Shown: piece after piece, positions 1 through 64,000 of the stretch
Numbering within the stretch: the first letter of the stretch is position 1
Layout: every line of letters starts with the position of its first letter
NCBI GenBank assembly: GCA_965248805.1
Contig: CBDFKJ010000008.1
Location: forward strand, 316,209-380,208
DNA: 64,000 nucleotides
Source: Alphaproteobacteria bacterium
GTDB lineage: Bacteria; Pseudomonadota; Alphaproteobacteria; UBA6615
Reading direction: 5' to 3'
Made by a program: the position numbers and the translations under genes
Notes under the pieces: generated by a model
The model's input: the letters and a program-made list of their open reading frames with translations, nothing else
The model's database searches: none
Told to the model about the DNA's origin: nothing

Positions 1-896
1 GCGAAGCGCACGACCACTTCTTGGCCGGTGGAGATGCCGCCCAGAATACCGCCGGCTTTGTTCGACAGGAACGTGACGCGGCCGCCGGCCATGCGCATCT
101 CGTCGGCGTTCTGTTCGCCGGTGAGCGCGGCTGCGCCCATGCCGGCGCCGATTTCCACGCCCTTGACGGCGTTGATGCCCATCATCGCCTTGGCCAGATC
201 GGCGTCGAGCTTGTCGTAGACCGGAGCGCCGAGACCTGCCGGTACGCCCGAGGCGGTGACTTCGATCACGGCGCCGAGGCTGGAGCCGGCCTTGCGCACC
301 CGGTCCAACTCGGCCTCCCATGCGAGGGCGGCGGCGGCATCGGGGCACCAGAACGGATTGCGGTCCACTTGTGCCCAGTCCCAGGCATCACGGTCGATGG
401 CGTGCCCGCCCATCTGCACCAGCGCGCCACGAATTGTGACGCCGTCCGGCACCAGCACATCCAGCACCTTGCGGGCGATGGCACCGGCGGCCACCCGCAT
501 CGCCGTCTCGCGCGCCGAGGACCGGCCGCCGCCGCGCGGGTCGCGGATGCCGTATTTCTTCCAGTAGGTGTAGTCGGCGTGGCCGGGGCGGAACTTGTTG
601 GCGATGTCGGCGTAGTCCTTGGCGCGTGCATCGCCGTTGTCGATCACCAGCGCGATCGGCGTGCCGGTGGTCTGGCCCTCGAACACGCCGGAGACGATGC
701 GCACTTGGTCCGGCTCGCGGCGCTGGGTCGTGTGGCGCGACTGACCGGGGCGACGGCGATCGAGATAGGGCTGGATATCGGCCTCCGCCAGCGCCAGACG
801 CGGCGGCACGCCGTCGACCACACAGCCGATGGCCGGTCCGTGGCTCTCGCCCCAGGTGGTGAACCGAAACAGATGGCCGAAGCTGTTGCCCGCCAT
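1..896 (-). CDS. aroC: chorismate synthase (runs off the window's left edge)
   Basis: Not in the ORF track. ATG at 896 on the minus strand gives [29 protein letters not shown], and later RPGHADYTY and [10 protein letters not shown] signatures. Confidence 0.95.
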
Positions 897-899
897 TTC

Positions 900-1745
900 T
901 CAGCGGTTCGCGCGCAGGCCGCCGAGCAGGTCGGCTACATCGGCGGCGGCGTCGACGGCGACCATGCCGACGGTGTGGTAGCCGGCGTCGACATGCATCA
1001 CCTCGCCGGTGACCCCAGCGCCCAGATCCGACAGCAGGAACATCGCCGCGCCGCCGACGTCACCGGTGGTGACGTTGCGCTTCAGCGGCGAGTTGAGCTC
1101 GTTCCAGCGCAGGATGTAGCGGAAATCGCCGATGCCGCTGGCGGCCAAGGTCTTTATCGGGCCGGCGGAGATCGCGTTGACGCGAATGCCGGCCGCGCCC
1201 AGATCGACGGCCAGGTAACGCACGCTGGCCTCCAGCGCCGCCTTGGCAACGCCCATGACGTTGTAGTGCGGCATCACCCGCTCGGCGCCGTAGTAGGTCA
1301 GCGTCAGCAGGCTGCCGCCGTCTTCCATCAGCGGCGTCGCGTGCCGGCAGACGGTCGTAAACGAATAACAAGAGACGTCCATCGTGCGCAGGAAGTTGGT
1401 GCGCGTCGTGGCCACGTATTGGCCTTTCAGCTCGTCCTTGTCGGAATAGGCGATGGCGTGGACGACGAAATCCAGCCCGCCCCACGTCTCCGCCAGGCGG
1501 TCGAATACCGAGGCCACACTTTCGTCATCGGTGACGTCGCACTCTGCCACCAGGTCGGCGCCGACCTGTTCGGCCAGCGGATGCACGCGCTTGCCCAGCG
1601 CATCGCCCTGATAGGTGAAGGCGAGGTTGGCGCCTTGCGCATGTACGGCCTTGGCAATGCCCCAGGCGATCGAGCGATCGTTGGCCACGCCCATAATCAA
1701 CCCGCGTTTGCCGGCCATTAGCGGCGCGACATCGCTCATCACCAC
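900..1745 (-). CDS. fabI: enoyl-ACP reductase
   Basis: GKRGLIMGVANDRSIAWGIA, YNVMGVAKAALEASVRYLA and GPIKTLAA motifs; lies upstream of aroC. Confidence 0.95.
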   Translation of the reverse strand: MVMSDVAPLMAGKRGLIMGVANDRSIAWGIAKAVHAQGANLAFTYQGDALGKRVHPLAEQVGADLVAECDVTDDESVASVFDRLAETWGGLDFVVHAIAYSDKDELKGQYVATTRTNFLRTMDVSCYSFTTVCRHATPLMEDGGSLLTLTYYGAERVMPHYNVMGVAKAALEASVRYLAVDLGAAGIRVNAISAGPIKTLAASGIGDFRYILRWNELNSPLKRNVTTGDVGGAAMFLLSDLGAGVTGEVMHVDAGYHTVGMVAVDAAADVADLLGGLRANR

Positions 1746-1862
1746 CTCGTGCCGGAACGGTCAGGACGGCCCCGGCGCATCCTACACCAACACCCGGTTG
1801 CGGCAAGGCAACCGACCCTGCGTCAACGCTGCGTTAGCGCCCGGCTGGCAAGCTGTGCCATC

Positions 1863-3197
1863 ATGGATGCGAACAACCAGCCTCGCTCCTTTTTGGGCAA
1901 CGCCATGCAACTCGGATTGGCGGCGTCGACGCACCTGGCGGCTTCCGGCGCCTTCCTGGCCTTCCTGCTGCGGCGGTTCAAGGACGACCGCTGCATGCGG
2001 GTCGCCGCGTCGCTGAGCTATACCTCACTGTTGGCTCTGGTGCCGCTTCTGGCCATCGTCTTTTCCGTTTTGGCGGCGTTTCCGGTGTTCGACGACATCC
2101 AGCAGGAGATCCGCCGGTTCATCTTCCTTTATGCCGCGCCGCATGCCGGCGAGCAGGCGCGCAACTACGTCGACGCGTTCGTCGCCAATACCGACCGGTT
2201 GACCGCACTGGGCGTGGTCGGACTGGCCGCCACGGCGATCATGCTGCTGTCGACCATCGAGAATGCCTTCAACTTCATTTGGCGGGTCGTGCGCCCGCGA
2301 CGCCTCTCGCGGCGGCTGGTAGCCTATTGGACCGTGCTGACGCTCGGGCCGCTGCTCGCCGGCGGCGCCGTCTCGATGTCGGCCTACCTTTACGCCGCCG
2401 TACGCTGGGCCGGGCTCGAATCGGACGATATCGGCGTATTCGCGCGGCTGCTGCCCTTCGTGCTCACGGCGGCAACCTTCGCCGTGCTGTACATCACGCT
2501 GCCCAATTGCCGCGTGCGCTGGGTGCATGCGGTCACCGGCGGCTTGGTCGCGGCCCAATTATTCGAACTACTGAAGCAGGGATTCGGCATCTACGTCGCG
2601 GCGTTCCCGGCCTATCGCACGATCTATGGTGCGATGTCCTCGCTGCCCCTGTTCCTGGTCTGGATGTATCTGGTCTGGGCGGTAGTTTTGTTCGGCGCGG
2701 TGATCGCGGCGGCGTGGCCGGAATGGCGGGCCGAGCGCGCGCGCAGTGCCCTGCCGGAACTGACCCAGGGTACGCGCCTGGCCTTGACGCTGAAGGTCTT
2801 GGCGGTCCTGTTCGCAGCGCAGAGGGGGGGCCAAAGAGTCGCCCAGGAAACCCTGACCGAAGCCGTAGGGGGTGAGAGCAATCGCCTGCGCCGAATCCTG
2901 GAGCCATTGGTGCGTGCCCGCTACGCGGTGGAGGCGGAGGACGGCCACTGGCTATTGGCCCGCGATCTGGAGCAGGCGACGTTATTCGATATCTGGTGCA
3001 TGCTGGACTTGCACGCCGGTGCGCCGGGACTGGAGGCGTCCGACAACGGCGCGTGGACGCTGCGGCTACATGAGGTGCTCGAAGATATGGAAGCACACAA
3101 TCGTGGCATGATGGGATTGACGCTGCGTGAGTTGCTGGCGCCGGCGCCCGACGCCCACGCGGGCCGCGGCGCGGCCCAACTCAGGCCGGTGGACTGA
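1863..3197 (+). CDS. YihY/BrkB family inner-membrane protein with C-terminal winged-helix-like extension
   Basis: AASLSYTSLLALVP and YRTIYGAMSSLPLFLVWMYLVW motifs; ATG at 1863 chosen as start. Confidence 0.85.
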   Translation: MDANNQPRSFLGNAMQLGLAASTHLAASGAFLAFLLRRFKDDRCMRVAASLSYTSLLALVPLLAIVFSVLAAFPVFDDIQQEIRRFIFLYAAPHAGEQARNYVDAFVANTDRLTALGVVGLAATAIMLLSTIENAFNFIWRVVRPRRLSRRLVAYWTVLTLGPLLAGGAVSMSAYLYAAVRWAGLESDDIGVFARLLPFVLTAATFAVLYITLPNCRVRWVHAVTGGLVAAQLFELLKQGFGIYVAAFPAYRTIYGAMSSLPLFLVWMYLVWAVVLFGAVIAAAWPEWRAERARSALPELTQGTRLALTLKVLAVLFAAQRGGQRVAQETLTEAVGGESNRLRRILEPLVRARYAVEAEDGHWLLARDLEQATLFDIWCMLDLHAGAPGLEASDNGAWTLRLHEVLEDMEAHNRGMMGLTLRELLAPAPDAHAGRGAAQLRPVD

Positions 3198-3252
3198 CGG
3201 GCCGGCGGCTAACTAGTGACGACGCCGCCGGATCGGCAGCGCCAATATAGGA

Positions 3253-3720
3253 CTAGATGACCTTCCAGCTGCCGTCGGGCTGTTGGCACGCCGTTCCATG
3301 AGCCTGCTCAGTTTGGCCACCAACCACGATCGTGGTCTGATACTCGCGGCAATAGGCGCCCGTTTGCGTGTTGGTGCCGTCGCGCACGGGGGTAACCGTG
3401 CCGGAGTGGCCGCTATCCGGATTGTTCCAGGCGACGGTCTGGTTCATCGGTGCGGTATGGGCTTGGGTCGCCGCTTGCTGCGCCGCCAACTGGTCGGCCC
3501 GGTCAAGCGACTTGCCGAGCTCGCTGCCCAGGAACGCGCCCAACAGCGTGCCTGCGGCCACTGCCGCCAGTTGGCCGCGGCCGCCGCCGATCTGCGCGCC
3601 CAACAGGCCACCAGCGGCCGCGCCGCCCAAAGTGCCCACGGTCTGCTTGGTTCCCGCGCCCTCACATGCCGCAAGCGCCAATCCGGCGCCGACAATTGCG
3701 ACAACAAGCTTGTTAGCCAT
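3253..3720 (-). CDS. 17-kDa surface antigen-like glycine-zipper lipoprotein (RT0821/Lpp0805 type)
   Basis: Lipobox LAAC, glycine zipper, WNNPDSG, CREY and GTAC..PDGSW. Confidence 0.85.
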   Translation of the reverse strand: MANKLVVAIVGAGLALAACEGAGTKQTVGTLGGAAAGGLLGAQIGGGRGQLAAVAAGTLLGAFLGSELGKSLDRADQLAAQQAATQAHTAPMNQTVAWNNPDSGHSGTVTPVRDGTNTQTGAYCREYQTTIVVGGQTEQAHGTACQQPDGSWKVI

Positions 3721-3931
3721 GGCAATATCCCTGTGTTGACGTGTCTGACGGCAGCGCACGCGGCCGGACCTTGAGAGTCCAGATCCTACACAAGCACGTG
3801 CGATGTTATCTCAAATCGATGTTAATAATCCCTTTTGCAAGGCACAACCGGCCAATTGGGGCCAGTTTTCCGCGCGACAGTGCACGGTGATCGCGGCTGC
3901 AAATTGCACCGTCGGTGTGCGATAATGCGTT

Positions 3932-4861
3932 ATGAGCGAGCCGCACCAGGATCCGATGTGCCAGCCGGCCTTGAATGGCGCGCTGATGCGGCGGGCCACG
4001 TACGCCTCGGTCGGTGTCGCAACGACCCTGATCCTGGCCAAGTTCGTGGCCTGGTTCTTGACCGATTCGGTGGCGATCCTGTCCACGCTCGTCGATTCGG
4101 TCCTGGACGCGCTGGCGTCGCTGGTCACCATGTTCGCGGTCAGCCACGCGCTGACCCCGGCCGACCGCGAGCATCGCTTTGGCCATGGCAAGGCCGAACC
4201 ACTGGCCAGCGCCGGTCAGGCGGCTTTCATTGCCGGTTCGGCGACGTTGGTGCTGTTCGAGGCCGGGCATCGGCTGTGGCAGCCACGGCCCATAGAAAGC
4301 GGCGAGATCGGCATTGCCGTGATGATATTCTCCATCATTTTGACGGCCGCTCTGGTCACCTATCAGCGTTCGGTCGTCCGCCGCACGGGCTCGATCGCCA
4401 TAAGCGGCGACTCGGTGCACTACACCGGCGACCTGCTGACCAATCTCGCCGTGATCGCGAGCCTGGTGGCGGCACACTGGCTCGGCCTCGTATGGATGGA
4501 CGCGCTGTTCGGCGGCGCCATCGCGACCTACCTGCTGTTCAGCGCCTGGCTGGTGGCGAAACGGTCACTGGCAATGCTGATGGATCATGAATTGCCCGAC
4601 TCGGACCGCGAACGGATCAAGACCATAGCACTCGCGCATCCGGACGTGGCGGCCATCCATGAATTGCGGACCCGGGCCTCCGGTCAGGACCGGTTCATCC
4701 AGTTCCACTTGGAGATGGACGGGCGGCTGTCGTTGACGCGAGCGCACGCCGTCGCCGATCAAGTCGAGGCCGAGCTGCGGACCATCTTTCCGCAAGCCGA
4801 GGTGATCATCCATCAAGATCCCGCGGGCATCGACGAGCAGCACCGAAAACTTGCCAGTTGA
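3932..4861 (+). CDS. fieF: cation diffusion facilitator (FieF/YiiP-like)
   Basis: DSVLD, PADREHRFGHGKAE and C-terminal IIHQDP. Confidence 0.85.
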   Translation: MSEPHQDPMCQPALNGALMRRATYASVGVATTLILAKFVAWFLTDSVAILSTLVDSVLDALASLVTMFAVSHALTPADREHRFGHGKAEPLASAGQAAFIAGSATLVLFEAGHRLWQPRPIESGEIGIAVMIFSIILTAALVTYQRSVVRRTGSIAISGDSVHYTGDLLTNLAVIASLVAAHWLGLVWMDALFGGAIATYLLFSAWLVAKRSLAMLMDHELPDSDRERIKTIALAHPDVAAIHELRTRASGQDRFIQFHLEMDGRLSLTRAHAVADQVEAELRTIFPQAEVIIHQDPAGIDEQHRKLAS

Positions 4862-4870
4862 ACGTGACAC

Positions 4871-5771
4871 GTGGACGCTGGCCACAGAGTTGGACCTCGT
4901 AAAGGTGATGCGGTGACGATCAAAACCATACTGGTGCCCCTGCGCGGCCTGGATGAAGACGCGCCGGCGCTGACGGTCGCGATACAGCTCGCAGGCGAAT
5001 TTTCATCGCATATCGAGGCGATTCATCCGCGACCGGACCCGAAGACGATCGTGCCGTATATCGGCGATGCCGCCTCGGGAACGCTGATACAGGACATCAT
5101 GGACGCGGCCGCCCGCGACGCCGCCGAGCAGTCCGAGCGCGCCAAGGCCTTGTTTGAACGTCTGGGCGCCGCGGTCGCGCGGGCGGAGTCACCGCAGGAT
5201 GCCGGGCCATCGATCAACTGGCGCGAGGTCGTTGGGGACGTCAATGACGTCGTTGCCCGCCGCGGCCGCCTGTTCGATCTCGTGGTCTGCGCCCGGCCCC
5301 AATCCGCCGATGACATCGAGGCGCAGATGTTGGTCGAGGCGATCCTGTTCAACAGCGGCCGACCGGTCCTGCTGGTGCCGCCGCAGCCGCCGGCATCGGT
5401 CGGCGATTGTATCGCGATCGGCTGGAACGACAGCGCGCCGGCGGCGCGCGCGATTGCCGATGCGGCGCCGTTCCTGAGCCGGGCCAGCCGAGTCAGCGTG
5501 CTCTGCATCGGCAAGGCCGGCACCGCCCCGGCCGATCCGGCGGGCCGCGGTCGACGCCCTGGCCTGGCGCGGCGTAACGGCGCAATCGTGTGCAATCGAA
5601 GGGGATGCGGCGGCCGCCGGCGGCGTCTTGTTCGAGGAGGCGTCCCGCCGCGGCTGCGACCTGCTGGTCATGGGCGGTTTCTCACACAGCCGCCTGCGCG
5701 AGCTGATCCTCGGCGGTGCGACCCGAGACGCGTTGCGGACAGCGGCGCTGCCCGTTCTGATTAGCCACTAG
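4871..5771 (+). pseudogene. universal stress protein, frameshifted
   Basis: KTILVP, DLVV and GRPVLLVP motifs. The terminal DLLVMGGFSHSRLRELILGGATR...PVLISH* (stop at 5771) is in another frame after ~5550. Confidence 0.75.
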
Positions 5772-5775
5772 ACCT

Positions 5776-6531
5776 ATGCCCGGGGAAACTCGCACCGTGG
5801 TGCTGACCGGCGCCAGCCGGGGGATCGGTCACGCCACGGTCAAGCGGTTCTCGGCGGATGGCTGGCGCATCATCACCTGCAGCCGCGAGGACACGCCCGA
5901 ACACTGCAAGCGCGATCCGAATTGGACGCACCACTTTCCGACCGATTTGAGCGCACCGAAGAGCATCGAGCATTTCCTGGACGAGGTGAGCGCCGTGGTG
6001 GGCGACGGCGCCATCCACGCGCTCGTGAACAACGCCGCCGTCTCGCCCAAGACCGAATTCAAGGAGCGGCTGGGGTGCCTAAACGGTTCGCTGGAGCGCT
6101 GGCGCGAAGTGTTCGAACTGAACCTGTTTGCGCCGCTGGCGCTGTCGCGCGGGTTCGCCTCGACACTCGCGCGCGGGTCCAAGAGCGACGGCGGTGCGGC
6201 GATCCTCAACATCACCTCGATCGCCGGCCATGCGATCCATCCCTTCGCCGGCTCGGCCTATTCCACATCCAAGGCCGCGCTATCGGCGCTGACGCGCGAG
6301 ATGGCGGTCGAGTTCGCGCAGTTGGGTGTCCGCGTCAACGCCGTCGCCCCGGGCGAGATCGAAACCGAAATGATCGGCGAGGACTACGAACCTCTGATTG
6401 CCCGCATCCCGATGCACCGCATGGGCACCCCCGATGAGGTGGCGGCCACGGTCTATCAGCTATGCAATCCGGATTTCGGCTACGTGACCGGGACCGAGGT
6501 GTTCGTCACCGGCGGTCAGCACCTGTACTAG
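5776..6531 (+). CDS. short-chain dehydrogenase/reductase
   Basis: TGASRGIG, NNAA and YSTSK catalytic motif. Confidence 0.9.
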   Translation: MPGETRTVVLTGASRGIGHATVKRFSADGWRIITCSREDTPEHCKRDPNWTHHFPTDLSAPKSIEHFLDEVSAVVGDGAIHALVNNAAVSPKTEFKERLGCLNGSLERWREVFELNLFAPLALSRGFASTLARGSKSDGGAAILNITSIAGHAIHPFAGSAYSTSKAALSALTREMAVEFAQLGVRVNAVAPGEIETEMIGEDYEPLIARIPMHRMGTPDEVAATVYQLCNPDFGYVTGTEVFVTGGQHLY

Positions 6532-7000
6532 CCAGCTGTTGCGCCTGGCCCAGCAGTTCGACCATCCGCGACTGTGCCGTTTTGGGGAGCTGCACCGTCG
6601 CGGCCGCGTCCAGATTCGGCGACGGATCGCCGACAATGATCAACCCCACCATGCCCAAGGTGAAATGCGGCGCACAGCGCACGCCGTATGCCCCCTCCTG
6701 CTCGAAGGCGATGGTGATCGGTGTGCTGATCTTGCCGCGCCAGGTGATTGCGTCGTCGGGCGCGATGGTGTCGATCGATTGGCTGTTGTGGCCATTGTCG
6801 ACGGGTACGAACGTCACCGAATCGCCGGGCTGAATGCGCAACAGCATCGGCTCGAACACGAACAGGCCACCGTCACCACGGTTGCGCAGCTCGACCACAT
6901 GCTCGGTCGCCGCGGCATCGGTGGTCGACGGCCATCCCGCCCACAGACCCGTGAAAACGGCCAGCGTGGCGGCGGCTCCGATCGATAGCGTCTTGCGCAT
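6506..7000 (-). CDS. pseudoazurin/plastocyanin-like blue copper protein
   Basis: Signal peptide, FEP...PGDSVTF, H ligand in GHN and C-x2-H-x4-M (CAPHFTLGM). Confidence 0.85.
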   Translation of the reverse strand: MRKTLSIGAAATLAVFTGLWAGWPSTTDAAATEHVVELRNRGDGGLFVFEPMLLRIQPGDSVTFVPVDNGHNSQSIDTIAPDDAITWRGKISTPITIAFEQEGAYGVRCAPHFTLGMVGLIIVGDPSPNLDAAATVQLPKTAQSRMVELLGQAQQLASTGADRR

Positions 7001-7137
7001 GCCGTCTCTCCCGATCCGATCGCGGACGGCGCCCTGCGCCGTCGAAGAGGTAAAGATGGGACCCGCCGCGGTCGAGGCGAAATAAACACCTCTCACGTTC
7101 CGCTGAAGATATGTGACGGCGCCGGCGAAGGCGGTGT

Positions 7138-7683
7138 TCAGGTACCGGCGATGGGGACGAGCGTGTGCAGCCAGTCGAGCCGAACGTTGACCCGCGCGAT
7201 TTCATGATCGAGCCAGGCTGCAAGAAAGCCCGGTTCGCCAGCGTGACGCTGGCGGAGATCAGCCAGGCGTGCACTTTCGGTCTCGGTCATTTCGATCAAC
7301 CGGTCGATCTGATCGCGCTGCTCGTCCGCCGGCAGCACATGCAGGAACCGTAGCTTCAAGGCCAGGATGAGTTGGGCGACGCCGTCGGCCGGCGTGCGCA
7401 CGTTGGCGTGGAGCAACGCGCGCAAGGCCGTATGCCCAGCCGCGGTGATCTGCAACAGGGCATTGTCCTCCCTGCCCTCGCCTTCGACGGGTTCGACCAG
7501 GGTCTCAAAGCGCAGCAATTCAATGCTGGTGCCGAGCAAATCAAGCGAAGGCCCGGTGATGCGGCTGGTGAAGGCTCGCACCTCGCGCGCTAGATCGCCG
7601 TAGCGCATGGGCTGCATCGCCAGCATGTCCAACGCCGCCATGCGGATGGCTTCGGTTGGGATCAGCGTGTTATCGCGATACAT
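7138..7683 (-). CDS. conserved hypothetical protein, PadR-like winged helix plus helical C-terminus
   Basis: MYRDNTLIPTEAIR start, wing motif LQITAAG and C-terminal LALKLRFL; typical codon usage. Confidence 0.6.
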   Translation of the reverse strand: MYRDNTLIPTEAIRMAALDMLAMQPMRYGDLAREVRAFTSRITGPSLDLLGTSIELLRFETLVEPVEGEGREDNALLQITAAGHTALRALLHANVRTPADGVAQLILALKLRFLHVLPADEQRDQIDRLIEMTETESARLADLRQRHAGEPGFLAAWLDHEIARVNVRLDWLHTLVPIAGT

Positions 7684-7815
7684 CAGCCACCGGTTTCGCT
7701 GCGTCAATAGCGTGATGTCATAATAGGTGGCACGGCCGCCGAAGCCGCGCAAGGGCCGCCGTTGGTCCCGCGTCGCCGAGATTTTTCATAACACGGAGTT
7801 GAAAGTAATCGATTA

Positions 7816-7831
7816 ACGTGTATATACACGT
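7816..7831. promoter_or_regulatory. perfect 16-bp palindrome ACGTGTATATACACGT, probable MarR operator
   Basis: Ends 3 bp before the marR ATG; a near copy (GTGCATATACACGT) lies at 8322-8335. Confidence 0.7.
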
Positions 7832-7834
7832 GTC

Positions 7835-8296
7835 ATGACCACGCAGGATCTAGGTGCGATTGCCAACGAGGCCCGCCGTTCGGGCGTACGCTGCACGTGC
7901 GGCAATCTGCGCATGGCGGCGCGCGCCGTGACGCAAATGTACGATACGCTGCTGCAGCCGACCGGCATCAAGGCGACCCAGTTGAACGTGCTCATCGCCG
8001 CGGCGGCACTGCGTGAGGCGACGATCTCGCAACTCGCAGCAGCCATGGTCATGGACCGCACTACCTTGACGCGAAACCTCAAGCCACTGGTGGCTCAAAA
8101 ACTGATTGAAGTCGCGCCCGGTACGGATCGCCGCAATCGCATCGTCACCCTGACCACCGCCGGACGGAACACGATCGAGACCGCGTGGCCCCTCTGGTCC
8201 GAAGCTCAGGACCGCGTCGTGGCCGGCCTCGGTCAGGAGAGGTGGCAAAGGCTGCTCGCCGACCTCTCCGCAGTGACGTCCCTGCTGCGCGCATGA
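7835..8296 (+). CDS. MarR family transcriptional regulator
   Basis: CTCGNLRMAARAVTQMYD, MDRTTLTRNL and DRR...LT..G. Confidence 0.9.
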   Translation: MTTQDLGAIANEARRSGVRCTCGNLRMAARAVTQMYDTLLQPTGIKATQLNVLIAAAALREATISQLAAAMVMDRTTLTRNLKPLVAQKLIEVAPGTDRRNRIVTLTTAGRNTIETAWPLWSEAQDRVVAGLGQERWQRLLADLSAVTSLLRA

Positions 8297-8321
8297 TGAG
8301 CTGATTCTCTGGGGCAATTGA

Positions 8322-8335
8322 GTGCATATACACGT
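8322..8335. promoter_or_regulatory. second MarR operator-like site
   Basis: GTGCATATACACGT is one mismatch from the upstream palindrome; it precedes the AAGGAG RBS and ATG 8364. Confidence 0.6.
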
Positions 8336-8469
8336 GTAACAGCCAAACCTAAGGAGAGCAAAGATGATCACCACTCGACCCACCACGAACCCCGCGCGTG
8401 CCGCGTTGGCGGCGCTGTTGCTGATCGGCGTTGCCGCGCCACTCCCGGCGGCCGCGGCCGACACCCATG

Positions 8470-9045
8470 CACATCCGAATTGGGCCGCGAGCCGCCTCGC
8501 GGCTGTTCCCCGCGGCCTGGGTGAGGGAGGCCAACAATATCCCTCTGCAAGTCGTGTGGAACGGACCTCGCGATGGAGGTGGCTACCTGCCGGCGCACAT
8601 CGCCGGGACTACAAGGGTCGGCGGTCAGAAGATCGCCAAACAGCAAGGTGTGGCCCTCGCCAATGTCAGCGAAGACTTCGGCAACGCCGTGCACGAGTAC
8701 GCCCACCATCTCCAGGCCGCCCTGCCTGAACTCGACGATCTATTCCAGGATCTCCACCGCAGGCGGACCTCCGGCGATCCGCTGTTGGCGCTCCCCGATT
8801 ACGGCTGGATCGGGCGCAAGGATCGGTACGTCGATTCCTATACAGGGCGGGAATACGCCAACTGGCAGAAGTACCGGGCAAATGGCCCCGCCCTTGAAGT
8901 GATCACTCGTGCATACCAAATGGTGTTTTATCCGCTGCCGAAAGCCGAGAAGCTCGGTGAGCTGGTGCGCGAAGATCCGGAGATGCTTGATTTTATCCTC
9001 GGAACACTGCTCCGCTATGATCCGAAGAGTGGGGATAGGCGATGA
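8470..9045 (+). pseudogene. 5'-truncated HExxH metallopeptidase-like domain, probably the C-terminal extension of a MuF minor head protein
   Basis: AVHEYAHHLQ, LHRRRT.GD, D.Y.D.Y.G.EY, LEV.T and D.EM.DF..G motifs. Same position relative to the element end as MuF in the 45825 element. Confidence 0.6.
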
Positions 9046-9446
9046 CGGTCCACACCATCATGCTCCCAGATCGCATGCGCGGGCGCGAGCCGCGCAGGGT
9101 CATCTGGGATGATGAAGCCGGGACCGTCACCGGAGAGCATTCGCGCATTCCGTGGATGCAGGAGGTGCTCGCTAGGCCGACCCCGGTGAATTTCTGCGAC
9201 GACGAGCAGGTCTTGTTCCTCAAGGACCCGGCGCACGACCCGCGCGATTTTCTGCACCTGTTGGGGGAGGCCTATTGGCCGATCTACGAGGACCCCGACC
9301 GCCAACGCCTCCCGCCGGCCCTCCGCGATGTCAAGCCGCGCCCCGTCCGGCCGCCGGCGAACGCCATCCTCGACGAGAACGGACTTATCATCGGGCCCGG
9401 ACACTACGACGAGGACGGCAACCTCGTCGTCATGGGGGTCTATTAG
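9042..9446 (+). CDS. small hypothetical protein, candidate immunity protein
   Basis: ATGA overlap with the upstream domain and a GGGGA RBS-like sequence; 134 aa. Confidence 0.6.
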   Translation: MTVHTIMLPDRMRGREPRRVIWDDEAGTVTGEHSRIPWMQEVLARPTPVNFCDDEQVLFLKDPAHDPRDFLHLLGEAYWPIYEDPDRQRLPPALRDVKPRPVRPPANAILDENGLIIGPGHYDEDGNLVVMGVY

Positions 9447-10213
9447 GCAACGTCAGAATTGCTAACAATTCCGGCTGATTCCGACCCCTCGAAACAACTC
9501 GATTTTCCTGGCGATTAAGGCCCCTTGAACCGGCCATAAAATCGCGTTTTCAAGGCCATTTGCGCCTCGTGAACGGCCGATTCACAAAGACTTTTGGTTT
9601 CCTTCCCGCGGCGCGTCGCCGCCCCCCAAGCCGTTGATAACCTTGGTCTCATCCGGCCACTTCCGGCCTCTTCCGGCCTCTTCCGGATTCACAAAGACTT
9701 TTGTCCCCGCACAGTGGAGTTGCATCATTTCGGCGCCGGCAACACGGCCGGCGACACGGTGGTCTACGCTCCCGATGCGCGGGTCGACTGGACAGGCAAC
9801 CTGGTGGTCGGCGAAGGCACGATCCCGCCGATCTTCGAGACCGATGCGGCCACCTATCTCGCCACCATCGCCCGCTTCGCGCGCACGCTCGATGTGGAAA
9901 CCATCATCCCCGGTCACGGGTTTCCCACAACCGGCGCGATCCTGGGGCGCTACATGACCTATCTGGGCGATTTGCTGGAGCGCGTGCGCACAGTCGTGCG
10001 ACAGGATGCATCGCTGGCCGACGCCTTGGCGACAGTGCCGCTCGCCGAAAGCTACCTGCCGCCGGTGGAGTTGCCGCTGGCCGAGGTGCGGCCGTTCCTC
10101 ATCGGCCTACACCGCCTCAACGTGCAGATGACCTATCTTTCGCTCGTTGACTGACCGGCAATTGCGTGGGGGGGGGATTGCATTCCGCCCCCGCACCTCG
10201 CGACCGGCCGACC

Positions 10214-11431
10214 CTAGGCCGCGCGCTTCAGTTGCAGGTTCGACCACACGTCTTCTATCGCCGCCAGCAGCCGGTCCATGGCGGCATCGTCGTGCAGCGG
10301 CGATGGTGTGATACGCAGGCGTTCGGTGCCGCGCGGCACGGTCGGATAGTTGATCGGCTGCACATAGATCCGGTGGCGGCTCATCAGTTCGTCGCTGGCC
10401 TGCTTGCACAACGCCGCCTCGCCCACGAGCACCGGAACGATGTGACACTCCGACGGCAGCATCGGAATGCCGCGTTCGTTCAATCGGCGCTTCAGGGTCG
10501 CCGACCGCTCCTGATGTCGGGCGCGGATGGCGTCGCCGTCCTTCAGGATGCGGATGCTGGTCAGCGCCCCGGCCGCGAGCGCCGGCGGCAGCGCCGTGGT
10601 GAAGATGAACGCCTCGCCGTTGGAGCGCACGAAATCGACCAGGTTCGACGACGCCGCGATGTAGCCACCCATGACGCCGAAGGCCTTGCCCAGCGTTCCC
10701 TGGACAATGTCGATGTGGTGCATGACACCCTCGCGCTCGGCCACGCCGGCGCCACGCGGGCCGTACATGCCGACCGCGTGCACCTCGTCGAGGAAGGTCA
10801 ACGCGTTGTGCCGTTCGGCGACGTCGCAGATTTCAGCGATCGGCGAGATGTCGCCGTCCATCGAATAGACCGACTCGAACGCCACCAGCTTCGGCCGATG
10901 CGGATCGAACTCGCTCAACAGTTCGTCGAGATGGGCCGGGTCGTTGTGCCGGAAGATGCGTTTTTCGGCGCGGCTGTAGCGGATGCCGGCGATCATCGAA
11001 TTGTGATTGAGCGCGTCGGAGAAGATGACGCATTCGGGCAGCCGCGAAGCCAGCGTCGACAAGGTCGTCAGGTTGGCCACATAGCCCGACGTGAACAGGA
11101 GCGCGCCTTCTTTGCGGTGCAGGTCCGCCAACTCCTGCTCCAGCAGCACGTGATAGTGGTTGGTGCCGGAGATGTTGCGCGTGCCGCCGGCACCGGCGCC
11201 GCATTCGGCCAGGGCCGCGCGCATCGCGTCCAACACCGTTTCGTTCTGGCCCATGCCCAGATAGTCATTGCTGCACCAGACCGTCACACCGTCGACTTCG
11301 CTGCCGTCCGGCATGTAGCGCTTGGCGCGGGGAAACTGGCCGGCGTGCCGCTCGAGCTCGGCGAATATGCGATAGCGGCCTTCCGCGCGGAGGCCACTCA
11401 GGCTGTCGGCGAAATAGCGCTCATAGTCCAT
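10214..11431 (-). CDS. hemA: 5-aminolevulinate synthase
   Basis: [30 protein letters not shown] and GTLGKAFG. Confidence 0.95.
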
Positions 11432-11482
11432 GGCATCATCCTCTCACGGCCGCAGCTTGGTGCGCGATGGCGAGGCACGCCA

Positions 11483-11496
11483 TTGAGCTTAGTCAA
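11483..11496. promoter_or_regulatory. FNR/FixK-like box TTGAG-N4-GTCAA upstream of hemA
   Basis: 8/10 match to TTGAT-N4-ATCAA, 52-65 bp before the start; hemA is FnrL/FixK-regulated in several alphaproteobacteria. Confidence 0.45.
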
Positions 11497-11615
11497 GTCC
11501 AGCGCCACAATCCAGGCGCATCGCGGTATTATGGCGCGTCACATCGCGGTGAACGGAACCGGCGGCGCCCGTGAGTGTAGGTCGATTTATGTTTAAGGAT
11601 TCCTAACCACCCGCC

Positions 11616-12637
11616 TTAGCAGCCCGTTGAAAAAGTCGCGGCCATCTGACTCTGTGACGAGGGCATGGTTCGAGTCGGGAGCTTCGTCATGGCGTTGGGA
11701 CACACAGGTCCTCGGCGAACGCATCGAAAACCGGCATCGACCAGCCAGCTGGTCGTAAAACACGTGGCAGGGCGGACGACAAGGGGATCGACAGGTGGAC
11801 TTGAGCGAGGCATCTCTGCCCAACTGACCATCATCTTGCCGTCATGGCGGGCGGCATCGGTCACCGCCGAGCCGCGGATGAAGCCGTAGGCCCGATCGAT
11901 GACGACATGATTCTTGTAGCCGAACACCGGGATCGCGATGTCGGGCACGCGCCGTTGCGACCCGGCGGGGTTCTTGCGCCGCCCGGTCTTCACCGTCCAC
12001 CGCGCATCCGTGTCCTTCTGCGCCGCCTTGGCTGGCTGATCGGGCCAGACCTCGGACGCGCTCTTGCCCGCCTTGATCGCCCGCTTCTCGTCATCGCGGT
12101 CGCGCTGCTTGGGCGCCGATACCAGGGTCGCATCGACGATCTGCCCGCCCATCGCCAGATAGCCGCACCGGCGCAATTCGCCATCGAAGGCGGCAAACAG
12201 CTCATCCATCGCCCCGGCCCGGACCAGACGCTCGCGAAAGGTCCAGATGGTGTTCCGGTCCGGCGTCGGCGCTCCGAGATCGAAGCCCAGGAAGCGAAGC
12301 CAACTCAAGCGGTCGCGGATCAGAAACTCCATCCGCTCGTCGCTCACCGTGTGCCGCGCGGCCAGGACCAGAACCTTGAACATCGCCACCGCATCGTAGG
12401 CCGGGCGGCCGCCTCTCGATCCGTCCGAATAGCCCAGCGCCGCCTCAAGCGGTGCGCGGAAAATCTCGAAATCGACAACCTTCGCCAGCACCTCCAACGG
12501 ATCGCCAGTCGCCGAAAGCTTGCGCAAATGATCCGGTAAGCCGAACAGGCCAGTCTGCCTCATCAATACCCCCCTCGAATCGAACCGCCGCAGAGAATCA
12601 CAACAAGGCAAAATTGGCGAGGTAAATAGAGGCGTCC
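11616..12637 (-). mobile_element. truncated IS5-family element joined to the end of a second IS
   Basis: Transposase from ATG 12563 (GRPAYD, PTPDRNTIW, IVDATLV, FGYKNH) breaks off near 11830. The left end CAGCCCGTTGAAAAAGTC looks like a different IS terminus. Confidence 0.8.
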
Positions 12638-12885
12638 ACCTTTACGCCTCCGGTTGCGTTGGCGGACCCCACTAAAGAAGCCAACCCCACTCCAAGCAAA
12701 ACTGCGACAGCAGCGTGAGCGTTTCCTCGTTTCATTTTTCGTCCCTTTTGCGCATGTGTGATGAGGGCTCAGCATCACCTCGCTTGGGCACCGCTGAACT
12801 TCAGATGTAGTTATGTCAAACGGCTGAACAAGGCGGCTCCGGACGGATTGATCTCGCTCAATACGGTCGCCGCCGGCTTTGCGCG

Positions 12886-14238
12886 CTAGGCTGGCGCTGC
12901 CAGGCCGACGGCCTTCAATGCCTTGGCTTGGCGTCTTTCCAGCTTCGCCTCATCGAAATCGGCGACCAGATCGTGAAACATGCGATACCAGTTGAGTTCC
13001 GCCTTCAGGCGTAGGAACACCGAGCCGAGGCCTATGGCGGCGCGGTCCATCAGCACGAACTCGCGCGGCGGCATGACGCCGCCGACCTGGCGTAGCTCCA
13101 TATGCACCTTGCGGGCGACGCGGGCGCCATAGACGCCGCTATCGCTTTCCTGAATGCGCTGCACTTTGTCCTCCAGCAGCGGGGCGTACAGGTACTCGGC
13201 CCAGATGTTGAGCACGGCCAAGGTCTCGCGCGACAGATCGGTGAAACCCCAGGTCTCGTAGGCATGCACCGCCAGATCCTCATCGCCGGTCTGAAGCGCA
13301 TGATAGAGGTCGATGACGCCGCGCACGAACTTCGGCGCGAACACCCGGATGCAGCCAAAGTCGTACAGATTGACCGAGTGATCGCCGGGCCGAACCGTGT
13401 AGTTGCCCAAATGCGGATCGCCGTGAATGACGCCGTAGTTGTAGAACGGCACGTACCAGGCGCGGAACATGTTGGCCGCGATCTGGCAACGGCTGGCGGC
13501 GTCGCGGTCGACGAAATCGAGTAGCGGCTCGCCGTCCAACCACGTCGTCGTCAGCAAACGCTCCGTCGACAGCTCATCGACCATTTCGGGAACGTGGACG
13601 CCCTTTTCCTTGGCGAGTATGCGCCGGTAGAGCTTGGTGTGGCGCGCCTCGCGCACATAGTCGAGCTCTTCGCGCAGCCGCTCGCCGAGCTCGGCGTGAA
13701 TCTGGCTGGTATCGATGGTTTTGTCGTAGCGTTCGAAGACCGCGAACATCAGTTTGAGCTGCGACAGATCGGCGGCGACCGCCGACGACATGTCGGGATA
13801 CTGCAGCTTGCACGCCAGCTCCCGGCCGTCGAGGCCAATGGCGCGGTGGACCTGACCGAGCGAGGCGGCGCGGGCGGCGTGGCGTTCGAATTCGCGAAAC
13901 TTGCTGGGCCAATCGGGTCCCAGCTCCGCCGTCATCCGCCGTTTGACGAACGGCCAGCCCATCGACGGTGCGTTGGCCTGCAACTCAGTGAGTTCGGCGA
14001 CGTACTCCGCCGGCAGGGCGTCGGGAATGGTCGCCAGGATCTGTGCGGCCTTCATCAGCGGCCCCTTCAGCCCACCCAGCGCCGCCTTCAGGGCCGCAGC
14101 GTGGCGTTCGCGGTCGAGATCGAGACCCAGATAGCGGCTGCCGGCCGCCCGTGCCGCCAGACCGCCGACGGCCGTGCCGACGCGCGTGTAGCGGCCGACC
14201 CTGCCACGCAGGGTGGAGCGATCGTCCCCCTTTGCCAC
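12886..14238 (-). CDS. AarF/ABC1/UbiB family kinase
   Basis: LKGPLMK.AQ, ASLGQVHRA, KLQYP, HGDPHLGN and DFG. Confidence 0.9.
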   Translation of the reverse strand: MAKGDDRSTLRGRVGRYTRVGTAVGGLAARAAGSRYLGLDLDRERHAAALKAALGGLKGPLMKAAQILATIPDALPAEYVAELTELQANAPSMGWPFVKRRMTAELGPDWPSKFREFERHAARAASLGQVHRAIGLDGRELACKLQYPDMSSAVAADLSQLKLMFAVFERYDKTIDTSQIHAELGERLREELDYVREARHTKLYRRILAKEKGVHVPEMVDELSTERLLTTTWLDGEPLLDFVDRDAASRCQIAANMFRAWYVPFYNYGVIHGDPHLGNYTVRPGDHSVNLYDFGCIRVFAPKFVRGVIDLYHALQTGDEDLAVHAYETWGFTDLSRETLAVLNIWAEYLYAPLLEDKVQRIQESDSGVYGARVARKVHMELRQVGGVMPPREFVLMDRAAIGLGSVFLRLKAELNWYRMFHDLVADFDEAKLERRQAKALKAVGLAAPA

Positions 14239-14256
14239 GACTAGATCGACCGCCCG

Positions 14257-16056
14257 TCAGCCCAGCGCTTCAAGCTCATCGACGAACCCCTCGATGACAC
14301 CGAGGCCCTGTTGCCAGAAGCCGGGGTCGGCCGCGTCCAGTCCATAGGGCGCCAGCAACTCGCGGTGGCGCAGCGTGCCGCCGGCGCGCAGCGTATCCAG
14401 ATACTTCGCGGCGAAGCCGTCCGGGGCCCGCTCGTAGACCGCATACAGCGAATTCACCAGGCAATCGCCGAAGGCGTAGGCGTAGACATAGAAGGGCGCA
14501 TGGACGAAATGCGGGACATAGGCCCAGTAGTGCTTGTAGTCGTCGTCGAAGCGCAGCGCCGGCCCAAGGCTCTCCGATTGGACGTCCATCCAGATCGCGC
14601 CCAAGTCATCGACCAGCAGCTCGCCGTCCCGCCGCCGCTCGTGCACCCGGCGCTCGAATTCGTAGAACGCGATCTGGCGCACCACGGTGTTGAGCATGTC
14701 TTCGACCTTGCCGGCCAGCAACGCCCGGCGGCAGCGCGGATCGGTGGCCTCCGCCAGCAGCTTGCGGAACGTCAGCATCTCGCCGAACACGCTGGCGGTC
14801 TCGGCGAGCGTCAGCGGCGTGTCGGCCATCAGCAATCCCTGATCCGCCGCCAGCACCTGATGCACACCGTGGCCCAGCTCATGCGCCAGCGTCATCACGT
14901 CGCGCGACTTGCCCTGATAGTTGAGCAGCAGATACGGATGCGCGCTGGGCACCGTGGGGTGCGCAAACGCGCCGGGCGCCTTGCCCGGCCGCGCCGGCGC
15001 ATCGATCCAGGGCCGCTCGAAGAAGCGTTGGGCGATGCCGCCCAAGTCGGGCGAGAAGCGCTCATAGGCGTCCATAACCGTGCTCACGGCCTGATCCCAC
15101 GGCACGATGTTGGTATCGGCGTCCGGAAGCGGCGCGTTGCGGTCCCATTGGTCGAGCCGGTCGCCACCGAACCACTTGGCCTTGAGCCCGTAGTAGCGGT
15201 GACTCAGGCGCGGGTACGCACCGCGCACCGCCGACACCAGCGCGTCAACCACCTCGTCCTCGACGAAGTTGGCCAAGTTGCGGGACGAGCTCGGCCGCGC
15301 GAAATGACGCCACTCATCTTCGACCGCCTTGTCCTTGACGAGCGTGTTGGTGATGAACGCGAACGTCGTGGCGTTGGCGCCGAGCACGCGGCCAAGCGAT
15401 GCGGCGGCGGCGCGCCGTCTGTCGCGGTCGCGGTCGCTGAACAGGTTGAGGATCTGCGCCATCGACAGCTCCGCACCGTCGACGGTGAAGCGCAGGCGCG
15501 CCATGGTCTCGTCGAACAACCGCACCCACGCGCCCTTGCCCGCGACCGCCTTCTCGTGCAGCAGCTTCTCAAGATCCTCGGGGAGCTGATGCGGGCGAAA
15601 GGCACAGATTTCGCGCAGCCACGGCCGGAAACGCCCCAACTCCGGCGCCTTCAGCTTCTCTTCCAACGCCGTGTCGTCGATGCGGTTCATCTCCAAGGCA
15701 AAGAACAGTACGTGCGTGCCGATTTCGGTGACACGCTCGCGCATACTCTGGAAGAACTGGCCGATCTCAGGGTCGCCGACATTCGCGGAATGACACAGTT
15801 GGGCGAAGCTCGATACCCGGCCGAGCGCTTCCTGCAAGCGCTCGTACTCGCTCACCGCCGCCCCCAGCGCCGCACCGCCGAGCGACGCCAACCGGCCGGC
15901 GTAGCGCTTGGCGAACGCCTTCGCATCGGCCTCGGCCGTGCCGAGGTCCTTGCGCAATCGCTGCGACCGCATGCCGTCGTAGAGATCATCGAGGTCCCAT
16001 TCGGGCAGCGCGCCCAAATCGTCGTGGGTCGGCTGGGCGATGGCGGCGTCAGTCAT
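14257..16056 (-). CDS. M3 family oligoendopeptidase F
   Basis: TLAHELGHGVH, AETAS and PHF...FYVYAYAFG. Confidence 0.9.
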   Translation of the reverse strand: MTDAAIAQPTHDDLGALPEWDLDDLYDGMRSQRLRKDLGTAEADAKAFAKRYAGRLASLGGAALGAAVSEYERLQEALGRVSSFAQLCHSANVGDPEIGQFFQSMRERVTEIGTHVLFFALEMNRIDDTALEEKLKAPELGRFRPWLREICAFRPHQLPEDLEKLLHEKAVAGKGAWVRLFDETMARLRFTVDGAELSMAQILNLFSDRDRDRRRAAAASLGRVLGANATTFAFITNTLVKDKAVEDEWRHFARPSSSRNLANFVEDEVVDALVSAVRGAYPRLSHRYYGLKAKWFGGDRLDQWDRNAPLPDADTNIVPWDQAVSTVMDAYERFSPDLGGIAQRFFERPWIDAPARPGKAPGAFAHPTVPSAHPYLLLNYQGKSRDVMTLAHELGHGVHQVLAADQGLLMADTPLTLAETASVFGEMLTFRKLLAEATDPRCRRALLAGKVEDMLNTVVRQIAFYEFERRVHERRRDGELLVDDLGAIWMDVQSESLGPALRFDDDYKHYWAYVPHFVHAPFYVYAYAFGDCLVNSLYAVYERAPDGFAAKYLDTLRAGGTLRHRELLAPYGLDAADPGFWQQGLGVIEGFVDELEALG

Positions 16057-16172
16057 GTGTGGCTCCTTGCGCGATGGCGAAGTCCCATATCACAATCATT
16101 AGTGTTGGCCACTAGTATTGGCGGCGATGCGGTGTACAACAAGCCGCGCGGCATCGGAGGGAGGGCGATTCG

Positions 16173-17990
16173 ATGACATACAGCGACCGCTACGCACAAT
16201 GGCGCAGCCTGCCGCAGGTCTTCTTCGACAAGGCCGCAGAGTTGGGCGAAAAGCCGTTTGCCTGGTCGAAGCATCAGAAATCGTGGCGCCCGTTGGGTTG
16301 GCGTGCAGCGCAGGACGAGGTGAGCGGGCTGAGCCGCGGTCTGCGCAGACTGGGCGTGGCACCGGGCGACCGGGTCGCCCTGGTGTCGGAGAATCGCCCG
16401 GAATGGGCCTTGGCCGAGTTGGCGATCATGGCCGCGCGCGCCATCACGGTGCCGGCCTACACCACCAACACCGTCGCCGACCATACCCATGTCCTGAAGG
16501 ACTCCGGCGCCAAGCTCGCGATCGTTTCGACCGCGCGCCTGGCCGAGCGCCTGCTGCCGGCGGCGCAGGAAGCGGAAGTCGAGGCCGTCATTGCCCTGCA
16601 AACGCCGACGGCGCAAGCGACCGTGCCGGTACACGCGTGGAGTGACGTCGTCGACAGCGGCCGCGCGCAGGCCGACGATGTCATCTCATTTGCCTCCGAG
16701 ATCAATCGCGGCGACATCAGCTGCCTGATCTACACCTCCGGCACCGGCGGCGATCCCAAGGGCGTGATGCTCAGCCATGGCGCCATCATCTGCAATTGCA
16801 TGGGCGCCTTCCACCTCTTCAACGATCCCGGCGAACTGGACGTCGACCGCGAGGTGTTCCTGTCGTTCCTGCCGTTGAGCCACTCGTATGAGCACGCGGC
16901 GGGACTGCACTTTCCAATTTCCATCGGTGCCGAGATCTACTACGCCGAAAGCGTCGAGCGGCTGGTCGACAACATGGCCGAGGTGCGCCCGACCATCATG
17001 ACCGCGGTGCCGCGGCTGTATGAGTTGATGCATCAACGCATTGTCACCGGGGTCGATCGCAAGGGCGGTCTGTCGGCAAAACTGTTCCACCGTTCGGTAA
17101 CGCTGGGCACGAAGCGCTACAAGCACAGCGCGGCATCCCTCGGTCTGGCCGAACGCATCACCGACCGGGTGCTCGACAAGTTGGTACGCGCCAAGGTCGC
17201 CGAGCGTTTCGGCGGCCGCTTGAAGGCCTTCGTCTCCGGTGGGGCGCCGCTCAATCCCGAGATCGGCGAGTTCTTCCTGGCGCTTGGCGTCCGCTTGTTG
17301 CAGGGCTACGGCCAAACCGAGACCGCGCCCGTGGTCTCGTGCAATCCTCTCAACGCCATCAAGATCGAGACCGTCGGTCCACCGGTGAAGGATGTCGAGG
17401 TCAAGATCGCCGACGACGGTGAAATCGTCGTGCGCGGCGAGCTGACGATGCAGGGCTATTGGAACAATCCGCAGGCCACGGCCGAGGTCTTGCGCGACGG
17501 CTGGGTGCACACCGGCGACATCGGCGAGATCGACGCCGAAGGCTACATCAGGATTACCGACCGCAAGAAGGACATCATCGTCAATTCCGGCGGCGACAAT
17601 CTGTCGCCGGCGCGGGTTGAGTCGATGCTCACCTTCGAGCCCGAACTGGAGCAGGCGATGGTCTATGGCGATCGCCGCCCGCATCTTGTCGCCGTGGTGG
17701 TGCCCGACCAGCATTTTGCCGATGCCTGGGCGAAGTCTCACGGTAAGGACGCCGATCTCGCGACATTGGCCACGGACGCCGAGTTTCACCATGCGTTGGC
17801 GGCGGTGGTCGATCGCGTCAATGCGCGGCTGTCGATGATCGAGAGGGTTCGGCGGTTCATCGTCGCGCAAGCGCCGTTCACCACCGAGAACGGCTTGCAG
17901 ACGCCGTCGCTGAAGATCCGCCGTCACAAGATCAAAGACAAATACGGCGACGCGCTCGAATCGCTCTACGCCCACGGCGCGGCAGCATAG
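16173..17990 (+). CDS. long-chain fatty acid-CoA ligase
   Basis: YTSGTGGDPKG, GYGQTE, HTGDIG and DRKKD. Confidence 0.9.
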   Translation: MTYSDRYAQWRSLPQVFFDKAAELGEKPFAWSKHQKSWRPLGWRAAQDEVSGLSRGLRRLGVAPGDRVALVSENRPEWALAELAIMAARAITVPAYTTNTVADHTHVLKDSGAKLAIVSTARLAERLLPAAQEAEVEAVIALQTPTAQATVPVHAWSDVVDSGRAQADDVISFASEINRGDISCLIYTSGTGGDPKGVMLSHGAIICNCMGAFHLFNDPGELDVDREVFLSFLPLSHSYEHAAGLHFPISIGAEIYYAESVERLVDNMAEVRPTIMTAVPRLYELMHQRIVTGVDRKGGLSAKLFHRSVTLGTKRYKHSAASLGLAERITDRVLDKLVRAKVAERFGGRLKAFVSGGAPLNPEIGEFFLALGVRLLQGYGQTETAPVVSCNPLNAIKIETVGPPVKDVEVKIADDGEIVVRGELTMQGYWNNPQATAEVLRDGWVHTGDIGEIDAEGYIRITDRKKDIIVNSGGDNLSPARVESMLTFEPELEQAMVYGDRRPHLVAVVVPDQHFADAWAKSHGKDADLATLATDAEFHHALAAVVDRVNARLSMIERVRRFIVAQAPFTTENGLQTPSLKIRRHKIKDKYGDALESLYAHGAAA

Positions 17991-18113
17991 TTCGCGGGTG
18001 GCCCACGCGCGCGAACATTGCGTGGCAGCGGCCGAATGCTCCAAACCGCCCGCGCAGCAAACGCTGGCGTAGACACATACCGGCCGGTCCAATGTGGGAG
18101 AGTGAAACAGGCG

Positions 18114-19170
18114 ATGGGACGCAGATACGAGAACATCCTCGGAACCGTGGGCAACACGCCGGTAGTCAAGATCGGCAAGCTGGCGCCGAAAGGGATCGAC
18201 CTCTACGTCAAGATCGAGGCGTTCAACCTCCTGGGATCGGTGAAGGATAGGCTGGCCCTGGGCGTCATCGAAGACGCCGAACGGACCGGCGCGCTGAAGC
18301 CCGGGCAGACCGTGATCGAGGCCACCAGCGGCAACACCGGCATCGGCCTTGCCATGGTGTGAGCGCAAAAGGGCTGTCCGCTCGTCGTGACCATGGCGGA
18401 GAGTTTCAGCGTCGAGCGGCGCAAGCTGATGCGCTTTCTCGGCGCCAAGGTGGTGCTGACGCCGGTCGCCGCGAAGGGAACCGGCATGGTCAGCAAAGCG
18501 AACGAGCTGGCCGCCGCGCATGGCTGGTTTCTGACCCGCCAGTTCGAGAACGAGGCCAACGCCGACATGCATTCGCGTACCACGGCGAGGGAAATCCTCG
18601 ACGATTTCGCCGGCGAGAAGCTCGACTATTGGGTGACCGGGTTCGGCACCGGCGGGACGCTGAAGGGCGTGGCACGCGTCCTGGCCAAGGAGCGGCCGGA
18701 GACCAAGATCGTCGTTTGCGAGCCGGAGTTGGCGCCGATGCTCAGTGCCGGCGTCGCGCAAGACCGCAACCCCGACGGCTCACCGGCCGCCAGCCATCCG
18801 TCGTTCACGCCGCACCCGATGCAAGGTTGGAGCCCGGACTTCATCCCGAAGCTCACCGGCGACGCGGTCGCGGCCGGCGCGATCGACGAACTGCTGAAGA
18901 TCCCGGCGCCGGAGGCGATGCGCTGCAGCCGGGAACTGGCGCAGAAGGAAGGCATCTTCGTTGGCATAACCTCGGGCGCGACCTTCGCCGGCGCGCTCAA
19001 GGTCTGCGCGCAAGCGCCGGCCGGCTCGACCGTGATCGCCATGCTGCCCGACACTGGCGAACGCTTTTTAACGACACCGCTATTCGGTGACGTTTCCGGC
19101 GGACATGACCGAGGCGGAGTTGGAGATCTCGAATTCGACACCCGGCTTCCACCTGCCCGCCGCCGCCTGA
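18114..19170 (+). pseudogene. cysK: cysteine synthase with an in-frame nonsense codon
   Basis: GNTP, SVKDR and TSGNTGIG, then TGA at 18360-18362 where Cys is expected (MV*AQKG). The same frame continues to LPDTGER; the 3' end also looks frameshifted. Confidence 0.85.
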
Positions 19171-19181
19171 CGGACGCGGAC

Positions 19182-20159
19182 TCAGCCCAGGTGATAGGAG
19201 CGGTACCACTCGACGAAGCGCGGGACGCCCTCATCGATCGAGGTCTTGGGCGAAAACCGCAGATCGCGCTTAGCGGCGGCGATGTCGGCGAAGGTCTCTT
19301 TCACGTCGCCTAGCTGCATCGGTTGGAAATCGAGCTGCGCCTTGCTGCCCAGCGCCTTCTCGATCAGCTCAATGAACCGCAGCAGCGGCTCGGAACTATT
19401 GTTGCCCAGGTTGTAGACGCGGTGCGGCACGCCGTCGCCGCGCGGCGGCCGTTTGATCGCGGCCAGCGTGCCGGCGACGATATCGTCGATGTAGGTGAAA
19501 TCGCGGCGCATGTCGCCATGGTTGAACACCGGGATCGCTTCGCCGGCCAGGATCTTGCGCACGAAAATGTAGGCCGACATGTCGGGCCGACCCCAGGGTC
19601 CGTAGACCGTGAAGAAGCGCAGGCCGGTTGCCTTCACGCCAAAGATGTTGGCGTAGGCGTGGGTCATCAGCTCGTCGGCGCATTTGGTGGCGGCGTAGAG
19701 CGAGACCGGATTGTCGACGCGGTCCTTGACCGAGAACGGCAGTTTGGTGTTGCCGCCATAGACGGAGGACGAGCTGGCATAGACGAAGTGGTCCAGATCG
19801 TCGCCCAGGCGCCGCGCGCATTCCATCATGTTGAAGTGGCCGACCAGATTTGCGGTCACATAGGCACGCGGATTGGTCAGGCTGTAGCGGACACCGGCCT
19901 GGGCGGCGAGATGGACGATACGCGTGACATCGGGGGTCTGGTCCACGATCCGGTCGATCACCGCTTCGTCGGCGATGTCGGCGCGGACGAAGCGAAAGCC
20001 GGACTGCCCCTCGATCTTGGCCAGGCGCGCCTGTTTCAGGGTCGGGTCGCAATAGTCATTGAGATTGTCGATGCCCACGACCTGCTCGCCGCGCCCGAGC
20101 AGCGCCGCGGCAACATGGAATCCAATGAACCCGGCGACCCCGGTTAGTAAGATGGTCAC
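19182..20159 (-). CDS. NAD-dependent epimerase (UDP-glucuronate 4-epimerase-like)
   Basis: TGVAGFIG, HLAAQAGVRYS, YAATK and RFFTVYGPWGRPDM. Confidence 0.9.
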   Translation of the reverse strand: MTILLTGVAGFIGFHVAAALLGRGEQVVGIDNLNDYCDPTLKQARLAKIEGQSGFRFVRADIADEAVIDRIVDQTPDVTRIVHLAAQAGVRYSLTNPRAYVTANLVGHFNMMECARRLGDDLDHFVYASSSSVYGGNTKLPFSVKDRVDNPVSLYAATKCADELMTHAYANIFGVKATGLRFFTVYGPWGRPDMSAYIFVRKILAGEAIPVFNHGDMRRDFTYIDDIVAGTLAAIKRPPRGDGVPHRVYNLGNNSSEPLLRFIELIEKALGSKAQLDFQPMQLGDVKETFADIAAAKRDLRFSPKTSIDEGVPRFVEWYRSYHLG

Positions 20160-20360
20160 GCCAGCCCCCCTTGCGATCACGCTGTGGTGTGCGTTGCGTT
20201 TGTGCCGGATTAACCCCCTCTTGGGCAAGGATCGGTTAGGATAAGACGACGCAATCCGCATATTGTTGCAAATTGCCTCGCTCGCACGGCGTTGAATGGA
20301 TATGCGCGGTGGCGATGCTTACCTAACGCGTGCACCCGGCTGTAGGCCGCAACGGGACGC

Positions 20361-23300
20361 GTGTTTCTGACCGGCACGCAGGCGCTGGTGCGCCTGCCGA
20401 TGATGCAGCGCCAGCGCGACGCGGCGGCCGGCCTCGATACCGCATGTTTCGTTTCCGGCTATCGTGGCTCGCCCTTGGGCGGCCTCGATCGAGAGCTCTG
20501 GCGCGCCCAGCCCTTCCTCGACGACCATCACATCCACTTCCAGCCCGGCGTCAACGAGGACTTGGCCGCGACCGCAGTGTGGGGCAGCCAGCAAACCGAT
20601 ATGTCGCCGGGGTCGCGCTACGACGGCGTGTTTGCCATGTGGTACGGCAAGGGCCCCGGTGTCGACCGCTCCGGCGACGTCATCAAGCACGGCAATCTGG
20701 CCGGCTCATCGCGCCATGGCGGCGTGCTGTTGCTCGCCGGCGACGACCATTTGTGCAAGTCGTCGACGACGGCGCACCAGTCCGAATTCGCCTTCATCGA
20801 CGCCTCGGTCCCGGTTTTGCACCCGGCAGGCGTGCAGGAGGTCCTCGATTACGGCCTCTACGGCTGGGCGCTGTCGCGTTACAGCGGCTGCTGGGTGGCC
20901 TTCAAGCTGGTCACGGATCTGGTCGACAGCTCGGCCTCTGTCGCTGTCGATCCCGAGCGCGTCGGCATCGTCATGCCGGAGGATTTCGCGCCCCCCGCCG
21001 ACGGCCTCAATATTCGCTGGCCCGACAACGCCACCGATCAAGAGCACCGGTTGCGCAAGCACAAGCTCGAGGCTGCCCGGGCATTCGTTCGTGCCAACCG
21101 GCTGGACCGTGTCGTGCTCGACGCACCGCGCCGCTGCCTGGGCATCGTCACCACGGGCAAGCCCTATCTCGACGTACGCCAGGCCCTCGACGACCTGGGC
21201 ATCGATGAGGCGGAGGCGGCGTCGCTCGGTCTGGCGATCTACAAGGTCGCGATGCCGTGGCCGCTGGAGCCGGAGCGCGCGCGAGACTTCGCCCAGAGCG
21301 CCCAGGAGATCCTGGTCGTTGAGGAGAAGCGGTCGCTCATCGAGGCACAGCTCAAGGAGCAACTCTACCACCTGCCCGCCGACGCCAGGCCGCGCATCGT
21401 CGGCAAGCACGATGAGCGTGGCGCCGAATTGTTGTCGTCCACGGGCGAGCTCACGCCCGGCGGCATCGCGCGGGTGATCGTCCAGCGGCCGCAGCAATTC
21501 GCCCACGCCGCCGCCATCGAGCGTCGCCTCCTGAACCTCGACGTGCCACCGCCGCCGCCGGCGGCAAGCGTGCAGCGCGTGCCCTACTTCTGCTCCGGTT
21601 GTCCCCACAACGTGTCGACCCGCGTGCCCGATGGCAGCCGGGCCCTCGCCGGCATCGGCTGCCACTACATGGCGATGTGGATGGACCGCGCGACCGGGAC
21701 GTTCACCCATATGGGCGCCGAAGGCGTGAACTGGGTCGGGTTGGCGCCATTCACCGACGAGCCGCACGTGTTCGTCAATCTCGGCGACGGCACCTATTTC
21801 CACTCGGGCAGCCTGGCCATTCGTCAGGCCGTCGCCGCCGGCGTGTGTGCGACCTACAAGATCCTCTACAACGACGCGGTGGCGATGACCGGCGGCCAGC
21901 CGGTCGACGGCCAGTTGTCCGTGGCCCAGATCACGCAGCAACTCTATGCCGAAGGTGTGCGCCGCATCGCCGTGGTCGCCGAAGATCCCGGCCGATACAA
22001 TGCCCGCGCGGCTCTCGCTCCCGACGTCTCGGTGCACGACCGTGGCGACTTCGGCCAGGTACAGCGCGGGCTGCGCGACACGCAGGGCGTGTCGGTGTTG
22101 ATCTACGATCAGACCTGCGCCGCCGAGAAACGCCGCCGGCGCAAGCGCGGACTGATGGCGGATCCGCCCGTGCGCGCGGTGATCGACGAAGCGGTGTGCG
22201 AGGGCTGCGGCGATTGCTCGGTCAAGTCGAACTGCCTGTTCGTCGTGCCAATCGACACGCCGTATGGGCGCAAACGCGCCATTGATCAGCAGAGCTGCAA
22301 CAAGGACATGGCCTGCGTTGATGGTTTCTGTCCCAGCTTCGTGACCGTCCACGGCGGCAAGCTGCGCAAACCCCCGGTCGTGGATGCGGATTTCCCGCTC
22401 GACTTGCCCGAACCGGCGCTCGCGGCTTTCGACACGCCCTACGGCATACTGATCACCGGCATCGGCGGCACCGGCGTCGTCACCATCGGCGCGCTGCTCG
22501 GCATGGCGGCGCATCTGGAACACAAGGGGTGCACCGTGCTCGATATGACGGGCCTGGCGCAGAAAGGCGGCGCGGTGCTCAGCCATGTGCGCATTGCCAA
22601 CCGGCCCGAGGACATCCATGCCGCGCGGATCACGGCCGGAAGCGCGCACGTGCTGATCGCCTGCGATCTGGTGGTTGCGGCCAACGCCGACGCGCAAGCC
22701 AAACTGCATGCCGGTCTCACACGCGCGGTGGTCAACAGCCACCACGCCATTACCGGCGATTTCACCCGCGACCCGGACAAGGGCTTCCCCAACTCGGAAC
22801 TGGAGAGGACGGTGGCTGCCGCCGTTGGCCACGCCGACTTCCACGACGCGACGCGGCTGGCGCTGGCGCTGTGCGGCGACGCCATGGCATCGAACGTGCT
22901 GTTGCTCGGCGTCGCCTGGCAGAAGGGATTGTTGCCTTTGTCGCACGCGGCCATCGATCGCGCGGTCGAGCTGAACGGCGTGGCGGTGGAGCAAAACAAG
23001 CGCGCCTTCTTGTGGGGTCGGCGCATTGCGGTGGCGCCGGAGCGCGTCGCGGCGCTGATCGAAACTCCGGCGCAGGCGACGGACGAAAGCCTCGATGCCG
23101 TAATCGCCCGCCGCACCGGCTATTTGCGCGCCTATCAGGACGACGCTTACGCACGCAGTTACAACGAGCTGGTCGACGCCGCCCGCGAGGCCGAGGCGGC
23201 GCACGCCCCCGGCAACGGCGGCCTCGCCGACGCCATCGCGCGCAACTACTTCAAGCCGCTGGCCTATAAGGACGAATACGAGGTCGCGCGGCTGTACACC

Positions 23301-23749
23301 GACGGCACCTTCAAGCGTCGGGTCGCCGACCAGTTCGACGGCGACGTGAAGCTGCGGTTCCATCTGGCGCCGCCGCTGTTGGCGCGTCGCGATCCGGCGA
23401 CCGGGGTGCCGCGAAAGTCGAGCGATGGCGCCTGGATGATGACCGCGTTTCGTGCGCTGGCGCCGCTGAAACGCCTGCGCGGCACGCGCTTCGATCCTTT
23501 CGGATATACCGCCGAGCGGCGCGCCGAGCGCGCTCTGATCGCCGACTACGAGGCAGCCATCGGAGAAGTCCTGGGCGCGCTCACGCTCGACAATCACGCG
23601 CTGGCCGTAGATATCGCCAGCGTGCCCGAGCGCATTCGCGGCTTCGGCCACATCAAGATGGCGAACATCGCCAAAGATAAAGAGGCGCGAGGCCACGCTG
23701 CTAAGCGCATTTCGGCCGCCCCCCCGACGCCGTGGTCGCGGCCGAATAG
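20361..23749 (+). pseudogene. indolepyruvate ferredoxin oxidoreductase family protein with a frameshift near the 3' end
   Basis: SGYRGSPLGG, PYFCSGCPHN, CEGCGDC and AYKDEYEVARL. The likely native end ..AVVAAE* (TAG 23747-23749) is out of frame. Confidence 0.8.
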
Positions 23750-23870
23750 AGCCGTCCTGGCGCGAGAGCGCCAGCTTCCAGCTTGCCGCCCCCGCCCGAT
23801 TGTCGTTAGCTACCGGCAAGGCGCGCACGCGCGCGGCCAATCGACCACCCAACCGCGAAAGGGGGGAACA

Positions 23871-25460
23871 ATGCGTTTCACACCCATCACCACGGCATTC
23901 GTCGCCGCGACGCTGCTGGCCGGCATGGCCATGCCGGCACAGAGCCAATCCGTCCTGCGCATCGCCAACATGGGCGAGCCCGAGACCCTGGACCCGCATC
24001 ACGCCTCCGGCACCTGGGAAAACCGTATCCTCGGCGACATGTTCATCGGCCTGACGACCGAAGCCGCCGATGCGTCCGTCATACCGGGCGCGGCCGAGCG
24101 CTGGGACGTCAGCGAGGACGGCATCACCTATACGTTCACCCTGCGCGACCACGTGTGGTCGGACGGCACGCCGGTGACGGCGGACGATTTCGTGTTTTCG
24201 CTGCGGCGCATCCTGGCACCGGAAACAGCCGCCAAGTACGCGTCGATCCTCTATCCGATCAAGAATGCCGAGGCCCTGAACGGCGGCGAAATGACCGGCA
24301 TGGACAACCTTGGCGTGCGCGCGATCGATGCCAGGACCCTGGAGATCACGCTGGAGTCGCCGACACCGTATTTCGTCTCGCAGCTCACGCACTACACCGC
24401 TTGGCCGGTGCCCAAGCACGTGGTCGAGGCGCTGAGCGATGACTGGGTGAAACCGGGCAACATGGTCTCCAACGGTCCGTTCACGCTGGCCGAGTGGACG
24501 CCTAATAGCCAGATCCGCGTGGTCAAAAACCCCAGTTTCTATGACGCGGACAACGTGGCGCTGGATGAGGTCATCTACTACCCCGGCGAGGACCGCGCCG
24601 CCGCCCAGCAGCGCTTCCGCGCCGGCGAGGTCGACGTCTCGACCGACTTCGCGTCGGACCAGATCGAATGGCTGCGCGAAAACTTGGCGGCCGAGATCCG
24701 CATCGCTCCCTATCTCGGCATCTACTACTACCCGTTCAACACCGCCAAGCCGCCGTTCGACGACGTCCGCACACGTGTCGCGTTGTCGATGGTGGTGGAC
24801 CGTGCAGCGATTACCGACAAAGTTCTACGCACGGGCGAGGTACCCGCCTACAGCTTCGTGCCGCCGGGCACCGACAACTATGGCGGCGGCCCGTCCTACG
24901 TGACGTGGAAGGACCTGCCCTACGCCGAGCGCGTCGAGCAAGCCATGTCGTTGCTCGCCGAGGCCGGCTACGGTCCCAACAACCCGTTGGAAGTGACGCT
25001 GCGTTACAACACCTCGGAGAACCACAAGAAGATCGCCATCGCCGTGGCCTCGATGTGGAGCCAGATCGGCGTCAAGGCGGAGTTGTACAACTCCGAGGTC
25101 AGCGTTCATTACTCCGATCTGCAAGCCGGCAATTTCGAGGTCGCGCGCGCCGGTTGGATCGCCGACTACAACGACCCGCAGAACTTCCTGTTCCTGCTGC
25201 AGCAATCGACTGGGCCGCTGAACTACGGCAACTACAACAATGGCGAGTTCGAAAGCCTGATGCAGCAGGCGGCACAAACGATCGACTTGTCCGCCCGCGC
25301 CGGGTTGCTGGCACGCGCCGAAGCCATCGTCATGGAGGAACAGGCGACGCTGCCGATCTACTACTACGTTTCGAAGAACCTGGTCGGCCAGCACGTCAAG
25401 GGCTGGGCCGACAACACCAAGGATACGCATCGCCGTCGCTGGATAAGCATCGAGCGGTAG
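23871..25460 (+). CDS. oppA: peptide ABC transporter substrate-binding protein
   Basis: Own RBS and ATG, signal peptide, EPETLDP, WSDGTPVTADDF and GWIADYNDP. Confidence 0.9.
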   Translation: MRFTPITTAFVAATLLAGMAMPAQSQSVLRIANMGEPETLDPHHASGTWENRILGDMFIGLTTEAADASVIPGAAERWDVSEDGITYTFTLRDHVWSDGTPVTADDFVFSLRRILAPETAAKYASILYPIKNAEALNGGEMTGMDNLGVRAIDARTLEITLESPTPYFVSQLTHYTAWPVPKHVVEALSDDWVKPGNMVSNGPFTLAEWTPNSQIRVVKNPSFYDADNVALDEVIYYPGEDRAAAQQRFRAGEVDVSTDFASDQIEWLRENLAAEIRIAPYLGIYYYPFNTAKPPFDDVRTRVALSMVVDRAAITDKVLRTGEVPAYSFVPPGTDNYGGGPSYVTWKDLPYAERVEQAMSLLAEAGYGPNNPLEVTLRYNTSENHKKIAIAVASMWSQIGVKAELYNSEVSVHYSDLQAGNFEVARAGWIADYNDPQNFLFLLQQSTGPLNYGNYNNGEFESLMQQAAQTIDLSARAGLLARAEAIVMEEQATLPIYYYVSKNLVGQHVKGWADNTKDTHRRRWISIER

Positions 25461-25485
25461 CGGTCAGCCTTTCCTTGTCAGGTAG

Positions 25486-25521
25486 CGGGCCTCACCATCG
25501 ACGCAACGGTGGTGAGGCCCG
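25486..25521 (+). terminator. 15-bp GC-rich stem-loop between oppA and oppB (mRNA stabiliser or partial terminator)
   Basis: CGGGCCTCACCATCG-N6-CGGTGGTGAGGCCCG; no strong U-tract. Confidence 0.55.
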
Positions 25522-25566
25522 ACTGCTTATGGCCTCGGCAACCAAGAGCCTAGCGACTGGCGCGTC

Positions 25567-26487
25567 ATGACGCGCTACCTGCTCGGCCGTCTGCTCGCGG
25601 CAATCCCGATGCTGATGGTCATCATCACGATCGCGTTCTTCATGATGCGTGCGGCACCCGGCGGCCCGTTCGATCTCGAACGGGCCCTGCCGCCGCAAAT
25701 CGAGAAGAACATCAATGCCGTCTACAAGCTCGATCAACCGCTCGTGGTGCAGTATTTCGACTATCTGCTGTCGGTGCTGCGCGGCGATCTGGGGCCGTCC
25801 TTCAAGATCCGCGGCTTTACCGTCAATGAGCTGATCTTCCTGGGCCTGCCTGTCAGCTTCCGCCTGGGCGGCACGGCGATCCTGCTGGCGATCGTGTTCG
25901 GCATGAGCCTTGGGACGATCGCCGCGCTAAAACAGAACACACGCGTCGACTACGCGGTCATGGCCAGCGCCATGTCGGGTATCACGCTGCCGAACTTCGT
26001 CGTCGCGCCATTGCTGACACTGGTGTTCGGCGTCTACCTGAGCTGGCTGCCGGTGGCAGGATGGAGCGGAGAGATCCGTCACATGGTACTGCCGGTCATC
26101 GCCCTGGCACTGCCACAGATCGCCTACATCGCGCGCCTGACCCGCGGCAGCATGATCGAGGTGCTGCGCTCCAACTATATCCGCACCGCCCGCGCCAAGG
26201 GATTGCCGGAACGGCTGACAGTGTTTCGCCACGCGCTCAAAGGCGCACTGCTGCCGGTGGTCAGTTACCTGGGTCCGGCAACCGCCGGCCTCGTCACCGG
26301 ATCGGTGGTCATCGAGACCATCTTCGATATTCCCGGCGTCGGGAGGTACTTCGTCCACGGCGCGCTGAACCGGGACTACACGCTGGTGATGGGCACCGTC
26401 ATCGTCTACGGCTCGCTGATCATCCTGCTCAACCTGCTGGTCGATATGGCCTACGGCCTGCTCGATCCCAAGGTGCGTTACGAGTGA
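25567..26487 (+). CDS. oppB: oligopeptide ABC permease
   Basis: APGGPF, GDLGPS and YIRTARAKGL. Confidence 0.9.
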   Translation: MTRYLLGRLLAAIPMLMVIITIAFFMMRAAPGGPFDLERALPPQIEKNINAVYKLDQPLVVQYFDYLLSVLRGDLGPSFKIRGFTVNELIFLGLPVSFRLGGTAILLAIVFGMSLGTIAALKQNTRVDYAVMASAMSGITLPNFVVAPLLTLVFGVYLSWLPVAGWSGEIRHMVLPVIALALPQIAYIARLTRGSMIEVLRSNYIRTARAKGLPERLTVFRHALKGALLPVVSYLGPATAGLVTGSVVIETIFDIPGVGRYFVHGALNRDYTLVMGTVIVYGSLIILLNLLVDMAYGLLDPKVRYE

Positions 26488-27386
26488 TGGTCGGCGCGAC
26501 CTCAGGCATGGCCGCCCTGGAGTCCGTGGAGGCAATCAAGGGTCGCAGCCTGTGGAACGACGCCTGGCGGCGGCTGCTGCGGAACAAGGCCGCGGTCACC
26601 AGCGCCGTGATCCTGGCGGTCCTGGCCTTGCTCGCCTTGCTGGCGCCGGCACTGAGTCCGCACGCCTACGACCAAATCTATTGGGACTACATCCAACACG
26701 CGCCGACCTTCGAGAATGCCCACTGGTTCGGCACCGACGGCAATGGCCGCGACCTGTTCGTGCGCACGCTGTACGGCGCCCGGGTGTCGCTGATGGTCGG
26801 CATGCTGGCGACGGCGGTAAGCCTGATCATCGGCGTGAGCTGGGGTGCGACCGCCGGCTTCATCGGCGGCCGTATCGACAATCTAATGATGCGCTTCGTC
26901 GACATCATGTACTCGATGCCGTTCATGTTCTTCGTCATTCTGCTGGTCGTCGTCTTCGGCCGCTCGATCTTCCTGATTTTCATCGGCATCGGCGCCGTCG
27001 AGTGGCTGACCATGGCGCGGATCGTGCGCGGCCAGACTCTGTCGATCAAACAGAAGGAGTTTATCGAGGCGGCACGCGCCGCCGGTGTCACGACGCGTGG
27101 CATCATCGGCCGCCACATCATCCCCAACGCGCTGGGTCCGGTGGTCGTCTACGTGACCCTGACCATTCCGCAGGTGATCCTGGTCGAGAGCTTCCTGAGC
27201 TTCCTGGGCCTCGGCGTGCAGGAACCGCTCACAAGCTGGGGCGTGCTGATCTCCGAAGGCGCGGCGCGCATGGAGTCGGCGCCGTGGATGTTGATGTTTC
27301 CGGCGGCGTTTCTGGCCACCACGCTGTTCTGCCTGAACTTCATTGGCGACGGGCTGCGCGACGCACTGGATCCGAAGGACCGATGA
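26487..27386 (+). CDS. oppC: oligopeptide ABC permease
   Basis: HWFGTD.NGRD, EFIEAARA and GDGLRDALDP. Confidence 0.9.
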   Translation: MVGATSGMAALESVEAIKGRSLWNDAWRRLLRNKAAVTSAVILAVLALLALLAPALSPHAYDQIYWDYIQHAPTFENAHWFGTDGNGRDLFVRTLYGARVSLMVGMLATAVSLIIGVSWGATAGFIGGRIDNLMMRFVDIMYSMPFMFFVILLVVVFGRSIFLIFIGIGAVEWLTMARIVRGQTLSIKQKEFIEAARAAGVTTRGIIGRHIIPNALGPVVVYVTLTIPQVILVESFLSFLGLGVQEPLTSWGVLISEGAARMESAPWMLMFPAAFLATTLFCLNFIGDGLRDALDPKDR

Positions 27387-28387
27387 CCGCCCCTTTCGAT
27401 GACGGCGGGCAGCCGCACCGGCGCAATCTTCTCGACGTCACGGATCTGAACGTGCGTTTCGCCACGCCGGAGGGCGAGGTCGCGGCGGTCAGCGATCTGT
27501 CGTTCTCCGTCACCGGCGGTGAGTCGGTCGGCGTCGTCGGCGAGTCGGGTTCGGGCAAGAGCCAGGTGTTCATGGCGGTCATGGGATTGCTGGCCGCGAA
27601 CGGCGCGGCCCAAGGCAGCGTCACGTTCGACGGCCAGCAGATCCTTGGCCTCGCGCCCAAGCGCCTGAACGCCTTTCGCGGCGCCCGCATCGCCATGATC
27701 TTTCAGGACCCCATGACCTCGCTCAACCCCTTCCTGCGGGTCAGCCGACAGATGACCGAGGTTCTGGTCCAGCACCGCGGCATGAGCGAGACCGAGGCGC
27801 GCCGTCACGCGGTCGATGTGTTCGACCGGGTGCGCATTCCAGAAGCCGAGCGGCGCTTCGACATGTATCCGCACGAGTTCTCCGGCGGCATGCGCCAGCG
27901 GGTGATGATCGCCATGGCGCTGCTGTGCGAGCCGGAACTGCTGATCGCCGACGAGCCGACCACCGCGCTCGACGTTACTGTGCAGGCTCAAATCCTCGAC
28001 CTGCTGCGCGAACTGAAGCAAGAGATGGACACCGCGATCGTGATCATCACGCACGATCTGGGCGTTGTCGCCGGGCTGTGCGATCGCATCCTGGTGATGT
28101 ACGCCGGACGCATTGTCGAACATGGCGGCGTGCGCGACGTGTTCTATGATCCGCAGCATCCGTATGCGCACGGACTGCTGACATCCATGCCGCGCCTGGA
28201 TGATCGCGAGCATGGCGAGCTGCCAACCATCGCCGGCCAACCGCCAAATCTACAGGCATTGCCCGCCGGCTGCCCGTTTCAGCCTCGCTGCGACAGCGCC
28301 TTCGACCGCTGTGTCGGAGAGCGACCGAGCTTGAGTGCGTTCGCTCCGGGCCGTGCCAAGGCGTGCCACTTGGAGACGCCCCCTTGA
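27383..28387 (+). CDS. oppD: oligopeptide ABC ATPase
   Basis: [20 protein letters not shown] and DEPTTALD. Confidence 0.9.
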
Positions 28388-29373
28388 GCGCGCCGCCGCT
28401 GCTGTCGATCCGCGATCTGAAGGTGCACTTTCCGCTGCGCGCCGGCGGCCTCTTACGCCCGCGCTACGTTACGCTGAAGGCGGTCGACGGCGTCAGCTTC
28501 GACCTGGCCGCCGGCGAGGCACTGGGCATCGTCGGCGAATCCGGCTGCGGCAAATCGACGCTGGCGCGCGCCGTGCTGAAGCTGATCCCGCCCAGCGCCG
28601 GCCGTATCGTCTGGCTCGGCGAGGATTTGACGCCGCTGGACGACGCGGCGATGCGCCCGCATCGCCGCGACATGCAGGTCGTGTTCCAGGACCCGCTGGC
28701 CAGCCTCGATCCGCGCATGACCGTCGGCGACATCATCGCCGAGCCGCTGCGCAGCCTGCGGCCCGAAACGCCGAAGTCGGTAGTGCGCGAGCGTGTGCGT
28801 ACGATGCTGGATACCGTCGGGCTGACGCCGGAAATGATCAACCGCTATCCGCACGAGTTCTCGGGCGGCCAGTGCCAACGCATCGGCATCGCCCGCGCCA
28901 TGGTGGTCGAGCCGCGGTTGATCATTTGCGACGAGCCGGTCTCGGCGCTCGATGTCTCGATCCAGGCGCAGATCATCAACCTGCTGCAACGCCTGCAGCG
29001 CGAGTTCGGCTTGGCGCTGATCTTCATCAGCCACGACCTGTCGATCGTGCGCCACGTCAGCCAGCGCGTGATGGTGCTGTATCTGGGCAAGGTGATGGAG
29101 CTGGCCGACCGCGACGACCTCTACACCGCACCGCGCCACCCCTACACCAGGGCGTTGATCGCCGCGGTGCCGTTGCCCGATCCCGACCGTGAACGGCAAA
29201 AGCCCAAGTTGACCCTGGTCGGCGACCTGCCCTCGCCGATCGACCCGCCCTCCGGTTGCCCCTTCCGCACCCGCTGCGCACAGGCGGACGACCTATGCGC
29301 GCGCGAGATGCCGGCGTTGGAGGATGACCACGGCCACCTCACGGCCTGCCATCATTGGCGGTCGCAGTCGTAG
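28384..29373 (+). CDS. oppF: oligopeptide ABC ATPase
   Basis: GESGCGKST, SGGQCQR and DEPVSALD; start is 28363 or 28384. Confidence 0.9.
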   Translation: MSAPPLLSIRDLKVHFPLRAGGLLRPRYVTLKAVDGVSFDLAAGEALGIVGESGCGKSTLARAVLKLIPPSAGRIVWLGEDLTPLDDAAMRPHRRDMQVVFQDPLASLDPRMTVGDIIAEPLRSLRPETPKSVVRERVRTMLDTVGLTPEMINRYPHEFSGGQCQRIGIARAMVVEPRLIICDEPVSALDVSIQAQIINLLQRLQREFGLALIFISHDLSIVRHVSQRVMVLYLGKVMELADRDDLYTAPRHPYTRALIAAVPLPDPDRERQKPKLTLVGDLPSPIDPPSGCPFRTRCAQADDLCAREMPALEDDHGHLTACHHWRSQS

Positions 29374-29375
29374 CC

Positions 29376-29618
29376 CTACATCCCGATGGCGTGTTGGTAC
29401 GTCTCCAGCAGTGCTTCCTGCTGCTGGCGTTCGACGCTGTCGAGTTTTCGCAGGCGCACCAGTTGGCGCATGGTCTTGGTGTCGAAGCCCACAGACTTGG
29501 CCTCGGCATAGACCTCGCGGATGTCGGCGGTGATGCCGCTGCGATCCTCCTCAAGTCGCTCGATTCGCTCGATGAATGTGCGCAGGCGCTCGCCTGCAAT
29601 TCCGCCCGCGTCGGGCAT
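29376..29618 (-). CDS. DUF2312 / GapR-like nucleoid protein
   Basis: LRTFIERIERLEE...DIREVYAEAK..GFD. Confidence 0.85.
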   Translation of the reverse strand: MPDAGGIAGERLRTFIERIERLEEDRSGITADIREVYAEAKSVGFDTKTMRQLVRLRKLDSVERQQQEALLETYQHAIGM

Positions 29619-29873
29619 TGCCGCACCTCTTGTTCTTTGGCAGCCGGGGGTACGTTCACGTTAGCCTCGCGCGCCCCCGAGTGGCAAGCGCGCCGGATGA
29701 CGTTATTCCACAGCGCCGCCATCGCCCCTATCCCGGGCTGAGGAAATCACCCAGAATCGCCGTCGCGCCGGCCAATCCGCCGGCGTTCTCATCTCGGCCA
29801 CCAATCTTTGCCGGTTTTTGCGGCCGCGCAACGGGCGCCGTTGGCACTTTGGCGGCGTCGTCCGCGCTCGCCG

Positions 29874-30188
29874 CTAGTCGTCGGGCTTGTTGCGCTCGAA
29901 ATCGGCCAGCTGCGCAGCCGAGGCCTCGCTTTGGTTTTGCGCCTTCCACTGTGCATACGGCATGCCGTACACAATCTCTCGCGCCGCCTCGTAGTCGATG
30001 TCCATGCCTTTATCTTCCGCCGCAGCGCGATACCACTTCGACAAGCAATTGCGGCAGAATCCGGCCAGGTTCATCATGTCGATGTTCTGAACGTCGGCCC
30101 GTTCGCGCAGATGCGCGACCAACCGGCGGAATGCCGCCGCCTCCAGCTCCGTCCGTGTCGTTTCATCCATCATCAGCTCCATTGCCAC
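29874..30188 (-). CDS. DUF1244 domain protein
   Basis: DVQNIDMMNLAGFCRNCLSKWY and YGMPY..WK. Confidence 0.85.
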   Translation of the reverse strand: MAMELMMDETTRTELEAAAFRRLVAHLRERADVQNIDMMNLAGFCRNCLSKWYRAAAEDKGMDIDYEAAREIVYGMPYAQWKAQNQSEASAAQLADFERNKPDD

Positions 30189-30281
30189 GCTGCAGCACCA
30201 TATTTAAGCCAGTGGGCGGGAAACGAAAGCGAGCGTTGATGCTCCCGACGCGCGTGCCTACAACCACGGCAGGAGCCGACC

Positions 30282-31283
30282 TTGGGCCAGCATACGTTTT
30301 TCTGCATTGACGGGCACACATGCGGCAATCCGGTGCGCGTAGTCGCTGCCGGCGCCCCGCCTTTGCTCGGCGCCACGATGAGCGAGCGCCGCCAGCACTT
30401 CCTGGCGCATTTCGACTGGATCCGGACAGGGCTGATGTTCGAACCGCGCGGCCACGACATGATGTCGGGTGCGATCCTCTATCCGCCGACGCGCGACGAT
30501 TGCGACGTTGCGGTGCTCTTTATCGAGACCACGGGCTTTCTGCCCATGTGCGGCCATGGGACGATCGGCACCGTGACGATTGCCGTCGAGCGCGGGCTGG
30601 TGACGCCCAAGACCGACGGCGTACTCCGTCTGGACACACCGGCGGGACGGGTCGACGCCCACTATCGCCGCGACGGCGACCGCGTAACGTCCGTGCGGTT
30701 CACCAATGTCGCCAGCTTCGTCGCCGCGCGCGGCGTGACGGCAGCGTGCCCAGATTTGGGCGAGATCGAGGTCGATATCGCCTATGGCGGCAATTTCTAC
30801 GCCATCGTCGAGCCGCAGGCGAACTACGCAGACATGGCCGATGCCAGTCCCGGCGATCTGCTGCGCTGGAGCCCGGTGCTACGCCAACGCCTCGATCAAG
30901 CCGTGAACATCCGCCATCCCGAGGACCCGACCATCAAGGGCGTAACCCACATCCTGTGGACCGGCCGCGCGCGCTGCACCGACGCTGACGCCCGCAACGC
31001 GGTGTTCTATGGCAGCAACGCCATCGACCGCTCACCCTGCGGCACCGGCACGTCGGCACGCATGGCGCAGTTGCATGCGCGCGGCGCGCTTGCAGTGGGC
31101 GCGCCGTTCGTCCATGAGAGCATTATCGGCAGCTTGTTCACCGGGCGGGTCGAAGCGGAAACCGAAGTCGCCGGCCAACCGGCCGTCGTGCCATCGGTCG
31201 AAGGCTGGGCACACTTGACGGGATACAACACGATTATCATCGACGACCGTGACCCCTACGCGCACGGATTTCAGGTGGTTTAG
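30282..31283 (+). CDS. 4-hydroxyproline epimerase (proline racemase family)
   Basis: DGHTCGNP, MCGHGTIG and DRSPCGTGTSA catalytic Cys pair. Confidence 0.9.
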   Translation: MGQHTFFCIDGHTCGNPVRVVAAGAPPLLGATMSERRQHFLAHFDWIRTGLMFEPRGHDMMSGAILYPPTRDDCDVAVLFIETTGFLPMCGHGTIGTVTIAVERGLVTPKTDGVLRLDTPAGRVDAHYRRDGDRVTSVRFTNVASFVAARGVTAACPDLGEIEVDIAYGGNFYAIVEPQANYADMADASPGDLLRWSPVLRQRLDQAVNIRHPEDPTIKGVTHILWTGRARCTDADARNAVFYGSNAIDRSPCGTGTSARMAQLHARGALAVGAPFVHESIIGSLFTGRVEAETEVAGQPAVVPSVEGWAHLTGYNTIIIDDRDPYAHGFQVV

Positions 31284-31535
31284 AGAGGGGACACCTTCCG
31301 CAATTCGTCACAGCCTATCAGAGCTACGTTCGCAGGACAGTCGTTCCGCGTAAGTTCAACACGGACCCGAAACGGATACGAGCTTTGGACATACAAGGAG
31401 CTGTTGCACAACGCCCGCGTTGGCATAATCTCCCGAATTCAACCGTAAGTAGGGCCAGCCATACAGCACTTGCCAACGGTATTGCGCCTACTGAAGGCGG
31501 CACGGATAGTGCTGGCTCAATTGAGGCAGACGGAC

Positions 31536-32673
31536 TAGTGGATTGATTCCAACGTTTGGAACCCTCGGTTTCGGGCTGCGATGATGTCGTCGGGGTCGGC
31601 TTTCGATATGAATGGCTGTGGGTTGGCCGCATTGTATTCGCGGACGAAGCGGTTGATTGCGGCCTGGAGATCGACGACGGAATGGAAGACGCCGTGCTTG
31701 AGCCGCCGCCGGGTGAGTTTTGCGAAGAAGCCCTCGACGGCATTGAGCCACGAGCAGGAGGTCGGTGTGAAGTGGAAAGTCCAGCGCGGATGGCGGGCGA
31801 GCCAGGCGCGGACCTTGTCCTTGTTGTGCGCCGCGTAGTTGTCGACGATCGCGTGGATGGCCTTGTCCGCCGGCACCGTGCGCTCGATGCGGTTGAGGAA
31901 GCGGATGAACTCCTGATGGCGGTGGCGCTGCATGTTCTGGCCGATCACCGTTCCGTCCAGAACGTTGAGCGCCGCAAACAGCGTGGTCGTGCCGTGCCGT
32001 TTGTAGTCATGGTGCCGGCGCGTCCCTTCTTCATCGGCAGACCGGCGGTCGAGCGCCTGGATCTGTGACTTCTCATCGATCGACAACACCACCGCATGGG
32101 CCGGCGGGTCGACATACAGGCCGACGATATCGGTGAGTTTCTCGGCGAAGGCAGGGTCGGTCGACAGCTTGAAGTTGCGCCAGCGGTGCGGGCTGAGACC
32201 GTGAGCCTTCCAGATCGCCTGCACCGTCGAGGCGGCAATACCGGCCGCCCTGGCGATCGCGCGCAACGTCCAGTGGGTCGCCTCAAACGGCGGCGGTTGC
32301 TGCGTCAGGCGCACGATCTCGGCGACACGATCGAGCGGGACCGGCGCCTCGCCGGGCGGACGGGACTTGTCGCGAAGCAGGCCGCCGACACCCTCGTGCA
32401 TGAACCGCTCTTGCCAGCGCCACACGCAGGTCTTGGACTTGCCGGTCTCGGTCATGATCGCCGAGGTGCCCAGACCCTCGCCGCTGAGAAGGACAATATG
32501 TGCCCGCCAGACGTGTTTCTGCGGGCTCTTGGGATCCGCGACGACCGCGCGCAATCGCTGACGGTCGCCGGCGGATAGGGTGAAGGAGATTCCACTGCGC
32601 ATGCGCCAGATTCGCATACCACAGCAAAATACGGAATCCCAATTCGGACTCTTTCATTCCGATCAATCCACTA
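31536..32673 (-). mobile_element. IS630 family element, copy 1 (transposase 31535-32617)
   Basis: IRs TAGTGGATTGAT / ATCAATCCACTA, CTAG at both junctions, and DEKSQIQAL, DNY, SWLNAVE motifs. Confidence 0.95.
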
Positions 32674-32674
32674 G

Positions 32675-33794
32675 ATGCCCAAATCTAAACCGATTATCGT
32701 GCCGTTTCTCAAGTGGGCTGGCGGAAAGCGCTGGCTCACTGCGAGCTACCATTGGTTATTTCCGCAACAGTTTGAGAGCCGTTCCGGGAAGTAGAGATTC
32801 ACGAGCAAGGGCTTGGCCGGGTCAAGCGTCGCAGCATGATGCGGATCATGGCGAGGTGGATGAAAGCGACGACAGAACGGACGTGGCGTTCGAAGTCGCG
32901 CGCCAGCCGGCGGCAACGGACGATCCAGGCGAAGGTGCGCTCGACGATCCAGCGCTTCGGCAGCACCTCGAAGCGCGGCACGCTGTTGCGCTTGACGATC
33001 TCCAGCCGCCAGGCGCCGGTCTTCGCCACCACGGCAGCCATCTTTGGTCCCTGGTAGCCGCCGTCGGCGTAGATCACCTCGATGAACGGAAACAGCCGGC
33101 GTGTCCGGCGCAGCAGTGTGGCCGCGCCATCGCGGTCCTGCACGTTGCCGGGATGCACGACGAGGCCCAGCATCAGGCCGAGCGTATCGACCAGGATGTG
33201 CCGCTTGCGGCCGGTGAGCTTCTTGCCCGCGTCGAAGCCCTGCGGATCGATCGACGCCCCCCTTTTTGCGCCGCTTTGGCGCTCTGGCTGTCGATGATGG
33301 CCGCGCTCGGACTGGCTTCGCGGCCCGCGCGCTCGCGCACCGCCACGTAGAGCTCATGATGGATGCGAGCCAGGGTGCCGTCCCATTCCCACAGGTCGAA
33401 GTAGTCGTACACCGTGCTCTTCGGCGGCAGGTCCTTGGGCAGCGCGGTCCACTGGCAGCCGGTCGACAGCACGTAGAAGATGCCGTTCAGGACTTCGCGG
33501 ACATCGACCGTCCGCTTACGCCCACCGTGCTTCGCCGGTGGGATCAGCGGCTCGATCAGCGCCCATTCGGCGTCGGTCAGATCACTCGGATAGCGAAGCC
33601 GGCCACGGTCGGCGGCCGCGCGGTGTTCAGGCTTCCACATCGGGCACCCCAAAGCAGTTGGACAGGTGACAGACAATAAAACACAACCGATTCCGACGAC
33701 TCAAAAACTTTCCGGAACCGCTCTGAGAGATACTTCGAGCCATTTCTCGGAAGCGCCGCGGTCTTCTTCCATTTGCAGCCGCAACGCGCTATAC
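32675..33794 (+). pseudogene. Dam-like DNA adenine methyltransferase, interrupted by IS5 and truncated by IS256
   Basis: Removing the IS gives MPKSKPIIVPFLKWAGGKRWL...PQQF|ERYFEPFLGSAAVFF in frame. Confidence 0.8.
32776..33723 (-). mobile_element. IS5 family (IS1031-like) element with a two-frame transposase (33640-32799)
   Basis: IRs GAGCCGTTCCGGGAAG / GAGCGGTTCCGGAAAG and a 3-bp TGA duplication. Motifs YPSDLTDAEW, IIDSQS and RWIVERTFAW; A5G6 run at the frame change. Confidence 0.9.
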
Positions 33795-36263
33795 GATCGT
33801 GTCCCATGGAGTGGTGTAGCTGACGGCAGATGGTCGCGCGCTCCGGCATGGGCCGGGATGATCAGCGTGCGACAGCTGGCAGGCTGATGAGAGGATCATC
33901 TAACCGTGCCTATCCGGTTAATTCGTACACCCACTACATGTAGGATGCTTCCGCTCGCCGGAATATAGCTCGCGTAGGTTGGAGCCTCGGCCTCTCCTGC
34001 GATTCCGAGCAATGAGCGGAAGGCGTTGAACGGGTAAAACCGCCTGTTGAAGCGGAACGTGAACTCATTGAGGTAGGCTTGTAGATGCTTTGCGCTCACG
34101 CCATGGTGGATGCCACTGAGCCAATTCTTCAGGTTGCTGAAGACGAGGTGGATGATCGGCATGAACTCTTCGGCCACCTCGGGGTCGCCGCATTCGGCAA
34201 TGGCGTGGTGATCATAGCCGCGTGTCCGCAAGCTGCCATAGCCACTCCAATCGTCGGTGACGATCAGCGACCCCGGCATAACGGCGTTCTCGACGAAGCC
34301 ACATAGCGAATCGGCGCTGCGGTCGGCAGCGACGGACAGCCGCACGCGCCCGGCGTAGCGGCCATCCTTCCGCTTGTCCTGCGCGGTGCCGGGCTCCCTG
34401 TGGCTGACTTCGACGGCAGCAGCCACCAGCGTCTTGTGGTGAACGCCTCGGCCTTCACCACGCATCCGGCCTCCAACATAGGTTTCGTCCACCTCGACAT
34501 GCTCTCCTGCCCTGGCACCGATCCGATCCTGATCGGGCCGCACCATACCCGCGCGGAGCTTATGCAGGATGCCGAAGGCGGTTTCGTACCGCGTCAGCCC
34601 AAGCTGCCGCTGAAACTGCACCGCCGACATGCCCGGCGTCTGGCTGGCGACCAGATAGGCGGCCCAAAACCACGTGCTCAAAGGCGTGTGGCTGCGCTCC
34701 ATGACCGTGCCGACGGTCAATCCCGTCTGGCGGCGGCAAGCGCGACAGGTCAGGACGCCAGGCCGCGTGGCGATGCGGAAAGGTTCACCCACGACGCCGC
34801 AGCGCGGGCAGGCGAACCCGTCACCCCAGCGAGCCCTTTCCAGGTAGGCGGCGCACGCCGCATCGTCGGAGAAAAGTCGCTGAAACTCGGGGAGGGATTG
34901 CGGGAAGGGCAGGTCGGTGCGGTCGAGAACGTCCATGACCCACTATCCGTTGTACGCACACAACCTATCCCTAGTGGGTGTATGCGTCAAGCGGATAGGA
35001 ACGCATCATTCATCTGGGCGATGGTTTCCAGGGTCATGTATCTGGCCCGTTGCACGACCCACTCATCGTTCTGTTCGAGCAGGAGCGCGCCGACCAGCCG
35101 GACGATGGCATCATCGTTGGGGAAAATGCCGACGACGTCGGTCCTGCGCTTGATCTCGCCGTTGAGGCGCTCGATCGGATTGGTGCTGTGCAGCTTGGCG
35201 CGATGCTCCTTGGGGAAGGTCATGTATGCCAACACATCGGGCTCGGCGTCGTCCATGATGGCGGCAAGCTTCGGGACCTTCGTTCGGATCTGATCGGCGA
35301 CGGCACGCCATTGAAGGCTCGCCGCCTCGGCCGTCCCCTGTGCGAACGCGGTGGCGATGAAGGCCGAGACGACGCGCCGCCCGTTCTTCCCGGCATGGGC
35401 GAGCACGTTGCGCATGAAGTGGACGCGGCAACGCTGCCATGTGGCGCACAGCACCTTGGTGACGGCGGCCTTCAAGCCTTCATGCGCATCGGAGACGACG
35501 AGCTTGACGCCGCGCAGTCGCGTCAGCTTGCGCAGGAACTCCGTCCAGATCGGCTCGGCCTCGGAGGTGCCGATCTCCATGCCCAGCACCTCGCGCCGGC
35601 CGTCGCTGTTGACGCCGACGGCGATGATGACGGCGACCGACACGATGCGTCCGCCGCGACGGACCTTCAGATAGGTCGCGTCGATCCACAGGTACGGCCA
35701 GTCACCTTCGATCGGCCGCTCCAGAAAAGCCTTCACCTTGCCGTCGATCTCCTCGCACAGCCGGCTGACCTGGCTCTTCGAGATGCCGCTCATGCCCATC
35801 GCCTTGACCAGGTCGTCGACCGACCGCGTCGAGATGCCCTGGACATAGGCTTCCTGGATAACAGCGGTCAGCGCCTTCTCGGCCATGCGGCGCGGCTCAA
35901 GAAAGCTCGGGAAGAAGGAGCCCTTCCTCAGCTTGGGAATGCGCAGCTCGGCGGTCGCCGCCCGCGTCTCCCAGTCGCGGTCACGGTAGCCGTTGCGCTG
36001 AGCCTGCCGCAGCGGGTTCCTCTCGCCATAGGCGGCGCCAGTAGACGCGCCCACCTCCAGTTCCATCAACCGCTCGGCGGCAAAGCCGATCATCTCACGC
36101 AACAGATCGGCGTCCGCTGACTTTTCCACAAGCGTGCGCAGGTTCATCATGTCATCGGTCATCGGTGGTCCTTCCGGTCAAAGGTTGGTGTCGCAACCAG
36201 ACCCTACCGGAAAGCGCCGATGACCAATGCGCGCCGAGCTACACCACTTCCGGGGACATCACC
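33795..36263 (-). mobile_element. IS256 family element (transposase from 36162), 3' end interrupted by IS1595
   Basis: 27-bp IRs sharing TGTCCC..AGTGGTGTAGCT and motifs [21 protein letters not shown]. The C-terminal DDPLISLPAVAR* is found left of the IS1595. Confidence 0.9.
33905..35003 (-). mobile_element. IS1595 family element, copy 1 (transposase from 34936)
   Basis: Zn ribbon CPRC/CRAC, VEVDETY, TDDWSGY and YLNEFTFRFN; nearly identical to 61322-62420. Confidence 0.95.
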
Positions 36264-36264
36264 C

Positions 36265-37856
<1,592 letters not shown>

Positions 37857-37975
37857 GGCGCGGTGCACGGTACGCCAAGCGCGCGGCAGCGACAAGCCAG
37901 CGCGCCGCGCGCCAGCTTGCTCTCGCGCAGCTTCTCCGCGAAAGTATCAAGGTCGCTGAACACGTGGGGGAGCAG

Positions 37976-38377
37976 ATGAGTACGGATGATGCCGACGGTG
38001 ACGCTCAGTGGCGTGAGCGGCTGACGCCCGAGCAGTACCGGGTGGCACGCCTGGGCGGCACCGAACGCGCTTTTACCGGCGCCTACTGGAACACGAAGGA
38101 CGCCGGGGTCTACCGCTGTGTATGCTGCGGCAGCGAGCTTTTCGCCAGTGACCACAAGTTCGATTCCGGCACCGGCTGGCCCAGCTACTGGCAGCCGGTC
38201 GGCAAGGAGAACGTCGTTACGGCGGCGGATGACAGCCTGGGAATGGCGCGCACCGAGGCGCTGTGCGGCAAATGTAACGCGCATCTGGGCCACGTGTTCG
38301 ACGATGGGCCTGAGCCCACCGGTCAGCGGTACTGCATCAACTCGGCATCGCTGAACTTCGAGCCCAAAGACGAGTGA
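37976..38377 (+). CDS. msrB: peptide methionine (R)-sulfoxide reductase
   Basis: [25 protein letters not shown] and RYCINS. Confidence 0.95.
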
Positions 38378-38383
38378 TCGGCG

Positions 38384-39370
38384 TTATCCGCTGCGACGCC
38401 GGGCGCCTGCTGGCGCGTCTTCCGGCGTGCGCCGCGTCAACTCGAGGAAGATATCCTCCAGATCCGGCTCCTCCGTCGACAGGTCCTTGATCGTCAGGCC
38501 TGCCGTCGCGGCTGCGGCCAGAATCGCCCCGATATCGGTCTGGCGCGTGTGATAGGCGACGTTGAGCGTGTGCGGATCGCCCAACTGAGCGCCATACGCC
38601 GCCAACGGCGCCGGCACCGCATCCAAAACTTCGGCGACGGTCAGCGACAATTCCTTGCGGTCCATGCGGCGGATGAGTTGATCGGTCGGCTCGCAGGCGA
38701 TCAGCCGTCCATGATTGATAATGGCGATGCGGTCGCATAGCTGCTCCGCCTCTTCCAGATAGTGGGTGGTCAGCACCACCGTGGTGCCGGCCTCGTTGAG
38801 CGCCTGCACATTGGCCCATAGATGTTGTCGCAACTCGATATCCACGCCGGCGGTCGGCTCGTCGAGGATAAGGACGGGCGGGCTGTGCACCATTGCCTTA
38901 CCGACCAGCAGGCGGCGCCGCATGCCGCCGGACAGCGTCCGGGCGTAGGCGTCGGCGACGTCGCTCAGGCTCAGCGAGGCGAGGATCTGCTCGGTGCGCC
39001 GTTCGCGCTTCGGCACGCCATAGAGCCCGGCATGCAAGTCGAGAAGCTCGCGCGGGGTGAAAAACGGGTCGATGTTGAGCTCTTGCGGCACCACGCCGAT
39101 GGCGCCGCGGGCCGCGCGCGGATCGTCGTCGATGTTGATATCCCACACCCGCGCGCGTCCTCCGGTCTTCAGGACCAGGCCGGCCAGGATGTTGATGAAC
39201 GTCGACTTGCCGGCGCCGTTCGGCCCCAACAGGCCGAACAGACTGCCGCGTGGCACGGCCAAGTCGATGGACTTGAGCGCATGGCTGGGCGGACGGGTGC
39301 CGCTTGCGGCATAGACCTTATCCAGGCCATTTGCCTCGATGGCGTTGGCGGGCAGCGGGCTGGCGTTCAT
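38384..39370 (-). CDS. ABC transporter ATP-binding protein (YadG-like)
   Basis: GPNGAGKST, LSGGMRRR, DEPTAGVD and TTHYLEEAE. Confidence 0.9.
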   Translation of the reverse strand: MNASPLPANAIEANGLDKVYAASGTRPPSHALKSIDLAVPRGSLFGLLGPNGAGKSTFINILAGLVLKTGGRARVWDINIDDDPRAARGAIGVVPQELNIDPFFTPRELLDLHAGLYGVPKRERRTEQILASLSLSDVADAYARTLSGGMRRRLLVGKAMVHSPPVLILDEPTAGVDIELRQHLWANVQALNEAGTTVVLTTHYLEEAEQLCDRIAIINHGRLIACEPTDQLIRRMDRKELSLTVAEVLDAVPAPLAAYGAQLGDPHTLNVAYHTRQTDIGAILAAAATAGLTIKDLSTEEPDLEDIFLELTRRTPEDAPAGARRRSG

Positions 39371-39497
39371 GGTTGGATTTTCCCGCGCAGGCGTTGCGGC
39401 TCAAAGCGCGGCGCATTATGACAACCGCTGGCTCCGGCGCACCGGTAACACCGCGTCCGGGGCGGGGTCAAACTCGCAAAGCCGAGACGGACGCGTG

Positions 39498-39692
39498 ATG
39501 GCAGCAACCGAGCCAACGGAGCTGATCGTCGTCGACACCGGCACCGTCGCCTGCGATGGCGGGTCCGATCCGTCCGGGCACCCGCGCGTTTTCCTGAATC
39601 TGGGTGACGACCGCCAGGTCGACTGTCCCTATTGCGGCCGTCGATACATGCTCGCGCCGCCGGACGAGGCGTCGGCCGCGCCGAGCGACTAG
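39498..39692 (+). CDS. zf-CHCC zinc-finger protein
   Basis: ACDGG...GHPRVFL...CPYCG. Confidence 0.85.
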   Translation: MAATEPTELIVVDTGTVACDGGSDPSGHPRVFLNLGDDRQVDCPYCGRRYMLAPPDEASAAPSD

Positions 39693-39709
39693 GCGGCGGC
39701 GCCGGCACT

Positions 39710-42511
39710 ATGGCCAAGGCCGCGGAGAACGAGAACCCGCATCGCCTCTTCCTGGTCGACGGATCGGGCTACATCTTCCGCGCCTATCACGCCCTACCGG
39801 CAATGAACCGCCCCGACGGCACGCCGGTCAATGCGGTGTACGGCTTCTGCAACATGTTGCTGAAGCTGATGAACGACGCTGACACCGACGGCATGGCGGT
39901 GATTTTCGACGCTGGCAGTGAGAGCTTCCGCAATGACATCTATCCCGATTACAAGGCGCACCGGCCCGAGGCGCCGGAGGATCTGGTGCCGCAGTTTGCG
40001 TTGATCCGTGAAGCGACGCGGGCCTTCGCGATGCCGTGCATCGAGTTGGAGGGCTACGAGGCGGACGATCTGATCGCCACCTATGCGCGGCGTGCGCGCG
40101 AGGCCGGGCTGGAGGTCGTGATCGTCTCGTCGGACAAGGACCTGATGCAGTTGGTGCGGCCCGGTGTCGAGATGCTCGACCCGATGAAGAACAAGCGCCT
40201 GACCGAAGACCAGGTGCGCGAGAAGTTCGGCGTCCTGCCGGACAAGGTGATCGACGTGCAATCGCTGGCCGGTGACAGTGTCGACAACGTGCCGGGCGTG
40301 CCGGGCATCGGCGTCAAGACCGCTGCGCAGCTGATCGACGAGTACGGCGATCTCGACAACCTCCTTGAGCATGCGCAGGAGATCAAACAACCAAAGCGGC
40401 GGCAGAACCTGATCGAGTTTGCCGAGCAGGCGCGCATCAGCCGCGAGTTGGTCACACTGAAGGATGACGTTGCGGTCGACGCTGCGATCGATTCGTTTCA
40501 TTTGGCCGAAGCCGACCGCGAGACCCTGAGTGCCTTCCTGGAGGAACAGGGGTTCAATTCGATTCTGGCCCGCCTGCGCACGCGCTGGGGTCAGACCGAG
40601 GACACTGCGGTGGCGGCGCGTCCAAGTGAGGCCGCTTATGAAATGGTCCGCGACGTCGCGGCGCTGCGATCCTGGATCGCGCGCGCGACGGGTGCGGGCG
40701 TCGTGGCCATCGACATCGAAACCACGTCGTCGAACGCAATGCGCGCCGAACTGGTCGGCGTGGCATTGGCGGTGGAGGCGGGTCACGCTTGTTACGTGCC
40801 GCTCGGACATATCGGCGAGGCGCCACCGGACGCGCTCGACCTCGACAACGCCGCAAACGACGTCGGGCCGCAGATCCTCATGGGCGACGCGCTCACCGCC
40901 TTGCGCCCGCTGATCGAGGACGCCGCTGTTTTGAAAGTCGGGCACAATCTGAAATTCGACCTCTTGGTGCTGGCGGAAGCGTTCGCCCGCGCGTTGCCGG
41001 ACGCGGCGGCGCTGGCGCCGGTCTCGATCGACGACACGATGCTATTGAGCTTCGTGCTGGACGCCGGCCGCAGCAGCCATGGTCTCGGCGAGCTTGCCGC
41101 GACCCATCTAGGTCACACGATGATCAAGCACGGCGACGTCGTGGGCACCGGCAAGAACCAGATCACGTTCGCACAGGTCGCGCTCGACGCCGCGCGCGAC
41201 TACGCGGCGGAGGTTGCCGACTACGCCTGGCGCGTTCACCGCGCGCAGAAGCGGCGGCTGGTGAGCGACCACATGGCGACGATGTACGAGTGCATCGAAC
41301 GGCCGTTGGTGCCGGTCATCGTGGCGATGGAGCGTGCCGGCATCCTGGTCGACCGCGAGGTGCTCGACCGCCTGGGCCAATCCTTCGATGCGCGCCGGCA
41401 GGTGCTGGAGGAAGAGGCGCAGAAGTTGGCGGGTACCCCGTTCAATGTCGGCTCGCCCAAGCAGCTCGGCGAAATCCTGTTTGACAGCATGGGCTTGCCC
41501 GGCGGCCGCAAGGGCAAGACCGGTGCCTATGCCACCGGCGCCGACGTGCTGGAGGAACTTGCCGCACAGGGGCAGGAGCTGCCGCGAAAAGTGCTCGATT
41601 GGCGCCTGGTCTCGAAGCTGAAGAGCACCTACACCGACGCGCTGGTCGGACAGATCCATCCGCGCACAGGCCGCGTCCACACCGCCTTCGCGATGGCGGT
41701 CGCCCAAACCGGCCGGCTGTCGTCGAACGATCCGAATCTGCAGAACATTCCGGTGCGCACCGAGGAAGGTCGGCAGATCCGAGCGGCGTTTGTCGCCCCG
41801 CCGGGGCATAAGCTGGTGTCGCTCGACTATTCGCAGATCGAGCTGCGCATCGTCGCGCAAACCGCCAATGTCGGCGCGCTGATCGAGGCCTTCGCGGCCG
41901 GCGACGATATTCATTCGCTGACCGCGAGCCAGGTATTTTCGGTGCCGATGGCCGATCTCGATCCGTTGCTGCGGCGGCAGGCCAAGGCGATCAATTTCGG
42001 CATCATCTATGGCATCAGTCCGTTCGGTCTGGCGCGCAATCTCGGCATCGAGCGCGCCGCGGCCAAGGCCTATATCGACGCCTATTTCGAGCGCTACCCC
42101 GGTATCCACGACTACATGGAGTCGATGCGCCGCGCCGCGCGTGACGACGGCGTCGTGCGCACGCTGTTCGGCCGCAAGATCCATCTCGGCGGCATACACG
42201 ACAAGAAACCGGCGGTGCGCAGCTTCGCCGAGCGTCAGGCCATCAATGCCCCCATTCAGGGTACGGCTGCGGACATCATCAAGCGCGCGATGATCCATGT
42301 GCCGCCGGCTTTAACGCAGGCCGGTTTGGGTGCCCGCATGTTGCTCCAGGTTCATGACGAACTTCTGCTCGAAGTGCCGGACAACGAGGTTTCGGCAACG
42401 GTCGGGGTGGTGCGTGCGGTCATGGAAGAAGCGCCGTTGCCGGCGCTCAGACTGCGCGTTCCGTTGGTTGCCGACGCTGGGGTCGGCGACGATTGGGCGC
42501 AAGCGCATTAG
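39710..42511 (+). CDS. polA: DNA polymerase I
   Basis: LVDGSGYIFRAYHA, GRLSSNDPNLQNIP, DYSQIELR and LQVHDEL. Confidence 0.97.
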   Translation: MAKAAENENPHRLFLVDGSGYIFRAYHALPAMNRPDGTPVNAVYGFCNMLLKLMNDADTDGMAVIFDAGSESFRNDIYPDYKAHRPEAPEDLVPQFALIREATRAFAMPCIELEGYEADDLIATYARRAREAGLEVVIVSSDKDLMQLVRPGVEMLDPMKNKRLTEDQVREKFGVLPDKVIDVQSLAGDSVDNVPGVPGIGVKTAAQLIDEYGDLDNLLEHAQEIKQPKRRQNLIEFAEQARISRELVTLKDDVAVDAAIDSFHLAEADRETLSAFLEEQGFNSILARLRTRWGQTEDTAVAARPSEAAYEMVRDVAALRSWIARATGAGVVAIDIETTSSNAMRAELVGVALAVEAGHACYVPLGHIGEAPPDALDLDNAANDVGPQILMGDALTALRPLIEDAAVLKVGHNLKFDLLVLAEAFARALPDAAALAPVSIDDTMLLSFVLDAGRSSHGLGELAATHLGHTMIKHGDVVGTGKNQITFAQVALDAARDYAAEVADYAWRVHRAQKRRLVSDHMATMYECIERPLVPVIVAMERAGILVDREVLDRLGQSFDARRQVLEEEAQKLAGTPFNVGSPKQLGEILFDSMGLPGGRKGKTGAYATGADVLEELAAQGQELPRKVLDWRLVSKLKSTYTDALVGQIHPRTGRVHTAFAMAVAQTGRLSSNDPNLQNIPVRTEEGRQIRAAFVAPPGHKLVSLDYSQIELRIVAQTANVGALIEAFAAGDDIHSLTASQVFSVPMADLDPLLRRQAKAINFGIIYGISPFGLARNLGIERAAAKAYIDAYFERYPGIHDYMESMRRAARDDGVVRTLFGRKIHLGGIHDKKPAVRSFAERQAINAPIQGTAADIIKRAMIHVPPALTQAGLGARMLLQVHDELLLEVPDNEVSATVGVVRAVMEEAPLPALRLRVPLVADAGVGDDWAQAH

Positions 42512-42633
42512 AAATTGCGCGTCGCGCCGCAATCGGAATCAAGATTGCGTCATCGCGGAAACGCGCGCTATCATCATTGCCGCGGTGACTGTTGACACCG
42601 GAATGGCTTCATCATTGCTTGAGTCTCCCAAAC

Positions 42634-43107
42634 ATGAACGACCCCAGAAGTGAGCCGGTATCCGCTATCGTCAAGTGGTTCAATCCAACGAAAGGCTACG
42701 GTTTCGTGCAACCCGCCGAAGGAGAGGGCGACGTTTTCCTACACGCCTCGGTGGTGCGCCGTTTGGGACATCACGACTTGCCGGACGGCACCAAGATTAT
42801 GTGCGACATCGTCGACGGGCCGCGAGGGCCGCAGGTCTCTGAAATCCACGATGTAACGATGGCCGATCCGCCGGACCCATCCGAACTGGACGCCGACGCG
42901 GTGACAGTGGAGGGCACGGTAAAATTCTATGACGCGGTGCGCGGCTACGGATTTGCGGTGCCGGATGACGGAAGTCGGGACATTTTCATCTCCAGCCGGT
43001 CGCTCGAGCGGTCTGGCGTGATGAACCTTGAGCCCGAGCAGCGTATTCGCATGTCGACCAGCGAGGGCAAGAAAGGACCGATGGCGCTAAGCGTCGAAAC
43101 ATTATAG
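42634..43107 (+). CDS. tandem cold-shock-domain protein
   Basis: Two CSDs: VKWFNPTKGYGF and VKFYDAVRGYGF. Confidence 0.85.
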   Translation: MNDPRSEPVSAIVKWFNPTKGYGFVQPAEGEGDVFLHASVVRRLGHHDLPDGTKIMCDIVDGPRGPQVSEIHDVTMADPPDPSELDADAVTVEGTVKFYDAVRGYGFAVPDDGSRDIFISSRSLERSGVMNLEPEQRIRMSTSEGKKGPMALSVETL

Positions 43108-46100
43108 CCGCCGCGGCTGCAGAGGACCGACGCGGGCCACACTGTGCGGACTTGGCGTTGGTGCAGTGGTGGGCGAGCGCGGATTATGGCTTCGGCGGGT
43201 CTCGGGTTGCTTGTGTGGCTTCGGAGTGATCGCCCCCGAGCCGGGCGAGCAACGCATCGCTCTCAACCAAATCGGGGCACTGAAACCCCTCGGTAAAAGG
43301 CTGGCGTGCGTTCGCGAGCATTTCGCGTGCCGCTGGCTGCAGGTTCCTGCGCTCCCACAAGCGCGCCAAGCTCAGGGCCGCGCGTAGCTCCATCGACCGC
43401 GCACGCAGCGATCGTGCGATCTCCAAGGACTTGCAATAACTGTCCTCGGCAGCGCCTTCCGCACCGCTGGACATGAGCAACTGACCGCGAAGACGATGAA
43501 GCTCTGCACTCCAGAAGCGTTCGCCCTTGCTCTCAATCATCGTCACCGCCACGTCCAAGGGCGCCAGACCGTCATCGGCGCGGCCGGCCGCGGCGAGTGC
43601 CTCGGCCAGCATGCCGAGGTACATCGGCACGCCGAGCCGGGCGCCGGTTTGCTGCCAGCGCGCGAGACCATCGCGAATTTGTTCGATACCCGCATCGGCG
43701 TCGCCTTCGAGCGCCGTGGCCCAGCCGGAGACAACGCCGGCCGTCGCCATCCAAAACGGAAAGCGCTGCTGGCGGCACAGCTCGATGCACTGATCGGCCA
43801 ACGCCTTCGCCTGCGCCGGCTCGCGCCGCGACACCCGCAGCATCGCCGCGAATAACAGCGCCGCGGCTTGCGTATGTGGCTGGCGCAGGTCTTGGCTCAG
43901 CCGCACGGCGTCGTCAAGCAACGCAACCGCCCGCTCCGGGTAGCCGAGATACCATTCGCTCCAACCCAGATAGATGCGTCCGCTGGTGCCCGGGTCCTGG
44001 GCAAGCGCCACGGCAAGATGCCCATGGCGTTCGCGGTCATAGGTGTCGACCACGCGTTGCATGTAGGAGCGGGTCTCCAAGAACCGTCCTTGGAAGAACA
44101 GGCAGGTGCCCAATACGCGATCGGCCTCGAATTGGAATACTTCGTCGCCCGCACTCTTGGCGTGGCGCGACAACTCGCCCGCGAGTTCGGTCGCCTGCAG
44201 GATCTCGCCGCGCGTCAAATGGAACAGGAACAGGCCGCGCAGGGCCCGGAACTGTGCCATTCCATCGCCGTCGTTGCGGCACATGTTACGTGCGCGCGCG
44301 AACACGGCCTCGACGTCGCTTGAGGCGCAACCCTTGCTGGCCATGAGAATGGGACCCAGCGCCGACAGGACCGTCAGTTCCAAGTCGTTGCGCGCCACAC
44401 GATCGGAGACCTGCGGGAGCAGTTGTCTTGCTTTCTCCAGGAGGTCGGCGGCCAGTGTGACTGCAGATCGCTCGCTGGCACGTTGCCCAGCTATCAACCA
44501 ATAGCGCACCGCCTCGACCGGCTGCTGGGCTTCGGTGAAGTGATGTGCAACGCGTGCCGGCTCGGCCGCGGCGAGTGACGGGAAACGGTCTACGAGCGCG
44601 GTCGCGACGCGGTTGTGAATGCGTCGGCGCTTACTGCGCAGCAAAGACTGTTCCGCAGCATCGCGCACCAGCGCGTGCTTAAACTCGTAGAAGGGCTTCG
44701 GAGACGTCCTCGCGGCGGAAGATCAGGCCGGCTTGTTCCAACCCGGACAAGGCCCCGACCAGAGCTTCCCGATCAAGATCGGTCGCCGCAGCCAACAGTT
44801 CCAGCGAAAAACTGCGACCGATCGTTGCGGCGATCTGTGCCACCTCCTTCACCGGCGCCGGCCGGTCGAGGCGGGCCATCAGGGAATCATGCAACGTCGC
44901 CGGTATCGCCGCCGGCGGCAGGGGGGCGTGCAACCGCAATGCGCCGCCGTCCTCTTTCAGATAGCCGGCGTCCAGGATCATCTGAGTGAGTTCCTCGACG
45001 AACAGCGGAACGCCATCGGTGCGGTCGACGATCGGGCCCAAGACTTCTGCCGGTAACTCGCGGCGCCCGGCGACTTCGCGCGCCAGCGCCATGGTCTCAT
45101 CGGCGCTCAATCGCGTCAGGCTCAATCGCTTGATATGGGGTTCATCCGGCCAGTGCGGCGTATGATCCGGGCGATAAGTGATCACGACCAGCATCGGTAC
45201 TTCGCGTGTGCGCGCGACCAGGCGGCCCAGGTATTCCAGTGTTGCCGGATCGATCCAATGCACATCCTCGCAAATCACCAGCACCAGGCAGGCCTTGGTG
45301 CGGTCGACAACGAGGTCGACCAGGATGTCGAGGGTCGCTTCCTTGGTGCGCTGCGCGCTGTCGGTCTGGGCGGCGGGCCGGCCAGGCGCGCGCAGCGATA
45401 ACAGCGATCCCAGGACCGGCAAGGCGGAATCGGCCGCCGGCCCCAGCAGACTGCGCAGCTTTTCGTAGCGGACTTCGTCCCGATCCGCATTCGAGATGCC
45501 GGCAGCGCGTTGAAACTGGCGGATGACCGGCTGCAGGGCGCCGCTCTGGTACATCGGACAACGGTAGTAGCGCAGCGTCGCGCCGTCGGTGCGCCGCTGA
45601 CTCTGACGCAGGATTTGCGTCAGGCGCGACTTTCCGATGCCCGGCTCGCCGGAGATCAGAACCGCATGGCCCGTTCCGTTGCAGGTTGAGGTCCACAACT
45701 GGCGCATGAGTTCGGCTTCGCCGGTTCGCCCGATCAACGGAACCAAGCCGCCGGCGTGCAGCGCCGCAAAACGGCTCTCGGCCTGTCCGGGCCCGACGAC
45801 CCGCCAAGCCGTGACCGGCGTCGGTGTAGGGGGACAAAAGTCTTTGAGAATTGCGAAGAGGTGCGAAGTGGTGCGAAGAGCTGCGACGAGGCCTTGTTAT
45901 TCAAAGGCTTGCGGCGCGGCGGCGATCGGATGGTCTAGAGACGAAAGTCTTTGTGAATCCGCCGTTCACCGGGCGTAAATGGCCTGGAAAAGATGATTTT
46001 CGGGCCGTTTCAGGGGCTGTTTATTGGGCGGTAAATTAAGGCCGTTTCGAGGGGTCTGAAATTGCCGCCCGTTTCCAGCATTGCGATCAGAGGCCCAATT

Positions 46101-46136
46101 TGCTACGCGAGGGGCAGTCGCAGCCCTCCAAGGCAC

Positions 46137-46247
46137 CTACTCTTTCAACGGTTCCAGTTTCTACGCACTTGTCGCAGGTCTCTATGTCGGGCCCGGTGGT
46201 AAGACTGCGCGCCCGTCGTCCATTGCCTTCAGAACGGAGCGCCACCT
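46137..46247 (-). pseudogene. degenerate second copy of the nuclease C-terminus (orphan tip relic)
   Basis: WRSVLKAMDDGR / SYHRARHRDLRQVRR aligns with WRAVIKATRDGR / TYHRADKEQLRRAER of the MuF tip; contains frameshifts. Confidence 0.65.
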
Positions 46248-46249
46248 CG

Positions 46250-46278
46250 TTGTAATCGCGCCAAGCCTGACCTAGAGT
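46250..46278 (+). promoter_or_regulatory. sigma70-type promoter TTGTAA-N17-TAGAGT, antisense to muF
   Basis: Exact 17-bp spacer; predicted +1 near 46285, just before the RNA fold. Confidence 0.6.
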
Positions 46279-46286
46279 GTGCCCCC

Positions 46287-46354
46287 GGCGCCTGAGTTCA
46301 CGGCTGGCCGGCCTTTCGAGGCCGCGGGGATGTTCCGACCCCCCAGGCGCCACC
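46287..46354 (+). ncRNA. candidate tRNA-like small RNA
   Basis: 8-bp terminal stem GGCGCCUG/CAGGCGCC followed by ACC, a GGCCU-UUCG-AGGCC hairpin and a GGGG-AUGUUCCGAC-CCCC T-arm-like hairpin. A covarying partial copy lies at 46109-46137. Confidence 0.55.
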
Positions 46355-46357
46355 TCT

Positions 46358-47548
46358 TTACGGCAGCGATCTCAAGCGCCTTTCCGCCCGGCGAAGCTGC
46401 TCCTTGTCTGCCCGGTGATAGGTGGCGAGGAAGGTTTTGCGTCCATCCCTGGTCGCCTTGATCACTGCCCTCCAGAGACGGCCATCATCGTCCAGGAATC
46501 CAATGGTGACGCGCTCGCCTTCCACGAACACTTCCCCCTCGTCGAATATTCGCTGGATACGGGCGTAGTCGCCGGGCGCGAGCTCGGGATGGCGGATGGT
46601 CTGCTTGGCGGCGGTCTCGCCGGAGAGGCGGACGGTGTGGGACCGGCCTCCGATGGCTTTTCTGATCGCTTTGGGCACGACCGCGACCGGCCAATCACCG
46701 TCGGAGGCACCGGAGAGATGGCGCGCGAACAGCGGTGTCCGCCAGGGCCGGCCGATGGCGGCCCTGGCCAACGCTTCAGGTGCGGTGTCGATCTTGGCGA
46801 TGAGGCGGTCGGCGGCGTCCCTGCCGGGGTTGATCCGCCCGACGTTGTGGGCGAAGCCGGGGTCGATGCCGGCTGGGACACGTTGGGTCTGTCCGGTGCG
46901 GCGGTTGACCCAGCGGCGGGTTTGTTGCGAGCCGGGCGGCGGGCCGGACGAGACCTTGTAGCCGTAGCGCTCGAGATCGTCGTCGGAGAGTTGCTGGACG
47001 ATGCAGCGGCAGCGCCAGCCGTTGGGCGGATAGTGAGTGTGCCAGAAGGGATGGTCGACGGGCAGCACGGTGCCGTGCCAGGCGGCATGCTGGGGCCTGG
47101 TGCGGGCGTCCCGGACAGCCACATAGCGCAGGTACGGCATCTGCTCCTTGAGGCGCTCGATGCCCTGCCAGCAGCCGTGGGCGTAGGCCATGCGGACGTT
47201 GGTGTCGAAAATGATGCGCAGGCGCCGCGGCGAGCCGAGTTGGACCATGCGGGTCTCGCCGGTGACCGGGTCGAGCATGGGCTGGCGGCCCCACCAGCCT
47301 TTCTTGCGCAGCGTGGGCTCGAGGTTGTCGCGGAACCAGTCGAAGGTCCGGCCGTCGGCAATCGCCGCGTCCATGGCCCCCCGGATGTCCTGGAGGATGT
47401 CGAGCTTCATGGCCTTGGCGACGGTGAAGCTCCTGACATGGGTGGCGGCGTCGGTATCGCGCCAGTCGAAGCCGACATGGAAGCCTTTGGCGCGGAAATG
47501 CTTGACGGCTTCCTCGGGCGGGATATCGAGGATCTCGGGCTCGGGCAC
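46358..47548 (-). CDS. Mu gpF-like minor head protein with C-terminal PBECR2-like nuclease domain
   Basis: FTVAKA, RRLRIIFDTN, HYPPNGWRCRC and DPGF, then an extension VRLS.ET..KQ..RHPEL...DY...WRAVIKAT.DG...LATYHR. Confidence 0.8.
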   Translation of the reverse strand: MPEPEILDIPPEEAVKHFRAKGFHVGFDWRDTDAATHVRSFTVAKAMKLDILQDIRGAMDAAIADGRTFDWFRDNLEPTLRKKGWWGRQPMLDPVTGETRMVQLGSPRRLRIIFDTNVRMAYAHGCWQGIERLKEQMPYLRYVAVRDARTRPQHAAWHGTVLPVDHPFWHTHYPPNGWRCRCIVQQLSDDDLERYGYKVSSGPPPGSQQTRRWVNRRTGQTQRVPAGIDPGFAHNVGRINPGRDAADRLIAKIDTAPEALARAAIGRPWRTPLFARHLSGASDGDWPVAVVPKAIRKAIGGRSHTVRLSGETAAKQTIRHPELAPGDYARIQRIFDEGEVFVEGERVTIGFLDDDGRLWRAVIKATRDGRKTFLATYHRADKEQLRRAERRLRSLP

Positions 47549-47554
47549 GGCGGA

Positions 47555-49009
47555 TCAGTCGTCGCCGGCGTCGTCATCCACCAGCCCGGCCTCACCGGAG
47601 AGCTCGGCCGAGAAGGCCGCGCGGTGGAGCTTGGTCGCCACCGGCGTCTCATCCATGCGGCCGTACAGGCCACCGAGGCCGTCGCGCACGTCCTGGAAGC
47701 CATCGGCATTGCGGATGGCATCGAGGACGGGCTCGATCATGGGCTCCATGAGGGGTTGCCAGCCGTCGAGCTCGGCGGCGAGCGCCCGGTCGATGGAATC
47801 GTCCCGGCCGGCTTCGGCAAAGGCGAACCGCTGCTCGGCGCTTGGCGCCGGCGCGTCCTCCCATTCGCCGCCGTAGGTGTCCTCGATGTAGCGCCGGGCC
47901 GGGCGCATCCCGCTCATGCGGGCGACGATCTCGTCGCGGGCGGCGCGGGCGCCCAGGTCCTCGGGCGGGGCGATCTCGCGCACGACGCGGGGACAGGCTG
48001 CGCCGGGATGGTTCCAATCGGTGAGCCAGCGGGCGACGGTGCGCTCGACGCCGGAGCAGATCATGCGCGACAGCGTGGCGACGCGTTCGTCACGCACCAG
48101 CTTCTGCACCTCGGCGGTGCCCTTCCACGGCCCCATCTCGGTGGTCGCGGTCTGCAACAGGACGGCCTCGACGATGAGGGCGTCCATGTATTTGCAGAAC
48201 TGGGCATGATCGCCGCCGCTGCGCCGGGTGGCCTCGAGGAACGTAATCTCCTGACCCTCTGGGATGGCGATGCCGGCACCCTGGGCCAACCGCTGGAGGG
48301 TCTCGAGGAGACGGTCGACCTCTTCGGTTGTCGCGTTGCGGCCGTGTTTGCCCATGGGCGTCGGGGTGCCGAACTTCTCGAGTGCCACGGCCCAGTGGCG
48401 GATGCCGTTGCGCTTCAGCCAGACCGGCCAGAAGCAGAGCCGGGCGGCGCCGGGCCCGTGGGCCTGGCCGCCGTGCTCGGCGGGCATGCGGGCGAGCCAG
48501 AACTTGGCCTCGGGCACCGGCGCGCCGCGAGGGTGGGTCCGGCTGATCAGGCGCAGGTCCCCGTCCGTGCCGAAGCGGAAGCGCTCGGGCGCACGGGTGC
48601 GGATGGCGGCGATCTCGACCCGGCCGCCGGCCGGTTGCCAGATGATCTCGGCCACCGAATAGCCGTACCAGACGGCGTGGGCCATCTCGCGGAAGGCGGT
48701 ATCGAAGTCGGCCGCCGCGAGCTGCTCGGCGAGGTCCTCGGCCGCCGCGGCATCGCGGCGCCCCGGCCCTCCCGGCTCGACGCGCCAGGGGATGGCCGAG
48801 ACCGCATCGAGCAGTTGGGCAAGGCTGGTGGCGGCCTTCTCGTCGCGCAGGGTCTCGCGCCAGGCCGCCGGCCCGCCGCGTAGAATGCTCTGTGGCGATC
48901 CCGTAGCGCCGATGAACGGCGAGAGCGCGGCATCGATGCCGCCGCCGGTGGCGGCGACCTCGCCGCGGGGCGGCCGCGCCGGGGTCTTTGATCTGCGGTT
49001 GCGCGCCAT
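47555..49009 (-). CDS. Mu gp29-like portal protein (DUF935)
   Basis: AVWYGYSVAEIIW, W...LEKFGTP and IPEG.EITFLE; sits between terminase and muF. Confidence 0.85.
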   Translation of the reverse strand: MARNRRSKTPARPPRGEVAATGGGIDAALSPFIGATGSPQSILRGGPAAWRETLRDEKAATSLAQLLDAVSAIPWRVEPGGPGRRDAAAAEDLAEQLAAADFDTAFREMAHAVWYGYSVAEIIWQPAGGRVEIAAIRTRAPERFRFGTDGDLRLISRTHPRGAPVPEAKFWLARMPAEHGGQAHGPGAARLCFWPVWLKRNGIRHWAVALEKFGTPTPMGKHGRNATTEEVDRLLETLQRLAQGAGIAIPEGQEITFLEATRRSGGDHAQFCKYMDALIVEAVLLQTATTEMGPWKGTAEVQKLVRDERVATLSRMICSGVERTVARWLTDWNHPGAACPRVVREIAPPEDLGARAARDEIVARMSGMRPARRYIEDTYGGEWEDAPAPSAEQRFAFAEAGRDDSIDRALAAELDGWQPLMEPMIEPVLDAIRNADGFQDVRDGLGGLYGRMDETPVATKLHRAAFSAELSGEAGLVDDDAGDD

Positions 49010-50427
49010 CAGTGCCAGCCGCTCCAGTCGGTGCCGCCGTTGACGATGTTGAGGCGCCGGTCGATGGCGTAGGCATCATTGTCGCCGCCGTAGGCGGCCA
49101 GCCCTGAGTAACGGCCATTGGTGGTGCGCGCGGTAAAGGGCCCGGTCGTATCGGCCGCCGCGGCGCAGGCCAAGGCAATGGCCCAGAAGCGGTCGGCATG
49201 GCCGTCGGTGGCGCTGCGTTCGGCGACAAGACGGGGGGCGCCGGTGGCGCCGGCCTCGGCGCGCACGCTGTGCAGGTCGCGCCTGAGCTCGTCATCGGCG
49301 GGAATGCGCAGGCGGCGGTCTTCCAGGACCTCGCGCAGAGCCGTGGCGACATCGAGCTTGCGGGGTGCGGACATCTGCACCCCCTCGACGTGCAGCCGGC
49401 CGTGCGTGTCCTGAAGGCGTTCGACCATCATCTCGCCCATGCCGGTCTGGTCGACCGCGATGCGCAGTGGCCGGTAGCGCCGATCGAGTGCGGCGACGAT
49501 CGCCTCCTGCTCGGAAAAGGTGATGTTGTGGCGAACCACCAGCTCGCGCAGCCAGAGCACGTCGCCCACCGTCTCGACCGCGGCGGCGACCCAGAGGTCG
49601 TGGCGGCGCGCGATGTCGATGCCGATATGGGCCGGACCGCCCGCATAGCCGTCGGGCGCTCCGGCACCGGTGTCTTCGGCGGCGCGGATCAGCTCCCAGG
49701 CGAGCCAGGCACCGGCACCGGCCGACGGTACGCAATCCAACTCCTCCGCCGCGCGGATGCCGTATCGGTGGCGGATCTCCGCCTCCCACACCGCCTCGGC
49801 CTCTGGTGACCAGTCCTGCCCCGTAACCGCACAGATGCGTTCGTACAGCCCCTCGGCGAGCGCCTGTCCCAAGGTGACCGTATGCAGGCTGCCGGAGGTC
49901 ACGCCGTCGCGGATATCGCGCACCAGCGCGGCAAACGGCGAGGCCTCGCCGTCATGGGTCGAGAGGACATGCACGCGGCCGCCCCACAGGCCGAAGGCCA
50001 GTGCGGCCTTGAGCACCTCGCCGAGGTCGTCGACGAAGGCGGCCTCGTCGATGACGGCGACATCGCCCGGCCGGCCCTTGGAGCGGAAGGCGCGCGGCGC
50101 CGCCCCTTCGATGGCGGCGCGGATCGCGGCCGCGGTATCGGCCGTGAGGCCGGCCTTGGTTGCAGCCTTGTCGGCGGCGTGGGCCGCTTCTCTCAGAACC
50201 TGACGGCGCTCGCGGCGGATCGAGATCGAGGCCCGCGCGACCTCGGCAAGGGCACGGGCGGCAGCAGTGATCTGCTTCATGTCGCCCCGTTCGGCGGCGA
50301 GCAGGAGATCGAAGATAAGGGTCTGCACTTGGCGCAAGGCGCCCTCGGCCAGGGCGCCGGCATCGTCAGGCGTGGCCGCCAGCAGGGTTTCCGCCTGCTC
50401 GGTGGCCAGACGGGTCTGCTCGATCCG
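49009..50427 (-). pseudogene. in-frame deletion fusion of DUF3486 (Mu gp27-like) remnant and terminase large subunit C-terminal part
   Basis: ..AGLTADTAAAIRAAIEG|APRAFRSKGRPGDVAVIDEAAF, GIDIARRHDL, DQTGMG and GHADRFWA; the terminase Walker A region is absent. Confidence 0.75.
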
Positions 50428-50429
50428 AG

Positions 50430-50603
50430 GTGCCGACCACGCTCGCGCGCGTCACCGATATCGACCTCACCCTGCAATCGGTCGGCGCCGGCTGGTCGTG
50501 GGTGCTCGACAACAAGAACGATCCCACCCGCATCAAGATCTTCGACGGCAGCGGCAATGCCGCCGACGCCACCGTCGACGCCGTCCTGCACGGCATCGCC
50601 TGA
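50430..50603 (+). pseudogene. 3' fragment of a probable tail protein gene
   Basis: Open frame ..IDLTLQSVGAGWSWVL..RIKIFDGSG..DATVDAVLHGIA* begins abruptly at the deletion junction. Confidence 0.45.
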
Positions 50604-50628
50604 CGCTCAAACGAAGGAGAGAGGCCCC

Positions 50629-51291
50629 ATGGCCTGGCCCACCGACGACCTCGCCACCGACCACTTCGATGCCGGCGCCGACAGCCCGGCCGACGCCCGG
50701 CCCGTGCTCAAGCGGGTGATCGACTACCTCAAGGCGATTATCGCGGCGCTGGGTGTCGCAGGCGGCATCTGCGAGCTCAACGCCAACGCCAAGGTGCCCG
50801 ACGGTCGCATCGGCCGCGGCGCCGCCGACGGCGTCGCGCCCCTCGACGCAGCGGGCAAGCTGCCCGTCACCCACCTGCCGGACGCCACCACCGACGCCGC
50901 CGGCGCCGTGCCGCTCGCAACCGATGCCGAGGCCGAGAACGCCTCCGGGACCGGCGTCCTCCAGGCCCGCCAGATCGCACTGCGCGCCGCGACCACAGGC
51001 CGGGCCGGCGCCGCCGAGCTTGCCACGACCGCGGAAGCGCTCTCCGGACAAGACCAGACGCGCGCCATGACACCCTCCGCCACCAAGGCGGCCATCGACG
51101 CCGCCATCGCCACCGTGCCCGGCGGTATTACAAACGTCCTTCTCGCGAACACGACCGGCCCCAACCAGGGACAAGGCAGCATTCTTGTTAAAACGACATA
51201 CGCGCTCCAAAGAAGCGTCAGTGGCGGAACCGTCACCGTCACCTTGGTCAAGACCAATCACTATGAAGAGGAAGACGATGATGGTGAGTGA
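50629..51291 (+). CDS. tail-fibre-like protein
   Basis: AAGGAG RBS and repeats ATTDAAGAVPLATDAEA / ATTGRAGAAELATTAEA...AMTP of phage tail-fibre type. Confidence 0.6.
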   Translation: MAWPTDDLATDHFDAGADSPADARPVLKRVIDYLKAIIAALGVAGGICELNANAKVPDGRIGRGAADGVAPLDAAGKLPVTHLPDATTDAAGAVPLATDAEAENASGTGVLQARQIALRAATTGRAGAAELATTAEALSGQDQTRAMTPSATKAAIDAAIATVPGGITNVLLANTTGPNQGQGSILVKTTYALQRSVSGGTVTVTLVKTNHYEEEDDDGE

Positions 51292-52306
51292 TCAGCCGCC
51301 AGGAGTGCCCTGCTATTTCGGCTCGTCGGCGAGATCGAAGCAGAAGAGCAATGCTATCGAACGCATGGTGGCAGGCGCGGCTAACCGGCATACCGAATTT
51401 CCAGCCTAAAACACGCCGGAAATCGGGGCGATTTTCCAGGCCATTTGCAAAGACTTTTGTCCCGATTCTGAAAGACTTTTGTCCGCTTACAGTCGGGAAA
51501 CCCTTCAGGCGACGTTCGCCCAAATTCTCATAGATGAAAACGCCGCCGGCCAGCCGCTTAGTGACCGATCCGATCACGACGGTGTCAGGCGCGGCTTCGG
51601 CTTGGAGCCGGGCGGCGCGGTGCGGCGTATCGCCCAAGACGGATGCCTCCGCGACACCACCGCCTGCCGCGTCGCCAACGACTACCAATCCGGTGGCGAT
51701 GCCTACACGAACGTGGACGCCGTCCCTGACATCCAGGCCGCGCACTGCCTCGACGATGTCCAGTCCGGTTTGGATAGCTCGCTCGGCATCGTCTTCGTGG
51801 GCACGCGTATAGCCGAAATAGGCGACGAAACCGTCTCCCAGGTACTGGGCGATCATGCCGTTGTGATCGGCCACGACATCTGCGCAGGCGCTGCGAAACT
51901 GCCGAATGACCGCGGCGAATTCCTCCGGGTCCATCGTGCTCACCAACTCGGTCGAATCGACCAAATCGCAAAACATCACGGTCAATTGGCGGCGCTCGGC
52001 CTCGGAGTCGCTGATACCGGCCAACGGTTGGGCCACCGCCAGCGGCGAGCCACAGTCGCCGCAATACTTGGCTGCCGGCGGGTTGGCCGCGCCGCAGGCA
52101 TGGCATTGGCGGGGTAACTGTGCGCCGCAGTTGGTGCAGAATCGTTTCGTCGATGGCGACGGTTCGCCGCAGCCGGGGCAGTTCATGTCCGCCGCTTCAT
52201 CGGTTGCGGCGTCGCCGGGCATGTCGGACGGCGAGCCGATCGGCCGACCGAGGCTCGGCAGGGTCGGTCGGCGATCGGAAGGCCGCTTTCCACTTTGGTC
52301 CCGGTC

Positions 52307-52939
52307 TCAGCCGTCGAAGTGAAGGCGCAGGGCACCGGCCAGCTCGTCGGGCGACGTGCCCGGCGGCAAGACACCGCGGAACTCGCCGTCGGGCCCCATG
52401 AGGTATAGCAAGCCGGTGTGTTCCATCAGATAGTCTTCACCGTCACCCGGACCCTTGGCGTAGAAGACCTGATACGCCCTGGCCATGTCCGCCAGCTGCT
52501 GGGCGGTGCCGGTCAGGCCAATGAATTTCGGATGGAACAATGCAACGTACTCCGCCACGACGTCGGCCGTGTCGCGCGCCGGATCGATCGTGACGAAGAC
52601 CGGCGTCACCTGATCCGCCTCCGGTCCCAGCATGTCGAGGGCGGCGGCGATGGTGCCCAGTTCGGTCGGGCAGATGTCCGGGCAGAACGTGTAGCCGAAA
52701 AACATGAGAAGGAACTGGCCGCGGAAATCGGCGTCGCTGACGGCATTGCCATTGTGGTCCGCCATCGCGAAAGGGCCGCCCACGGCGGATCGCGCCGACG
52801 CCGCGTCCAGGGCCACATCGATGTCATTCGGGGGCCGCTCGATGAGCAACCAAGTGGCGGCCGCCAGTACCGCCACGCACGTGGCCAGACACCCCACCAG
52901 CACGCCGCGCAAGACCGCCGCCGATTTCCTGGATGCCAT
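52307..52939 (-). CDS. SCO1/SenC copper chaperone
   Basis: FGYTFCPDICP, TIDPARD and YLMEH. Confidence 0.9.
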   Translation of the reverse strand: MASRKSAAVLRGVLVGCLATCVAVLAAATWLLIERPPNDIDVALDAASARSAVGGPFAMADHNGNAVSDADFRGQFLLMFFGYTFCPDICPTELGTIAAALDMLGPEADQVTPVFVTIDPARDTADVVAEYVALFHPKFIGLTGTAQQLADMARAYQVFYAKGPGDGEDYLMEHTGLLYLMGPDGEFRGVLPPGTSPDELAGALRLHFDG

Positions 52940-52982
52940 CGTGGTCTCCGTGCCGCGCCGCTTGTAACTCTTTGGATATTAG

Positions 52983-53560
52983 CTAGGCACCGCCCACCGG
53001 CGGTACAAGTAGCCGGCGCTGGCGCCGAGCACGACCAGAACATCGCCGTGGTCGCCAATGATGCGGTGACAAACTCGGCCGCGAGTTGCGCCGGCACGAC
53101 ACTCGCGCCGATCGCATGCGGCGCCGCGATCAGCGCCACGGCGCCGATGCGCAGCCACGGCGCCCGAGAAAAAGCGATGGTCGCCAAGCCGGCGCCCATC
53201 GCCGCCGCGGTCGCTGCCCAACACAGTTGCCGAGCACCAACATCGGCGGCGGCCATGCCGGGCAGTTCCGGTGGCAGGCCCACCGACGGCGCCAGACTGA
53301 ATGCGGCAACCAACAGCAGCGCGAACGCGATCCCGATGACCACATTGGCCATGGCAGTAATGCCGCCGCGCTGAGGGCTTGCCAGCGGCGAGGACGCATG
53401 GCTGTGGGTGTCGGCGGCGGCGCCCGCTTCATAGACCTCGGCCGCATGGATGAGCGGAACGACCCGGATCCACTGCGGGGCCGATGCGAACAGACCCGCG
53501 AGCGCGCCCGCAACGAGAGCGGTCAGCAGAATGGCCCCGAAATTGGCGCACCCGTCGCCC
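52983..53560 (-). pseudogene. cbtA: CbtA cobalt transporter subunit, degraded
   Basis: PLIHAAEVYE, GLPPELPG and IAAPH; internal deletion, no clear start, frameshifted end. Confidence 0.7.
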
Positions 53561-53569
53561 GAAATTGCG

Positions 53570-53752
53570 TCAGTGGCAGGGAAATGCGAAGGAATGGCGG
53601 CTATCGTGGGTGGCGTCGTGCAAGGCATGTGGCTGGGCAAATCCGCTGACGTAGAGCAGCGCCACACCGAGCATGGCGGCCAGCGCCGCGGCCAGCAGTG
53701 TCTGCGATCGGCCGGCAGCGACCGCCTCGTGCGCAACGGTAGGCAACGCCAT
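53570..53752 (-). CDS. cbtB: CbtB cobalt transporter subunit
   Basis: LHDATHDSRHSFAFPCH terminus. Confidence 0.85.
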   Translation of the reverse strand: MALPTVAHEAVAAGRSQTLLAAALAAMLGVALLYVSGFAQPHALHDATHDSRHSFAFPCH

Positions 53753-53994
53753 GAACGACTGCCGTAACCTAAGGGTGGTCAGCCTCGCTGGGCCGATTGC
53801 GTCTTTCAAATTGTCGCCGCGCGAACGACATGTAGTGACGACGAGCGGCCACGCGCGCGGAGGCATCACTGTAGATTTGTCACAAACGTGGGTCAATCGT
53901 CTCCCACAAACGCCGCAAATCCGCCACAAAAGGGCTGAATCTGGCCACTATGCTGCAATGTTGGGTTGAGCAAGACGAATGAGGACGGATCAGA

Positions 53995-54690
53995 GTGCGC
54001 CAAACGATTGCACTGGTCGATGACGACCGCAACATACTGACCTCGGTATCCATCGCCCTGGAGGCAGAGGGATTCCAGGTCAACGCCTATGCGGACGGCG
54101 ATGAAGCCCTCCGCGGCATCAGCGCCCGGCCCGCCGACTTGGCGGTGCTGGACATCAAGATGCCGCGCATGGACGGCATGGAACTGCTCGGCCGACTCCG
54201 CCAGAGCAGTGAGATGCCGGTCATCTTTCTGACCTCGAAGGACGACGAGATCGACGAGGCGCTCGGCTTGCGCATGGGCGCCGACGATTACATCACCAAG
54301 CCGTTTTCACAGCGGCTGCTCATCGAACGAATCCGCGCTGTATTGCGGCGCGCCGAAAAGGGCGCTGCGCCGCCTGGCGCCAAGTCCGATTCAATCGTGC
54401 GCGGGGAGTTGGTGATGGATCCACAGCGTCATCTGAGCAGCTGGCGCGGCCGGGCGGTCGATTTGACCGTAACCGAATTCCTCATTCTCCAGTCGCTGGC
54501 GCAGCGGCCGGGCCACGTCAAAAGCCGCGATCAGCTGATGGATGCGGCCTATGGCGACAATATTTACGTCGACGACCGCACCATAGACAGCCACATCAAG
54601 CGGCTACGCAAAAAGTTTTGCGCAATCGACAATGAATTCGTGCAGATTGAGACATTGTACGGAATAGGGTATCGCTACAAGGACTCTTAG
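53995..54690 (+). CDS. chvI: response regulator ChvI
   Basis: [20 protein letters not shown] and [11 protein letters not shown]. Confidence 0.9.
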
Positions 54691-54744
54691 AGTCCTACTA
54701 TGCGTTCGTGACCGATGTTTTGCGCGAACTGTTAGCATGAGCAA

Positions 54745-56484
54745 ATGACTGTTGAGGCCGAGCACCGGCCGCTTGTACGCCGGCGTCCGAGCGACGTCGC
54801 GGCTGCGGAGCCGCCAGCTTCCGCGAACCGGGATCGGCTCCGCGGGACGCGGTCGCCTGCGCTCGCCCCGAGGGAACGGCGACGCTGGGGTCTGCTGACG
54901 TCCTCGCTCACGCGCCACATCCTGGCGATCAATATTCTGGTCCTGGCGGTGCCCATCGGCGGCGTTTTCTACCTCGATCAGTACCAGAGCAGCCTGATCG
55001 AGACCGAGTTGGAGGCCCTGCGAGTGCAGGGCGAGATCTTCTCCGGCGCGCTAGGGGCGGGCGCGGTCGTCAACATCGAGGGTGTCGGCCAACAGATCGA
55101 TCCCGTCGCGACACAGTCCTTGCTGCGTCGGTTGGTCCAGCCGACGGGGACACGGGCGCGGCTGTTCGGGCCCGACGGCGCGCTCCTGGTCGATTCGCGC
55201 GACCTGACCGGGACCGGTGGCGGCGTTCAGGTCGAGGAGCTGCCGCCGCTCGATTCCGAAATCGCGGTGTTGCGTTGGCTGATCGAAACCGTGAATGCGG
55301 TCATCAACTGGGTGCCGGGCCAGGAGGATCTGATCCCGTATAGCGAGCGGCCCGATCAAACCGCTTACGACTATGTCGAGGCCCGCGAGGCGCTGAGCGG
55401 CGAGTCGATCGGCGTTATTCGCGGCGACGGCGAGCGAGGCATCATCTTGTCGGCGGCGGTCCCGGTGCAGCGCTACAAGCAAGTCGTTGGTGTGGTGCTG
55501 CTGAGCACCAAATCGGAAACCATCGAGAGCAGCCTACGAGCCGTACGCTTGGACATTCTCAGGGTGTTCGGTATCGCGCTGACCGTAACTGTGGCGTTGT
55601 CGCTCTATCTCGGCGGCACCATTGCCCGGCCGCTGCGGCGACTTGCCGGAGTCGCCGAGCGCGTGCGCCGTGACAAGAGCCGCAAGGTGCGCATTCCCGA
55701 CCTGAGCCAACGCGGCGACGAGATCGGCGAGCTGAGCGCCAGCCTGCGCGAAATGACGGAGGCGCTGTGGGCGCGCATGGATACGATCGAAGGTTTTGCC
55801 GCCGATGTCGCGCACGAGATCAAGAACCCGCTCACCTCGCTGCGCAGCGCTGTCGAGACCGTCGCCCGCGTCTCCGATATCTCGCAGCAACGGCGCCTGA
55901 CGGCGATCATCTTGGAAGACGTGCAGCGGCTGGATCGATTGATTTCGGATATCTCGGAAGCCTCGCGCCTGGATGCCGAATTGAGTCGCAACGTGCCCGA
56001 AGTCGTGGACCTTAACGCGCTGCTCGCCGCGCTCAGCGAGATCGAACAAGCGAACGGCGCCAAGCGGCGGGTCGAATTGCGGCTGTCGGTACCGGCGGAT
56101 CCGCCGCTCTATGTCCACGGCTACGAAGCCCGTCTGGGCCAAGTCTACCGTAACGTGATCCAGAACGCCGCGTCGTTCAGTCCGTCCGGGGGTCGCGTAA
56201 CGGTCACCGCCGAGCGGGTCGGCGCCATCGTTCACACGACCATCGAGGATGACGGGCCGGGCATTCCCCAAGGAAGCCTCGACGCCATTTTCGAGCGCTT
56301 CTATTCGGACCGGCCAGACGACAACGCCGCCAAGTTCGGCAACCATTCCGGTCTTGGGCTCAGCATCTCCAAACAGATTGTGGAGGCGTGCGGTGGCCGC
56401 ATCTGGGCCGAGAACCGGCGCAACGTCGACGGCAAGATCACGGGCGCAAGGTTCGTGATCGACCTCAAGGCCGCCAGGCACTAG
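54745..56484 (+). CDS. chvG: sensor histidine kinase ChvG
   Basis: AVPVQRY, FAADVAHEIKNPLTS and SGLGLSISKQI. Confidence 0.9.
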   Translation: MTVEAEHRPLVRRRPSDVAAAEPPASANRDRLRGTRSPALAPRERRRWGLLTSSLTRHILAINILVLAVPIGGVFYLDQYQSSLIETELEALRVQGEIFSGALGAGAVVNIEGVGQQIDPVATQSLLRRLVQPTGTRARLFGPDGALLVDSRDLTGTGGGVQVEELPPLDSEIAVLRWLIETVNAVINWVPGQEDLIPYSERPDQTAYDYVEAREALSGESIGVIRGDGERGIILSAAVPVQRYKQVVGVVLLSTKSETIESSLRAVRLDILRVFGIALTVTVALSLYLGGTIARPLRRLAGVAERVRRDKSRKVRIPDLSQRGDEIGELSASLREMTEALWARMDTIEGFAADVAHEIKNPLTSLRSAVETVARVSDISQQRRLTAIILEDVQRLDRLISDISEASRLDAELSRNVPEVVDLNALLAALSEIEQANGAKRRVELRLSVPADPPLYVHGYEARLGQVYRNVIQNAASFSPSGGRVTVTAERVGAIVHTTIEDDGPGIPQGSLDAIFERFYSDRPDDNAAKFGNHSGLGLSISKQIVEACGGRIWAENRRNVDGKITGARFVIDLKAARH

Positions 56485-56520
56485 CCTCTGCGGGGCTCCG
56501 CGAGCTCTCCTGGAATTGCC

Positions 56521-56985
56521 ATGGCGCCGACCGACCTACGAGAAGTTGCGACACCGACCATCGTTCACGGGACGGCGGTGGCCATCGGCGGACGTGGGGT
56601 GATGCTGCGCGGACCGTCGGGCAGCGGCAAGTCCGACTTGGCGCTGCGTCTGATCGACGGCGGCGCGTGTCTGGTCGCCGACGACCAGGTCGAGTTGCGG
56701 CGCAATGGCGACGGGCTGGTTGCATCGGCACCGGCGGCAATCGCCGGCAAGCTCGAAGTGCGCGGCATCGGCATTACGGCCGTGCAGGCGGTTGCTCAGG
56801 CGCCGTTATCTCTTGTCGTCGATCTTCTCGCCCCGCCGCAAATCGAGCGCATGCCGGAGCCGGCGCACGCCCGTTACCTGGGCATTGTCGTGCCGTTGGT
56901 CGCGGTGGCGCCGTTCGAGTCCTCTGCCGCCGCCAAGGTTCGCTTTGGCGTGGCGGCTGCGCTTAAGGTTCGACGCAATGAATGA
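56521..56985 (+). CDS. hprK: HPr kinase/phosphorylase (short alphaproteobacterial form)
   Basis: HGTAV, GPSGSGKSDL, LVADD and LEVRGIG. Confidence 0.85.
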   Translation: MAPTDLREVATPTIVHGTAVAIGGRGVMLRGPSGSGKSDLALRLIDGGACLVADDQVELRRNGDGLVASAPAAIAGKLEVRGIGITAVQAVAQAPLSLVVDLLAPPQIERMPEPAHARYLGIVVPLVAVAPFESSAAAKVRFGVAAALKVRRNE

Positions 56986-57913
56986 CGAATTGCAGGAACC
57001 AACGAGCGGGAACGGGCGCCTGGTGTCCGCCGGCATTCTGTTGGTGACGGGCATGTCGGGGGCGGGCCGGTCGAGCGCGCTCAACATCCTGGAAGATCTC
57101 GGCTACGAGGCCGTCGACAATCTGCCCTTGCGTTTGATCGCCGTGTTGGTGGCGCAAGGACCCGTTCCCCGGCGTGGGTTGGCCATTGGCATCGATATCC
57201 GCTCGCGCGATTTCACGGTAGACGCCTTCACCGACGAGATCGCCGAGATGCGCCGGCAAACCGATCGCGGCCTGCATGTCTTGTTTGTCGACTGCGATGA
57301 GGAAGTGTTGCGGCGCCGCTATTCCGAGACGCGGCGCAAGCATCCCCTGGCTCACGATCGGCCGCTGACGGACGGCATCGCGCGCGAACGCACGATGCTG
57401 GCGCCGCTGCGCAAGATCGCTGACACCGTAATCGATACCAGCCACACCAACATCCGCGAGTTCGCGCACACCGTGCGCGGGCATTTTGGCGCCGCCGCTT
57501 CCGCTCGGGCGAATGTGTTCATCACCTCGTTCTCGTTTCCCGCCGGCGTGCCGCGCGATGCCGATCTGGTCTTCGACGTTCGATTCCTGAAGAATCCGCA
57601 CTACGATCCAGCGTTGCGCTTGCACACGGGTCAGGATGAAGCCGTCGGCCGCTTCATTGAATCCGACGTCGACTTTGCGGCGTATTTCGAGGCGATCACG
57701 GCGTTGCTACGCTTGACGCTGCCGCGTTTCGACGGCGAGGGAAAGAGCTATCTGACCATCGCCATCGGTTGCACCGGCGGCCGCCACCGCTCTGTGTTCA
57801 TCGCCGAACGGCTGGCACAGCGGTTAATTGCCGATGGCCGCTCGGTCCAAGTCACGCATCGCGATCTCGACCGCCACGAGCAGACCCCGGGTACGCGCGA
57901 GGACAGCTCGTGA
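56978..57913 (+). CDS. rapZ: RNase adapter RapZ
   Basis: TGMSGAG, DNLP, DVRFL.NPHY and GCTGGRHRSV. Confidence 0.9.
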   Translation: MNDELQEPTSGNGRLVSAGILLVTGMSGAGRSSALNILEDLGYEAVDNLPLRLIAVLVAQGPVPRRGLAIGIDIRSRDFTVDAFTDEIAEMRRQTDRGLHVLFVDCDEEVLRRRYSETRRKHPLAHDRPLTDGIARERTMLAPLRKIADTVIDTSHTNIREFAHTVRGHFGAAASARANVFITSFSFPAGVPRDADLVFDVRFLKNPHYDPALRLHTGQDEAVGRFIESDVDFAAYFEAITALLRLTLPRFDGEGKSYLTIAIGCTGGRHRSVFIAERLAQRLIADGRSVQVTHRDLDRHEQTPGTREDSS

Positions 57914-58317
57914 TCGGCATCGTCCTGGTGACCCACGGTAACCTGGCGCTGGAGTTCATCGCCGCGCTGGAGCACGTCGTCGGGCCGCAGGAAAGTGTGG
58001 CCGCCATTTGCATCGGCCCCGACGATGACGTCGAACAGCGTCGCCGCGACATTCTCGAAGCACTGCAGGCGGTCAATGACGGCGACGGCGTCGTGCTGCT
58101 GACGGACATGTTCGGCGGCACGCCGTCCAATCTGGCGATCTCTGTGATGAAGACGGCAAAGGTCGAAGTGCTGGCCGGCGTCAACCTGCCGATGCTGATC
58201 AAATTGGCCAGCGTGCGCCAGGACGGCGATGTCGCCGCGTGTGTTGCGGCCGCGCAGGATGCGGGGCGCAAATACATAAACTCGGCGTCTGCCTTTCTCG
58301 ACGGCGACAGCGGGTGA
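57910..58317 (+). CDS. PTS EIIA component, mannose type
   Basis: IGIVLVTHG, DMFGGTPSN and GVNLPML. Confidence 0.9.
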   Translation: MIGIVLVTHGNLALEFIAALEHVVGPQESVAAICIGPDDDVEQRRRDILEALQAVNDGDGVVLLTDMFGGTPSNLAISVMKTAKVEVLAGVNLPMLIKLASVRQDGDVAACVAAAQDAGRKYINSASAFLDGDSG

Positions 58318-58601
58318 GCGACGAGCGCATCGAGCCAGCTCGGCGAAGAGTCACCGTGCGCAATGAGCGCGGGTTGCACGCGCGGGCGGCGGCGCGATTC
58401 GTGCGCCTGGCGGAGCAATTCGACGCCGAGGTGAAGGTGCGCAAAGGCGAGCACAGCGTGTCGGGGCGATCGATCATGGGACTGATGATGCTCGCCGCTG
58501 CGAACGGCAGCACGCTTGAGCTGACCGCCACGGGCAAGGAAGCCAGCAGCGTCATTACCGCGTTGACGGCGCTGGTCGAAAACAACTTCGACGAGGCGTA
58601 G
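58314..58601 (+). CDS. HPr family phosphocarrier
   Basis: GLHARAAA and SIMGLMML. Confidence 0.9.
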   Translation: MSDERIEPARRRVTVRNERGLHARAAARFVRLAEQFDAEVKVRKGEHSVSGRSIMGLMMLAAANGSTLELTATGKEASSVITALTALVENNFDEA

Positions 58602-58636
58602 CGCGCCGGGAGTGGCGATTTCCGGGGACGCGTGCC

Positions 58637-60793
58637 CTAGTGCCGCCTTCGCTGGCCCTTGGCCTTGCGGCCGAGGGTGGCCTTGGGTCGGCCGAGCAGG
58701 TAGCGCGCACGCTCGACCTTGCGCTCGCCAGCGGCCCTGTCCGAAAGGCCCAGGTCTTGCGTCTCGAGCCGGCGGACTTCGTCGCGCAGCTGCGCAGCTT
58801 CCTCGAATTCGAGATTGGCCGCCGCCTCGCGCATGCGCGCTTCCAGATCGGCGATATAGCTCTGCAGGTCCTTGCCCACCAGATGCGGCGTGTCCTCGTC
58901 GCCGGTCTTGACCGTGACGTGGTCGCGCTCGAACACGCTATTCAGAATGTCGGCGATGTTCTTGTTCACGCTTTCCGGCGTGATGCCATTGGCGACGTTA
59001 TAGGCCTGCTGCTTCTCGCGCCTGCGATCGGTTTCCTCCAGCGCCGCTTTCATGCTTTGTGTCATGGTGTCGGCGTAGAGAATGACCCGCCCGTCGAGAT
59101 TGCGCGCGGCGCGCCCAATGGTCTGGATCAGCGAAACGCGTGACCGCAGATAACCTTCCTTGTCGGCGTCGAGGATCGCGACCAGCGCGCACTCAGGAAT
59201 GTCCAGCCCCTCGCGCAACAGGTTGATGCCGACCAGGATATCGAACGCGCCCAGGCGCAGATCGCGTAGGATCTCAATGCGCTCCAGCGTGTCGACATCG
59301 GAGTGCATGTAGCGCACTTTCAGTCCCTGCTCCTGCAGGTATTCGCTCAGGTCCTCGGCCATGCGTTTGGTGAGCGTCGTCACCAGCACGCGATAGCCGT
59401 TAGTGATGGTGTCACGGCATTCGGCGATCAGATCGTCAACTTGCGATGCGGTCGGGCGCACGGTGCACACCGGATCGATGAGCCCGGTCGGACGCACGAC
59501 CTGCTCTGCGAACACGCCCTCGGTGCGCTCCAACTCCCAGGCGCCGGGCGTGGCCGAGACGAAGATCGTCTCGGGACGCATGGCATCCCACTCCTCGAAC
59601 TTCAGCGGCCGGTTGTCGACGCATGACGGCAGGCGGAAGCCAAATTCGGCTAACGTCGATTTGCGGTTGAAGTCGCCGCGAGACATGCCGCCAATCTGCG
59701 GCACGGTGATATGGCTTTCGTCGACGAACAGCAGCGCGTCGGGCGGCAGATATTCGAACAGTGTCGGTGGAGACTCACCCGGCTTACGTCCCGTCAGGTG
59801 GCGCGAGTAGTTCTCGATGCCGGCGCAGCCGCCGGTGGCTTCGATCATCTCCAGATCGAAGGTCGTGCGCTGCTCCAGCCGCTGCGCCTCCAAGAGCTTG
59901 TTCTGCCGGTACAGCTCTTCCAGACGCAGCTTGAGCTCGGCCTTGATGGTCTTGGTGGCTTGCTGCAGCGTCGGCTTGGGCGTGACGTAGTGGCTGTAGG
60001 CGAAGATGCGCACCTGGTCCAGGTTCACCGCCTTCTCGCCGGTCAGTGGATCGAACTCGTACATCGCCTCGATCTCGTCGCCGAACAGGCTGATGTGCCA
60101 GGCGCGGTCGTCCAGATGCGCCGGCCAGATCTCCAGCGTGTCGCCGCGTGAGCGAAAGGCGCCGCGGTGGAAGTTGGTGTCGTTGCGCCGGTACTGGATG
60201 TCCACCAGGTCGCGCAGCAGTCGTGCCCGCCCGACGTGGTCGCCGACCGCAAGCCTGAGCGTCATGTTGTCATAGGATTCGACGTCGCCGATGCCATAGA
60301 TACACGACACCGAGGCGACGATCACCACGTCGCGACGCTCCAGCAGCGAACGCGTGGCCGAGTGGCGCATGCGATCGATCTGCTCGTTGATCGAGGAATC
60401 CTTCTCGATATAGGTGTCGGTGCGCGCAACGTAGGCCTCGGGCTGGTAATAGTCGTAGTAGGAGACGAAATACTCGACGGCGTTGTTGGGAAAGAACGAC
60501 TTCATCTCGGCGTAGAGTTGCGCCGCCAGCGTCTTGTTCGGCGCCAGGATGATGGTCGGGCGTCCGGTCGCCGCGATCACATGGGCCATAGTGAACGTCT
60601 TGCCGGAGCCGGTTACGCCAAGCAGCACCTGTTCGCGCTCGCCCTGCTCGAGCCCGGCGGTCAGATCAACGATCGCCTGTGGCTGGTCGCCCGCCGGCGT
60701 GTAGTCGGAGACCAGCTCAAACGGCGCAACGCCGACCAGATCGGCGGCCGGCGAGCGCCGTGGTCGTTCGGCAACGATTGTCATGACGGGCAA
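58637..60793 (-). CDS. uvrB: excinuclease ABC subunit B
   Basis: [28 protein letters not shown] and QTIGRAAR. Confidence 0.97.
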
Positions 60794-61321
60794 TCATAGG
60801 CGCGCTGCCCGGCCCGACGCCAGACACAATGCCGAGTATTGCCTACTCGCCACGTGACTGGCAAAAGGTATGTGGCGATTGGTCGAGTGCGTGGCAGTAG
60901 CTTGGACTGGCTTGTCGATCTGATACCTTGGGGATTCTCCCTCGGCGTACTGACTTACATCTACCGGTGGCTAGGCAAGGCGATGGCCGACGAGCAATCG
61001 CGCCGGCAACTCTCCGCCTGGGTCCGCAGTCCCTACCTCGATCGATGGTACGAGGCTGTGCTGCGGCGCGGGCTTGCCTGGTGCGAGAGCTTCTTCGGCG
61101 ACAGCTGGCGATTCCATGCCTACGACCGCTGCACTCGCTTGGCGATGATCTGCGTGCTTGCGTTGTTCGTGGCAGGATGGGCAATCGGCGGGTCAGGCCG
61201 CATCGGCGCGCTGGACGTATTTTCGAACTCCGTGAGTGCCGGTCGGCGGTGGATGATTGTTGTCGTTATCGCAGCAGGTGCAATTTGTACTTTCTTCGTC
61301 ATTCGAAGAGCAAGTTTGCAC

Positions 61322-62420
61322 CGTGCCTATCCGGTTAATTCGTACACCCACTACATGTAGGATGCTTCCACTCGCCGGAATATAGCTCGCGTAGGTTGGA
61401 GCCTCGGCCTCTCCTGCGATTCCGAGCAATGAGCGGAAGGCGTTGAACGGGTAAAACCGCCTGTTGAAGCGGAACGTGAACTCGTTGAGGTAGGCTTGTA
61501 GATGCTTTGCGCTCACGCCATGGTGGATGCCACTGAGCCAATTCTTCAGGTTGCTGAAGACGAGGTGGATGATCGGCATGAACTCTTCGGCCACCTCGGG
61601 GTCGCCGCATTCGGCAATGGCGTGGTGATCATAGCCGCGTGTCCGCAAGCTGCCATAGCCACTCCAATCGTCGGTGACGATCAGCGACCCCGGCATAACG
61701 GCGTTCTCGACGAAGCCACATAGCGAATCGGCGCTGCGGTCGGCAGCGACGGACAGCCGCACACGCCCGGCGTAGCGGCCATCCTTCCGCTTGTCCTGCG
61801 CGGTGCCGGGCTCCCTGTGGCTGACTTCGACGGCAGCAGCCACCAGCGTCTTGTGGTGAACGCCTCGGCCTTCACCACGCATCCGGCCTCCAACATAGGT
61901 TTCGTCCACCTCGACATGCTCTCCTGCCCTGGCACCGATCCGATCCTGATCGGGCCGCACCATACCCGCGCGGAGCTTATGCAGGATGCCGAAGGCGGTT
62001 TCGTACCGCGTCAGCCCAAGCTGCCGCTGAAACTGCACCGCCGACATGCCCGGCGTCTGGCTGGCGACCAGATAGGCGGCCCAAAACCACGTGCTCAAAG
62101 GCGTGTGGCTGCGCTCCATGACCGTGCCGACGGTCAATCCCGTCTGGCGGCGGCAAGCGCGACAGGTCAGGACGCCAGGCCGCGTGGCGATGCGGAAAGG
62201 TTCACCCACGACGCCGCAGCGCGGGCAGGCGAACCCGTCACCCCAGCGAGCCCTTTCCAGGTAGGCGGCGCACGCCGCATCGTCGGAGAAAAGTCGCTGA
62301 AACTCGGGGAGGGATTGCGGGAAGGGCAGGTCGGTGCGGTCGAGAACGTCCATGACCCACTATCCGTTGTACGCACACAACCTATCCCTAGTGGGTGTAT
62401 GCGTCAAGCGGATAGACACG
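61322..62420 (-). mobile_element. IS1595 family element, copy 2 (transposase from 62353)
   Basis: Terminal IRs and a perfect 8-bp TSD GTTTGCAC at 61314-61321 and 62421-62428. Confidence 0.95.
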
Positions 62421-62643
62421 GTTTGCACTTCGCTCGCGCGCCGCTATCGTTACGTTCTCTCGGAGTTTACGTCGGGCTCGTAGTAGTAGGGGCCGCAGCT
62501 GGAGCCCTAACAGTAGGCGTAGCCGGAGCTACCACCGAAGCATTCGCCTTTGTCGGAGTTCTGGTTTTGATCGGAGCCACGGTCGGAGTCATAGCCGGAA
62601 CTGAAGCCGCATCGGGAGATATGGCCGGAGTCCTAGCCGGAAC

Positions 62644-63525
62644 TAGTGGAGGGATCGGAACGAAAGAGTCCGAATTGGGATTCCGTATTTTGCTGTGGTA
62701 TGCGCCCGGCAAGGCGCCGGTCCCGCTCGATCGTGTCGCCGAGATCGTGCGCCTGACGCAGCAACCGCCGCCGTTTGAGGCGACCCACTGGACGTTGCGC
62801 GCGATCGCCAGGGCGGCCGGTATTGCCGCCTCGACGGTGCAGGCGATCTGGAAGGCTCACGGTCTCAGCCCGCACCGCTGGCGCAACTTCAAGCTGTCGA
62901 CCGACCCTGCCTTCGCCGAGAAACTCACCGATATCGTCGGCCTGTATGTCGACCCGCCGGCCCATGCGGTGGTGTTGTCGATCGATGAGAAGTCACAGAT
63001 CCAGGCGCTCGACCGCCGGTCTGCCGATGAAGAAGGGACGCGCCGGCACCATGACTACAAACGGCACGGCACGACCACGCCGTTTGCGGCGCTCAACGTT
63101 CTGGACGGAACGGTGATCGGCCAGAACATGCAGCGCCACCGCCATCAGGAGTTCATCCGCTTCCTCAACCGCATCGAGCGCACGGTGCCGGCGGACAAGG
63201 CCATCCACGCGATCGTCGACAACTACGCGGCGCACAACAAGGACAAGGTCCGCGCCTGGCTCGCCCGCCATCCGCGCTGGACTTTCCACTTCACACCGAC
63301 CTCCTGCTCGTGGCTCAATGCCGTCGAGGGCTTCTTCGCAAAACTCACCCGGCGGCGGCTCAAGCACGGCGTCTTCCATTCCGTCGTCGATCTCCAGGCC
63401 GCAATCAACCGCTTCGTCCGCGAATACAATGCGGCCAACCCACAGCCATTCATATGGAAAGCCGACCCCGACGACATCATCGCAGCCCGAAACCGAGGGT
63501 TCCAAACGTTGGAATCAATCCACTA
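62644..63525 (+). mobile_element. IS630 family element, copy 2, with the 5' part of the transposase deleted
   Basis: CTAG at both junctions. The sequence jumps from TATGCG (~62705) to CCCGGC, losing the start and the HTH region. Confidence 0.9.
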
Positions 63526-63557
63526 GACCGGTATCCGGAGCCGTGGTCGGAGTCGTT

Positions 63558-63677
63558 GCCGTAGCCTCTGCCGTAGCCTCTGCCGTAGCCTCTGCCGTAG
63601 CCTCTGCCGTAGCCTCTGCCGTAGCCTCTGCCGTAGTCTCTGCCGTAGTCTCTGCCGTAGTCTCTGCCGTAGTCTTT
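63558..63677 (+). repeat. 12-bp tandem repeat GCCGTAG(C/T)CTCT, 10 units
   Basis: 6x AVAS, 3x AVVS and 1x AVVF in the membrane-protein frame. Confidence 0.95.
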
Positions 63678-63825
63678 GCCGTATTCCTGGCCGTACCCGT
63701 ATCATTCGCACCACTATATTCTGGAGGCATAGCCGAGCTGGGTGTTCACTATGCTCTATTCATAGTATTGCTTCCCTCTGCGAATGCCGTCCTCGACTGG
63801 GTTTCCTGGGGCGTCAGTCGCCTGC

Positions 63826-64000
63826 TAGTGGATTGATCGGAATGAAAGAGTCCGAATTGGGATTCCGTATTTTGCTGTGTTATGCGAATCTGGCGCATGC
63901 GCAGTGGAATCTCCTTCACCCTATCCGCCGGCGACCGTCAGCGATTGCGCGCGGTCGTCGCGGATCCCAAGAGCCCGCAGAAACACGTCTGGCGGGCACA
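63826..64000 (+). mobile_element. IS630 family element, copy 3 (continues past the window)
   Basis: CTAGTGGATTGATCGG end; nearly identical to the 5' end of copy 1. Confidence 0.9.

Follow-up and report, generated by a model that had tools for sequence, protein, structure and literature searches.

We interpret a short segment near one end of a Mu-like prophage, with a probability of roughly 0.8, as a dead fragment from the junction at which two convergent genes once met with their 3′ ends, which combines the end of another allele of the C-terminal tip of the phage head protein MuF with a piece of the small-RNA gene, and which arose by recombination between prophages. In the window, as we call the whole 64,000-nucleotide stretch of alphaproteobacterial DNA that was analysed, this relic lies between a live tip/small-RNA pair and the presumably transposase-binding end of the prophage (Table 1). 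The relic itself would now do nothing. It is a modest fossil, of value because it reveals an exchangeable module of tip-end and small-RNA gene that has not been described before in the literature that we searched.

Table 1. Features of the prophage, of the live tip and RNA, and of the relic (positions in the window).
Feature	Position	Strand	Basis or remarks
Mu-like transposable prophage, 5.7-kb deletion derivative	45825..51491		Sequence; blastn matches to other copies end at 45824/45825 and 51491–51497
Prophage end region with repeated motifs	45825..46085		Repeat search; 71–99% identity to ends of other copies
Relic of partner small-RNA gene, about 52 nt	46086..46137	+	One P1 strand, P2 (GAGGG/CCCUC) and a degenerate P3/joiner left
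Relic of another MuF tip allele, last ~38 codons, frameshifted	46145..46250	-	Two-frame protein similarity
Relic block 2, SYHRARHRDLRQVRRNWNR, and stop (46145–46147)	46145–46204	-	7/15 identical to live tip
Relic block 1, TRWRSVLKAMDDGRAV	46203–46250	-	8/12 identical to live tip
Sigma-70-like promoter, TTGTAA (46250–46255), 17-nt spacer, TAGAGT (46273–46278)	46250..46278	+	8 nt to P1; 8/12 hexamer matches
Live structured small RNA, 65 nt, three-way junction	46287..46351	+ (inferred from promoter)	Covariation; R1 61.7 bits
MuF (Mu gp30-like minor head protein), 396 aa	46358..47548	-	Pfam, PHROG, Mu gp30 similarity
C-terminal tip, PBECR3-like putative RNase or RNA-binding domain	46361..46765 (residues 262–396)	-	Sub-threshold PBECR3 matches of relatives
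Exchangeable segment, last ~57 codons after conserved ...EGEVF	46361..46530	-	60-nt bin identities among copies
Hypervariable arginine-rich tail, last ~17–22 codons	46361–46425	-	Within exchangeable segment

The prophage has inverted ends that start with TG and finish with CA (5′-TGTAGGGGGACAAAAG... and ...CTTTTGTCCGCTTACA-3′); on either side lies the 5-bp target duplication GTCGG (45820–45824 and 51492–51496). Its insertion splits a host gene, with cyclase, AAA_16 and TPR pieces on either side. The source genome (4.58 Mb, 9 contigs) gives 18 matches to the window MuF; not counting that of the window itself, eight of these are nearly full-length (89–96% identity), and at least nine copies of the prophage are present. 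Full prophages are about 39 kb long and carry the Mu transposase DDE_2, GemA, Mor, gp27, capsid, tape measure and gpJ. Toward one prophage end no gene follows MuF, whose stop codon lies about 530 bp from the terminal repeat; upstream of it, on the same strand, are a portal gene of the Mu type and part of a terminase gene. Within the end region, the motif GAC(A/G)AAAGTCTTTG(A/T)GAAT occurs at 45833 and 45940, and three TGCGAAG units follow each other at 10-bp spacing (45852–45891). These repeats are presumed to serve as transposase-binding sites.

The assignment of MuF is straightforward. Its N-terminus matches Pfam Phage_Mu_F (PF04233; 9.3e-20, 71.9 bits against a cut-off of 29.6), the protein matches phrog_220, “minor head protein and DNA pilot” (7.5e-96), and residues 9–265 are 39% identical to Escherichia coli Mu gp30 (E 1e-61). 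On the minus strand the live gene ends in ...RLWRAVIKATRDGRKTFLATYHRADKEQLRRAERRLRSLP*. The tip is more difficult to place. Residues 262–396 alone have no Pfam, PHROG-only or PDB match, ten of the 11 tips in our alignment, as well as that of the window, match no Pfam family, and the eleventh shows only a chance-level match to CREG. Comparison by hhalign gave probabilities of 0.4% against four PBECR2 tips and 0.2% against the C-terminus of Mu gp30. Nevertheless, a profile built from the 11 tips recovers a family of 1239 representative clusters at E ≤ 0.001. In a set of 150 sequences, composed of the best 149 of these 1239 relatives and the window tip, Phage_Mu_F is present in 52, and nine show PBECR3 (PF18812) matches that are sub-threshold (best E 3.9e-7). 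The four such matches that were located span profile positions 6–114 of 115 and overlap the homologous region, with 18.9–27.1 bits against a cut-off of 30 bits. His64, Lys108 and Thr110 of the tip are invariant in the 11 aligned sequences, and His64 and Lys108 are found in at least 90% of the 150. Outside this family, homologous MuF bodies bear other ends, i.e., ART (PF01129, 1.9e-12), PBECR2 (PF18810, 4.6e-22), an HExxH-type peptidase-like domain, or none. GenBank phages yielded a single weak match (22.8% identity), and a metagenome scan one locus only. The preliminary description had called the tip a nuclease. Since the window tip itself matches no Pfam model, that label is too firm, but with the sub-threshold PBECR3 matches of its relatives it is reasonable to treat the tip as a putative nuclease.

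The relic of the second tip consists of two blocks in separate reading frames, collinear with the end of live MuF and followed by a stop codon at the matching place. Its significance was evaluated from BLOSUM62 local scores against the 60-residue live tip, with dinucleotide shuffles and natural 181-nt windows as controls. The best single-frame score, 46, was reached by 1 of 1000 shuffles and by none of 1034 natural windows, and the best two-frame score, 83, by no shuffle (0/1000, maximum 73) and no natural window (0/1034, maximum 79). At the DNA level, with blastn-like scoring, the best match between the relic and the live end is a 13-mer that was equalled in 159 of 2000 shuffles, so that the signal resides at the protein level. 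A frameshifted relic on the minus strand, with 8 of 12 residues identical in its first block, had been proposed earlier and is thus confirmed, the comparison with shuffled controls being significant for the protein and not for the DNA.

The relic is present in four copies of the prophage, all with the same type of phage end: that of the window, two others at C9:98832 (L003) and C8:208603 (L004), and one at a contig edge (C3:438–886). When the live tip was used as a tblastn query, homology extended to the L003 relic as well (72.7% identity over 22 residues, E 2e-9 in a small database). Relative to L003, the frameshift of the window relic is an 11-nt deletion. L003 retains the segment AVFLATYHRA, absent in the window, and its own damage amounts to three 1-nt insertions, while in L004 the middle part has been replaced. 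Because the indels differ among the copies, the relic is to be regarded as a pseudogene. At E < 1e-3, tblastn found no relic behind the other five near-complete copies of the source genome or at 10 outside loci; matches of P0029 in the relic search represent a gene call that reads through into the RNA.

To describe what remains of the partner RNA, the live RNA has to be considered first. It is composed of a closing helix of 8 bp (P1), on which a hairpin of 5 bp (P2) is stacked, together with a short hairpin (P3) and a single-stranded joiner. In an alignment of 11 sequences, 92.6% of the cells are paired and 10 of the 16 pairs vary on both sides. Shuffled alignments equalled the covariation in 0 of 500 cases on four of five measures and in 18 of 500 on the fifth, and when pairing partners were slid by 1–3 columns, 37–53% of the cells were paired. 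RNAalifold returned a fold identical to that based on covariation. Support for the structure by covariation, which had been suggested from the two copies in the window, is therefore family-wide. The single-sequence folding z-scores of the stretch are unremarkable. A search of positions 45700–46700 against Rfam gave, on both strands, only three chance-level matches (E 1.6–6.1, 11–17 bits), and a tRNA or tmRNA was rejected, as ARAGORN found nothing.

The loop of P2 probably pairs with the joiner over 4 bp to form a pseudoknot. At the two variable positions of this helix, in 10 distinct instances, 17 of 20 cells are paired, a value attained in none of 5000 permutations under a rule for the joiner (the 4-mer that its final CG closes) that was chosen after the sequences had been read. 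In another register, 10 of 18 cells are paired, which was equalled in 519 of 5000 permutations.

With the covariance model of the live RNA, R1, eight strong copies are found in the source genome, together with one weaker, independent copy (32.7 bits, contig C5) whose tip is 34% identical. Loci with close tips that were fetched for comparison have the RNA in six of six cases, all six being training sequences of the model. Among new loci, drawn from 401 genomes of the class, R1 matches 4 of 13 at E < 0.01, each time 5–35 nt past the tip. No match below E 0.1 was obtained at 14 loci with another MuF tip or none, and there was none in 45 other genomes of the order. L060 has a near-intact tip without the RNA; there, the last three codons and everything downstream have been replaced at a rearrangement junction. 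Tips of 31–40% identity are accompanied by a larger RNA of the same layout (104–121 nt, closing helix of 8–11 bp), which shares the common motif GGAGAAUAUCACCG, has a weaker promoter-like site at the same distance, and in L041 and L069 begins its closing helix 1–2 nt past the stop codon. This larger RNA is present in L031, L041, L069 and L072, with variants in L042–L048, L063 and L066. Each locus has one R1 match, and positions 45700–46700 contain no tandem array of the element. Outside the window, no conserved ORF was seen by eye on the strand of the RNA. Where other MuF tips are followed by an ORF, this tip has none and is followed by the RNA instead. As judged from model searches and alignments, the RNA is real and confined to the company of the PBECR3-like tip family.

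Against this background, the first part of the RNA relic can be described. Seven nucleotides past the relic stop the sequence reads GGUGCCUUG-GAGGG-10-nt loop-CCCUC-GCG, and the counterpart past the live stop reads GGCGCCUG-GGGGGU-loop-AUCCCC-GCG. The relic thus matches the first P1 strand and the first hairpin of the live RNA, in parallel arrangement, and the earlier claim of a partial RNA copy directly past the relic stop is borne out. The change of the stem to GAGGG/CCCUC likewise holds: the replacement of G-C by A-U falls on alignment pair 10–27, which occurs in four forms in the 11 members (AU 4, CG 3, GC 3, UA 1). With R1 the RNA relic scores 12.3 bits (E = 2), compared with 61.7 bits for the live RNA and 59.7–83.5 bits for live close copies. 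Since its promoter and the P1 strand on that side are missing, the RNA relic must be considered dead. The relic as a whole is a true homologue of the tip and of the start of the tip's RNA.

As for the strand of the live RNA, its assignment follows a putative sigma-70-like promoter on the strand opposite to MuF. Its -10 box ends 6–9 nt before P1 in 13 of 13 copies, with 7–10 of 12 hexamer matches, and the mean score of each copy's top site is 8.5, compared with 6.0 for a coding-side control and 6.2 for shuffles. Four new copies that were used nowhere else (TTGAAA-17-TAAATT, TTGACA-18-TATCAA, TTGCAA-18-TATCCT and TTGCAT-17-TAGAGT) have the same placement in 4 of 4 cases, which brings the total to 17 of 17. 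In the window, a different site scores one match above TTGTAA/TAGAGT, and a stricter promoter scan found no site in the window and one in L002, at the same position. Other strand indicators are equivocal. Of 12 copies, folding energy favours the MuF sense in four and the opposite strand in eight, with means of -31.1 and -31.8 kcal/mol and no clear strand choice, and wobble pairs give a signal in both directions. No terminator-like site was detected in 45700–46700, nor a canonical one past the RNA on the strand of the promoter. A hairpin with a T-run past the RNA in type-2 copies was rejected as a terminator, since it coincides with the promoter spacer and -35 box. On balance, the RNA is likely to be encoded on the plus strand. 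With the promoter 6–9 nt from the closing helix in every one of the 17 copies, the small RNA probably has a gene of its own, convergent with MuF, and is not a trailer of the MuF message.

A comparison of the prophage copies in 60-nt bins of MuF indicates how the relic may have come about. Against four other copies, the window MuF is 95–100% identical to about position 46589, and the identity then drops to 58–65%, 67–75% and 45–49%. Against T2_C8, the first 960 nt of MuF are 100% identical and the last four bins give 95, 58, 67 and 47%. The break sits just past the conserved ...EGEVF. Against two relic-bearing copies, the drop (to 45–49%) is restricted to the last bin, and the relic and phage end are 85–99% identical. 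In L003, the phage end is 98–99%, the RNA region about 86%, and a 100-nt tail block 58% identical to the window. Averaged over pairs of 10 instances, identity is 32% in the tail, 60% in the preceding 62 residues, and 68% in the RNA. The sharp break at the last ~57 codons therefore indicates recombination between copies, and because MuF abuts the phage end, one crossover within the gene swaps the tip-end, the RNA and the phage end. In this reading, the many related prophages of the genome exchange the last ~57 MuF codons along with the RNA gene, and often the whole phage end as well. The breakpoints and the relic show that tip-end and RNA gene move jointly between co-resident prophages. Travel of tip and RNA as one unit, as stated in the preliminary description, is thus upheld by co-occurrence at the level of the family and by the sharp breakpoints, and is unsupported as a pairing of individual alleles.

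Several histories could account for the fragment. The part derived from the tip begins at TRWRSV, inside the variable segment, directly beside the -35 box of the live RNA. A new block of tip, RNA and promoter may have joined into the resident tip, with a later deletion removing the old promoter. Alternatively, the fragment may have been taken up into the space that separates the live promoter from the phage end, a history that is possible because both ends of the relic are non-native. For the same reason the earlier proposal that a new cassette displaced an older one is not sustained, as the data give no age order.

The strongest competitor of an origin by recombination, although an unlikely one, is a local tandem duplication of the MuF 3′ end and RNA, after which the downstream copy decayed and the upstream one diverged or was converted. 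Both copies point in the same direction at a distance of about 214 bp, a 13-nt repeat, GCGCCACCTC(G/T)TT, is found at 46239–46251 and 46347–46359, and the adjacent live tip is the best match of the relic in its own genome (83 compared with 60–75). A 13-mer of this quality, however, is as frequent in shuffles as stated above. The relic tail, moreover, scores 61 and 63 against the intact metagenomic proteins P0004 and P0011 (...RDLWQARRKWE...; tblastn E-values of 2e-5 and 9e-6), but only 37 against the adjacent live tip and 18–34 against other tips of the genome. Because the tail is so much nearer to those of other phages than to that of its neighbour, the relic represents a different allele and no local duplicate. 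The RNA relic points in the same direction: its identity to the adjacent RNA is 59%, within the range of 55–65% found with each of the 11 live RNA types.

It is very improbable that the relic is a silent donor cassette for tail switching, by gene conversion as in pilin or vls systems, or the template of a diversity-generating retroelement. The tail is indeed the fastest-changing part of the protein (32% mean identity), and a partial, promoterless copy that adjoins an expressed one has been kept in four prophages. However, these four copies carry differing indels, one of them with its middle replaced, and no relic was found behind the other five copies in the genome or at the 10 other loci searched. 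A template repeat would be far more similar to the live tail, and the differences read from the alignment are not limited to adenines; a Pfam search of the 32 ORFs of a full copy revealed no reverse transcriptase. The retroelement was rejected on these grounds. Finally, a chance resemblance in G+C-rich non-coding DNA, compatible with the insignificant DNA-level alignment and the unremarkable folding z-scores, is refuted by the protein-level controls, by the better-preserved paralogous relic in L003, and by the succession of block 1, block 2, stop codon, P1 strand and P2, which is collinear with the live locus.

With recombination between prophages as the preferred origin of the relic, the function of the live pair can be considered. 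The RNA would be transcribed from its own promoter toward the end of MuF, and it might act on the RNase-like tip, either by binding it as an inhibitor or as an antisense RNA that pairs with the MuF transcript. Restraint or regulation of the tip by the RNA, through whichever route, is in our estimate slightly less than an even bet. More doubtful is the specific proposal that a pseudoknotted RNA of 65–80 nt with its own promoter is dedicated, as a partner with a protective or regulatory role, to a PBECR3-like RNase tip on the phage head, the two being exchanged as one module of which the relic is a fossil. Specificity of each RNA for its cognate tip, as suggested in the preliminary description, is not backed by co-variation of the two: pairs of RNAs with 96%, 87% and 87% identity belong to tails with 50%, 41% and 33% identity, so that near-identical RNAs accompany very different tails, and the distances of tail and RNA are correlated with a Spearman coefficient of 0.26 (naive p 0.09).

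As a conserved gene for a structured small RNA that is tied to one tip family, the element is a concrete and testable partner. If the dedicated partnership is real, the RNA stands where polymorphic-toxin loci normally have an immunity protein, and the larger, similarly built RNA next to distant tips would point to an old and widespread protein–RNA pairing. Should the RNA inhibit or regulate the tip, polymorphic-toxin-like systems would have their first case of RNA “immunity”, and if it does neither, it still represents a new family of phage RNAs whose promoter and fold are defined. To our knowledge, MuF-type phage toxins and PBECR domains are known from comparative genomics only, and in the literature searched, no RNA partner of any MuF tip has been described.

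The organization invites comparison with contact-dependent inhibition (CDI) and Rhs loci, where cdiA and rhs genes are followed by orphan modules of toxin tip and immunity gene. Similar to these, a conserved body carries an exchangeable C-terminal end with a sharp break after a conserved motif (here ...EGEVF), and a truncated second tip and partner lie directly downstream of the expressed tip. Unlike CDI and Rhs, the partner is an RNA gene and no immunity protein, half of one domain is exchanged instead of a whole toxin domain, and the gene concerned encodes a phage head protein and adjoins the end of a transposable prophage. The relic also differs from the orphans in that it is decayed, is not preceded by the upstream conserved segment, has no intact partner, and represents a single event in one lineage. 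The analogy drawn in the preliminary description thus extends to the sharp boundary of the variable end, but not to a relic that has neither the conserved pre-tip piece nor an intact partner.

A second comparison is with the MuF polymorphic toxins of temperate phages, for which protection has been attributed to immunity proteins (Jamet et al. 2017, PMC5576092); orphan modules are not mentioned in the part of that source available to us. The MuF of the window shares with the toxins described there an N-terminal Phage_Mu_F domain combined with varied C-terminal domains, and differs from them in having a structured RNA gene in place of the downstream ORF (PMC5576092, same part). PBECR domains have also been described as fused to MuF, the active ones having a histidine in the N-terminal part and a later threonine or serine (Iyer et al. 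2017, PMC5512222, as far as that text was accessible). The tip is likewise fused C-terminally to MuF, and its conserved histidine in the N-terminal part and its later conserved threonine are candidates for these residues. With respect to PBECR3 (PF18812) in particular, some relatives of the tip match weakly over nearly the whole profile, whereas the window tip matches no Pfam model.

Two classes of toxin–antitoxin systems are relevant for the RNA. In the type I systems txpA/RatA and bsrG/SR4, the antitoxin RNAs of prophages are convergent with, and overlap, the 3′ end of the toxin gene. In the type III system ToxIN, a pseudoknotted RNA inhibits an endoRNase. The arrangement in the window resembles the type I layout, with a small RNA that has its own putative promoter and is read toward the 3′ end of a gene for a putative toxin, and it resembles the type III logic in placing a probably pseudoknotted RNA beside a putative RNase. 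It departs from type I since the protein is a 396-residue virion protein and not a small membrane peptide, and from ToxIN-like type III systems since the RNA is single-copy and not part of a tandem array. Compared with both types, toxicity and inhibition are putative for the pair considered here.

The packaging RNA (pRNA) of phage phi29, itself an Rfam family, offers a structural parallel. Like the pRNA, the RNA of the window has a three-way junction, pairs its 5′ end with its 3′ end, shows covariation in loop contacts, and is encoded at the end of a phage genome beside head and portal genes. In contrast to the pRNA, to which it has no sequence or model similarity, it is much smaller (65–80 nt), has no portal association, and is tied to one type of MuF tip.

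In genome G235 (contig C2), a gene for the Mu gp30-like minor head protein MuF (L071 and L074) is split immediately past ...IFDEGEV by approximately 1.3 kb of foreign DNA. The interruption lies at the same site where the MuF copies of the window genome drop from ~100% to ~58% identity, and the downstream half of the gene retains the end of the C-terminal tip domain, the structured small RNA (covariance model score 81.5 bits), and the promoter.

In one MuF copy of the window genome (L003, C9:99376–100560 and downstream), the TAG stop codon has changed to TGG, and the frame therefore continues across the RNA element into the relic of the decayed second tip, giving an open frame of 471 amino acids. 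Four database gene calls of the MuF family (P0027, P0029, P0032, and P0042) have ...APGG(S/P) or longer odd ends, and because these ends are translated from the closing helix and first hairpin of the RNA, they are read-through products or mis-called stops, and not real tails.

Distant versions of the same tip, at 31–40% identity, precede a larger, GC-rich RNA-like element of 104–121 nt, which begins directly after the MuF stop in L031, L041, L069, and L072, and is found in variant forms in L042–L048, L063, and L066. This element has a closing helix of 8–11 bp, a GYGGG...CCCRC hairpin, and the common motif GGAGAAUAUCACCG, with a weaker promoter-like site on the opposite strand, 6–8 nt from the helix. 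After the element, L069 and L072 continue with the next late gene in the same direction.

Prophage and repeat features in the window
Feature	Window positions	Setting
Internal-deletion derivative of the Mu-like prophage, 5.7 kb	45825–51491	Interrupts a cyclase/AAA_16/TPR gene
Three overlapping 20-nt copies, TGCGAAG-containing units, 10-bp spacing	45852–45891	Within the prophage end, beside the terminal repeat
13-nt direct repeat GCGCCACCTC(G/T)TT	46239–46251 and 46347–46359	Flanks the live RNA and its promoter on both sides

One copy of the 13-nt direct repeat is placed directly past the MuF stop and the second at the start of the relic. Since 159 of 2000 shuffles reach a match as good, the repeat may be due to chance.

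MuF bodies that are 60–80% identical to that of the window (L013–L037) occur in metagenome-assembled genomes with very different phylum labels (Binatia, Acidobacteria, Nitrospirales, Gammaproteobacteria, and Rhodobacteraceae). This spread points to hosts of very wide range in one habitat, or else to binning errors. The 4.58-Mb window genome itself carries at least nine near-complete copies, as well as fragments, of one family of Mu-like transposable siphophages (contigs C3 and C5–C9). The early region of these phages, together with the head genes as far as MuF, is oriented towards one end, which places MuF next to the terminal repeat, a gene layout that differs from that of E. coli Mu.
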